This document shows, piece by piece, positions 1 to 32,000 of a DNA stretch of 32,000 nt. The stretch spans positions 270,001 through 302,000 of the forward strand of contig SHMX01000001.1 in assembly GCA_008080745.1 (NCBI GenBank), given 5' to 3'. Each line of letters opens with the position of its first letter. The first letter of the stretch is position 1. The notes under the pieces are model-generated. The model was not told the DNA's origin and searched no databases. It worked only from the letters and a program-made list of their open reading frames with translations. The translations under genes were made by a program, and so were the position numbers. The DNA comes from Candidatus Thorarchaeota archaeon (lineage in GTDB: Archaea; Asgardarchaeota; Thorarchaeia; Thorarchaeales; Thorarchaeaceae).

Positions 1-2
1 AG

Positions 3-251
3 CTTGTGAAGATTGGCCGCGATATACATGCAGGACAAAAGGTACGATATCTTATGACTGAGGCGGATTCAGAGACCCCAATAAGAAGAGTATGTGCACT
101 AGAATTAGTCAAGGAGAGCACCCGCTACGATGTTGAGGCATATTCAAGACTCTGTATTAGAGCATTTGAAAATCTTATCCCAGCACAGTATCTTGACAAG
201 AAGTGCTATGACCAAGACTATGAAGAGATGCTTCTGACAGATTTTTGCTAG
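3..251 (+). CDS. C-terminal end of a probable family B DNA polymerase (5' part outside window)
   Basis: Frame is open from position 3. GQKVRYLM...RYDVEAYSRLCIRAFENLI resembles the PolB C-terminal G-x-K-V-x-Y ... YD-x-x-x-Y pattern. Only about 82 residues are visible. Confidence 0.55.
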   Translation, partial: LVKIGRDIHAGQKVRYLMTEADSETPIRRVCALELVKESTRYDVEAYSRLCIRAFENLIPAQYLDKKCYDQDYEEMLLTDFC

Positions 252-254
252 AGT

Positions 255-1607
255 CTATTCGGTTATAGCATGGGCTTGTAGAGCAATACGGGGTTTTAGT
301 TCACGGATAGAAATTCCAGTTTCTTTCGCGACTTTGAGTACATCATCTGCTTCGGGTTTGATATTGATAATGCTTCCATCAAGTGCTCGGGATACCTTCA
401 CACGCACCATGAATTCTTTATCATCAATCTCTAGTTTACAGACAATTGTTTCACGTACCGCCTTCAAACGTTCCCAATTGGTATATCGAATTCCAATGGT
501 ACCTAAATGCCGGATAAGAATCTCTGCAATAGTCTTCAAACCTGATTTGGGAGCAATAACCTTGACAACAAAACAGGGCCGATTCTTCTTCCCAAAGGCA
601 GGAATGACTACAACATCGTAGGCTAGGCCTTCAGATAGTAAAAGGTCAAATACGCTTCCGATTGCCTCACCATCGGTATCATCGACATTTGTTTCGATTA
701 CAATTACTTCGTCTGCGTTCCATCCCTCTTGCATCTTCTTTCGTTCCTCTGCTTGTTCACTTGTTGTAGGAGTTGTAGGTTCTTTTGTTTCTATGGCGGT
801 AGGTGTTGAAGGTTCTGTCTTTTGTGCTTCTTTGGTTGTTGATTCTTCAAACTCAGCTTCTCCGATAATAATTCGCATTACATTTGGAATATCAAGTTCT
901 CGAATGCCAAAGCCAGCACCTTGGTTCATAGGTATAAAACCCTCTGCAGATTCGACAAATACGTCTGCTAATGTGACTAAGATTGCAGCACCAGTAGGTG
1001 TTAGGACTTCTGTATGGGCATCCCCTGGGTGAAAAGGCACATCGTGAGCTAGAAGAATCTCCTTAACAGCAGGTACAGGAACATCAAGCAATCCGTGTTC
1101 GGTCTGGATAGTTCCATTTCCTACAGCTGCTTTCGTGGAGTAAAATGTTGTGTCGTCCAATAAATCTGCAGATTGAAGCAGATATGCGGTCCCCACCAAG
1201 TCAAGAACAGTATCAATAGAACCAGTTTCATGAAGGTGTAACTTGTCAATAGGAACTTCATGAGCTCGACTCTCAGCTTGCAGAATCTCATTAAAGGCAT
1301 TTGATGCGAATTCCAGAGCCTTTTTCGATAGTTCAAGTTCTTCTGCGACTTCCTTGATAACCCGTTGCATCGAGGATGGAGAGAATCTTACAGATTGATC
1401 ATGGGAAACCTCAAGATGACAACCAGTATTGGTACCTGAACTACGAGGGACTGTCTTTACTCGCAGTGTGGGATCGTATATCAAAAGACTAGCAGCAACA
1501 GGGAGAAGGTTGTCTTCCTCACCTATCAGGTCAACCAATGCAGCTAGAAACATATCCCCAGAGGCCCCAGCAGTAGAAACATCGATTAGAACATGTTTTT
1601 TACTCAA
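255..1607 (-). CDS. larC: LarC-family nickel-pincer cofactor nickel insertase (LarC1+LarC2 fused)
   Basis: Motifs AGASGDMFLAAL, HLHETGSIDTVLDLVG, HGLLDVPVPAV, TPTGAAIL, IETNVDD, GKKNRP and KPEADD. Start moved from the ORF-track 1694 to TTG at 1607 (MSKKHVLID), just before the family N-terminal motif. Confidence 0.85.
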   Translation of the reverse strand: MSKKHVLIDVSTAGASGDMFLAALVDLIGEEDNLLPVAASLLIYDPTLRVKTVPRSSGTNTGCHLEVSHDQSVRFSPSSMQRVIKEVAEELELSKKALEFASNAFNEILQAESRAHEVPIDKLHLHETGSIDTVLDLVGTAYLLQSADLLDDTTFYSTKAAVGNGTIQTEHGLLDVPVPAVKEILLAHDVPFHPGDAHTEVLTPTGAAILVTLADVFVESAEGFIPMNQGAGFGIRELDIPNVMRIIIGEAEFEESTTKEAQKTEPSTPTAIETKEPTTPTTSEQAEERKKMQEGWNADEVIVIETNVDDTDGEAIGSVFDLLLSEGLAYDVVVIPAFGKKNRPCFVVKVIAPKSGLKTIAEILIRHLGTIGIRYTNWERLKAVRETIVCKLEIDDKEFMVRVKVSRALDGSIINIKPEADDVLKVAKETGISIRELKPRIALQAHAITE

Positions 1608-1755
1608 TCTAATTATTCTCCTAGTTGTGGGTCTGCAAACTGAGCAGGTATTCCTACCTTTTCTTTCTTTTGAGGACGAGTTCTCAGAAAGCACGCCATA
1701 TTGAAGGTGAAGGCTGTCTTAAATAACGTTGTGTAAATGAACTCTGAGCACTTGT

Positions 1756-2538
1756 TCAATCTTTCTTTCCTTTACGTCTCCATTGGTCAAATATTGCCAT
1801 ATACATACATTCAGTGGGACTAATCCACATTTCTGAAGAGTCGTATGATTGGTCTGAGAGTTCTACGGGTGCATTTCGAATCAGTGCAGCAGGAATTGAT
1901 TCGTCCGATTCACCCATGACGGCTGTACAGGCGGAGGCCAAATTATCCGCTATAGCCCTTCTTGTTATTCGCATTTCATTACCAAAGAGGTCCTTTCTCC
2001 CACGATCATCAGCAACAGGTTTGAAGCCAGCTACTCCAAGAGCCATACCAATATTACCCAATCGAAGAGGTTGTGTTCGACTATCGATAATAAGAATTCC
2101 AATCTTCAAGCCTAATCGGTCTTTAATTTGTTTTCTTAGGCGTTCTGCACTGGCTCTCGAATCTTTTGGTAGTAGTGATGCATATCCAACAGGAATATTG
2201 GATTTGTCGACACCAGCATTAGCCATTAGAGTATTATTCTTGATGGTGAGCATCACATGAGGGATTCCTCCCAGAATCTCGTCAGCCTCATCGAGTACAA
2301 GCTGGGCAACCTCGGGAATTATGGTATAACGCTCGCCTAATTCTTGAGCCTTCGATGAAACCTCGATATCTGACAGTTTGACTATTTGACCTTCAGTTGT
2401 ACCAAGAGGAGTTTCCGCAATACCGATGATATCACCGTTTTCAAGTTTGAATCCGGACTGTTCAATTCCTTCCAATAGAACTTCAATAATATCATCATCA
2501 GGAGAGATAATACGTGTCTTAATCGGGATAACGAACAT
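1756..2538 (-). CDS. cofE: CofE-family gamma-glutamyl ligase (coenzyme F420-0:L-glutamate ligase-like)
   Basis: Motifs IPIKTRII..DD, LENGDIIGIAE, MANAGVDKSN, IIDSRTQPLRLG, D.RGRKDLFG, AIADNLASA and VMGESDESIPAALIR. ATG at 2538 follows AGGTG. Confidence 0.85.
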   Translation of the reverse strand: MFVIPIKTRIISPDDDIIEVLLEGIEQSGFKLENGDIIGIAETPLGTTEGQIVKLSDIEVSSKAQELGERYTIIPEVAQLVLDEADEILGGIPHVMLTIKNNTLMANAGVDKSNIPVGYASLLPKDSRASAERLRKQIKDRLGLKIGILIIDSRTQPLRLGNIGMALGVAGFKPVADDRGRKDLFGNEMRITRRAIADNLASACTAVMGESDESIPAALIRNAPVELSDQSYDSSEMWISPTECMYMAIFDQWRRKGKKD

Positions 2539-2591
2539 GTGATGCACCTAAGGAGAAGCAATATAATCTCAAAATAAAATATACCATTGTT

Positions 2592-4007
2592 CTATGATTT
2601 CTTCCCTTTTTGTAATCTAGCTCGTTCAGACATGATACAACGGTCACCCTTTCGTCCACCCATTGGTTCATGTGGAGTTCCCATAGAATTCATACATCTA
2701 GCAGCAACAGCCGCACCCATTGCAAGTCCATCCTCAACAAACACAACAGGATTTTTCTGAACCCAGAGAGATCCATCAGCCAGATGCAGATTCTCTGCAA
2801 TAAGAAGTGGTTTTCCTGCAGAAGTAATCGCCCTACCGGTCAGTCCCAATGAAGTATTCTCAAGAATAAGATCACTCTCTTGAGCCACTGTAAGAATTCG
2901 TTGAAGAACCCGAAGTTGGACATAGTCGATGATTGTTAGAAGACCTTTTGCACCAGACTCCTGAAAGATAGCTCCACCAATTCCCTCTAAATCAGATAAT
3001 TTAGAGCCATTCTTTCCAGCATCCACACCAATCAGTACAACCCCACCTTCATCCGCAGCAGTGGGATTTACAGGAACTGTACCAAACCTGCTAGTCCCTT
3101 TTTGTATAGTTTGAACACGGATCAGTCGACTGATTTCTTCAACCCATTCCAAATTGATAGGAGCCGAGAAGGCTTGGGACGAGGCATGAAGGTCCAATGT
3201 GCATCCAAATCTGGAATCAACCTGACCACTTCCTCTGACTAGGGCATCAGGGATAGCGCCTGCTAACCCAGCAAACGAACCTATTGTCTTTGCATAGGGG
3301 TAGGAATCATTAGTTACCCTTCCGGCTAATGTAGTACCAAAATCTAGAGTCATAACAGGATTTCTGAAGTCAACTTGAGTACCCTTTGCTGCCCCCTTGA
3401 TGCCTGCAGTTACAAGCTCTCCTTCCATCTCGTTTGCGACAATTCCAGTTTCTTCAGGAGGTAGACAGCTTGCAATTGCCCCATCGAAATGAACCTTTTT
3501 CAACCAGCTAAAATCTCGAATGCCAGGAGGGAGCTTGTCAGGGTTCATAGTGGCCATCATTCTTTGAGGGGGAATTCCAGCTTTCAAACAACCATCAGCC
3601 AAAGCCTTGATGATACCATGAACTTCTTTGGGACTACCAAAACTTGCAGTCACACCGGTTGAACGAACAACAAAATGAACATCTTTTTCTCGGTTCAGTC
3701 TTGATTTCATAAGTACAGCATCTAATATGTCTGAGATGAATTCAACAACCGCTTCGTGTGTCAATTCCACACCTACAACTGTGTTTCCAAATACCTCCTC
3801 AGTGGGATGTGGTGGACGAATATTTCTTGTATGTCGCACTTCTTTAGCAATCTGATATAGAATACCCGTTTTCAGATTGGTAGTCATAAGAATACATTTG
3901 GTTGTAGTATTTCCAAGTTCTACTGAAATGACTGTGTAAAATGGACCCATCTTTAATGATGTTGTACCGATAGCTTGTGGCCAAATCGAATAGAAATTGT
4001 TACCCAA
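2592..4007 (-). CDS. Methanogenesis marker 14 (DUF2114)-like protein, ASKHA fold, diol-dehydratase-reactivase-like
   Basis: SVELGNTTTKCIL (phosphate-1-like), HFVVRSTGVTA, VANEMEGEL..AGIK, TLDFGTTLAG (phosphate-2-like) and VEDGLAMGAAVAARCMNS. TTG start 9 nt after the mtrH stop with SD GAGGTG. Confidence 0.8.
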   Translation of the reverse strand: MGNNFYSIWPQAIGTTSLKMGPFYTVISVELGNTTTKCILMTTNLKTGILYQIAKEVRHTRNIRPPHPTEEVFGNTVVGVELTHEAVVEFISDILDAVLMKSRLNREKDVHFVVRSTGVTASFGSPKEVHGIIKALADGCLKAGIPPQRMMATMNPDKLPPGIRDFSWLKKVHFDGAIASCLPPEETGIVANEMEGELVTAGIKGAAKGTQVDFRNPVMTLDFGTTLAGRVTNDSYPYAKTIGSFAGLAGAIPDALVRGSGQVDSRFGCTLDLHASSQAFSAPINLEWVEEISRLIRVQTIQKGTSRFGTVPVNPTAADEGGVVLIGVDAGKNGSKLSDLEGIGGAIFQESGAKGLLTIIDYVQLRVLQRILTVAQESDLILENTSLGLTGRAITSAGKPLLIAENLHLADGSLWVQKNPVVFVEDGLAMGAAVAARCMNSMGTPHEPMGGRKGDRCIMSERARLQKGKKS

Positions 4008-4016
4008 ACTGACACC

Positions 4017-4952
4017 TCAAACAAGTTTTCTAAAGGGATGATCCTCAGATGGTTCGATTCCGAATTCCATCTTTGCAGATTCTGCTGCAAACACATCAGC
4101 CATAGCAACTACAGGAAACACTCTATCAGCGTTACTGATGGGGCCATATAGAACATAATCCGCTCCCAGCATTTGCACAATAAGATTAGAGGCTATATCA
4201 CAGGTCTGATATGCCAGTTTATTCTCTTTCTTGAGTTTCCGTAACCAGGTCCATGATGATGGGGCGTTATGAATCCCTGAACCAGTAGGATATCCGTAAA
4301 CCGTCTTAGCAACAAATGTGAATGATGCTGATGAGCCTGCTCCAGCACCCATGGCAGTAGTTGCTGTATCTAACAGCGGTTTTGAAATCCCTATTCTTTT
4401 TGCAAGTGAGAGTAATCCCTCTTTGAGACCACCACCTCCCTCGTCCAAGATTGCTCGGCGTCCAGCTATGGAGGGATCTTGAGGGTTAAAGACAAGAACT
4501 ATTGCACAGCTGTGCTTCATATCCATAAGAGCCTGAATCTCCTCAGAAGTGACAGATACATTGATTGAATTGTATATTGCTCTATCTAACAGCCCTATTT
4601 CTTCTGCATGTTGCATTCCTGCAATCCGTACAGAAGCATCTGCTGAATCAATGATAATTGGAGAATCAGAAATATCAGTTACAAAATCGATATATTTTTT
4701 CATAGCAATAGCAGACTCGGCAAATATCTGGATTATCGCGGGATTTCCAGTACGGTGGGCCATAGTATCCTGTTGAAGAATAAGGTCTTCTGCAACCTTC
4801 TCATCGAATATACCCTGTTTAGCATCCCTTACTATTTTGTCTCCACTATAGAATATTGTTCCAGCAAGTGCTGTTGGATTCTCACCGAGATTCCCCCCGA
4901 TTTTGATTCCACCAACATCGTAGATGAATTGTTCTTTCTCAAATACAAACAT
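4017..4952 (-). CDS. mtrH: MtrH/MtxH-family methyl-pterin:corrinoid methyltransferase
   Basis: MFVFEKEQ...KIGGNLGENPTALAGTIFY, IIIDSAD, IYNSIN, LLDTA, GSGIHNAPSSW and GADYVLYGPI. ATG directly abuts the mtrA stop (TAAATG). Confidence 0.9.
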   Translation of the reverse strand: MFVFEKEQFIYDVGGIKIGGNLGENPTALAGTIFYSGDKIVRDAKQGIFDEKVAEDLILQQDTMAHRTGNPAIIQIFAESAIAMKKYIDFVTDISDSPIIIDSADASVRIAGMQHAEEIGLLDRAIYNSINVSVTSEEIQALMDMKHSCAIVLVFNPQDPSIAGRRAILDEGGGGLKEGLLSLAKRIGISKPLLDTATTAMGAGAGSSASFTFVAKTVYGYPTGSGIHNAPSSWTWLRKLKKENKLAYQTCDIASNLIVQMLGADYVLYGPISNADRVFPVVAMADVFAAESAKMEFGIEPSEDHPFRKLV

Positions 4953-5639
4953 TTAGTTCAACTCCTTTGCAACCAGGATAGTTCCAGACTCTGATTCCCG
5001 AATCTCCACACCCACGCGGCTTGGATGGGTAGATGCTATAACAAGAGGATTAGAACCCCCAATCTGGGACGTAAAAGGCTCTAATTCAAGATCATATTCC
5101 GGTATTAGTGCGATGCTTCCCCGCATCTCTTGAGCTCGTTTCTTTGCTGAATCTCCCTTGAACTCGACCCATATTGGTTGATCGGGATATGATTCGGTTT
5201 CAATTGAACGAAGCTCCTCTACTTTAGCTGCGATTATATCTGGATTGGATGTATTCATCATGTCTATGAATTCTACCTGATTGCGGAATCGTTCCACAGC
5301 TTCTAAAGGTACATTTTCGATATAGGGAATAGCTCCGGGAGCATCGATTATCTTCCTGGTATCAGCATCGATTCCGTGTTTATGTAAACATCTCATACTA
5401 GAGCCAGTCAAATGGCCCGGGACTTCTGGTCCTGCCAATATGAAGAACCGTATATTGGTGTTAGATACAACGTTCACAATTACTCGTTCAATACCAATAT
5501 TCTCGGTCTTACATGTGCCAATAATACAATAGTCTGCATCCACCTCAATCTTCTTCCCAAGTGTGCAGATAGCAATTGACCCATCTGGGACTTTTACTTC
5601 AAAATCACCGGGTACGGGAGGCCATATTTTTTCAGACAT
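4953..5639 (-). CDS. mtrA: Soluble MtrA/MtxA-family corrinoid protein with a non-membrane C-terminal extension
   Basis: WPPVPGDF, AICTLG, GTCKTENIGIERVIVNVVSNTNIRFFILAGPEVPGH (cobalt-ligand His), GAIPYIEN and VERFRNQVE. No C-terminal hydrophobic helix. ATG at 5639 follows GGAGGTG. Confidence 0.9.
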   Translation of the reverse strand: MSEKIWPPVPGDFEVKVPDGSIAICTLGKKIEVDADYCIIGTCKTENIGIERVIVNVVSNTNIRFFILAGPEVPGHLTGSSMRCLHKHGIDADTRKIIDAPGAIPYIENVPLEAVERFRNQVEFIDMMNTSNPDIIAAKVEELRSIETESYPDQPIWVEFKGDSAKKRAQEMRGSIALIPEYDLELEPFTSQIGGSNPLVIASTHPSRVGVEIRESESGTILVAKELN

Positions 5640-5651
5640 TAATAGCACCTC

Positions 5652-6569
5652 CTAATCAATTGTGCGCGGTTCGAACAGACTTCGTTCAATCCCCAAAGCC
5701 CGATTTGCCTCGGCAGTTGCAGCAGCGATAGCATTTCCTATCAAAGCAACTGCAACAAATACTTCCTTAGTTCGAATCATGGATCCGTACATGATGCAAT
5801 CTGTTGCAAATAATTGAGATGCAACAGTTGAAGCAACTACAGCTGAAAGGTGAGTCGATTCATCATCAAATCCTTCCTTTTTCAATAACTTCCATGCAGA
5901 GGGAGCATTATGAGGACCAAGACAAGTGGGCAGTCCCAGCTCGGATTTGATTGCAAGCATAGTCCTATTCTCTAACCCATAACCTGCTCCAACGGGCATA
6001 GTTGCCGGGTCAACAACCATCTTTGTAATACCCATACCCTCAGCATCCTCAATCATCGATTCAATAGTCGTCATTCTATCGGGGAGGGTAGTTGCCCTTG
6101 GAGACCATCCTAAAACTACAGCCATGTTCAACTTACTTGCTGAAAGAAGGTCTTTCTCCGCGTCCTTCATTGACAAATTGATCGAATTGTAGATTGCTCT
6201 ATCCTCAAGACCCTGTTCCTCACAGTACTGAATAGCGAATTTTCTTGCCTTTGCGCTGGTTGATTCGAACATGAAGGGGCCTTCGTAGTTCTCGGCCAGC
6301 CAGCTAATGTGATTTTCCATAGCAGTGGGTGTTCTTCCATAGGCTTGGATAATGAGTGGATGGCCGGTTTCTTTGGTCTGTGAAACTCCTGTTTCAATCC
6401 ATTCCCTTGTTAATCTCTTATCAAAACGACCTTCTTTGGTACTTTCAACAATGGGTTGTCCCTTGAAAAAAAGGCCACCTATTAGAACGGTGGGATTTTG
6501 TCCTGGCTGACCACCAATTTTTACCCCACCAAAATCGAAGACTTGTTGTTCTTTTTTGAATACAAACAT
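5652..6569 (-). CDS. Second, divergent MtrH-family methyltransferase paralogue (MtrH')
   Basis: MFVFKKEQ...KIGGQPGQNPTVLIGGLFF, FMFESTS, IYNSIN, VVDPA, GPHNAPSAW and DCIMYG are colinear with the 4017-4952 protein. SD GAGGTG overlaps the metF stop. Confidence 0.8.
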   Translation of the reverse strand: MFVFKKEQQVFDFGGVKIGGQPGQNPTVLIGGLFFKGQPIVESTKEGRFDKRLTREWIETGVSQTKETGHPLIIQAYGRTPTAMENHISWLAENYEGPFMFESTSAKARKFAIQYCEEQGLEDRAIYNSINLSMKDAEKDLLSASKLNMAVVLGWSPRATTLPDRMTTIESMIEDAEGMGITKMVVDPATMPVGAGYGLENRTMLAIKSELGLPTCLGPHNAPSAWKLLKKEGFDDESTHLSAVVASTVASQLFATDCIMYGSMIRTKEVFVAVALIGNAIAAATAEANRALGIERSLFEPRTID

Positions 6570-6578
6570 GTAGACACC

Positions 6579-7499
6579 TCACCTCGGTCGTGGTAAAAGA
6601 CCCGACCGTTTTACTATCTCAGGAAGACTCTCTTCCCATCCGACCGCCATGATATGAATTCCATCAATACCAGGAAGTTCTCGGACCTGCTCGATTGTTT
6701 CAACAGCAATGTTCAGACCCTCTGCTCGAATAGCAGTCCTCTTATCAAGGCCGGCTAATCCATTTCCTGCCATCTCCAACCTATGAATCATTGTGTCTGG
6801 TATCTTAAACCCAGGTATTCTTTGATTCATGAAAAGAGCCATTTTTGGCCCCTTCAGAGGGATTATTCCAGCAATTATTTTGATATCTTCAACTGGAATA
6901 TGACTCAGGAATTTTTCAAAGCGCGGAATGTCATAGATAGCTTGGGTCTGGAAGAATTGTGCTCCTGCTTGTTTTTTCTTTGAAACACGCATTGCCTGTA
7001 AGGGCATTGGATCCGCATAGGGATTGAACGTGGATCCAAGAAAGAATTGTGGCGTACCCTCTAAATCAGCACCTGCAAGATCTTTCCCGCTCATAAGATG
7101 TTTTGCCAATTGAAGTGCTTGAATTGAGTCAATATCATAGACCATCTTGGTCTTTGGGTGAGAGCCGAGGAGGGTATGGTCACCCGTAATGAATAGTACA
7201 TTTTCGAGCCCGAGTGCATGAGCCCCATATAATTCGCTTTGAAAGAGTACTCTATTTCGATCTCTAGCTGACATCTGAATGATGGGTTCAATACCCGCAT
7301 TAAGTAAAATATGCCCGCAGACCATGCTGCTCATCGATGGAATCCCCCGTACATTGTCTGTGATGTTTATTGCATCACAATAATCCCTGATAATGGATGC
7401 TCGCTGTGTCACCAGACTTGCATCAGCTCCATGAGGTGGAGTTATCTCTCCAGTGACTACAAACTTCTCTTCCTCAAGTAATTGATCAAGCCGTGACAG
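6579..7499 (-). CDS. metF: Methylenetetrahydrofolate reductase catalytic subunit (MetF), probable CTG start
   Basis: DAINITDN, EPIIQMSARDRNR, LFITGDH and KKKQAGAQFFQTQAIYD. The frame extends upstream of the ORF-track start (7412) through SRLDQLLEEEKFVVTGEITPPHG to an in-frame TAA at 7521-7523. The only plausible start is CTG at 7499, 9 nt after AGGAG. Confidence 0.85.
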   Translation of the reverse strand: MSRLDQLLEEEKFVVTGEITPPHGADASLVTQRASIIRDYCDAINITDNVRGIPSMSSMVCGHILLNAGIEPIIQMSARDRNRVLFQSELYGAHALGLENVLFITGDHTLLGSHPKTKMVYDIDSIQALQLAKHLMSGKDLAGADLEGTPQFFLGSTFNPYADPMPLQAMRVSKKKQAGAQFFQTQAIYDIPRFEKFLSHIPVEDIKIIAGIIPLKGPKMALFMNQRIPGFKIPDTMIHRLEMAGNGLAGLDKRTAIRAEGLNIAVETIEQVRELPGIDGIHIMAVGWEESLPEIVKRSGLLPRPR

Positions 7500-7560
7500 A
7501 TTAAAGCTCTCCTTTTCTCGTTACCATTGAGCGCGAGGCATGACTTATTTGCTTTACTTG

Positions 7561-7598
7561 AAAAATAATGGAAAAGAAGTCCCAATCATTGGAACTTC
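7561..7598 (-). terminator. Hairpin plus U-tract terminator after the first solute-binding protein gene
   Basis: The minus strand reads GAAGTTCCAA-TGA-TTGGGACTTC (10-bp stem, one G-U) followed by TTTTCCATTATTTTT, starting 12 nt after the stop at 7611. Confidence 0.6.
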
Positions 7599-7610
7599 AA
7601 TTCGTCATCA

Positions 7611-9947
7611 CTATCTATTTCTAATTATTGCTCCTCCAAATACAACAATCACCACTAGTGATCCCATCAAAATCAACATATTGATGCTTTCCATTGAAAG
7701 GAGGGGTGCTGTACCAGTTACCTCGACAAACACAGTGTCATAGCTAGATAGACCCGATTCGTCAAAAAGCTCCAGAGTGAAATTATACGTTCCAGGAAAC
7801 AAACCATCCACATTCTTGGATATGTTTGTACCATCCCACGATCCCTCTTCGATAACTGTGCCATTTTGATATATCCTGTAACTTGAAGGCGTAGAATCAC
7901 CACACACCCATGTAATAGTATTACCAGTGGTACCATATTCATAGGAAATATCATCGGGAAGAGTAATAGAAGGTGGTAAATTAGATTTAACATGAACCAT
8001 TACAGAATGCGTGGAGATTTGACCATAAAAACTAGATAACATAATAGTGTAGTTATAAGTGCCAATAGATAAGCTATCCAAGTCAATAACCACATCACTT
8101 CCATCCCAAATTTGCGATGCAATAATACTATCATTCCTAATGATCAAGTACATCATCGGATAGGGATCACTACAAGTCCAGGTTAGCTTATTCCCCGTTG
8201 TTCCTTCCTCAATAAAGACATTATCCGGCCCACTCACACTTGGTGGATCTAATGCTAGTTTCCGAGGATTCTTCCAATAGAGAGGATTCTGAGTTAGTTC
8301 AGTAAACTCACCAGCTATGTATTCGCTTACTATAAATGGACCAGATGTCACAAAGAATGTTTCAGCCGGGTCAGTCGGATCAGGATTCCATTCGTTCCAT
8401 GCTGGAAAATTGGGATCATTGAAAATATGTTTAGGAACGATAGGTTTCGTTGCTATAGTACTAAGATGCCAATAGGATACACTATTGAATTCAACTACTA
8501 GTGTGTATGGGTTCTTAGCATATGCAGCCACCATGTCAGTCAAATCAATACCGTATGGATTGCCAGAAGAATCACGATAGTAATTTAAAGTAAAGGCTGC
8601 ATCTGATGCAGTGATTGGAAGTCCGTCACTCCAAGAAGCGTTTTGAATCATATTAAAAGTGAATCGAGTATGGTTCTCTGGTATCTCTGGGTAATCATCA
8701 TGGGTCGCGGCTATATAATTTTCACAAAGCCAACTAACAAGATTCCCATCTTCACCAATTCGGAATAATGAGTCCCATAACATATCGTTAATCTTTGCTG
8801 TGTAAGTAGATGAACTAGCCATAAAATTGAAGGTATCAACATCAAGTGGATTGCTTCTACGGAATATTCCACCGATTTTGGGTCCGACAGATTCTTTTCT
8901 ATGGACCTTGTAGTTTGTCCAAAAACCCGGGACTTCTTCACTAGCATCGTTCACATAACCCTCGAACACATCGGTTCGATAGGCGGATAGGAGAATGTTC
9001 TCATAACATACAATTATGGGACATTCATAGACAAAGATTCTCTGCATTTCAATAGCAGCTTCGTATACATCCTCATATTGAACACTATGGAGAAGTTGAT
9101 CTCTCCAGCTATCATATGATGCATTCCTGAAGTTGGGGAAGTTCCAGTATGGCGCATCGGCGTATTCAGACCAGTACTCGTAAGCAAGCCAATCAACATC
9201 GAAGTCGTTGAAACTTGAACCCATGAAGACTATGTCATAGTCCTCGTGGAAATATAACCTGTTCAAGTACTCGTAGAAGTCTGTTGGTACGGAGGTTGCA
9301 TCGATGTTCAGAGCCACTAGAGCCTCTTCGACCTTCTGACCGACTCCAACAGCAATATTAGACGATTGAGCAACTTCAATAAGAACATCAAAGTCATCGC
9401 CGTTTGGTGCTTCTAACAAACCGTCATCATCGACATCAACAAAACCTGCATCAGCAAGTAGTTGAACACCCTCTGCAATATGACCCTCATAGTAATTGTA
9501 AGGCAATTGTCCCTCAATAGAGAACGGATTGACCACTGGCACACACGAGTCCTGTGGTTGTGAGAGGCCATCCCATACATCGTCAGAGATTGCCTCTTTG
9601 TCTAACGCAAAGGCAAGGGCTCTTCGGAACGCGGTAATGTTGAATGGGTATTTGTCACAGTTGATCGTGACGTATCCGTATCCGTTCCTGAGTACATTGG
9701 CGACCTCGATATCATCAGCCTCTTCCAACTGTGGAAGGAAGCTGGGATCAATCATATCACCTATCAGGTCGATATCGTTTTCCTGTAAAGCTAGAATTTG
9801 TGCATCGTCTCCCTGAATAACATTAAAGACTATTTTATCTACGTTTGGACCAAGATATTGTTCCGAACTAGTTGATGATACAAAGGGAATGAAACCCCCA
9901 ATAAATAAGGAAGAACACAACAAGATAACTAGAAACTTATTTCTCAT
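7611..9947 (-). CDS. Family 5 (OppA/DppA-like) solute-binding protein, circularly permuted, with two Ig-like repeats and a C-terminal membrane anchor
   Basis: Signal peptide, FRRALAFALDKEAI, WSDGLPITASDAAFT and TSGPF..EY..GEFTEL..NP.YW. Two GxTGN.(L/I)TW...D..P..Y.I..N repeats, then a hydrophobic tail ending RNR. Confidence 0.85.
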   Translation of the reverse strand: MRNKFLVILLCSSLFIGGFIPFVSSTSSEQYLGPNVDKIVFNVIQGDDAQILALQENDIDLIGDMIDPSFLPQLEEADDIEVANVLRNGYGYVTINCDKYPFNITAFRRALAFALDKEAISDDVWDGLSQPQDSCVPVVNPFSIEGQLPYNYYEGHIAEGVQLLADAGFVDVDDDGLLEAPNGDDFDVLIEVAQSSNIAVGVGQKVEEALVALNIDATSVPTDFYEYLNRLYFHEDYDIVFMGSSFNDFDVDWLAYEYWSEYADAPYWNFPNFRNASYDSWRDQLLHSVQYEDVYEAAIEMQRIFVYECPIIVCYENILLSAYRTDVFEGYVNDASEEVPGFWTNYKVHRKESVGPKIGGIFRRSNPLDVDTFNFMASSSTYTAKINDMLWDSLFRIGEDGNLVSWLCENYIAATHDDYPEIPENHTRFTFNMIQNASWSDGLPITASDAAFTLNYYRDSSGNPYGIDLTDMVAAYAKNPYTLVVEFNSVSYWHLSTIATKPIVPKHIFNDPNFPAWNEWNPDPTDPAETFFVTSGPFIVSEYIAGEFTELTQNPLYWKNPRKLALDPPSVSGPDNVFIEEGTTGNKLTWTCSDPYPMMYLIIRNDSIIASQIWDGSDVVIDLDSLSIGTYNYTIMLSSFYGQISTHSVMVHVKSNLPPSITLPDDISYEYGTTGNTITWVCGDSTPSSYRIYQNGTVIEEGSWDGTNISKNVDGLFPGTYNFTLELFDESGLSSYDTVFVEVTGTAPLLSMESINMLILMGSLVVIVVFGGAIIRNR
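9055..9176. repeat. Copy 1 of an intragenic direct repeat shared by the two solute-binding protein genes
   Basis: 9055-9153 is identical to 11230-11328 (99/99). 9055-9176 matches 11230-11351 at 121 of 122 positions, read base by base. Confidence 0.95.
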
Positions 9948-9991
9948 GTTTAGCCCTCACAATATGCGTATCAATAAATAACCTCGATAAT

Positions 9992-9999
9992 AATATAAA
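9992..9999 (-). promoter_or_regulatory. Putative TATA box of the 7611-9947 gene
   Basis: TTTATATT on the minus strand about 45 nt upstream of ATG 9947, with GAGGG just before the ATG. Confidence 0.35.
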
Positions 10000-10055
10000 C
10001 TATTCTCTATTCCTTTTAACAATAATTTACTTGCCATCATCGAGTACACATGCAC

Positions 10056-12125
10056 CTAATGATTCTTTATGATGGCTGAACCAAAAGCTGCAATTACCAC
10101 AAGTGAGCTTATTGTTATGGCCATACTTAGACTAAATACTGGGATATTTAGCAAATCGTTTCTCCTGATGTGGACTAATACATCATCACTTGTTGATGAT
10201 CCAAACCGAGTGGAAAGAATCAATGTGTAGTTGTATGTTCCATAAGAAAGCGAATCGAGACTGATGGAAACGTTAGTACCCTCTAAAACACCAGAGTCAA
10301 TTAAACTGCCATCCCGTAGAATAGAATATTCACAGGGAACAGAACAACTGCAATTCCAAGTTAGCATTTTTCCTACTGTGCCTTCTGAAATGTATACATC
10401 ATCCTGCCGTTCAATATAGGGATTATCATCGCCAGTAACAGAGCTGCTACGATAATACGAGTTGTAAGTTAATTCAGCAAACTCACCTGGTACAAAATCA
10501 TTAACAATGAAGGGGCCTGATGAAACAAAATACGGTTCATTGGGATCCGTTGGATCAGGATTCCATTCATTCCACGCTGGAAAATCAGGTTCAATAAAGA
10601 TGTGTTTAGGAATAATCGGTTTCAATGCTACTGCTGTTAGATGCCAGTATGATTCGGACTTGAATTCCACAACCATTTCACTAGGAGTTATAGAATATGC
10701 AGACATAATATCAGCAATATCTGCACCAAGAGGATTCCCTGGTGCATTTCGATAATAGTTTAGCGAAAAGGCAACATCGTCTGCGGTAAGGGGACGACCA
10801 TCAGACCAAACTAAATCATCCCGCATTTGAAAGATGATACGTGTATGCTCATCCGGCACCTTTCTATTATCAGCATGGGTTTCAATATTATAAGATTCGG
10901 CTAACCAATGAATATAGTTGCCATCCGGGTCCATCCGGAGTAACGAGTCCCACATCATCTGATTCACAGTGTTGGCAAAGGAAGAAATCGAGGTCATGAA
11001 ATTAAATGTGTCAATATCAAAGGGAAGACTCCATCGGAGGTTACCTCCATAGGGTCCGCCTGCTGCATCTTTCAATCTGACCTGATAATTAGTCCACCAG
11101 TTTGGAACACCATCATTCACATCATTTACAAAACCTACAAACCTATCGGTCCTATATGCAGAGAGAAGTACATTTTCGTAGCAAACTATAATTGGACACT
11201 CATAGACAAAGATTTTCTGCATCTCAATTGCAGCTTCGTATACATCCTCATATTGAACACTATGGAGAAGTTGATCTCTCCAGCTATCATATGATGCATT
11301 CCTGAAGTTGGGGAAGTTCCAGTATGGCTCATCGGCGTATTCAGACCAGTATTCATAAGCCAGCCAATCGACCGAATACTCGGAAAAGCTTGTGCTCATG
11401 TAAACAATATCATAATCACCATGATGATATAGACGGCACAAGTAATCGTAGAAATAGGCACCTTTAGCTACGGCATCTATTCCAATACTTCTCATGGTTT
11501 CAGCAAAGAGTTCTCCTGTCCTTTCTGCAATACCTGACGATTGAGCGAGCTCGACTAGCACGTCGAAATCAGACCCATCGGGTGCCTCCCTAGAACCATC
11601 TTCATCAATATCAAAAAATCCTGCTGCATCTAATAGTGCATTGGCTTTTGCAAGATTACCCTCATAGTAGGTATAGGGTAATTGTCCTTCGATTGAAAAA
11701 GGATTGACCACTGGCACACAGGAGTCCTGAGGTTGCGCAAGACCACTCCATATGTCATCACAGATTGCTTCTTTATCCAAAGCAAAGGCGAGAGCTCGAC
11801 GAAAAGCAGTGATATTAAACGGGTATTTATCACAGTTGATCGAGAAATATCCATATCCATTTCGAAGTACATTAGCAATCTCAATATCCTCAGATTCCTC
11901 CAGTTGAGGTAGAAAAGAGGGGTCAATCATATCACCAACGAGGTCGATTTCATTATCCAATAGAGCAAGGACCTGGGCGTTATCTCCCGTTATGACTTTG
12001 TATGTTATTTTATCAACATAAGGCCCATAGTATTGCATGGATGAATTAGCTGGAGCCAATAAAGGAATAGCACTTAGCATTAATACCAAACAACTACCAT
12101 ATACAATAGTATTTCGTAGCCGCAT
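10056..12125 (-). CDS. Paralogous family 5 solute-binding protein, circularly permuted, with one Ig-like repeat and a C-terminal anchor
   Basis: Colinear with 7611-9947 (NCDKYPFNITAFRRALAFALDKEAI; YWNFPNFRNASYDSWRDQLLH). Start moved to ATG 12125 (MRLRNTIVYG signal peptide, preceded by AGAGGG). Confidence 0.85.
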   Translation of the reverse strand: MRLRNTIVYGSCLVLMLSAIPLLAPANSSMQYYGPYVDKITYKVITGDNAQVLALLDNEIDLVGDMIDPSFLPQLEESEDIEIANVLRNGYGYFSINCDKYPFNITAFRRALAFALDKEAICDDIWSGLAQPQDSCVPVVNPFSIEGQLPYTYYEGNLAKANALLDAAGFFDIDEDGSREAPDGSDFDVLVELAQSSGIAERTGELFAETMRSIGIDAVAKGAYFYDYLCRLYHHGDYDIVYMSTSFSEYSVDWLAYEYWSEYADEPYWNFPNFRNASYDSWRDQLLHSVQYEDVYEAAIEMQKIFVYECPIIVCYENVLLSAYRTDRFVGFVNDVNDGVPNWWTNYQVRLKDAAGGPYGGNLRWSLPFDIDTFNFMTSISSFANTVNQMMWDSLLRMDPDGNYIHWLAESYNIETHADNRKVPDEHTRIIFQMRDDLVWSDGRPLTADDVAFSLNYYRNAPGNPLGADIADIMSAYSITPSEMVVEFKSESYWHLTAVALKPIIPKHIFIEPDFPAWNEWNPDPTDPNEPYFVSSGPFIVNDFVPGEFAELTYNSYYRSSSVTGDDNPYIERQDDVYISEGTVGKMLTWNCSCSVPCEYSILRDGSLIDSGVLEGTNVSISLDSLSYGTYNYTLILSTRFGSSTSDDVLVHIRRNDLLNIPVFSLSMAITISSLVVIAAFGSAIIKNH
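11230..11351. repeat. Copy 2 of the intragenic direct repeat
   Basis: Matches 9055-9176 at 121/122 positions. The single mismatch (9154 G vs 11329 T) changes Ala to Glu. Confidence 0.95.
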
Positions 12126-12224
12126 TTCAAGCCCTCTGGATCTTTTTATGATAATCATATTATCTTTTGTGAAAATATAGATAATACTTGTTGTTCACGA
12201 ACCTACACATCGAAGAAGTTCAGA

Positions 12225-12875
12225 TTAGTTGTGGTGAATAGAATGAGGGCCTTTTGCCTGACTCCAGTCTCGAGATTCCCAGATTTTCTCAATATTTTCT
12301 AGTTTTCCAAGTTCCTTTAATCGCTCATAAATAAGATGCCAAGCACAATCGGTATCGGGGTCTCTTTCACACTTTCCATCCATCGAACCACCACAGGGCC
12401 CATTCATTATACCCTTGGAACAGCGTGTAATTGGACAAATCCCACCTGTGAGATGAAGGACACAATCGCCACACAAAGCACACTTCTCCTCATGATGAAA
12501 TCTTTGGGGCATATCTCCAAGAAACTTTGAGTCAGTTGCAGGGAATGATTGAAGATTGGGTAAGAAATTCGTTAACGTCTGAGTTGCAACGCCACATGCT
12601 TGAACCAATACTGCATCTGCTTTGCTTAGTTCCATCCGATGTTTTTCAAGCTCTTCCTTTAATGCACGGTGGTCACATATACCACCCTCAACCAGAATCT
12701 TTGCTAGGACCTTTTTTCCTCTATCCACAAGGAGATCCTCCATATCTTCAAGTTGAAGCCATCCACCCACATCACACATCTGAGCACAGCCAGTATCACC
12801 AAAGAGAACAATATTCTGATGACCTTCTAACATCTTGAGAATAATTTCAGGGGATTTTAGTTCCATGACTATCAT
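12225..12875 (-). CDS. metV: MetV-type Zn/Fe-S small subunit of methylenetetrahydrofolate reductase (MTHFR C-terminal domain family)
   Basis: GCAQMCDVGG, ACGVATQ, CALCGDCVLHLTGGICPITRCSKGIMNGPCGGSMDGKCE and DCAWHLIYERLK. ATG follows GTGGTG. Confidence 0.85.
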   Translation of the reverse strand: MIVMELKSPEIILKMLEGHQNIVLFGDTGCAQMCDVGGWLQLEDMEDLLVDRGKKVLAKILVEGGICDHRALKEELEKHRMELSKADAVLVQACGVATQTLTNFLPNLQSFPATDSKFLGDMPQRFHHEEKCALCGDCVLHLTGGICPITRCSKGIMNGPCGGSMDGKCERDPDTDCAWHLIYERLKELGKLENIEKIWESRDWSQAKGPHSIHHN

Positions 12876-12958
12876 CAGAACACCACATTATGAATTAGAG
12901 ATGTTTTGAGCGTAATAGGTTTTTTCAAGCAACAAAGTTATCCTGACCAATATTGATA

Positions 12959-14242
12959 TCATTCAATCATCGTGAAGGTGCCCTGAGGTAGTGTCTTTGC
13001 CAGCTTTTGAGCCACACTCAAAGGAAGATATGCCTCTACATGGATATTGCCAGTCTTGTAGTCTTCCACTTCAACATCGCCCACCTCATGAAGCCACGAG
13101 ATTAGTGACATGCTCTCATCACCATAATCGAGTTCAAGACGGTATAGTGAGAGGGGAGGAAGTTCTGCCTCAATAGCCTGAATCAGTACATTTAGAGCAA
13201 TCTGCTCTTTTGCTGAAATGGGTATAATTTGGTCGTACTCTGTTGAAAGAATACTAATCCGTTCGGAAACTTGCTCCTTTTCAATGAGATCAATCTTATT
13301 CAGGGCAACAATGATTGGAATGCCATTCACCCCAACCTCCTTGAACGTATCGCGAGAAGCATTGGCTTTTCGAATCATCTCAGGTATTGAATCAGAGGCA
13401 TCAATGACCAAGACAATTACATCTGCATCTCCGATCTCCATTAGTGTGGTGTGAAACGCATCCAGAAGTGAGGAAGGCAAATCACTGATGAACCCGACCG
13501 AGTCAGAAAGAACAACTTGTCTTCCAGGCAGGTCGAACTCTGCGGTTTTTGTCGAGAGGGTCGTGAATAGCTTGTCAGCAATTTCTACGGTAGAGCCAGT
13601 CATAGCTCTATGCAGCGTACTCTTTCCAGCATTTGTATAGCCAGCTAATGTAACCTCAAGAAATCCCTTGCTGACTCGCTTCTGTTTTTTCAGTTCTTGT
13701 ACTTGTGCGATTTTCTCAAGTTTCTTTTGGATGATAGCAATTCGTCTTCTGATTTCTTTGATTCGCATGTTTAAGAGATCTTCACCAGCTCCAATCTGTT
13801 CAGCAATCGGACGATCTCCAGTATGTTCTTTTTGTAATCGTTTTCGTATCTGATGTCGTTCGAAAGGTAATTCATATCTCAATCTGGCCTGCTCAATTTG
13901 CAACTTTGCTTGTTGAGTCTGAGCATGCTTATCGAATATTTCCAATATTACCTGATTTCTATCACGAACCTCCACATCCCAGGCTTCCATCAATCTGTAG
14001 ATCTGACTAGAAGATAACATATGAGAAAACAACACAACATCGGGTTCGTTGATTTCAATCCATGTAGCAATCTCTTCTACTTTTCCGCTGCCAATTCCAA
14101 ATCTTGCAGATGGAGGCGATACAACATCAAAGAAGCCTAATATCGAGTATCCAGCTGTCTTTGCGATTGATTCGAATTCTTCAAGCAAATCCGGTTCGTC
14201 GTACTTTCGACGCTGAACGAGTAGTGCTGTTGGTTTATACAT
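12959..14242 (-). CDS. hflX: Ribosome-splitting GTPase HflX
   Basis: GSGKVEEI, DRNQVILEIF..HA...AKLQIE.A.L.YELP, G1 GYTNAGKST, G2 LFTTL, G3 DSVGF and G4 NKID. Start probably ATG 14242. Confidence 0.93.
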   Translation of the reverse strand: MYKPTALLVQRRKYDEPDLLEEFESIAKTAGYSILGFFDVVSPPSARFGIGSGKVEEIATWIEINEPDVVLFSHMLSSSQIYRLMEAWDVEVRDRNQVILEIFDKHAQTQQAKLQIEQARLRYELPFERHQIRKRLQKEHTGDRPIAEQIGAGEDLLNMRIKEIRRRIAIIQKKLEKIAQVQELKKQKRVSKGFLEVTLAGYTNAGKSTLHRAMTGSTVEIADKLFTTLSTKTAEFDLPGRQVVLSDSVGFISDLPSSLLDAFHTTLMEIGDADVIVLVIDASDSIPEMIRKANASRDTFKEVGVNGIPIIVALNKIDLIEKEQVSERISILSTEYDQIIPISAKEQIALNVLIQAIEAELPPLSLYRLELDYGDESMSLISWLHEVGDVEVEDYKTGNIHVEAYLPLSVAQKLAKTLPQGTFTMIE

Positions 14243-14344
14243 CAGTATTGAAATAGAATGTTCTTTCTTAAACCGTTTGGAGTGCACATTGACTATAGCA
14301 AAAGGTTCTTTGAGGGACTGAGAAACATTTTGATGGGATTATAG

Positions 14345-16375
14345 ATGAGCCGCTTTGAAATTCGTTCAAAAGATGGAATGGCCCGTTTAGGTATATTTGC
14401 AACAGAACATGGAAAAGTTCGAACCCCCCTACTTATGCCCGTTGTACATCCAGCCAAGTCATCAATCACACCTAAACAGCTAAAAGATGAATTTGGATTT
14501 CAAATGGTTATCACCAACTCGTATATAATCAAATCCAAGGACAGATTTCGAGAGAAGGCACTAGCAGAAGGGGTGCACGGTCTTATCGATTTTGAGGGCC
14601 CCGTAATGACAGATTCGGGCACATTTCAAATGTACTTCCACAGTCTACCGGAAGAAGAGATTGACCCCATAGAGATTATTGACTTTCAAAGAAACATAGG
14701 AACCGACATTGGAACCATTCTAGATGCGTTCTCTGAACCGAATGTGGGTAGAGAGCAGGTGGAGAGAGATGTAGAGATCTCTTTAGAACGTGCAAAAATA
14801 TCAGTTGACAGAAAAGATAAGATGTTACTTGCAGGTACGATTCAAGGAGGGGTATATCCAGATCTTAGAGAGTATTCCGCAAAAAAGATGGCATCCATGA
14901 ATTTTGACATTCATCCCATTGGAGGGGTGGTGCCATTGATGGAGAACTATAGATATGCAGACATTGTTCGAATAACTCTTGCCTCAAAAAGACATCTGCC
15001 CTATAATCGACCAGTACATCTCTTTGGATGCGGTCACCCAATGTTCCTTGCTCAAGCTGCCTTTCTTGGCTGTGATTTCTTTGATTCTGCATTATATGCC
15101 AAATTCGCTGATACTGACCGTTTTGTTATGCCCACAGGAACAATGCATCTTGAGAACCTTAGAGAGCTCCCCTGTGAATGCCCAGTATGTAGTAGTCACT
15201 CTGCGGATGACCTTAGACAGATGAAAAGGGAAGAGAGGTCTCTGCAACTCATGCGTCATAATCTGTATATCACTATAGGTGAGATGAAGAGAGTTAGACA
15301 GGCAATTGTTGATGGAAAACTCTTTGAGCTTGTTGCAGTTCGTGCTAGAGGGCATCCCAATCTCTTTGATGCATTACAAATTATGTTGGAGTACTGGGAA
15401 CAAATCGAGAGAGAATATCCTATTGCAAATAGTACTTCAATCCTCTACACTGGAAAAGAGAATGCGAGGCATCCCATCATTCAAAGATTCCACCAAAGAA
15501 TCATAGAGAGATATCCACATCGACAAACCAAGCAGTTGTTGCTTTTTCCAGATATCGGAGGAAGACCATTCTTTGAAACCGCACCACTCCCAATTCAGGA
15601 AGTTAGAAAGACAGAGTCCAATGAATTATTGCTCTTCTTTGTTACTCCAACCGGAATAATACCCTGGGAATTGGAGCACGTATATCCAGCTCAACAATGT
15701 ATCTATCCCGAAAATCTAGATTTAGAAACCATATCAACTGTGGGAGAAAAACTTCAAGATGTCTTGAGAATAATTGATGTGGAGAAAATAGTTTGGATAG
15801 AAAGATCAGATCCAATGAACCAAGTCTATGAAAGTCTGAAGGATAACACTCTAGTGGAATCAGTCAAGACGGTAACAGAGGGACTAGAAGAACTCAGTAT
15901 CGAATCGGATTCAGAAAAGGATTGGACTAAGAGAAAACTCGAGACGATATTAGCGCACCAGTGGAATCTAAGTGTCAGCTTCGAAGAAATCTCCAACTGG
16001 GAGATATCCATGTCAAAAGGAACAGGAAAGATGCGTCATATCAAGATGAATGATGAGATTCTTTTCACAGTAGTACCAACAACGGGTACACTCTCACCTA
16101 CTTACACAGGAGGAAAAGAATTGCAAAAGTTAGGTATTGGACGCGATTACATTGTAGTCATTGACGATGAAATTTCAGAATACATCGTTGGTGGAAAGTC
16201 TGCTCTAGCGAAGTTTGTTACAAAGGCAAGTCCTAATCTTCGTCCTGGTGAGGAGGTATTGATAGTAGATAGCTCAGACACGTTACTAGGAACAGGGAAA
16301 TCTGTTCTAAGTGGACCCGAGATGCTGGCTATGAGCCGCGGTGTGGCAGTCACAACCAGACATTCTAAGGACTAG
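14345..16375 (+). CDS. tgtA: Archaeosine tRNA-guanine(15) transglycosylase with C-terminal PUA domain
   Basis: FEIRSKDGMARLG, TPLLMPV, MTDSGTFQ, PIGGVVPLME, PVHLFGCGHP, GCDFFDSA, the Zn site CECPVC...HN, and PUA-like GKSALAKFV...LRPGEEVLIV. Confidence 0.95.
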   Translation: MSRFEIRSKDGMARLGIFATEHGKVRTPLLMPVVHPAKSSITPKQLKDEFGFQMVITNSYIIKSKDRFREKALAEGVHGLIDFEGPVMTDSGTFQMYFHSLPEEEIDPIEIIDFQRNIGTDIGTILDAFSEPNVGREQVERDVEISLERAKISVDRKDKMLLAGTIQGGVYPDLREYSAKKMASMNFDIHPIGGVVPLMENYRYADIVRITLASKRHLPYNRPVHLFGCGHPMFLAQAAFLGCDFFDSALYAKFADTDRFVMPTGTMHLENLRELPCECPVCSSHSADDLRQMKREERSLQLMRHNLYITIGEMKRVRQAIVDGKLFELVAVRARGHPNLFDALQIMLEYWEQIEREYPIANSTSILYTGKENARHPIIQRFHQRIIERYPHRQTKQLLLFPDIGGRPFFETAPLPIQEVRKTESNELLLFFVTPTGIIPWELEHVYPAQQCIYPENLDLETISTVGEKLQDVLRIIDVEKIVWIERSDPMNQVYESLKDNTLVESVKTVTEGLEELSIESDSEKDWTKRKLETILAHQWNLSVSFEEISNWEISMSKGTGKMRHIKMNDEILFTVVPTTGTLSPTYTGGKELQKLGIGRDYIVVIDDEISEYIVGGKSALAKFVTKASPNLRPGEEVLIVDSSDTLLGTGKSVLSGPEMLAMSRGVAVTTRHSKD

Positions 16376-17505
16376 CTTTGTGAATACAAGGGATGTCCGG
16401 GTATTTTTCTAAGAGCATCAACTCCACCTAGAGGTAGAACCATTATGTCTTCACGGGGAGCATATAGATCTATTTTCTCGCCTTCGAAAAGATTGACATC
16501 AGGAGGGAGGGATGCAACCGCTGATGTTTCACCAACATTGAAGAAGACCTCGACATTGCTTCCAATGTAAACCACCTGAGTAACAACACCAGAGATCTCA
16601 TTGTTTTTGGGATCCGTAGAGGTCAAGAATAGATCTTCTGGCCTAACAGCACAACGTACTTCTTCTCCTATCTCGAATGGATACCCTTCCACTGGTGTTC
16701 TACCTGAAACGACCTGACCATCGTTCAATTCAACATTGATGAAATCTCCAAGTGATTTGATTTTCCCATCAAAGAATGTGCATTTTCCAATAAAATCAGC
16801 CACAAAGAGCGTCTGAGGTTCTGCATAGATTTCTCTAGGAGGCCCATACTGTTGGATATAGCCCTTATCCATGACAGCAACCATATCGGAAATACTGAGA
16901 GCTTCTACTTGGTCATGAGTGACATATACTGTTGTGATTCCAAGCTCACCTTGGATTCTGAGAATTTCCTCACGCATCTCATTCCTAAGTTTGGCATCCA
17001 GATTCGATAGAGGTTCATCAAGGAGTAATACATCCGGTTCGATAACAAGAGCCCTCGCTAGTGCAACACGTTGTTGCTGACCGCCACTAAGCTGATGCGG
17101 TGTACGATCACCAAGACCCTGCATGCGGACCAGCTCTAATGCTTCATTAACTCTCCGTATGATAGCATCTTTGGTGTATCGTTTTCCATCAACTCGTTTC
17201 ATCTTCAGACCATAAGCAATGTTGTCAAACACCGTCATATGTGGCCAAAGTGCATAGTTCTGGAAACACATTCCTGTATTTCGTTCATTTGGAGGGATGT
17301 CTGTTACATCCACATCATCAAAGTATATTCTACCATAATCAGGCTCATAGAATCCAGCTATCAGCCGGAGCAGAGTTGTCTTTCCACAACCTGATGGGCC
17401 GAGAAGAGTGGACAATTTGCCATCTTGAAGGTCCATATTGACGTCATCTGTTGCAACCACTTCACCGAAGGTCTTCCGAACTTTTTCTATATGTATTGTA
17501 ACCAT
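16372..17505 (-). CDS. ABC transporter ATP-binding subunit (FbpC/PotA-like, TOBE domain)
   Basis: Walker A GPSGCGKTT, Q-loop FQNYALWPH, signature LSGGQQQR, Walker B LLLDEP and H-loop VTHDQ. ATG at 17505 follows GAGG. The stop overlaps the tgtA stop by 4 bp. Confidence 0.93.
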   Translation of the reverse strand: MVTIHIEKVRKTFGEVVATDDVNMDLQDGKLSTLLGPSGCGKTTLLRLIAGFYEPDYGRIYFDDVDVTDIPPNERNTGMCFQNYALWPHMTVFDNIAYGLKMKRVDGKRYTKDAIIRRVNEALELVRMQGLGDRTPHQLSGGQQQRVALARALVIEPDVLLLDEPLSNLDAKLRNEMREEILRIQGELGITTVYVTHDQVEALSISDMVAVMDKGYIQQYGPPREIYAEPQTLFVADFIGKCTFFDGKIKSLGDFINVELNDGQVVSGRTPVEGYPFEIGEEVRCAVRPEDLFLTSTDPKNNEISGVVTQVVYIGSNVEVFFNVGETSAVASLPPDVNLFEGEKIDLYAPREDIMVLPLGGVDALRKIPGHPLYSQS

Positions 17506-17517
17506 CAGCCTCACTTC

Positions 17518-19563
17518 CTAGATTCCTGTCATCGCTGAAGCTCTAGTCTTCAGAATGGCATTGGTTATAGTAATCACTATCATTTGCATGAGCATCATAA
17601 CGACACCCAAAGCAGCCGCAGGACCAGCTCCATAAGGTGGCAGTCCTTCATATACGTCTTTAATCCAATAGGTAAATGGCGCTTGGCCGTAATTCGCACC
17701 GCCTAGTATCAGTGCAGTGCTTACTTCACTAACGGAGTAGATGAATGAGAGCAAGCCTCCCGCAAGTACACTCACTCCAATCAATGGTACAACGATCCTT
17801 GCAAATGTTGTATTTTTACTTGCACCCATATTCAACGATGCTTCTTCCAGGGCCACGGGTGTTTGCTGAAGCCCTGCAAAAGCAGCTCTCACCGTGAATG
17901 GGAATTTTCTAACAGTAAATGACATAATAATTAGAAACATTGGCCAGTCAGCTGGGAAGAACGAGATGTTAGTCCCAGGTATGATTGGAACTGCATAATA
18001 GAGATTGAAATATCCAGCTGCAATAACAATTCCTGGAAGCGCAATTGGGGAGGTGACAAGCATATCAAGTGCAGTCTTTCCGGGGATGTCTTTCCGTGAT
18101 ATTATGTAGGCGGCAAATACACCCAAAATAACACAAAGAAGAGTGGCTACGCCCGCATAACCAAGCGTACGAGTTATGGCGCCTTGGATATCTACATCTC
18201 CTAATACAGAGTAGTGATTAAGATTCATCGGAGGAAATAGCTCACCTCTATATTGTGCTAGGGAGAGCCAAATCACGCTAATCTGTGGAATTAGAGCAAA
18301 GAATAACAGAGGAATCACAATAATGTACAAAAGAACAGTTGCCTGTGGACTTATCCTTCTGGTTCGAGGATTCCACTGGCCGCCTTTGCTACCAGCAGTA
18401 TAGCTCCTCAAAGAAGCATATTTTCTAATTGCTAAGAATCCGACCATGGAAAGAACAAGGAGCATTACTCCTATTGCGGGACCTATTGGGCTGATGGTCC
18501 CACTTTCAGCCGTGATATTATCGAATACTTGGAAGGCAAGTAAGTTTCGAACTTGATTCTGTTCAGCAAATACAATTGGCGTTCCCAAATCCTCAATGCT
18601 AAGAATAAAGGTTAGAATAGCTCCAGCTTGAATTCCGGGCACAGCTAGAGGTAGAGTCACAGAACGGAACAGCTGGAATCCGGTTGCACCGAGGTTCTCA
18701 GCCTGTTCTTCTAAGGAGGGGTCGATACTCATGAAAGAGGAATACGCATTCAAATAGACAAGAGAGAATAGGGATAGTCCTTGTACAACAATGATGGCTG
18801 CCAGTCCACTAAATTCTATTTTGGTCCAAGTTAGCCCAAAGATTCCAAAGAAAGCACCAGCAAGCTGATTGAGATATCCATCACCAGCCATGAAATATTT
18901 GATTCCAATAGCACCTATGAAGGGTGTTGAAAGCATGGGAAATAAAAGTAAAGTGCGAAGAATTGATTTTCCATGAAATTCATATCTTGCCACAAGAAAT
19001 GCAAAGAAGGTGCCTAATAATACAGATATGATTGTTGTAGCAATTCCCACATATATCGAATTGAGAATTGCACCCATATCAATACCAGAAATTTCAAGCG
19101 TGTTAGTGTGTTCGTTAAAATAAACGAATTCTAGATCTAGCGGAAACCGGGGGATGAAGGAAGGGTTTGAGAAGATTTGGTCAAAGTAATCCAAAGTAAA
19201 ACCTGATGCATTGAAAAATGAACTCCAAACAACACTAAGTAGTGGAGCAACAAGAAATAATCCAAACACTGTAACTACGATAATTAACTGAATTCCAACG
19301 AGATAATCTATTTCTTTACGTAATTTATCATATACAGCATACAATTTCTTACCAGGATGTCTAAAGAAATCTACAATACCCTTAAGAAAATTGACAATCC
19401 AGTGGAAAGCGCCTTTAATAGTCCTACCAATTGCTTTGAAGAAACCAGTAATCCCCCCAAAAATAGAAAGGAGGACGGAAACGAGTGGATTAGGGGTTTC
19501 CTCAAACTCCGCATCAATACTTTGTTCATGCTCCGAAATTTGTTCCACATCGTTCACATCCAT
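17518..19563 (-). CDS. ABC transporter permease, fused double FbpB/AfuB type
   Basis: About 12 hydrophobic segments and two EAA loops (LEEQAENLGATGFQLFRSVTLPL; LEEASLNMGASKNTTFARIVVPL). Confidence 0.9.
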   Translation of the reverse strand: MDVNDVEQISEHEQSIDAEFEETPNPLVSVLLSIFGGITGFFKAIGRTIKGAFHWIVNFLKGIVDFFRHPGKKLYAVYDKLRKEIDYLVGIQLIIVVTVFGLFLVAPLLSVVWSSFFNASGFTLDYFDQIFSNPSFIPRFPLDLEFVYFNEHTNTLEISGIDMGAILNSIYVGIATTIISVLLGTFFAFLVARYEFHGKSILRTLLLFPMLSTPFIGAIGIKYFMAGDGYLNQLAGAFFGIFGLTWTKIEFSGLAAIIVVQGLSLFSLVYLNAYSSFMSIDPSLEEQAENLGATGFQLFRSVTLPLAVPGIQAGAILTFILSIEDLGTPIVFAEQNQVRNLLAFQVFDNITAESGTISPIGPAIGVMLLVLSMVGFLAIRKYASLRSYTAGSKGGQWNPRTRRISPQATVLLYIIVIPLLFFALIPQISVIWLSLAQYRGELFPPMNLNHYSVLGDVDIQGAITRTLGYAGVATLLCVILGVFAAYIISRKDIPGKTALDMLVTSPIALPGIVIAAGYFNLYYAVPIIPGTNISFFPADWPMFLIIMSFTVRKFPFTVRAAFAGLQQTPVALEEASLNMGASKNTTFARIVVPLIGVSVLAGGLLSFIYSVSEVSTALILGGANYGQAPFTYWIKDVYEGLPPYGAGPAAALGVVMMLMQMIVITITNAILKTRASAMTGI

Positions 19564-19574
19564 CTACTTCAGTA

Positions 19575-20996
19575 CTAACTTAGATAATCGAGTAGCTCCG
19601 ACAGAATCGCATCATATTGAGCTATAGCTGCATTTGTCCAGAGAGTCTGCATGCTTGCATAAAATGATGTATCTGTAGCCATCCGAGTATTAATCTCCTG
19701 ACAGAATGCCACAGTGACCTTACGGTTTTCACTCTCGTATTCAATGGTTACAGGATCACCAATCTTATTTGCAAAATATTCAAACTCAGACGCATCCAGA
19801 TTAGCAGCATCATATGCCTCAACAATTGCCTGCCAGACAGCTACGAGAGAATCGTGTGGGTCATTGAATACAGCTTCAAAGTAAGCTGTAAAGGCAGAAT
19901 TGATTTCAAGAGATAGCTCATCATCGAAATCAATACCCTGATTCTCCAAAGTCTGATTATACAATTCATAGAGGTCGGTATTTTCCTGTCCTGTTTCAGT
20001 AAAGAATGCTTCCTCCATAACTGGCATTCTGTTAATTCCCTCTGTGAACCAAACAGCTTGGCCCTCTGCAGAAAGAACAAAATCAAGAAATGCTTCAGCC
20101 TGGTCCATCTTTGGTGTATCTTTCACAATAGCGATTGGATCACCATTTACAATGGTTTCATTCTCAGGGAGGATATATTCACAATTAGGGTTCTGCTTTT
20201 GTGTGGAATACCCATAGAAGTCAATTGACATAGAAACACCTACTTCACCACTCTCTGCAGCTGCTTGGGTTTCAACAGAGCCTTGATAGAGATTCGCGCT
20301 TCCAACCATTCGAGCTAGAGTCTGCCAACCTGCGTCCCAACCCATACCCTGAGTGACGATTTCATATATTCGAGTATTAGAAGTAGTCTTTGGAGCATTC
20401 CCCATAGCTATCGTAGCAGTGGGGAGAATTGAGCCCCATACTGGCTGAGCCAAGTGGGTCCAATTATTAGGCTCGGGTAGACCATAGGTGTCTAGGAAGT
20501 TGTGATTTACTGTGAACCCGAAGGAGGATATAGCTGCAGCAACCCAAACAACGTCTCCAGCATCATTTATTCGTTTCATGCTTGCACCTGCAATTTCGTC
20601 AGGTACACGACTAAGAATTTCTGTTACTTTATCGCTAGTGAGGGGTTCAAGATTTCCATTTCTTTGTTGCTGATCGAATATTGTTGGTCCGCCACCCCAG
20701 AGTACATCAATACCACCCGCATCTATAACAGTATCCCAGAACTGTGCCTGTTGAGTTTTCCAAACAACATCGACTATACCTAGTTCCTGGGCCTGTTCAG
20801 AGGCAAGAAATGCATTCTCATAAGCTTCGTGGATAGCGGTATCATGACGGGTCAGTACTGTTAAAACATTGCCACCGTCTCCACCAGGTCCTATCTGCAT
20901 CACGATAACGATTCCTGCAATACTAATCACTGCAATAACAGCAACAGCTGCAATAATTGTTGTCATATTTCTTCCAGATTCAAACTCAGACGCCAT
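19575..20996 (-). CDS. ABC solute-binding protein of the FbpA/AfuA/thiamine-like group, N-terminally anchored
   Basis: N-terminal hydrophobic anchor, DVLWGGG, FGFTVN, P.NW..LA.P, NGDPIAIVK and AEAFLDFVLSAEGQ. It is the first gene of an SBP-permease-ATPase operon. ATG 20996 follows GGTGA. Confidence 0.85.
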   Translation of the reverse strand: MASEFESGRNMTTIIAAVAVIAVISIAGIVIVMQIGPGGDGGNVLTVLTRHDTAIHEAYENAFLASEQAQELGIVDVVWKTQQAQFWDTVIDAGGIDVLWGGGPTIFDQQQRNGNLEPLTSDKVTEILSRVPDEIAGASMKRINDAGDVVWVAAAISSFGFTVNHNFLDTYGLPEPNNWTHLAQPVWGSILPTATIAMGNAPKTTSNTRIYEIVTQGMGWDAGWQTLARMVGSANLYQGSVETQAAAESGEVGVSMSIDFYGYSTQKQNPNCEYILPENETIVNGDPIAIVKDTPKMDQAEAFLDFVLSAEGQAVWFTEGINRMPVMEEAFFTETGQENTDLYELYNQTLENQGIDFDDELSLEINSAFTAYFEAVFNDPHDSLVAVWQAIVEAYDAANLDASEFEYFANKIGDPVTIEYESENRKVTVAFCQEINTRMATDTSFYASMQTLWTNAAIAQYDAILSELLDYLS

Positions 20997-21276
20997 CTTC
21001 TTCACCATCCTTGAAAAGAGAATTCATAATCTTATATTTCACATTATCCTCTCTCAAGGTTTCCTAATTTTGAAATGAACAGTCCTGAATATTAATACTT
21101 TGGAATCCATTCAAATACACGAATTTTTGACATTAATATTATAAGGAACTATATGCTAAATTGGGGACGCATGAGTTAGGACAAGATAATCTGCTCCCAA
21201 AGGTCTAAATACTGGGAGAGAGATTATTTTGTTATCCCTCTCGATGTCCGGAGGACTTACGAGGAGAAAAATAAAA

Positions 21277-22314
21277 ATGAGAGCAGGAAGCAATACTCGC
21301 AAATTCGCTTCGATTATTCTTATCGTAGCACTATTTGCACCTTACTTATTCGGTGGTTTTGCTCCAATCCATGCTAACGCCCAAGAGGAACAAACAATTG
21401 TGTTTGATATGAGTCATGGACAATATTCAGACTCCATTTGGGAGGCTGAAGACTTTGATCTTAGGCTCTATCTTGGTCCAGATTACAAGTTAGTATGGGC
21501 ATGGGGTGGACTGAATGATAGTGTTCTCGCTGATGCTGATGGATTGGTTATTGGATCAATCTACGGTGATGAAAACGGCTTTACAACCGCAGAAATTGAA
21601 GCTGTTTCCACATGGTTTAATGCTGGAAACAAATTCCTTTGGGTTGGAGCTGATTCAGATTTCAGTGGAGCATACATCAATAACAACATGAGCGCAATCC
21701 TAGAAGCTTGCGGCTCACATGTATATCCAGAACCAACTGCTGTTGAAGACCCAGAATACAATGCTGGTTCAGCTTACAGAGTTGTCGCAACAGAATACAG
21801 TACTGACCCATTTGTTGCAGACATTGTAGAAGGAGTCAATGCAACTCTAATGCACGGACCTACCTGTCTATATGGAGCAACTGGTGGAGCAGCAGATGCT
21901 GGTCCAGTTGACCTCAGAACTACCGATATTGCCAATGTCTATCCAGTCATGAGATACAGCGAAAATGCTGTAATTGCTGATGGTGACACTGTTGATCCAC
22001 TAGCTCATCCCACTGATGCTGAGGGTGACTTCGTTGCAATGACAGTGGAAACATATGCAGGTACCAATCAGACTGGAATTATCGTGGTTTCAGGTGCATC
22101 ACCCTATGGTGATTACAAACCAATGACCGCTACATCATACTATGATGTGCCCTTAACTGGTCACTATCTAGTTAGACAAACTTTTGATTGGGGAATGGAA
22201 ATGGCTCCAACTCTTGTAGCCCCAGATCCACTAGGCGGATTACTCCCCATCATTGCAGTTGTTGGTATAGCAATTGTTGTTGTAGTTGTAATGTATTTCA
22301 TTATGAAGAAGTAA
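21277..22314 (+). CDS. Secreted, C-terminally anchored protein with a stand-alone GATase-like (DUF4350/GIFT-like) domain
   Basis: Signal peptide, IVFDMSHGQ, LADADGLVIG and FTTAEIEAVSTWFNAGNKFLWVG, ending in a hydrophobic tail plus MKK. ATG 21277 follows GAGGAG. Confidence 0.7.
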   Translation: MRAGSNTRKFASIILIVALFAPYLFGGFAPIHANAQEEQTIVFDMSHGQYSDSIWEAEDFDLRLYLGPDYKLVWAWGGLNDSVLADADGLVIGSIYGDENGFTTAEIEAVSTWFNAGNKFLWVGADSDFSGAYINNNMSAILEACGSHVYPEPTAVEDPEYNAGSAYRVVATEYSTDPFVADIVEGVNATLMHGPTCLYGATGGAADAGPVDLRTTDIANVYPVMRYSENAVIADGDTVDPLAHPTDAEGDFVAMTVETYAGTNQTGIIVVSGASPYGDYKPMTATSYYDVPLTGHYLVRQTFDWGMEMAPTLVAPDPLGGLLPIIAVVGIAIVVVVVMYFIMKK

Positions 22315-22334
22315 TTTCTACTTCTTCTCAACTC

Positions 22335-22343
22335 TTTTTTTTT
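22335..22343 (+). terminator. Oligo-T terminator candidate
   Basis: A run of 9 T within a pyrimidine-rich tract 20 nt after the stop at 22314. Confidence 0.5.
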
Positions 22344-22405
22344 CTCACAACTAACCTTTTATCAAGCAGCTTCACAGTATTTCTAGTAACAGAAGGCTGT
22401 GTATA

Positions 22406-24820
22406 ATGGTTTCACGAAAGCTGATTTTGCTCGGAGTATTCATTTCAGTTCTGTTGTTCGCACCAATGGTCTATCAAAGCTACGATTTGGACTTGTCCTC
22501 TAATTACCAATCCAATTCTGCCCAGACCTTTACTGGTGCAAAGATTCTCTTTGATGAGGCTCATACCAAAAACGGGAGTGCTCTATGGACTCCTGGAAAT
22601 GCATCACTTTTTAGTGCATTATTAACAGAGAACGGACATGAATCAGACACTAATTTTGAAAATGATCTAGATTCCACACTATTGAGTAATTACGATATTC
22701 TTGTGTTATTCTTTCCTCAGATATCTCTAAAGTCGTCAGAGGTCACTGCAATCGAAGATTTTGTTGAAAATGGAGGTGGTTTACTCCTAGTCGGTATCGA
22801 TAATCAGACAACTTCTTGGCTATATACGCCAGAACATCTGAATAGTATATCTGAATCATTTGGAATAACATTCAATCTTGATGAGTGGAGTGGAACTGCT
22901 AATGATTTCGATGATCATCAAGTCATGCAGGGAGTTTCTTCAATTCACTCAAACTCAGAACAGCATTCAGCTTGTTCTTTATCGCTTTCAGGTTCAGCGA
23001 CATCAGTCGCACTTTATGATGGAAATTCTATTGTTGCAGTATCGTCCTCAGGTTCAGGACGGGTTGTTGCGGTAGGAACATTGGCACCATTCCTGATGTA
23101 TAATGAAAAAGTGAATCTCTTAGAGTCAAGATATGACCATCATCAATTCTCATTGAATGTCATCGATTGGCTCAGTGGTAATGCCCATAGAACTGCTACG
23201 ATTCCAGAGCGGAATGTGCTGTATGTAGGAGATGGTCCCAATCTAACTCCGGCACAAATAGCAGAATACAAGATATTTACGGGAGTCTATCATGAACATA
23301 CTACACACAGTGATGGAGCACAAGATCCCGATGAGGTACTAGATACTGCAATGGATATTTCATTAGATTTCATGATTCCTACCGATCACTCCTACGATGT
23401 AGAGCCCACAAACCAGAGAGGAGGAATTACTGGAGCTATGGCAATGAGAGAAATAGCTAAGAGAAATGGTTTGGATATTCATATCGTACTAGGAGCGGAG
23501 TTATCTAAGGGCAAACATTCTGTTGCATTTCCATTAACTGAAAATGTCTATACAAATATACAACAAGAAATGATCACCGAATCACATAATCAAGGTGCTA
23601 TAATTGGATTATGCCATCCGACAATAGATCCCACTTATGCACCAGTATACGAAGAATTTGAGTCATATGACTATGACTTCATAGAAGTCGATAATTCTGG
23701 ATTCATCTACGGTTCAGGAGAAGAGGGATTTTCCAAGAACTTCATGGGAGCTTCAGACTTTCATGATAGATGGAAAATGAATACCATGCTCAATGTGCTC
23801 TTCATTCAGAACCCAACCGGTCCAGATGGTAGTATCAGCGATGCAGATATCGTTGATGCGGTTCTTAATAGGCGAATTGTAATCATCGATAAAATCAATT
23901 CAATAGTATATGGAGAAAAGGTGTGGGTAGACAGATTCTTAGAGATGGAGGAAGAAACTGAAACGAGTATTTCTACCGCTACGACCATAATTCAACAAGA
24001 AGAAGCGACTGGCACCTCTGTAGGTCTATCAAGACTATATCTTAGATGGGCAGAAAGCGCCTTTGATTACATGAGCTATGGAAAATCTCTTAGATACTCC
24101 AATAACTCAATATCACCAGATAGTATAGGTATTGACATAGAGATAGCCAGTCCGGAGGAATTTGTCTTTGAGGAGAACTCCGCGTTTGATGTGACAATTG
24201 ATATCACAAACAATCTGGACTATGAAATCTCGATTAACACTTCTCTCATCAAGGCAACCCACTTGGATATCAGTCCAATCAACCAAGAACAATCGATTCC
24301 CGATGGTTCGAGTGTTTCGTTTACTAGACCTGCACAACTTACTGAACCTGGATTCGTGAATATACTCATCAACATCCTTGACTTTGATACCAACGACGAT
24401 TTGATGCCCGTTATACTCAGAATGGGAGGAATAGTTGACGTAATTAATTTCGATGAGGAACTTGATGAAACAGGCACTACAGTCCAAGTGTGGGTTCCTA
24501 CCCAACGAGATGACTACGGTCAGATCAAGTCTGCTACACTCACTTATACAGATAGTAGTGGACAAGAGTATTCCGTCGCAATGAGCCCCAGAATAGATGG
24601 GGTTAGGGGAGAAATTACGGACTATTATGCAGGTGAAACTCTTGATTTGTCTATTGAAATCGTGGATTATGCAGGTGAAACCTATACTCTGACAGGAACC
24701 TATACTGTGCAAGAAGGGGCACCACCACTTCCATTAATGCCAATTATAGCTGTGATTGGTATTGCTGGAGTTGCTGCAGTAGTTATAGTGATAGCTTTCA
24801 GAAAGTTCAAAGGTACCTAG
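22406..24820 (+). CDS. Surface-anchored protein: GATase-like (DUF4350/GIFT-like) domain + PHP metallo-phosphoesterase domain + beta-rich stalk + C-terminal TM helix
   Basis: ILFDEAH...NYDILVL...SEVTAIEDFVENGGGLLLVG. PHP metal ligands YHEHTTHSDG, PTDH, GAE, CHP and ASDFH. Hydrophobic tail ending RKFKGT. Confidence 0.8.
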   Translation: MVSRKLILLGVFISVLLFAPMVYQSYDLDLSSNYQSNSAQTFTGAKILFDEAHTKNGSALWTPGNASLFSALLTENGHESDTNFENDLDSTLLSNYDILVLFFPQISLKSSEVTAIEDFVENGGGLLLVGIDNQTTSWLYTPEHLNSISESFGITFNLDEWSGTANDFDDHQVMQGVSSIHSNSEQHSACSLSLSGSATSVALYDGNSIVAVSSSGSGRVVAVGTLAPFLMYNEKVNLLESRYDHHQFSLNVIDWLSGNAHRTATIPERNVLYVGDGPNLTPAQIAEYKIFTGVYHEHTTHSDGAQDPDEVLDTAMDISLDFMIPTDHSYDVEPTNQRGGITGAMAMREIAKRNGLDIHIVLGAELSKGKHSVAFPLTENVYTNIQQEMITESHNQGAIIGLCHPTIDPTYAPVYEEFESYDYDFIEVDNSGFIYGSGEEGFSKNFMGASDFHDRWKMNTMLNVLFIQNPTGPDGSISDADIVDAVLNRRIVIIDKINSIVYGEKVWVDRFLEMEEETETSISTATTIIQQEEATGTSVGLSRLYLRWAESAFDYMSYGKSLRYSNNSISPDSIGIDIEIASPEEFVFEENSAFDVTIDITNNLDYEISINTSLIKATHLDISPINQEQSIPDGSSVSFTRPAQLTEPGFVNILINILDFDTNDDLMPVILRMGGIVDVINFDEELDETGTTVQVWVPTQRDDYGQIKSATLTYTDSSGQEYSVAMSPRIDGVRGEITDYYAGETLDLSIEIVDYAGETYTLTGTYTVQEGAPPLPLMPIIAVIGIAGVAAVVIVIAFRKFKGT

Positions 24821-24828
24821 ATACCGTC

Positions 24829-24851
24829 GAGGTGTAGATTATCTACACCTC
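24829..24851. promoter_or_regulatory. Perfect 11-1-11 inverted repeat (operator or terminator hairpin)
   Basis: GAGGTGTAGAT-T-ATCTACACCTC, 8 nt after the stop at 24820 and about 50 nt before ATG 24904. Confidence 0.6.
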
Positions 24852-24903
24852 ATATTCTTATTTTTGCATACCATTTAATACTAACAACCACCGAAAAGAT
24901 GGT

Positions 24904-26775
24904 ATGAAACGTACTTCTACCATTCTGATTATCTTGATAATCCCTCTGTTCGTTGGAGTATTCATTACAGGACAAACTCCTACTGCAGCTTGGGGATTGA
25001 ACACACACCAATTCATTGTATCAGAAGCTATGAGCGAAATTTCCAATGACACCTGGGCGGAGGTGTTTGAATATTATTCACCTGAGATTCTTAGTGGATG
25101 TACATTGCCAGACACCGCATGGCAAGATTGGGATAATCATTTGTACTATCCTGAAACTGGCGAATATAACGCACCCAATGCAGCTAAACTCTACTATGAT
25201 TATGCACTAGCTAATTTCTCTGCCGAGAATTGGGTAGATGGCTTTGTAGCAGTTGGAGTAATGACCCACTACTTCAGTGATCCATGTATTCCGATTCATA
25301 CTGGTCCGAATTGGCCAGGACATAGTGGATATGAACGTGATATTAATGAACACCTGAACGATCTTACACTGATAGAATCAGAAGAAACAGAGGTAGAAAA
25401 TGTTTCACAGATGGTCGTAGATGCAGCAACATACTCACATCAATACTATGACACTGTAGTTGAAGCTTATGATGATGATGACTCACGAGTATTAATGTCA
25501 GATACAGAAATAAAAACACTCACCGAAGAATGCCTCTCGATGGCAATAAACGGTTGTCTCTCTCTTTTCTATACATTATCACAAGAAGTTGAGGCGCCCG
25601 ATATAACTATAGAACTCACCCATGTTGCTGTAGTTGATTATGCTCATAACAATGATTACATAGACTATGCAGGAGAAGACGAATTATCTGCTCTAAATCA
25701 AAGTTTGGCCAGAGAAGGTTTTGAGATGCGAAAGCAAACAACAGCTTTTACGTCTGGCGATCTCACCGATGCAGAACTATTAATCATAACTTGTGCGTTG
25801 GAGGAGTATAGCAGTTCTGAATTGTCAGCAATATCATCATGGGCATCTTCAGGCAATAAAACGCTCATAATAACTGGAAGAGGTGATTACTCAGAATATG
25901 TAGAAGTTGCTCGTTCAAACCAAATCCTAGAAGAGATAGGTTCAGACATCAGAATTAATGATGATAATGTCTACATGGAGGGAACATATCAACCGTTTTA
26001 CAATGATCTTACGGAGATACCTTCCAGTACAGATACTGTGGGGCTCACAGAGGATGTGGATGCTGTTACCTTCTTTTCTCCAACAAGCTTGTATTTCTTA
26101 GATGATGATGCACCATTGCCAATCATTTATGCAGATGCATCTGGATACCAGACGAATCAAAACCCTCCTGCAATATCTGTAATCTATGATGATCAAATGG
26201 ATGGAAAATATGGAGATCAGATTATACTTGGTGCAGCAGAGGAAATTGGAAGCTTTCGATTAGTTGTAACTGGCACGACCTTTTTCAGTAATTTCGATTA
26301 TCAAAAAAGTGTTAATTTTGATAATATCGTTTTGTTGGAAAACATCTTAGAATGGGCAAAAGGAATACGCCTGATTGATACAATACCGTTGGTTGATGAG
26401 GTAGGACCAAGAATTGGCGAACTGACTACAACAACACAACAGCCAATTTCTGAAGAGATGGCAACTTTTACTGCCAGTGTATCTGATCCAAGTGGTGTTA
26501 AGAATGTAAGTGTGGAATATGTCTTGAATGGAATCACACATACATTTGCAATGACTGGAAGTGATGGACAATATACAGTCGATATTCCGAATCCTGGAAC
26601 AACAGTTAATCTTCGCGTTGTTGCTTATGATAATGATAACAATTATGCAATAAGAGGCGACTTTGCAGTGATTTGGGAGAGATCAGGTGGTATTGACCCT
26701 CTTCTAATTGCAATAATTGGTATTGCTGCAGTAGTTGGCATTGTTGTGGTTGTAATACTCATTAAAATGCGATAA
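24904..26775 (+). CDS. Surface-anchored protein: Zn-dependent phospholipase C/S1-P1 nuclease-like domain + GATase-like domain + Ig-like domain + C-terminal TM helix
   Basis: The signal peptide ends just before WGLNTH (a mature N-terminal Trp is a Zn ligand in this fold). Further motifs PD, HYFSD...PIH and H.GYE, then VVDYAHNN...ELSAISSWASSGNKTLIITG. Tail ends KMR. Confidence 0.8.
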   Translation: MKRTSTILIILIIPLFVGVFITGQTPTAAWGLNTHQFIVSEAMSEISNDTWAEVFEYYSPEILSGCTLPDTAWQDWDNHLYYPETGEYNAPNAAKLYYDYALANFSAENWVDGFVAVGVMTHYFSDPCIPIHTGPNWPGHSGYERDINEHLNDLTLIESEETEVENVSQMVVDAATYSHQYYDTVVEAYDDDDSRVLMSDTEIKTLTEECLSMAINGCLSLFYTLSQEVEAPDITIELTHVAVVDYAHNNDYIDYAGEDELSALNQSLAREGFEMRKQTTAFTSGDLTDAELLIITCALEEYSSSELSAISSWASSGNKTLIITGRGDYSEYVEVARSNQILEEIGSDIRINDDNVYMEGTYQPFYNDLTEIPSSTDTVGLTEDVDAVTFFSPTSLYFLDDDAPLPIIYADASGYQTNQNPPAISVIYDDQMDGKYGDQIILGAAEEIGSFRLVVTGTTFFSNFDYQKSVNFDNIVLLENILEWAKGIRLIDTIPLVDEVGPRIGELTTTTQQPISEEMATFTASVSDPSGVKNVSVEYVLNGITHTFAMTGSDGQYTVDIPNPGTTVNLRVVAYDNDNNYAIRGDFAVIWERSGGIDPLLIAIIGIAAVVGIVVVVILIKMR

Positions 26776-26781
26776 GTACGT

Positions 26782-26820
26782 ACGAGTCGGCATGATATTG
26801 TCGACTTGTTATTATTTTAT
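26782..26820 (+). terminator. Hairpin plus T-rich tract terminator
   Basis: ACGAGTCGGCA-TGATAT-TGTCGACTTGT (11-bp stem, two G-U) followed by TATTATTTTAT, 6 nt after the stop at 26775. Confidence 0.55.
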
Positions 26821-26909
26821 ATGATAATATAGTAGGTTTACGCATTCTGCGTACATTCATATGTAAATTCTTCATAGTAATAGATGCCACTGCCTAGGGG
26901 TCCTGCAGT

Positions 26910-27512
26910 ATGACAGATGTCATAGAAGCAATTGAACAAGAGATAGAGCGAGCAATTATCCGATCATTTGGTTATTCGATTATTGAATTTGAACCTGTAT
27001 TATTCCACAAATTCCTAATTGTGGCAGGTGCACATTCAGCTATTACTCCAGAGAAATTTCGATCACACCTTATGAAAATGCATTCTAAAGGGTATGTAAG
27101 TCCCTTGGAATTTCAAGGAAAACGTTCATGGCGAAAGCTTATCGTTGAAGATCAGATTATTAATGACTCTGATAGTGAAATAGAAAAATCAATTGCCCCT
27201 ATGGAAACAAAGAGAAAGATAGCTCCACCAAGAGACAGAGTAGTCACCGAATCAAGGATACTGGCAGATGACATGCTGAAAATAATAGAATCCAAGCTTC
27301 GTCAAGAGGGGTTAAAGGAAAAAGAACTGGATAAATTAGCTTCCGAGCATGTCCAAAATATGCGAAGAGCACTTAGCAGGTCGGAGGAATTATTCTTCCA
27401 ATATGTACAGGATGTGCTACCGACGCTGTTTGATAGCTTTGCCGCTCTCCTCAAATCAAAAGGTACAGATATTTTGCTACCCGCATTGCGATATTTAGAG
27501 TGCAGTCTATAG
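26910..27512 (+). CDS. Hypothetical protein, possible N-terminal winged helix and helical C-terminus
   Basis: 200-codon ATG ORF filling the gap between known genes. ITPEKFRSHLMKMHSKGYV...SWRKL resembles a recognition helix plus wing. Confidence 0.6.
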   Translation: MTDVIEAIEQEIERAIIRSFGYSIIEFEPVLFHKFLIVAGAHSAITPEKFRSHLMKMHSKGYVSPLEFQGKRSWRKLIVEDQIINDSDSEIEKSIAPMETKRKIAPPRDRVVTESRILADDMLKIIESKLRQEGLKEKELDKLASEHVQNMRRALSRSEELFFQYVQDVLPTLFDSFAALLKSKGTDILLPALRYLECSL

Positions 27513-27578
27513 CAGAGATAATCAATTCAAATGAAGAATTGATACTCAATTGAAGAGGTAGGACTTCGAAGTAATAGA

Positions 27579-28661
27579 TTAATAGCTTCGTTGAACCAAG
27601 AAGTTGGAAAGGGTCAATAGGAATTCCTTGGACTTGGGACGTAGAGGTGGATCAGCGGAATCAAGAGATTTTTGTCCCTCCTCAAGAAGAGATTCCATTT
27701 TTTCTTTCGCTGCCTGTAAAGCGCCCGAATCCTTGAAAATCGAACGAACCTGTTCAACTTCATCGTTAGTCATATCATCTTTACCAAGCAATGAATTCAA
27801 TACGGCTTTCTGCTCATTAGACACTCTTCTGTAGGATTCCAAGACTAACATGGTCTTCTTGCCTTCTCTGATATCACCATCTGCTGGTTTTCCCGTTACT
27901 TCTTCATCACCAAAAGTTCCAAGTATATCATCTTGTATCTGGAAAGCTTGACCAACCTTGATTCCAAAGTTACTTAGAGCATCAATTTGTGAGTCTGTCG
28001 CCATACCGATTGCTGCGCCAATAAGAAGAGATTTCTCAAAGAGTACAGCTGTCTTCATTCGAATCATTTCTAGATAGGTTTCAGGAGTAGGATTATCCTC
28101 ATAGACCATCATCATCTCAAGCAAGACACCATCTACAAGGTCCTGGAATGCATCCTCGTATAGTTTTAGACACCTTACTGTAATTTCGGGGGACATATGA
28201 GACTCGCTTATGGCTTGAGCTCCCAGATTGATCAAAGAATCACCACCGAGAATTGCCATGGTCATGCCAAAATCCGCAGCACGTTTTTCATCAGCATCGA
28301 TTTCCTTTTTATGCCACTCCCGGTAGAGTGCATGAACAGTTAGGCCACCCCTTCTGGTCTCATCGTGGTCAATCAGGTCATCATGAAGAAGAGACCCATT
28401 GTGGAGGATTTCTACAGAACAAGCTGCTCGATAGAGGTGTTTTTCTTTCAGACGCTTTTGGATAGCTTTGTAACCTGTTGCCACCAATACCGGACGGAGC
28501 CTTTTGCCGCCCCGCATTATGTATTCTTTCACATTCTCATAATACTGGACATGAATCTTGCTCAATTTTCGTACTTGTTCAATTTTCATGTCTAGAAACT
28601 CGTTCAACGCCATATTGACGAATTTCGCTTCTCTAGTCCAAACCTCTTCAAAATCTGTCAC
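27579..28661 (-). CDS. All-trans polyprenyl diphosphate synthase (IdsA/IspB family)
   Basis: GGKRLRP, first Asp-rich motif GSLLHDDLIDHDETRRG, MKTAVLF, and second motif FQIQDDILG..GK..DGDIREGKKT. GTG start follows GAGGGAG. Confidence 0.93.
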   Translation of the reverse strand: MTDFEEVWTREAKFVNMALNEFLDMKIEQVRKLSKIHVQYYENVKEYIMRGGKRLRPVLVATGYKAIQKRLKEKHLYRAACSVEILHNGSLLHDDLIDHDETRRGGLTVHALYREWHKKEIDADEKRAADFGMTMAILGGDSLINLGAQAISESHMSPEITVRCLKLYEDAFQDLVDGVLLEMMMVYEDNPTPETYLEMIRMKTAVLFEKSLLIGAAIGMATDSQIDALSNFGIKVGQAFQIQDDILGTFGDEEVTGKPADGDIREGKKTMLVLESYRRVSNEQKAVLNSLLGKDDMTNDEVEQVRSIFKDSGALQAAKEKMESLLEEGQKSLDSADPPLRPKSKEFLLTLSNFLVQRSY

Positions 28662-28776
28662 AGGAGCTCCCTCTGCTAGATGTCATTAATCCGGGAGATT
28701 CTATCTCCTTTTTAGGGTTTTTGAATTTGTCGAAGGGAACTTCTTGAAAAAACGAATTCAAATTAAAAGTTGAGAG

Positions 28777-28803
28777 ATTGATGTGTGATAATTACACATC
28801 AAT
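28777..28803 (-). terminator. 10-bp inverted repeat after pmbA, probable terminator
   Basis: ATTGATGTGT-GATAATT-ACACATCAAT, 6 nt after the pmbA stop. T-rich sequence follows on the minus strand (CTCTCAACTTTTAATTT). Confidence 0.5.
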
Positions 28804-28809
28804 ACTAAA

Positions 28810-30171
28810 CTATTGACCAATAATTTCGGTTCCATGAAAACCGATTGCAGGCAATACACAGCGGTTATGTACCTCAACCTCATTGGTCGATAGTATCTCT
28901 TTTTTCAAGCATTCATACATGTTGCCAACCAATAGAGCATGCTTTACTTTCGTGGTAAGTTCCCCATTCTCTATCAGTTGAGCATTTCGAATTTCATTTG
29001 AGAATCTTCCGGACATTGGGTCAACTTGAGGCCATGCAAAATGTTCAACATATATTCCTTTGTCAATACTTGAGATTAAATCATCAAATGATTTAGAACT
29101 CGCTTCAACCTCAAGATTCGTAACACTACAGGACCCGGACGATCTGAATGCACCATGAGCGTCCCGAGCATTATGTCTGGTAAGATTCCCTGTAGGTTCC
29201 ATATCTAACTGATATGCATTGTATGAGTCATAGAAATATGATTTGAGAACGCCCTTAGAAATAATCGGGGTTGATTGTCGGGGAATGCCTTCATCGTCCA
29301 CAATACCACTCATTAATCCGGTCTCTGACAAACCGTTATCCACGATGCTTAGACTCTCATGAGCTATCACATCACCAATTCTATCTTTCCAAGGACTGGA
29401 TCCGACATTTACTTGGTTTGCGGATGCAGAGAACCCTACCAAAGCGTAGATCATCTCAGAGCCTTCACTTGGAGCTAAAACGGCAACAACATCCTCCAAT
29501 TTCTTATCCATTGATTTTGCTTTTAGTACATCTATAGCTTGAGTACCAAGTTTCTTACCTATCTTTTCAAAATCAATATCGAAAAGATTTCGAGACCAAC
29601 ATCTCTGAACACCCTCCCCTACTTTATCTCCAATCTTGGACTTTGCAGTAAAGAATCCAAATACCATTGTTGACATAGAGCCCACAGAAACACCAAGAGA
29701 GTTGGATATTTCAGTTTCCAAAAGGCTAGATCGGAGAACACCATTTGGCACACTAACATTATCAGAAACCGATGATTCGACCAAGAGCATTGCCTTTTCC
29801 ACGAGGGTCTCAATACCAGCATTAGATGTAGTACGGTCACAGAACTGATCACGTTTTCCTGGGGTTTTCTTAGGTGCAGGTAGTGACTCGAATTTTTCAT
29901 CTTCACTACTGATTGATGCCATTGTTTTACCACGTTCAACTAGGTCATCTATGGTTTCTGATACCAATGTGGAGCATGTAAATCCAATACGTTTTCCTAG
30001 AATAAATTTGAGTCCGACGCCCATTTCCACTTTGTCATCCATAACTTTGGGAATGCTGTCATCAATGTAGACGCTTTTGGTAGTTGCCCTGACCATGAAT
30101 GCCTCAGCTTGGCTTGCTCCTGCTTTTTCTGCAGTTTGAATCACCCTGGAAGTAATATCACTCATATCCAT
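28810..30171 (-). CDS. pmbA: TldE/PmbA-family protein
   Basis: GASQAEAF, GVGLKFILGKRIGF, SIVDNG......VDDEG.P, II.KGVLKSY, TGN and SGRFS...G. ATG 30171 is coupled to the tldD stop and follows GGAGGTG. Confidence 0.85.
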   Translation of the reverse strand: MDMSDITSRVIQTAEKAGASQAEAFMVRATTKSVYIDDSIPKVMDDKVEMGVGLKFILGKRIGFTCSTLVSETIDDLVERGKTMASISSEDEKFESLPAPKKTPGKRDQFCDRTTSNAGIETLVEKAMLLVESSVSDNVSVPNGVLRSSLLETEISNSLGVSVGSMSTMVFGFFTAKSKIGDKVGEGVQRCWSRNLFDIDFEKIGKKLGTQAIDVLKAKSMDKKLEDVVAVLAPSEGSEMIYALVGFSASANQVNVGSSPWKDRIGDVIAHESLSIVDNGLSETGLMSGIVDDEGIPRQSTPIISKGVLKSYFYDSYNAYQLDMEPTGNLTRHNARDAHGAFRSSGSCSVTNLEVEASSKSFDDLISSIDKGIYVEHFAWPQVDPMSGRFSNEIRNAQLIENGELTTKVKHALLVGNMYECLKKEILSTNEVEVHNRCVLPAIGFHGTEIIGQ

Positions 30172-30172
30172 T

Positions 30173-30672
30173 TCAGCCACCTCCAACTATTATCTCTGCA
30201 CGCATATGTGGACCCCCACTTGAAACTGGCACCCAATCTTCTTCGCCCTTACCACAGGTACCACCTGAGAAGTCCAAGGTTTTACCTACCGCATCGACAC
30301 TTTGTAGAATATCTAGTACCTTTCCTGCTAGTGACATACCCCGAACTAACTGTGTTAGTTCGCCATTCTTAATGATATAGCCTTTCAACGCACTTGCTTG
30401 TACACCACCTCCAACGACATCCTCCATACCTGATGTGGCCTTGATTACATAGAGACCGTCTTTTGTATCCTCGATTATCTCTTCATTCTTCCAATCTCCG
30501 GAGTCAAAGAATGTATTTGTCATCCTCGCAAAGATGCGTCGGTTGTAATCTTGTGCTCTACCATTTCCAGTAGGATTCACACCCATAAGAATCGCTGATT
30601 CAAGCGTATGCATGTAGCCTGAAAACACACCATTTTCGATGATGGTTGTACGGGAAGATGGAGTACCGTTGA
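30173..30672 (-). pseudogene. tldD: 3' part of tldD metalloprotease gene, interrupted by an IS insertion
   Basis: NGTPSSRTTIIENGVFSGYMH, TGNGRAQDY....ARMTNTF and TCGKG...VPVSSGGPH match the TldD C-terminal third. Similarity stops abruptly at the element end, and there is no native start. Confidence 0.85.
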
Positions 30673-30732
30673 TTGAAAGTTGGACAAACTTAGACAGGGT
30701 CTAAGCAGTCCGTCCAGCAACGGCACTGGACG
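30673..30732 (-). ncRNA. Right-end hairpins; probable 3' part of the TnpB omegaRNA (reRNA) scaffold
   Basis: The minus strand reads CGTCCAG-8nt-CTGGACG, then GGAC..CTTAGAC-CCT-GTCTAAG...GTCC, then AACTTTCAA. The hairpins overlap the tnpB stop, as expected for IS200/IS605 right ends. The 5' boundary of the RNA cannot be set. Confidence 0.55.
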
Positions 30733-31999
30733 ATGCATCTTGTACGTGAATGATGTTTCTAGCCGCATTCACATCGGCATGAAAGTGCTCATCACATCCT
30801 GAGCAATAAAAGTACTCTCCACCTCGGGTTTCGGTGGTAGCATGAGCATCCTTGACCCGGACCCCCTTCTGTCCACACTGATGGCAGAGCTGGGAGGTAT
30901 GCCAGGGGTTGACGGTCCACACAGAATACGGACTATGACCTACCTGCTCCCGCATGTACCTGACCGTGTCGATGATCTTACCCCAGAGGTTGGAACTGAG
31001 GTTGTATGACAGGTCCTTGGACCCACCATGAGCCTGAAAGCTCCGGAGGTCCTCAAAGAAGATCTTTCGAACCCGATGCTCCTCGCATACCCAGACGGTC
31101 TCAGAGGCCACTGTTCGAGCCACCTCTCGGTCAAGACGACGAACCTTTCTCCACAGGGCATCGATGTGTCTATCCTTCTTGAGGATATGCCCAGGATAAA
31201 CCTGTCCTGACCGTTTGCGGTCCCAGTTGTTCTTCTTCCGTTTGGACTCTGAGATCAATGTGTAAGCCTGCTTTCGCAGGAGTTCTCGCTTCTGGATCAA
31301 ACGTGCAGCTCCGATGAGGCGGTCCACGAACTCTCGGCCATCCTTAGTATCTCGTTCTATCGAGATGGCCACAGGTGACCGAAGGCCTCGGTCAACTCCC
31401 GCCTTTGCGTCATAGTCTCGCTCCCCCAGAACCTCTTCAATGAGGGTATCATCGGGAGCCATGAAGGGAATCTGCAGGGTGACCCGTCGCCCATCCACAA
31501 GAATACGAGGAGGAGCACTTCGACGGGACTGACGCAATATATGTACCTGTTTCTCTAGCTCGGTTATCTGTTCCTCGTCCCGGTTCCGCCTGGCCTTCAG
31601 TCGTGCTAGGAGATGAGCTGCGTGCTGAAACTGGATGGTGTTTATGAGCTGGTGGTGCATGTCGTCAAATTTTGCTGCTCGAAATAGCAGTTGGTCTTTT
31701 CGCTGAAGGTCTGCAGTCTTCTCAGCCATCCCTCTATCATCATTCGCAGCTCGGGAGAGCCAGTTGAGAAAGCGAAAGCTCAAGGTTCGCTTTTTATACG
31801 GAGAGGCATCGTGGTCCCTTCCATCGATACCTGGGGGAAGCTTGAGATGAAGGAGAATCTCCTTGGGTCGGTCCTCATCCACGGTGAACCAGTACCCCTG
31901 CCCGATACTGTTCTCGGTTGATGCAGAGAAGTCGAGGGAATAGTTACGAAGCTGGGGGGTGGTGAAGGGATAGCCCTTCTTATCCCAGTGCTGGAGGAG
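30701..31999 (-). CDS. tnpB: TnpB/Cas12f-like RNA-guided endonuclease, N-terminus outside window
   Basis: RuvC-I AGVDRG, RuvC-II IFFEDL, Zn finger TSQLCHQC...CSGC and RuvC-III HADVNAARNI. The frame stays open for 39 codons upstream of the ORF-track GTG, to the window edge. Confidence 0.9.
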   Translation of the reverse strand, partial: LLQHWDKKGYPFTTPQLRNYSLDFSASTENSIGQGYWFTVDEDRPKEILLHLKLPPGIDGRDHDASPYKKRTLSFRFLNWLSRAANDDRGMAEKTADLQRKDQLLFRAAKFDDMHHQLINTIQFQHAAHLLARLKARRNRDEEQITELEKQVHILRQSRRSAPPRILVDGRRVTLQIPFMAPDDTLIEEVLGERDYDAKAGVDRGLRSPVAISIERDTKDGREFVDRLIGAARLIQKRELLRKQAYTLISESKRKKNNWDRKRSGQVYPGHILKKDRHIDALWRKVRRLDREVARTVASETVWVCEEHRVRKIFFEDLRSFQAHGGSKDLSYNLSSNLWGKIIDTVRYMREQVGHSPYSVWTVNPWHTSQLCHQCGQKGVRVKDAHATTETRGGEYFYCSGCDEHFHADVNAARNIIHVQDASSSAVAGRTA

Positions 32000-32000
32000 C

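Follow-up and report, generated by a model that had tools for sequence, protein, structure and literature searches.

A canonical MtrAH remnant accompanied by methanogenesis marker m26 was published for Thorarchaeia by Adam et al. 2022 (PMC9635834), who connected m26 (DUF2114) with Mtr on the grounds of its distribution, phylogeny and synteny, also for the Thorarchaeia clade. Among related systems, MtgA of Desulfitobacterium MtgABC is an MtrH-family methylcorrinoid:tetrahydrofolate methyltransferase (PDB 6SJ8/6SK4), and the conserved His of MtrA is, according to the literature, the cobalt-side ligand. The operon analysed here lies in a window of 32,000 nucleotides from an Asgard (Thorarchaeia) genome and matches the 2022 paper in both genes and lineage: canonical MtrA and MtrH genes are syntenic with DUF2114, without the other Mtr subunits searched for. 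The paper's text does not mention metF, and its available part is silent on a second MtrH paralogue, on the MtrA tail and on the persistence of the module without acetyl-CoA synthase (ACS). An earlier sequence-only reading knew of no characterisation of this operon, which holds for its biochemistry but not for its gene set, since MtrAH with m26 in Thorarchaeia had been published. The gene set is real, class-wide in Thorarchaeia and partly published.

All genes of the operon are on the minus strand (Table 1), and the junctions, read directly, leave gaps of 9, 12, 0 and 9 nt between MetF, MtrH', MtrA, MtrH and DUF2114. Specifically, the TGA of metF precedes the ATG of MtrH' (Shine-Dalgarno sequence GAGGTGAGGTG), the TAG of MtrH' precedes the ATG of MtrA (Shine-Dalgarno sequence TAGGAGGTG), and the TAA of MtrA abuts the ATG of MtrH, with GGAG 9 nt upstream of the MtrH start. 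These junctions agree with the sequence-only reading, which had described metF, a divergent mtrH, an anchorless mtrA and a second mtrH as co-oriented, with Shine-Dalgarno sites and the first three of these gaps; its four-gene set was correct but ended one gene early, as DUF2114 follows MtrH. Genes for CofE and then LarC lie downstream of DUF2114, and the MetV-like gene lies upstream of metF, with two genes for solute-binding proteins intervening in the source genome. The synteny survey proposed in that reading found this gene order again in about 40 Thorarchaeia species; among the 40 Thorarchaeia loci of sufficient length, nearly all share order and strand, and the arrangement is therefore not due to chance.

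Table 1. Features of the operon and its neighbourhood (positions within the window)
Feature	Position	Strand	Basis
MetF-like methylene-tetrahydropterin reductase	6579..7499	-	PF02219, 99-109 bits; 306 aa if start is CTG 7499
MtrH', diverged MtrH-family TIM-barrel methyltransferase	5652..6569	-	305 aa; PF02007, 240 bits
Anchorless MtrA corrinoid protein	4953..5639	-	228 aa from ATG 5639; PF04208, 178 bits
MtrB-like motif in MtrA tail, putative docking	5061..5114	-	LIPEYDLELEPFTSQI
Canonical-type MtrH	4017..4952	-	311 aa; PF02007, 388 bits; TIGR01114, 399 bits
Methanogenesis marker 14/DUF2114 (m26), predicted ASKHA fold	2592..4007	-	471 aa; TIGR03285, 577 bits
CofE-type gamma-glutamyl ligase, conserved downstream neighbour	1756..2547	-	TIGR01916, 191 bits, above cut-off; synteny
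LarC-like nickel-insertion protein, conserved downstream neighbour	255..1694	-	PF01969 and TIGR00299; synteny
MetV-like MetF partner, DUF5981 C-terminal domain	12225..12875	-	PF12225, 119 bits

The MetF frame, read directly, contains no ATG, GTG or TTG before position 7412. The MTHFR profile matches the frame from 7493, with profile positions 1-287 covered, and a non-canonical CTG at 7499 follows GGAGAG and 7 nt, so that the boundary at 7499 proposed earlier is sensible; the motif FVVTGEITPP is also present. This is the sole MTHFR gene of the source genome. One copy per genome was found in 75 of the 87 Thorarchaeia genomes, and wherever coordinates were compared across these genomes the single MTHFR gene lay inside the Mtr cluster. 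In roughly half of the relatives, the MetV-like gene directly adjoins MetF (loci L004, L005, L010, L013, L014, L017, L018, L020-22, L029, L030 and L035). One complete chromosome, G010, retains MtrH' without any MetF, an observation that speaks against the relay explanation given below.

MtrA is encoded once in the source genome and is its sole methyltransferase-type corrinoid protein after removal of contaminant contigs (62-65% GC); the MtrH-family genes found there are the two operon copies only. The PGH-motif His of MtrA (codon at 5412-5414) was invariant in all 28 aligned sequences. The protein lacks a C-terminal hydrophobic helix, its last 65 residues being polar and, according to the alignment, conserved as a soluble extension. 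Within this tail we found a motif with the class consensus LLPE[YF]G[VI]x[LYF][DEN]Px[ST]SL[VI], in which the Pro and Glu were invariant (26/26 sequences), and which aligned weakly (E 0.07) to residues 4-21 of Methanosarcina barkeri MtrB, a segment that the M. mazei structure (PMC12774963) shows docked to the MtrH dimer. All 120 MtrH' sequences carry the Arg matching the docking partner of MtrB, and none of the 33 Thorarchaeia MtrH sequences does. Judged by these alignments, the tail of MtrA is similar to the MtrH-docking peptide of MtrB.

The two MtrH-family proteins differ in their profile scores, with MtrH passing the equivalog model TIGR01114 (399.5 bits; cut-off 271.4) and MtrH' falling below it (236.5 bits). 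The MtgA-type model NF047990 (cut-off 550 bits) gave 156 bits for MtrH' and 206 bits for MtrH. In the tree, the source-genome MtrH branched with canonical MtrH, and the MtrH' sequences formed a Thorarchaeia-specific clade on a long branch within the archaeal MtrH clade. A 34-row archaeal clade holding MtrH' together with the MtrH of Methanosarcina and Methanosphaera had an SH-aLRT of 96, and monophyly of MtrH' with Thorarchaeia MtrH was not rejected (p-AU 0.53). The hint in the sequence-only reading that one copy was MtgA/CmuB-like did not survive the phylogeny, and MtrH' as a folate enzyme of that type was rejected by its NF047990 score and by its nesting in the archaeal MtrH clade.

Alignment to M. 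mazei MtrH (9qtp) showed that MtrH retains all four pterin-site residues, D103, N129, D196 and N230 (M. mazei numbering, from PMC12774963), as well as the basic WLRKLKK patch proposed to contact the H4MPT tail (PMC12774963). MtrH', in comparison, retains Q75, N129, D196, H229 and N230 and carries the changes T32G, D103E and G225C, all invariant in its clade, suggesting that its pterin-type pocket is remodelled. Since D103E and G225C occurred in no other family representative sampled, neither of the H4MPT type nor of other clades, the ligand of MtrH' may be neither folate nor H4MPT. Mean identity was higher in MtrH' (73%) than in MtrH (66%), and the polar ligand-binding residues of its pocket were invariant across 120 sequence clusters; MtrH' thus appears from its sequence to be conserved and functional rather than a decaying copy.

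The product of the gene following MtrH was modelled with AlphaFold2 (pLDDT 83, pTM 0.86). The DUF2114 model has an ASKHA fold, with Z scores of 15-18 to AnmK, CoaX, Kae1 and HgdC-type activators; RACo was among the Foldseek matches (TM 0.36), and the fold does not set RACo apart from other ASKHA proteins. No Fe-S domain was recognised in DUF2114, whereas activases of the RACo/RamA kind combine an ATPase module with an Fe-S electron-input domain. Its invariant cysteines are C140, C438 and C457. DUF2114 is syntenic with the cluster in 31 loci and is a candidate for a factor that maintains or activates the MtrA cobamide at the expense of ATP.

Taken together, the operon may be best explained as derived from the Mtr methyltransferase of methanogens, without its membrane part, and as probably acting as a corrinoid methyl relay complete in itself, a joint reading, inclusive of the steps below, to which we give a probability of roughly 40%. 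The single carrier gene, mtrA, has a different MtrH-fold gene on either side. By analogy with the MtrH homodimers of Mtr, MtrH and MtrH' would pair as a heterodimer; the MtrB-like peptide of the MtrA tail would serve as a tether, holding MtrA to this dimer by way of Arg202, which is invariant in MtrH'; and the cobamide domain would swing between the two opposed active sites, with MtrH' standing where MtrCDE stands in methanogens. The canonical MtrH would exchange methyl groups with the Mer product, a methyl-pterin of the H4MPT type, and MtrH' with the methyl-pterin of the co-operonic MetF, most simply methyl-tetrahydrofolate. DUF2114 would spend ATP in maintaining the cobamide as active Co(I) or in swapping damaged cofactor; if so, it would be the long-sought ATP-dependent MtrA activase.

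A search of the source genome for H4MPT and folate genes, as had been suggested earlier, recovered the folate-type enzymes Fhs, FolD, GcvT, FTCD and MetF, together with the H4MPT-type enzymes Ftr, Mch and Mer. Searches there for other enzymes known to consume either methyl-pterin, namely ACS (CdhC), MetE, the homocysteine methyltransferase domain PF02574 and an AcsE-like protein, found none. The relay would thus join two methyl-pterin pools otherwise lacking an outlet, which makes the pterin-to-pterin exchange of the sequence-only reading plausible, although the H4MPT-synthesis marker is absent and only transfer from H4MPT to folate would be energetically feasible. Transfer from methyl-folate to H4MPT would be uphill by about 35 kJ/mol, as estimated from standard potentials; therefore, by textbook potentials, an uncoupled relay could deliver methyl groups only to folate, with the H4MPT-type carrier as donor. 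That MtrH and MtrH' use H4MPT-type and folate-type carriers, respectively, with the methyl group passed over the MtrA cobamide, making the module a soluble pterin-to-pterin methyltransferase, is a tentative proposal that we hold to be possible, somewhat less probable than the relay itself. If it is true, the H4MPT-type and folate-type C1 routes become one linear pathway in ACS-free Thorarchaeia, at the end of which formate-tetrahydrofolate ligase could form ATP at substrate level.

The second pool can be deduced only from Ftr, Mch and Mer, since the H4MPT-synthesis marker beta-RFAP synthase was not found in 86 of the 87 Thorarchaeia genomes. In addition, Mer is missing from 53 of 87 genomes that retain the module, and in such genomes MetF might, by analogy with a proposal for ANME-1, serve as methylene-H4MPT reductase, putting all steps on one pterin. 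The near class-wide absence of RFAP synthase and the presence of MetF and the module without Mer in most genomes favour an explanation in which MetF, MtrH and MtrH' share a single C1 carrier; a sub-functionalised MtrH/MtrH' heterodimer, with one protomer catalytic and the other mainly binding the tether, would load MtrA, and the methyl group would exit through an unlinked methylcobamide methyltransferase, for example a URO-D family protein, to a thiol or another small molecule. Such a division of labour would fit the retention of the tether-binding Arg only in MtrH' and the MtrH homodimer of Mtr, in which MtrA is believed to be engaged by the proximal protomer alone (PMC12774963). A natural MtrH-URO-D fusion occurs among the relatives (P0241), and the source genome has one URO-D family gene (G000 C2:569.8 kb), but the neighbourhood of the latter is unrelated to the operon. 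The invariant polar residues of the MtrH' pocket would be unexpected in a purely structural protomer, and the coexistence of Mer and MetF in the source genome argues for two substrates or roles; we consider the single-carrier explanation unlikely.

The same gene content bears on whether the module is a split cobalamin-dependent methionine synthase, in which MetF would make the methyl-pterin, MtrH would load MtrA, homocysteine would be methylated through MtrH' or an unlinked enzyme, and DUF2114 would be the counterpart of the MetH reactivation domain. SAH hydrolase is encoded in the source genome, MetE is absent, and no homocysteine S-methyltransferase domain was found, hence neither MetH nor BHMT is present; in bacteria, metF belongs to the methionine pathway, and the universality of the module, independent of Wood-Ljungdahl genes, is like that of a housekeeping function. 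Archaeal MetE is known to accept methyl groups from methylcobalamin. In termite Bathyarchaeia, a corrinoid protein-MtrH pair lies beside a metE homologue (PMC7886697). The source genome, however, encodes no MetE-like acceptor enzyme, and Thorarchaeia, inferred to be peptide degraders, may import methionine. Moreover, only C216, H220 and H87 are invariant among the Cys and His residues of MtrH', C258 being variable, and its alignment contains no conserved zinc-type ligand set; all known homocysteine methyltransferases use zinc. We regard a methionine synthase as improbable.

MtrH-family genes were present in 84 of the 87 Thorarchaeia genomes, independently of ACS (41/87), Mer (34/87) and Ftr (62/87), and CdhC is lacking from the source genome and from 12 of the 17 Thorarchaeia genera, all of which keep the module. 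A definition of the module as a link between the two Wood-Ljungdahl methyl branches, as the sequence-only reading had suggested, therefore fails, and feeding of ACS as its general function is untenable. Non-methanogen MtrAH has been read as a methanogenesis remnant that feeds or drains the Wood-Ljungdahl pathway (PMC9635834, PMC9723677, PMC8407382), channelling methyl groups from methylated substrates not yet known, or from methyl-CoM, through methyl-H4MPT to ACS, and a third MtrH copy elsewhere in many Thorarchaeia genomes would suit this; with the 62-65% GC contigs removed, however, the source genome contained no substrate-specific MT-I or MtbC-type corrinoid protein, nor does it encode an MtrE-type CoM site. 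We regard this role as very improbable here.

The relay reading can be set against several known systems. With three-component systems such as MtgABC, the module would share, by analogy, the logic of methyltransferase I, corrinoid protein, methyltransferase II and ATP-dependent activase, and an MtrH-fold barrel for the pterin half-reaction; in contrast to them, both of its methyltransferases are MtrH-fold proteins, MtrH' failing the MtgA model, its carrier is of the MtrA rather than the MtbC/B12-binding type, and its candidate activase is DUF2114 rather than RamA or RACo. Like the acetogen MetVF, the module pairs a short MetF with a MetV-like protein, but the Thorarchaeia MetF sits within a corrinoid methyltransferase operon. 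As in ANME-1, where MetF is the proposed replacement of Mer, MetF is the only candidate methylene-pterin reductase in many Thorarchaeia, because Mer is so often absent, whereas in the source genome the two coexist.

The MtxXAH system of Methanosarcinales likewise has a soluble, anchorless MtrA homologue beside an MtrH homologue, and in L042 and L044 this mtxA-mtxH pair adjoins metV-metF and other folate genes (purN-glyA-folD-folP-like-metV-metF), an independent tie of soluble MtrAH homologues to MetVF. It differs in having only one MtrH-type gene, in the presence of MtxX, in the lack of an adjacent DUF2114, in a short MtxA tail without the PE[YF]G motif, and in a host that also has the full Mtr.

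Finally, with the energy-conserving Mtr complex (MtrABCDEFGH) of methanogens and ANME, the module has in common the MtrA cobamide domain with its conserved His, a canonical MtrH passing the equivalog model, the DUF2114/m26 companion and, judging by the alignment, a peptide like the MtrB strand that docks on the MtrH dimer. Unlike that complex, it is without MtrB-G (profiles run: MtrD and MtrE) and without a membrane anchor, so that it pumps no Na+. No MtrE (PF04206), MtrD (PF04207) or McrA match was found in the 98% complete source genome, extending the absence of membrane Mtr and Mcr noted earlier for the window, and the CoM site of MtrE is missing along with Mcr; in the Thorarchaeia operon, a second, remodelled MtrH (MtrH') adjoins MtrA and MetF is part of the gene cluster.

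The four genes that the sequence-only reading had placed at 4017-7499, metF, a diverged mtrH (mtrH'), mtrA and mtrH, were all found on the minus strand, with junction gaps of 9, 12 and 0 nt when read base by base and the claimed Shine-Dalgarno sites present as a GGAG-type site at each of the three junctions. The extent given there, however, was one gene short, since the gene for methanogenesis marker 14 (DUF2114, or m26) adjoins mtrH, its start lying 9 nt past it. CofE and then a LarC-like gene follow downstream of DUF2114, and a MetV-like gene lies upstream of metF, with two solute-binding-protein genes in between. MtrH' fell below the TIGR01114 cut-off, in keeping with its description as divergent, and MtrA is indeed anchorless: its C-terminus has no hydrophobic stretch and is a 65-residue polar extension conserved in relatives.

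Coordinates of the operon genes and of the metV-metF insert in the window
Feature	Coordinates	Strand	Length	Profile matches
MetF-like reductase	7499..6579	minus	306 aa	PF02219
MtrH'	6569..5652	minus	305 aa	PF02007 240 bits; TIGR01114 236 bits (cut-off 271)
MtrA	5639..4953	minus	228 aa	PF04208 178 bits
MtrH	4952..4017	minus	311 aa	PF02007 388 bits; TIGR01114 399 bits (cut-off 271)
Methanogenesis marker 14 (DUF2114)	2592-4007	minus		TIGR03285 577 bits
Two family-5 solute-binding-protein genes	7611-12158	minus	778 + 700 aa	

The apparent start of metF is a CTG at 7499, preceded by GGAGAG and 7 nt (window 7412-7523, minus strand), and no ATG, GTG or TTG occurs ahead of the conserved FVVTGEITPP strand. 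An in-frame CTG was present at the homologous spot, 7-9 nt past GGAG and with no canonical start nearby, in about 27 of 42 Thorarchaeia loci, and a few loci have ATG, GTG or TTG at or beside it. The two solute-binding-protein genes are paralogous; relatives carry none or one at this place.

The gene order HflX, (MetV), (solute-binding protein), MetF, MtrH', MtrA, MtrH, DUF2114, CofE, LarC, on one strand, was retained in nearly all of 40 Thorarchaeia loci. Across 87 species genomes of the class, representing 17 genera, the MtrH family was found in 84, mostly in at least two copies, and MTHFR in 75, one copy each and inside the operon cluster wherever coordinates were compared. Mch was present in 81 genomes and all 17 genera, Ftr in 62 and Mer, over the cut-off, in 34; CdhC (acetyl-CoA synthase) occurred in 41 genomes from only 5 genera and is absent from the source genome and its genus. 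The module thus spans the class as a strongly conserved unit and occurs independently of the carbonyl branch, Mer and Ftr. This corrects the common assumption that it depends on the Wood-Ljungdahl carbonyl branch, which is absent in most Thorarchaeia genera, and the earlier idea that it links the two Wood-Ljungdahl methyl branches is unfit for a genome without acetyl-CoA synthase. The published reading of the module as a Wood-Ljungdahl feeder, third among the alternatives, is the least probable of the readings weighed here.

The source assembly (3.16 Mb, 19 contigs, 98% complete) contained no MtrE, MtrD or McrA, which extends the absence of membrane Mtr and Mcr from the window to the genome. 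It has a single MtrA and two MtrH genes, both of the latter in the operon. With MtrD and MtrE missing, the membrane mtr cluster elsewhere in the genome that the sequence-only reading had named as a refutation is absent. Three MtbC-like B12-binding proteins were rejected as host corrinoid proteins: they lie on contigs C17 and C18, which with C14, C15 and C19 are small and, at 62-65% GC in a genome of 41% GC, probably mis-binned contaminants. MtbC-type corrinoid proteins of the assembly occur solely on such contigs, and with these set aside MtrA alone is a methyltransferase-type corrinoid carrier. A B12-binding protein on contig C1 (C1:471525-473784; locus L048:1526-3784) was likewise discarded as a methyl carrier, being sensor-like; it has a globin-like N-terminus and B12-binding domains, its immediate downstream neighbour is a histidine kinase, and the two may form a cobalamin-based sensor pair.

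The closest homologues of MtrH' fell into more than 120 sequence clusters of 69-88% identity, those named being Candidatus Thorarchaeota. Among 1.8 billion representative proteins MtrH' forms one 50%-identity cluster, beyond which the score falls from 494 to 185 bits. A tree of 105 rows gave MtrH' a stem 1.25 substitutions per site long and placed it outside the bacterial clade and inside a clade (SH-aLRT 96) with Methanosarcina and Methanosphaera MtrH, Thorarchaeia MtrH and Mtx-type proteins; a constrained tree uniting it with Thorarchaeia MtrH had a slightly better likelihood and was not rejected (p-AU 0.53). The suggestion that MtrH' is an MtgA-like folate enzyme, imported as such, is ruled out by both score and tree placement. 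Given this placement and the unrejected grouping with MtrH, the simplest history would be that the gene was duplicated in this lineage and then changed fast. Mean identity within Thorarchaeia is 73% for MtrH' vs 66% for MtrH, with 93 vs 75 invariant columns.

We compared the pocket residues identified in M. mazei MtrH and in MtgA (PMC12774963). MtrH retains T32, Q75, D103, N129, D196, H229 and N230 together with the basic WLRKLKK patch; MtrH' retains Q75, N129, D196, H229 and N230, its positions 32, 103 and 225 are invariantly G, E and C, and most of the basic patch is gone. Since Asp103 is found in 90 and Gly225 in 97 of about 100 other family representatives, the substitutions indicate that the MtrH' pocket is remodelled in the manner of neither the H4MPT-type nor other clades, and its appearance is that of a functional ligand pocket whose specificity is new, rather than that of a copy of the MtgA folate pocket.

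In the M. mazei complex, MtrH forms a homodimer with active sites facing opposite ways, on which the N-terminal strand of MtrB docks through a Glu9(MtrB)-Arg211(MtrH) salt bridge (PMC12774963). The Thorarchaeia MtrA tail has the consensus LLPE[YF]G[VI]x[LYF][DEN]Px[ST]SL[VI], in which Pro and Glu never vary, and aligns with M. barkeri MtrB residues 4-21, VRIAPELNLVMDPETGTI. The pairwise E-value being 0.07, this similarity is weak on its own; the likeness to MtrB draws on this short alignment and on the conservation of the motif, and a Pfam scan of the tail alone gave no match, MtrB included. The arginine equivalent to Arg211 is present in 120 of 120 MtrH' sequences, and Ala, Ser or Gly occupies the position in 33 of 33 Thorarchaeia MtrH. 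We infer that the MtrA tail may tether the protein to a heterodimer of MtrH' and MtrH, and that the MtrA cobamide domain would commute between the two barrels, much as the accessible part of a preprint describes for methanogens, between MtrH and MtrCDE (bioRxiv 10.64898/2026.07.03.736320). A predicted complex of MtrA with MtrH' scored 0.05 and is counted neither for nor against this arrangement. Natural MtrH-family fusions among relatives (library proteins P0241, P0136, P0202 and P0267), namely MtrH-URO-D (662 aa), MtrH-B12-binding (530 aa) and MtrA-MtrH (516/544 aa), show that an MtrH-type barrel is commonly joined to a carrier or to a second methyltransferase.

The AlphaFold2 model of DUF2114 (pLDDT 83, pTM 0.86) has an ASKHA fold, with AnmK, CoaX, Kae1/TsaD, FtsA and HgdC/benzoyl-CoA-reductase activators at Z 15-18 (VIA-align/Foldseek). 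RACo was present among the Foldseek matches, but neither comparison set it apart as especially close. The model fits, and is not proof of, an ATP-dependent helper of the cobamide. The C-terminal 35 residues of DUF2114 carry an invariant RCMNSxGT...P.GG..G..C motif with C438 and C457, and C140 is also invariant; the motif may be a metal site, in a region where the model is of low confidence. A full-text literature search for DUF2114 returned no paper, and the accessible part of Adam et al. (PMC9635834) ties m26 to Mtr on grounds of distribution, phylogeny and synteny.

Both sets of pterin enzymes sought in the source genome were found: Fhs, FolD, GcvT and FTCD of the folate type, plus a DHPS-like/MptE pair, and Ftr, Mch and Mer of the H4MPT type. 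Among other methyl-pterin users, no acetyl-CoA synthase, MetE, MetH/BHMT homocysteine methyltransferase domain or AcsE-type protein was detected there. If the usual cofactors apply, Mer and MetF would each make a methyl-pterin with MtrH and MtrH' as the only possible partners. This pathway hole is the best support for the shuttle proposed in the sequence-only reading, in which methyl groups would be exchanged between an H4MPT-type and a folate-type pterin through MtrA, MtrH and MtrH', and to which we give a probability of roughly one in three. An independent hint is that soluble mtxA-mtxH adjoins purN-glyA-folD-folP-like-metV-metF in Methanosarcinales. At two loci from Methanosarcinales MAGs (L042:1845-12057 and L044), a 271-aa ORF, mtxA, mtxH, a 354-aa ORF, purN, glyA, folD, a gene for a 407-aa pterin-binding protein, metV and metF lie on one strand; neither ORF flanking mtxA-mtxH has a Pfam match. 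Methyl transfer from folate to H4MPT is about 35 kJ/mol uphill by our own estimate from standard potentials, so only the direction from H4MPT to folate could run uncoupled.

Several points count against pterin-to-pterin exchange. The MtrH' pocket is unlike either known type, and one complete chromosome (G010) has MtrH' without MetF. In addition, beta-RFAP synthase (TIGR00144), a marker of H4MPT biosynthesis, was found in 1 of 87 genomes, vs 81 for Mch and 62 for Ftr; either H4MPT is obtained by an unknown route or by uptake, or these enzymes use another carrier. Because many genomes have MetF and lack Mer, MetF may be a methylene-H4MPT reductase there. We consider the first-ranked alternative, a heterodimer serving one pterin with an unlinked acceptor enzyme, doubtful. 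A split methionine synthase, ranked second, is unlikely. In its favour, no known methionine synthase is recognisable in the source genome, since neither MetE (PF01717) nor a homocysteine S-methyltransferase domain (PF02574) was found, and an SAH hydrolase is present (C11:17746-18990). Against it, a thiol methyltransferase would need a zinc site, and of the Cys/His residues in MtrH' only C216, H220 and H87 are invariant, C258 being variable.

The operon, which the sequence-only reading did not know to be characterised, is real and conserved. Part of its gene set, MtrAH plus m26 in Thorarchaeia, has been published (Adam et al., PMC9635834); in the accessible part of that paper metF does not occur and a second MtrH paralogue found no mention. 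In the accessible literature on such modules we likewise did not find an obligatory MetF link, a unique MtrH' pocket, an MtrB-like tether with an Arg partner in MtrH', or independence from acetyl-CoA synthase. With five small cytoplasmic proteins, among them a single carrier, two different barrels and DUF2114 as companion, the operon is a tractable system for asking what role MtrAH remnants play, how the Mtr cobamide stays active and whether C1 carriers can exchange methyl groups directly. Pairs of soluble MtrAH occur here and there among non-methanogenic archaea and bacteria, and for a decade there have been guesses at what they do. Those of Bathyarchaeia, other Asgard lineages and Methanomassiliicoccales have been discussed, with functions guessed. 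To our knowledge, MtxXAH of Methanosarcina has been without explanation since 1997, and it was still uncharacterised in 2026. Of the soluble versions, that of Thorarchaeia is the most complete and the best conserved.

Follow-up and report, generated by a model that had tools for sequence, protein, structure and literature searches.

The window, a stretch of 32,000 nucleotides from contig SHMX01000001.1 of a Candidatus Thorarchaeota archaeon, carries on its minus strand an mtr cluster which, together with its flanks, comprises seven co-directional genes according to the list of open reading frames and profile searches against Pfam and NCBIfam (Table 1). The gene for MtrA lies between two genes of the MtrH family, the products of which, referred to here as MtrH' and MtrH, are 35% identical. 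The gap between mtrH' and mtrA measures 3-12 nt, while mtrH starts directly at the stop codon of mtrA (0 nt spacing), and the order MtrH'-MtrA-MtrH was kept in 30 of 30 loci examined. Right after mtrH lies the gene for methanogenesis marker 14, a candidate auxiliary factor for the corrinoid system in this organism, which has no Mcr. The region immediately upstream of the cluster contains two large genes for paralogous secreted or anchored proteins that share long near-identical stretches.

Table 1 Features of the mtr locus. Positions refer to the window, residues to the respective protein.
Feature	Position	Strand	Evidence or remark
Secreted/anchored protein, 700 aa	10056-12158	-	paralogue of the 778-aa protein
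Secreted/anchored protein, 778 aa	7611-9947	-	paralogue of the 700-aa protein
MTHFR-like (MetF) gene	6579-7412	-	Pfam MTHFR, E 3.4e-28; next upstream of MtrH'
MtrH', 305 aa	5652-6569	-	Pfam MtrH, E 3.7e-71
R202 of MtrH'	5964-5966	-	equivalent of Arg211 of M. mazei MtrH; invariant in MtrH'
MtrA, 231 aa	4953-5648	-	Pfam MtrA (PF04208), E 2.4e-52
MtrA corrinoid-binding core, residues 7-168	5145-5630	-	PF04208, E 2.4e-52; Foldseek of the AF2 model
His lower axial ligand, H79 of MtrA	5412-5414	-	EVPGH aligned to EVQGH of 5laa; His84 in M. marburgensis numbering
Flexible basic linker, residues ~163-176 of MtrA	5121-5162	-	pLDDT <50 at 165-176 (AF2); variable columns in alignments A2 and A5
MtrB-N-terminus-like arm SIALIPEYDLELEPFTSQIGG, residues 178-198 of MtrA (~22 residues, to 199)	5055-5117	-	sequence and fold matches
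Pro183-Glu184 within the arm	5097-5102	-	P and E invariant in alignment A1
C-terminal beta-hairpin HPSxVGIEVR...GTILVGKE, residues 211-230 of MtrA	4959-5018	-	AF2 strands 211-219 and 222-230
MtrH, 311 aa	4017-4952	-	Pfam MtrH, E 4.2e-116
E5 of MtrH	4938-4940	-	position 5, Asp in methanogen MtrH
Methanogenesis marker 14 / DUF2114	2592-4007	-	DUF2114, E 6e-177; TIGR03285, E 2.4e-173; next downstream of mtrH
F420-0:gamma-glutamyl ligase family gene	1756-2547	-	Pfam PF01996
Nickel-insertion protein family gene	255-1694	-	Pfam PF01969

Many non-methanogenic archaea retain only MtrA and MtrH. The genome to which the window belongs (3.16 Mb) encodes one MtrA and two MtrH proteins; MtrB, MtrC, MtrD, MtrE and MtrG were not detected above the family cut-offs in this 98% complete genome, and a profile search did not find McrA. 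Since only MtrA and two MtrH proteins were found among the subunits searched for, the system represents a minimal, soluble Mtr, in agreement with a preliminary description of this DNA, which had proposed a minimal Mtr.

MtrA and the module in place of its membrane anchor

MtrA comprises 231 aa, or 228 aa if counted from an ATG three codons further in, at which the database copy (P0002) begins. The AF2 model of its core superimposes closely on solved MtrA structures (Foldseek; 5l8x_A with an E-value of 4.5e-18 and an rmsd of 1.2 A, 9qtr_A with an E-value of 1.6e-17), and H79 aligns to the GH motif of these structures and is invariant across 72 MtrA homologues. The juxtamembrane start NPGxYPExPxWIDF is conserved as well, after which no hydrophobic helix follows. 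The maximal hydropathy of the tail, calculated according to Kyte and Doolittle over 19 residues, is 0.47, whereas 35 MtrA proteins of methanogens reach 2.0-2.8 in their C-termini. Neither the hydropathy profile nor the AF2 model, which shows beta-strands only, predicts a stalk helix or transmembrane anchor in the tail, so that the absence of the anchor helix noted in the preliminary description is confirmed.

The canonical membrane-anchored MtrA (~240 aa) shares the corrinoid core, the His ligand and the juxtamembrane start (N/DPGxY/FxEE...) with the protein described here up to approximately residue 163. It then continues into a long helix and the membrane anchor, whereas the thorarchaeial MtrA carries a beta-module at this position. 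Cytoplasmic MtrA homologues (170-180 aa; 5laa, 5l8x) possess the same core and His ligand but end there. The protein thus belongs to the MtrA family and corresponds to neither of these two forms, the canonical membrane MtrA and the bare cytoplasmic homologue (PMC4915002).

The tail module spans ~55-57 residues, is all-beta and was found at the C-terminus of more than 100 Asgard MtrA proteins of 225-235 aa. Relatives are annotated as Thorarchaeota, and the closest one is labelled Lokiarchaeota. Its consensus reads xVxLLPExGxxLDPxxSLV......HPSxxGIEVRxxxxGTILVGKE, with P, E, G and E being invariant; within the hairpin, residues G222, T223 and E229 are invariant or nearly so. According to AF2, the arm consists of three strands (179-182, 187-190 and 195-198), which are followed by the two strands of the hairpin. 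The pLDDT is 81-91 over the five strands, and the full protein and the tail alone gave the same outcome. This conservation with invariant positions and the confident fold argue against the view that the tail is a remnant, under little constraint, of the juxtamembrane region that was lost, and that its resemblance to other proteins, as a short beta-rich peptide, is due to chance; we consider this view very unlikely.

Known domain families do not include the tail, as Pfam and NCBIfam gave no match to it at E-values of up to 10. A word-based search retrieved two close relatives only, and when the tail profile was run exhaustively against 1.84 billion proteins, it yielded 11 matches, of which ten were whole or partial Asgard MtrA sequences and the last was a low-complexity protein; neither an MtrB nor a free-standing tail domain was among them. 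A wide search with the tail model using VIA-align and a search of afdb_clusters returned nothing informative. The second half of the tail (approximately residues 200-228) has a weak PDB match to LAMTOR5 and other roadblock-fold proteins (E-value ~0.7), which is probably due to chance.

Alternatively, the tail could be a lineage-specific beta-module with a different job, such as self-association of MtrA or binding of the marker-14 protein, which is of the ASKHA type, or of another partner, and its likeness to MtrB could be convergent or that of a generic strand-addition element instead of a dock for MtrH. In favour of this, the 57-residue module as a whole has relatives in Asgard MtrA only and matches no known domain. 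Conservation is equally strong in both halves of the module, yet the second has no counterpart in MtrB, and the gene for marker 14 is co-transcribed just downstream. Nevertheless, we regard this explanation as unlikely, given that sequence and fold searches of entire databases single out MtrB, as detailed below.

Likeness of the tail to the N-terminus of MtrB

When the single tail sequence was compared to 177,635 distinct PDB sequences, the sole match at E-values of up to 10 was residues 2-28 of M. marburgensis MtrB (8q3v_B). MtrB was also the top PDB match of a profile built from 54 tail sequences (E-value 0.1). Individually, the PDB matches between tail and MtrB are weak (E-values 0.1-0.46). 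The MtrB sequence given in the preliminary description proved accurate when checked against the N-terminus of 8q3v_B.

For a wider comparison we used 46 distinct MtrB proteins from a single methanogen phylum (57 mtr loci); the comparison with M. mazei MtrB relied on its structure alone. All 37 MtrB proteins of the Methanobacteria type scored 11-21 bits with the tail profile (p 1e-8 to 1e-5), while nine divergent ones of the IIIDDxLxLDVNTG type scored approximately 0. These nine (loci L041-L048) carry I-D-D-x instead of P-E-Y/M-N (IIIDDNLEMDVNTGVIG), which means that the Pro-Glu pair of the arm is not universal even in methanogens. The alignment of the tail profile with MtrB by hhalign had a probability of 81-88% (P 1.3e-5 to 3e-6) and placed tail columns 5-27 on MtrB residues 6-28. 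Among 2,461 six-frame ORFs of the 57 methanogen loci, every match to the tail profile above 8 bits was an MtrB. The ORFs of MtrA, MtrF and MtrG in the same set did not match the tail profile. An origin of the tail from the C-terminal helix of MtrA itself, from MtrF or from MtrG was therefore rejected.

A shuffle control supports the specificity of these matches, as 0 of 11,100 composition-preserving shuffles of the first 35 MtrB residues attained the lowest real score. In the reverse direction, an HMM of the N-terminus of Methanobacteria MtrB matched 104 of 121 Asgard MtrA proteins, always within the tail at approximately residues 178-199; the reverse test was convincing only with this HMM, restricted to Methanobacteria and to the N-terminus, and with the wider set of tails. 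Its best match was to an MtrA of another Asgard family (P0132, INLLPEFNINLDPYTGLVSAI) with 24.1 bits (p 1.3e-9). The arm of P0132 acts as an intermediate between MtrB and the tail in the window, which itself scored 11.0 bits (p 1.6e-5). When the ORFs of the window's own genome were searched with a mixed MtrB HMM, the MtrA ORF ranked only 7th to 9th (E-values 12-15). The Pfam MtrB profile (PF05440) did not match the tail, and its only match in the whole genome was a chance match elsewhere. The profile match to MtrB suggested in the preliminary description was hence obtained with hhalign and with the N-terminal HMM, while the Pfam HMM did not reveal it.

The fold of the tail points in the same direction. 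In a Foldseek comparison of the AF2 tail model with the PDB, ranks 1 and 2 were taken by M. mazei MtrB (9qts_E and 9qts_D), although with E-values above 1, so that nothing was significant by this measure. A 27-residue piece of MtrB that is modelled together with MtrH (9qtp_E) superimposed on the tail model with a TM-score of 0.70 and an rmsd of 2.2 A. Against 550,129 Swiss-Prot models, MtrB held nine of the 27 top places, including ranks 1 and 2. These MtrB proteins span four methanogen orders (Methanothermobacter, Methanosarcina, Methanococcus and Methanopyrus), comprise Methanosarcina and Methanococcus sequences that were missed by the sequence profile, and align in every case with their N-terminus to the start of the tail. 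The one point in favour of a chance resemblance is that E-values across whole databases fall short of significance when taken alone; besides the conservation and fold described above, the absence of shuffled sequences with real scores, the agreement of forward and reverse profiles on the position in 104 of 104 cases and the dissimilarity of the methanogen MtrA C-terminus to the tail all speak against it.

The arms of MtrB and of the thorarchaeial MtrA share the motif hydrophobic-x-hydrophobic-hydrophobic-P-E-aromatic-x-L-x-L-D-P-x-T/S-G/S-hydrophobic-hydrophobic and form three short beta-strands within ~22 residues in both proteins. They differ in position, as the arm is the N-terminus of a separate protein in MtrB and located at the C-terminus of MtrA in Thorarchaeia. 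Furthermore, the cytoplasmic helix and the C-terminal transmembrane helix of MtrB are absent from the tail according to AF2 and hydropathy, their place after the arm being taken by a hairpin. The resemblance is limited to ~22-30 residues. The thorarchaeial MtrA thus carries only the docking arm of MtrB and is not a member of the MtrB family. An MtrB-like peptide in place of the anchor, as proposed in the preliminary description, is hence borne out by the sole PDB match, the hhalign result and the shuffle control, whereas a literal fusion of the mtrA and mtrB genes is not supported.

The preliminary description had also assumed a weaker second copy of the MtrB peptide (VGVEIRESESGTILV), possibly with one copy for each MtrH paralogue. 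Two tandem peptides, each docking one paralogue, would match the presence of two MtrH proteins and of two conserved blocks in the tail. However, hhalign gave a probability of 0.4% for the first against the second half of the tail and of 0.2% for the second half against MtrB, and in the AF2 model the second block forms a single long hairpin, which differs from the three-stranded arm. Moreover, a single MtrB arm occupies the MtrH dimer interface of M. mazei, rather than one per monomer (PMC12774963). A second copy was therefore discarded in favour of a conserved beta-hairpin unrelated to MtrB, and we consider tandem docking peptides extremely improbable.

Equivalents of the contact residues in MtrH and MtrH'

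The structures of M. mazei Mtr (9qtp, 9qtq and 9qts) and of M. marburgensis Mtr (8q3v) served as reference for the MtrB arm. In M. marburgensis, the first 30 residues of MtrB are disordered, and AF2 predicted them to be bound to MtrH2 (PMC10998594). In the cryo-EM structure of the M. mazei complex, MtrB residues 1-23 form a three-stranded sheet, on the end of which the MtrH dimer docks via a hydrophobic pocket or groove at its interface, with salt bridges between Arg5 of MtrB and Asp5 of MtrH and between Glu9 of MtrB and Arg211 of MtrH (PMC12774963). The role of this MtrB segment as an MtrH docking element, which the preliminary description had inferred, is thereby seen in a solved structure.

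M. mazei MtrB begins with SIVRIAPEINL, and Glu9 is therefore the E of the P-E pair (IAPE). The invariant P-E pair of the Asgard tails is thus the pair that holds Glu9 in MtrB. This speaks against a beta-module with a different job, since Pro-Glu, the sole invariant dipeptide of the arm, corresponds to the pair through which MtrB touches MtrH in M. mazei. A basic residue equivalent to Arg5 of MtrB, the partner of Asp5 in M. mazei MtrH, is not conserved in the Asgard tails, and this missing contact is an argument for the different job.

The partner residues were mapped by alignment to M. mazei MtrH (9qtp_o), using family alignments of MtrH (A3) and MtrH' (A4) as well as a cross-family alignment. 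Methanogen MtrH has Arg at the position of Arg211 and Asp at position 5. In the thorarchaeial MtrH', the Arg211 equivalent is an invariant Arg (R202) and position 5 is an invariant Lys (K5). MtrH lacks the Arg211 equivalent (Ser, Ala or Gly; S210 in the window) and has Glu, Asp or Gln at position 5. Asgard proteins in which MtrA is fused to MtrH lack it as well (His or Glu), show no conservation at position 5 (Thr, Arg or Asn) and contain no MtrB-like motif. Hence, the Arg partner is kept in MtrH' and lost in the fusions without the motif, which further argues against a different job of the module.

This complementary pattern, as read from the alignments, would fit a heterodimer of MtrH and MtrH' with one asymmetric docking site. 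A complex prediction with MtrH (A3), MtrH' (A4) and the tail (A1) as partner resulted in scores of 0.29, 0.48 and 0.04 with a mark of 0.32 and speaks neither for nor against binding. In MtrH', three of the four pterin-site residues of M. mazei MtrH are kept (Asn128, Asp187 and Asn221). Moreover, an invariant Glu102 occupies the position of Asp103 in MtrH, which hints at a substrate that differs from that of MtrH.

Taken together, the most likely product of the MtrH'-MtrA-MtrH cluster is a soluble corrinoid methyltransferase, in which the tail probably serves as a tether that docks MtrA on MtrH/MtrH'. MtrA carries B12 on its Rossmann-like core with His79 as ligand and has lost the membrane helix. 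The MtrB-type arm of three strands would dock MtrA onto the MtrH/MtrH' dimer, most likely a heterodimer, with R202 of MtrH' providing the conserved Arg for the Glu of the arm. The disordered linker of ~12-15 residues could then allow the corrinoid domain to swing to the TIM-barrel active sites, and the C-terminal hairpin probably completes a small sheet. In methanogens, the corresponding sheet is extended by the N-termini of MtrF and MtrG.

An arm that MtrA has taken over from MtrB or has in common with it would offer a testable architecture composed of corrinoid carrier, linker, arm and MtrH/MtrH' dimer. Such a docking-arm architecture would explain why Thorarchaeia keep two MtrH paralogues on either side of mtrA. 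A minimal soluble MtrA-MtrH/MtrH' complex, if it exists, would also be well suited for structural work.

Distribution, possible origin and comparison with other systems

MtrA was present in 65 of the 201 genomes sampled from the phylum, and the tail-type MtrA in 42 of the 43 genomes of the window's own family. In most other Asgard families, the tail type is replaced by MtrA-MtrH fusions of ~505-586 aa, and such fusions are known from Atabeyarchaeia and Freyarchaeia (PMC11291895). Examples that match Pfam MtrA and then MtrH lie at L090:2702-4225 (+), L091:1649-3247 (-) and ~20 further places; in the two loci examined (L090 and L091), a thymidylate-synthase-like gene directly follows the fusion gene. 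A complete Asgard genome (G166) contains two adjacent MtrA genes (L092:2300-3256 (-) and L092:3139-3864 (-)), and in one of the encoded proteins an N-terminal 2x[4Fe-4S] ferredoxin domain is fused to the MtrA core.

Thorarchaeial MtrAH has been described as 'canonical ... without the other subunits' and as a remnant of Mtr, and in the main text of that study MtrB occurs solely as part of the string MtrABCDEFG (PMC9635834). A full-text literature search found no mention of an MtrB-like element on MtrA. At the level of sequence, the tail strengthens the published interpretation of a remnant of canonical Mtr (PMC9635834). It may be speculated, with somewhat less than even confidence, that the tail is a molecular fossil connecting the soluble MtrA and MtrH of Thorarchaeia with the full membrane-bound Mtr. 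The transition could have taken either direction. An Asgard ancestor may have possessed a complete Mtr including MtrB, of which the membrane part was lost while the arm moved onto MtrA; if true, the tail would be direct evidence of a methanogen-type ancestry. Conversely, the arm may first have been present on a soluble MtrA, as its tail, and have become the MtrB arm of methanogens afterwards. Each of the two routes, if true, would provide a testable model for the assembly or the dismantling of the Na+-pumping Mtr.

In methanogen operons, mtrB is located upstream of mtrA. Simple read-through can therefore not yield an MtrB piece at the C-terminus of MtrA, and common descent of the arm requires a rearrangement. 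We favour common descent with MtrB, and convergence on a short beta-arm is a conceivable alternative to it.

The Asgard fusion proteins resemble the thorarchaeial set in that they are soluble, occur in non-methanogens and join a corrinoid carrier to an MtrH barrel. The connection is covalent in the fusions, whereas the thorarchaeial one would be non-covalent, via a docking peptide and with two separate MtrH paralogues. Docking by the arm would be a second solution next to the one found in other Asgard lineages, where MtrA and MtrH are covalently fused. A likely common logic extends to the three-component corrinoid systems consisting of MT1, corrinoid protein and MT2 (e.g. MtaB-MtaC-MtaA or MtgA), in which the carrier shuttles the methyl group between two TIM-barrel methyltransferases. 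The thorarchaeial system differs from these in that its carrier has the MtrA-type fold, with an MtrB-type arm as its putative tether.

Follow-up and report, generated by a model that had tools for sequence, protein, structure and literature searches.

The window that we analyzed is a stretch of 32,000 nucleotides from a Candidatus Thorarchaeota genome (G000, 3.16 Mb), spanning C1:270001-302000, so that a window position equals the contig C1 position minus 270000. Towards its end, the host gene tldD is interrupted at a GG core by an IS607-type element of 2,642 bp, which carries the gene of an unusually large TnpB and runs on past the window edge. The features are listed below, with contig coordinates for those beyond the window.

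30173..30665, minus strand: 3' half of the interrupted host tldD (Pfam PF19289; intact 461-aa orthologue in the same-genus genome G001)
30647..30664, minus strand: predicted transposon guide, made of host tldD sequence, matching the empty insertion site
30665..30730, minus strand: right-end scaffold core, 66 nt (z -4.45; covariation across 65 right ends)
30666..30700, minus strand: IS607 right end with GTCCAA-type repeats, GG core at 30666-30667
30701..32000, minus strand: 3' 432 codons of the 712-aa TnpB; gene and element continue past the window edge
30773..30886, minus strand: CxxC/CxxC zinc finger (C652-C682) and RuvC-III Asp689 (PF07282, E 3.9e-13)
31052..31054, minus strand: RuvC-II Glu596, canonical, 56 residues ahead of the zinc finger
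31391..31393, minus strand: RuvC-I Asp483 in a clade-specific D-R-G motif, invariant in 34 sequences
31514..31762, minus strand: wedge-domain insert, a helical hairpin of 83 residues (W360-A442; AlphaFold model)
C1:302744-302761, beyond the window: guide of the second scaffold
C1:302762-302829, beyond the window: second scaffold copy, 68 nt, in the first codons of tnpB
C1:302839, beyond the window: TnpB start codon
C1:302874-302897, beyond the window: promoter remnant, self-target destroyed
C1:302874-303239, beyond the window: truncated serine-recombinase gene tnpA, 121 aa
about C1:302897/302898, beyond the window: deletion junction
C1:303308-303309, beyond the window: IS607 left end with GG core

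The boundaries of the element follow from the host gene. Removing the element together with one GG in silico restores the tldD reading frame, and because the GG core does so, we rejected a reading of the right end as an IS200/IS605 TCAA end. IS607 elements target GG (PMC6188088), and the tldD site shows a GG-core insertion without a longer target duplication. GGACA repeats are paired at the left and right ends, as the short direct repeats of this family are, and an HTH serine recombinase lies inside the left end, truncated in the window copy. The Y1 transposase or IS605-type ends of IS200/IS605 elements (IS1341 included) are absent; a serine recombinase and a GG core are found instead. The same signature recurs among related loci, in which tnpA-bearing left ends read N-GG-GT in 11/11 cases and 63/65 right ends finish in G(G/A) plus a pyrimidine. 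Contigs from two sequencing runs, possibly of the source samples, contain the whole locus in one piece with zero differences; neither an empty site nor a longer form was seen in these contigs, which drop rare variants. Rfam gave zero matches over the element, as did a sigma-70 promoter scan, a model not suited to archaea.

Comparison with relatives reveals what the window copy has lost. Five full relatives (L089, L092, L097, L098 and L099, the last cut inside tnpB by its contig end) are arranged as left end, tnpA-S, a divergent aCas1-like gene of 1,640-1,860 aa, and tnpB, and four of them (L089, L092, L097 and L099) have a full-length tnpA inside the left end. The match of the window copy's TnpA to a full relative ends after about residue 110, and the adjacent aCas1 gene, present in most relatives, is absent. 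The window copy is thus an internal deletion derivative of an ~8-kb element with tnpA-S, a divergent aCas1 gene and tnpB. With the query used, only truncated copies of tnpA, and no intact one, were found in the source assembly. The 5' half of tldD also contains an in-frame TGA (L001:5926-5928) that the G001 orthologue lacks. Together, this extra stop and the truncated-only tnpA suggest that the insertion may be old. The tldD partner, a pmbA-type gene at window positions 28810-30186, is intact.

The TnpB gene spans C1:300701-302839 and encodes 712 aa (688 aa from the second Met), of which the frame at 30701-31999 on the minus strand, still open at the window edge, shows 432 residues. From that visible part, an earlier note on the DNA alone had proposed that the protein may exceed about 550 aa; the full frame is larger still, and not the roughly 440 aa that a start just outside the window would have given. 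Several details read from the letters also held. D483, E596 and D689 (codon at window 30773-30775) and the zinc-finger cysteines C652/C655/C679/C682 are invariant in an alignment of 34 homologs, and the spacing from D483 to E596 is indeed 113 residues. In the AlphaFold model (mean pLDDT 73.6; residues 1-89 unreliable), a helical REC lobe (about 86-288) is followed by wedge strands (301-356 and 445-456) with a helical hairpin between them, and then by RuvC from residue 478, with a long two-helix segment (512-587) and the zinc finger. The helical insert that the note had estimated at about 85 residues is this two-helix hairpin, which in the window copy has a 3-residue gap relative to nearly all other aligned sequences. 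Its assignment of the visible N-terminal part to post-REC wedge sequence is borne out as well, as this part begins at residue 281, the end of REC, and AsCas12f residues 123-419 align to model residues 301-706. The protein scores above the cutoff for Pfam PF07282 and below the cutoffs of the NCBIfam TnpB and Cas12f2 models. Its split RuvC D-E-D triad, zinc finger and WED/REC fold are those of the TnpB family, and so is a scaffold with a pseudoknot that lies over the 3' end of the gene and the right end of the element.

The large size is shared by a whole group of proteins. At least 119 homologs, mostly of 680-730 aa (median 710 aa), have 50-66% identity to the window TnpB, and nearly all named homologs among those listed come from Thorarchaeota. 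Matches occur in 16/24 genomes of the same family; 16 more distant genomes yielded weak RuvC-level matches at most. In a quick RuvC tree without reference Cas12 or Fanzor rows, the clade has an SH-aLRT of 100 and sits on a long stem. These data point to an enlarged TnpB clade with a predicted intact active site, as the earlier note had proposed.

The guide RNA appears to have gone the other way. Whereas the guide scaffold is about 150 nt in ISDra2 and ISXfa1, the core at the right end of the correctly parsed relatives measures 47-71 nt (66 in the window copy; four 37-nt rows and one 81-nt row are parsing errors and were excluded), figures that describe the conserved core of a 3' scaffold that may extend further upstream. 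In nearly all loci, the right end lies about 0-40 nt past the tnpB stop codon. Two stems make up the core, hairpin 1 (30713-30730) and a second one that spans the stop codon and the TnpA-type repeats, together with a pseudoknot of 7 bp. The pseudoknot joins the 8-nt loop of the hairpin, which lies in the last codons, to the final 7 nt; among these is the base directly behind the GG, a pyrimidine in 65/65 right ends. A right-flanking base that forms part of the scaffold, and a pseudoknot too, have been described in ISXfa1 (PMC10711439).

A second scaffold of this kind, 44-74 nt long, lies at the 5' end of tnpB in 44 loci, and the pairs of its stem and pseudoknot change together. The Watson-Crick fraction of the pseudoknot is 0.87 in the 5' copies (shuffled mean 0.67, maximum 0.73) and 0.77 in the 3' copies (shuffled mean 0.70, maximum 0.73), with compensatory pairs. 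Taken by itself, the fold of the 5' scaffold is unremarkable (z-score -0.75). The source genome also contains some 12 gene-less IS607 mini-elements of about 314 bp with the same end type (e.g. C11:19491, C4:178852 and C2:251182), and a shorter type near 190 bp (C4:186181 and C4:200862). We considered the ~314-bp elements as guides for the window TnpB and rejected them; they carry a different, longer scaffold of the ordinary TnpB kind that matches another TnpB locus on C2.

These features place the clade next to, and apart from, the known IS607-family elements IS607, IS1535, ISXfa1 and CboIStron (PMC6188088, PMC10711439, 10.1101/2023.11.20.567912). Both have a MerR-HTH serine recombinase, a GG core, short direct repeats at both ends, a guide taken from the right flank, a loop-to-3'-end pseudoknot and, apparently, a right-flanking base in the scaffold. 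By contrast, TnpB measures about 710 aa in the clade and about 400 aa in the known elements, the conserved scaffold core 44-74 nt as opposed to about 150 nt, and only the clade has a 5-kb cargo gene, a second scaffold in the 5' end of tnpB, and D-R-G at RuvC-I.

Upon comparing the guides behind the 5' scaffolds with their own loci, we observed that they match the promoter of the tnpB gene that contains them. The match reaches at least 11/13 nt in 39/44 loci, as opposed to 42/1,760 swapped pairs (2.4%), although the loci are kin and these counts overstate their independence. Identity between guide and promoter is 0.87-1.0 over 12 positions and then falls to 0.67 and lower. Upstream of the hairpin, the target keeps to a fixed position at 68-83 nt and is preceded on its 5' side by T (38), G (38), G/A/T and T (39), out of 39. 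Guide and target change together across proteins that are 42-66% identical. Short guides are bound without cutting. As the promoter match extends over only about 12 nt, TnpB may bind its own promoter without cleaving it and thereby repress it. Hence, the promoter-matching guide suggests self-repression and a TG(G/A/T)T-like TAM. The base at -4 is T in 38/39 promoters and varies at insertion sites (A4, T3, G2, C2), with G at the tldD site. Since the right-end junction of the element presents C-GGT next to a perfect guide match, -4 or -5 must be where the TAM discriminates; rejection of the junction by the TAM sits badly with the variable -4 base at insertion sites.

A natural single guide directed at the nuclease's own promoter is likewise described for the tracr-L autoregulation of Cas9 (Workman et al., 10.1101/2020.05.21.102756). 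The present case differs from that account in that a transposon encodes the nuclease, a TnpB whose mRNA holds the guide unit within its first codons, and in that repression is a prediction. Some right-end guides have a different character: those of L010, L013, L014, L020, L028, L037 and L041 resemble tRNA 5' ends, a tRNA-Lys(CTT) gene lies in convergent orientation beside L013, L020, L028 and L037, and 11/14 nt of the L041 guide match a tRNA-Ile nearby. These loci may form a settled subgroup that targets tRNA alleles.

In the window copy, the 5' scaffold is perfectly paired and its guide is kept, and the best match in the promoter is 8/13, the background level. Elsewhere in the genome, this guide has zero TAM-flanked matches at 1 mismatch in 12. 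A conserved CTTGT motif stands 59 nt from the hairpin; in three close loci that share the scaffold, this distance is 69-71 nt. Loss of the self-target could reflect a 10-13-nt microdeletion behind the TAM or clipping by the large deletion in which aCas1 and the remainder of tnpA disappeared; both fit. With the target gone, the brake is predicted to be off, and since a TATA-like box and a GGAG resembling a ribosome-binding site persist, de-repressed expression is predicted.

The same losses could also mean that the window copy is a silent relic without current function. Its tnpA is truncated, aCas1 and the self-target are gone, the host tldD half has acquired a further stop, and the wedge insert bears its 3-residue gap. 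Set against this decay are the 712-codon frame, the catalytic residues, both scaffolds and both ends, all intact, together with the preserved TATA-like box and GGAG, so that we regard a relic as rather unlikely, if a serious contender.

Self-repression itself has competitors. The 5' scaffold overlaps coding sequence, its fold alone does not stand out, and in five loci, the window copy included, the guide is without a target, as might be expected if scaffold and guide were a by-product or had another role, for instance as a decoy RNA, in switching translation, or in guiding cuts that clear excised circles. We find this unlikely given the co-change of guide and target across divergent proteins, the fixed place of the target behind a conserved TG(G/A/T)T, and a match that ends at about 12 nt; moreover, all five target-less loci are without an upstream aCas1 partner. 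Self-repression of intact relatives is therefore the reading that we retain as a prediction.

What moved the element is a separate matter. Most loci with sufficient flanking sequence have a giant ORF on the strand opposite tnpB, with its start some 190-250 nt upstream of that gene; complete versions encode 1,407-1,944 aa. Pfam and an HMM search of PDB sequences left this partner unidentified, and only a fold search assigned it: its first 260 residues adopt the Cas1 catalytic fold (top 12 matches all Cas1 or casposase, Z 9.0-12.6; next 6.6), weaker matches to RecB/Cas4-type nucleases come after these (Z 6.6 or less), and a Glu, a His and an Asp are invariant in the alignment. With aCas1 in most relatives, the clade fits the aCas1-associated Asgard TnpBs (Cas1H-Asgard-1/-2; Altae-Tran et al. 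2023, PMC10691335), in which TnpB is likewise paired with a giant Cas1-like gene, and the window copy, which lacks aCas1 unlike those TnpBs, fits as a deletion derivative. The passages available from that report propose aCas1 as the transposase and are without a scaffold, TAM or second guide; here, in contrast, ends and target are of the IS607 type and tnpA-S lies inside the full elements. A downstream GTTCACTCA motif described in these passages for the published group occurs in 1/65 loci of the clade.

We favor TnpA as the mover of the element, with aCas1 as cargo, on the basis of the IS607 ends and of recurring tnpA-tnpB derivatives without aCas1 (the window copy, L054, L087 and the C16 end of the source genome). 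The converse, a casposon-like family with aCas1 as transposase and an incidental TnpA, draws on the Cas1 catalytic fold with its invariant residues and on seven or eight aCas1-TnpB loci without tnpA nearby, at which aCas1 may drive mobility. For the family at large it is improbable, as the GG core without longer duplication at tldD, tnpA inside the left end in 11 loci, and the aCas1-free derivatives all speak for TnpA. The same genome contains a 1,711-aa aCas1-type gene divergent from a 608-aa long-tailed TnpB (L081:7073-14285; C2:473072-480284), with clustered ATPase and HTH-like genes next to it; this pair probably belongs to the other aCas1-TnpB group.

The label 'Cas12f-like' in the earlier note, and the proposed use of the protein for tracing expansion from TnpB to Cas12 or Fanzor, were not supported. 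A fold search with the TnpB model returned Cas12f structures first (Z 16.5, rmsd 5.0, 272 aligned), with other Cas12, TnpB and Fanzor2 structures within a few Z units, so that the fold confirms the superfamily only. The sequence match to Cas12g is weak (E 0.007), and the score with the Cas12f/type V family HMM NF049972, 64 bits, falls short of the cutoff of 450. No fetched locus contains an exact-repeat CRISPR array; the source genome's arrays are on C3 and C13. Fanzors are recognized by DPG at RuvC-I and a glutamate six residues before the zinc finger (PMC10711439); here, D-R-G replaces DPG, residue 646, six before the finger, is Trp, and E596 is canonical. The clade's neighbors in the quick tree, weakly supported (87), are mostly proteins of 711-936 aa, and the two checked (L104:1351-3723 and L105:4001-6274) have IS607-type right ends, with tnpA directly upstream in L104. 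Window TnpB, ISDra2 TnpB (408 aa; PMC8612924), Cas12f and Fanzor2 have in common the REC-WED-RuvC-zinc finger layout and D-E-D triad, with identities of at most 22% in the structural alignments listed; the window TnpB stands apart from these in having no IS605/Y1 association, no CRISPR array and no Fanzor DPG or rearranged glutamate. Judged by locus and motifs, the window protein is a TnpB and not a Cas12f or Fanzor, and the proposal of a Cas12f- or Cas12g-like CRISPR effector or an intermediate towards Cas12 or Fanzor, despite the top Cas12f structures and the faint Cas12g match, is very improbable in view of the TnpB and Fanzor2 folds within a few Z units, the low HMM score, the lack of arrays in the fetched loci, the missing Fanzor residues (DPG and Ealt), and the IS607 association of the large neighbors checked.

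We assign a probability of roughly 0.7 to the main reading, in which a non-autonomous thorarchaeotal transposon of the IS607 family carries an enlarged TnpB with an intact active site and would work as follows. The serine recombinase TnpA, and not aCas1, would have inserted the element. TnpB would then load the small right-end RNA and cut the empty tldD allele at a G(G/A/T)T-type TAM, and repair would re-install the element, as in the cleavage-based homing of other IS607 TnpBs (10.1101/2023.11.20.567912). In intact relatives, by analogy with tracr-L, TnpB would also load the first-codon scaffold, bind its own promoter without cutting and repress itself; in the window copy, which lacks the promoter target, this brake would be released. 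The weakest step concerns the enlarged REC lobe, the wedge hairpin and the longer RuvC insert: the 300 residues that they add probably replace work done by the ~150-nt RNA of ordinary TnpBs. We lean slightly towards the fuller picture, in which RNA was traded for protein (about 710 aa with a 60-70-nt scaffold), each mRNA would yield two guides, one for cutting and homing and a 12-nt one for self-repression, the window copy would be a de-repressed mutant, and aCas1 would travel as cargo on IS607.

The pairing of aCas1 with TnpB is already known (PMC10691335). Our literature searches turned up no mention of the small, doubled hairpin-pseudoknot guide core, the self-guide or the IS607 assignment. 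If correct, our reading would describe RNA-guided autoregulation in a transposon nuclease, one that limits itself; such self-control is known for CRISPR-Cas9 and, in the literature searched, was not found for TnpB. It would revise the published idea that aCas1 moves these elements. From TnpB to Cas12, proteins have grown as guides became smaller, and the clade would be an independent instance of this trend. The nuclease would come with a short scaffold, as predicted, and with a TAM deduced from its natural targets; the window copy and L087 could serve as natural target-less controls.

Five small contigs of the assembly (C14, C15, C17, C18 and C19) have 62-65% GC, compared to 41% for the genome, and are likely contamination. 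Pieces of a second giant-TnpB IS607 element lie at the start of C5 and at the ends of C1, C11 and C16; those on C1 and C11 have identical right ends and different flanks, which suggests several unassembled copies.
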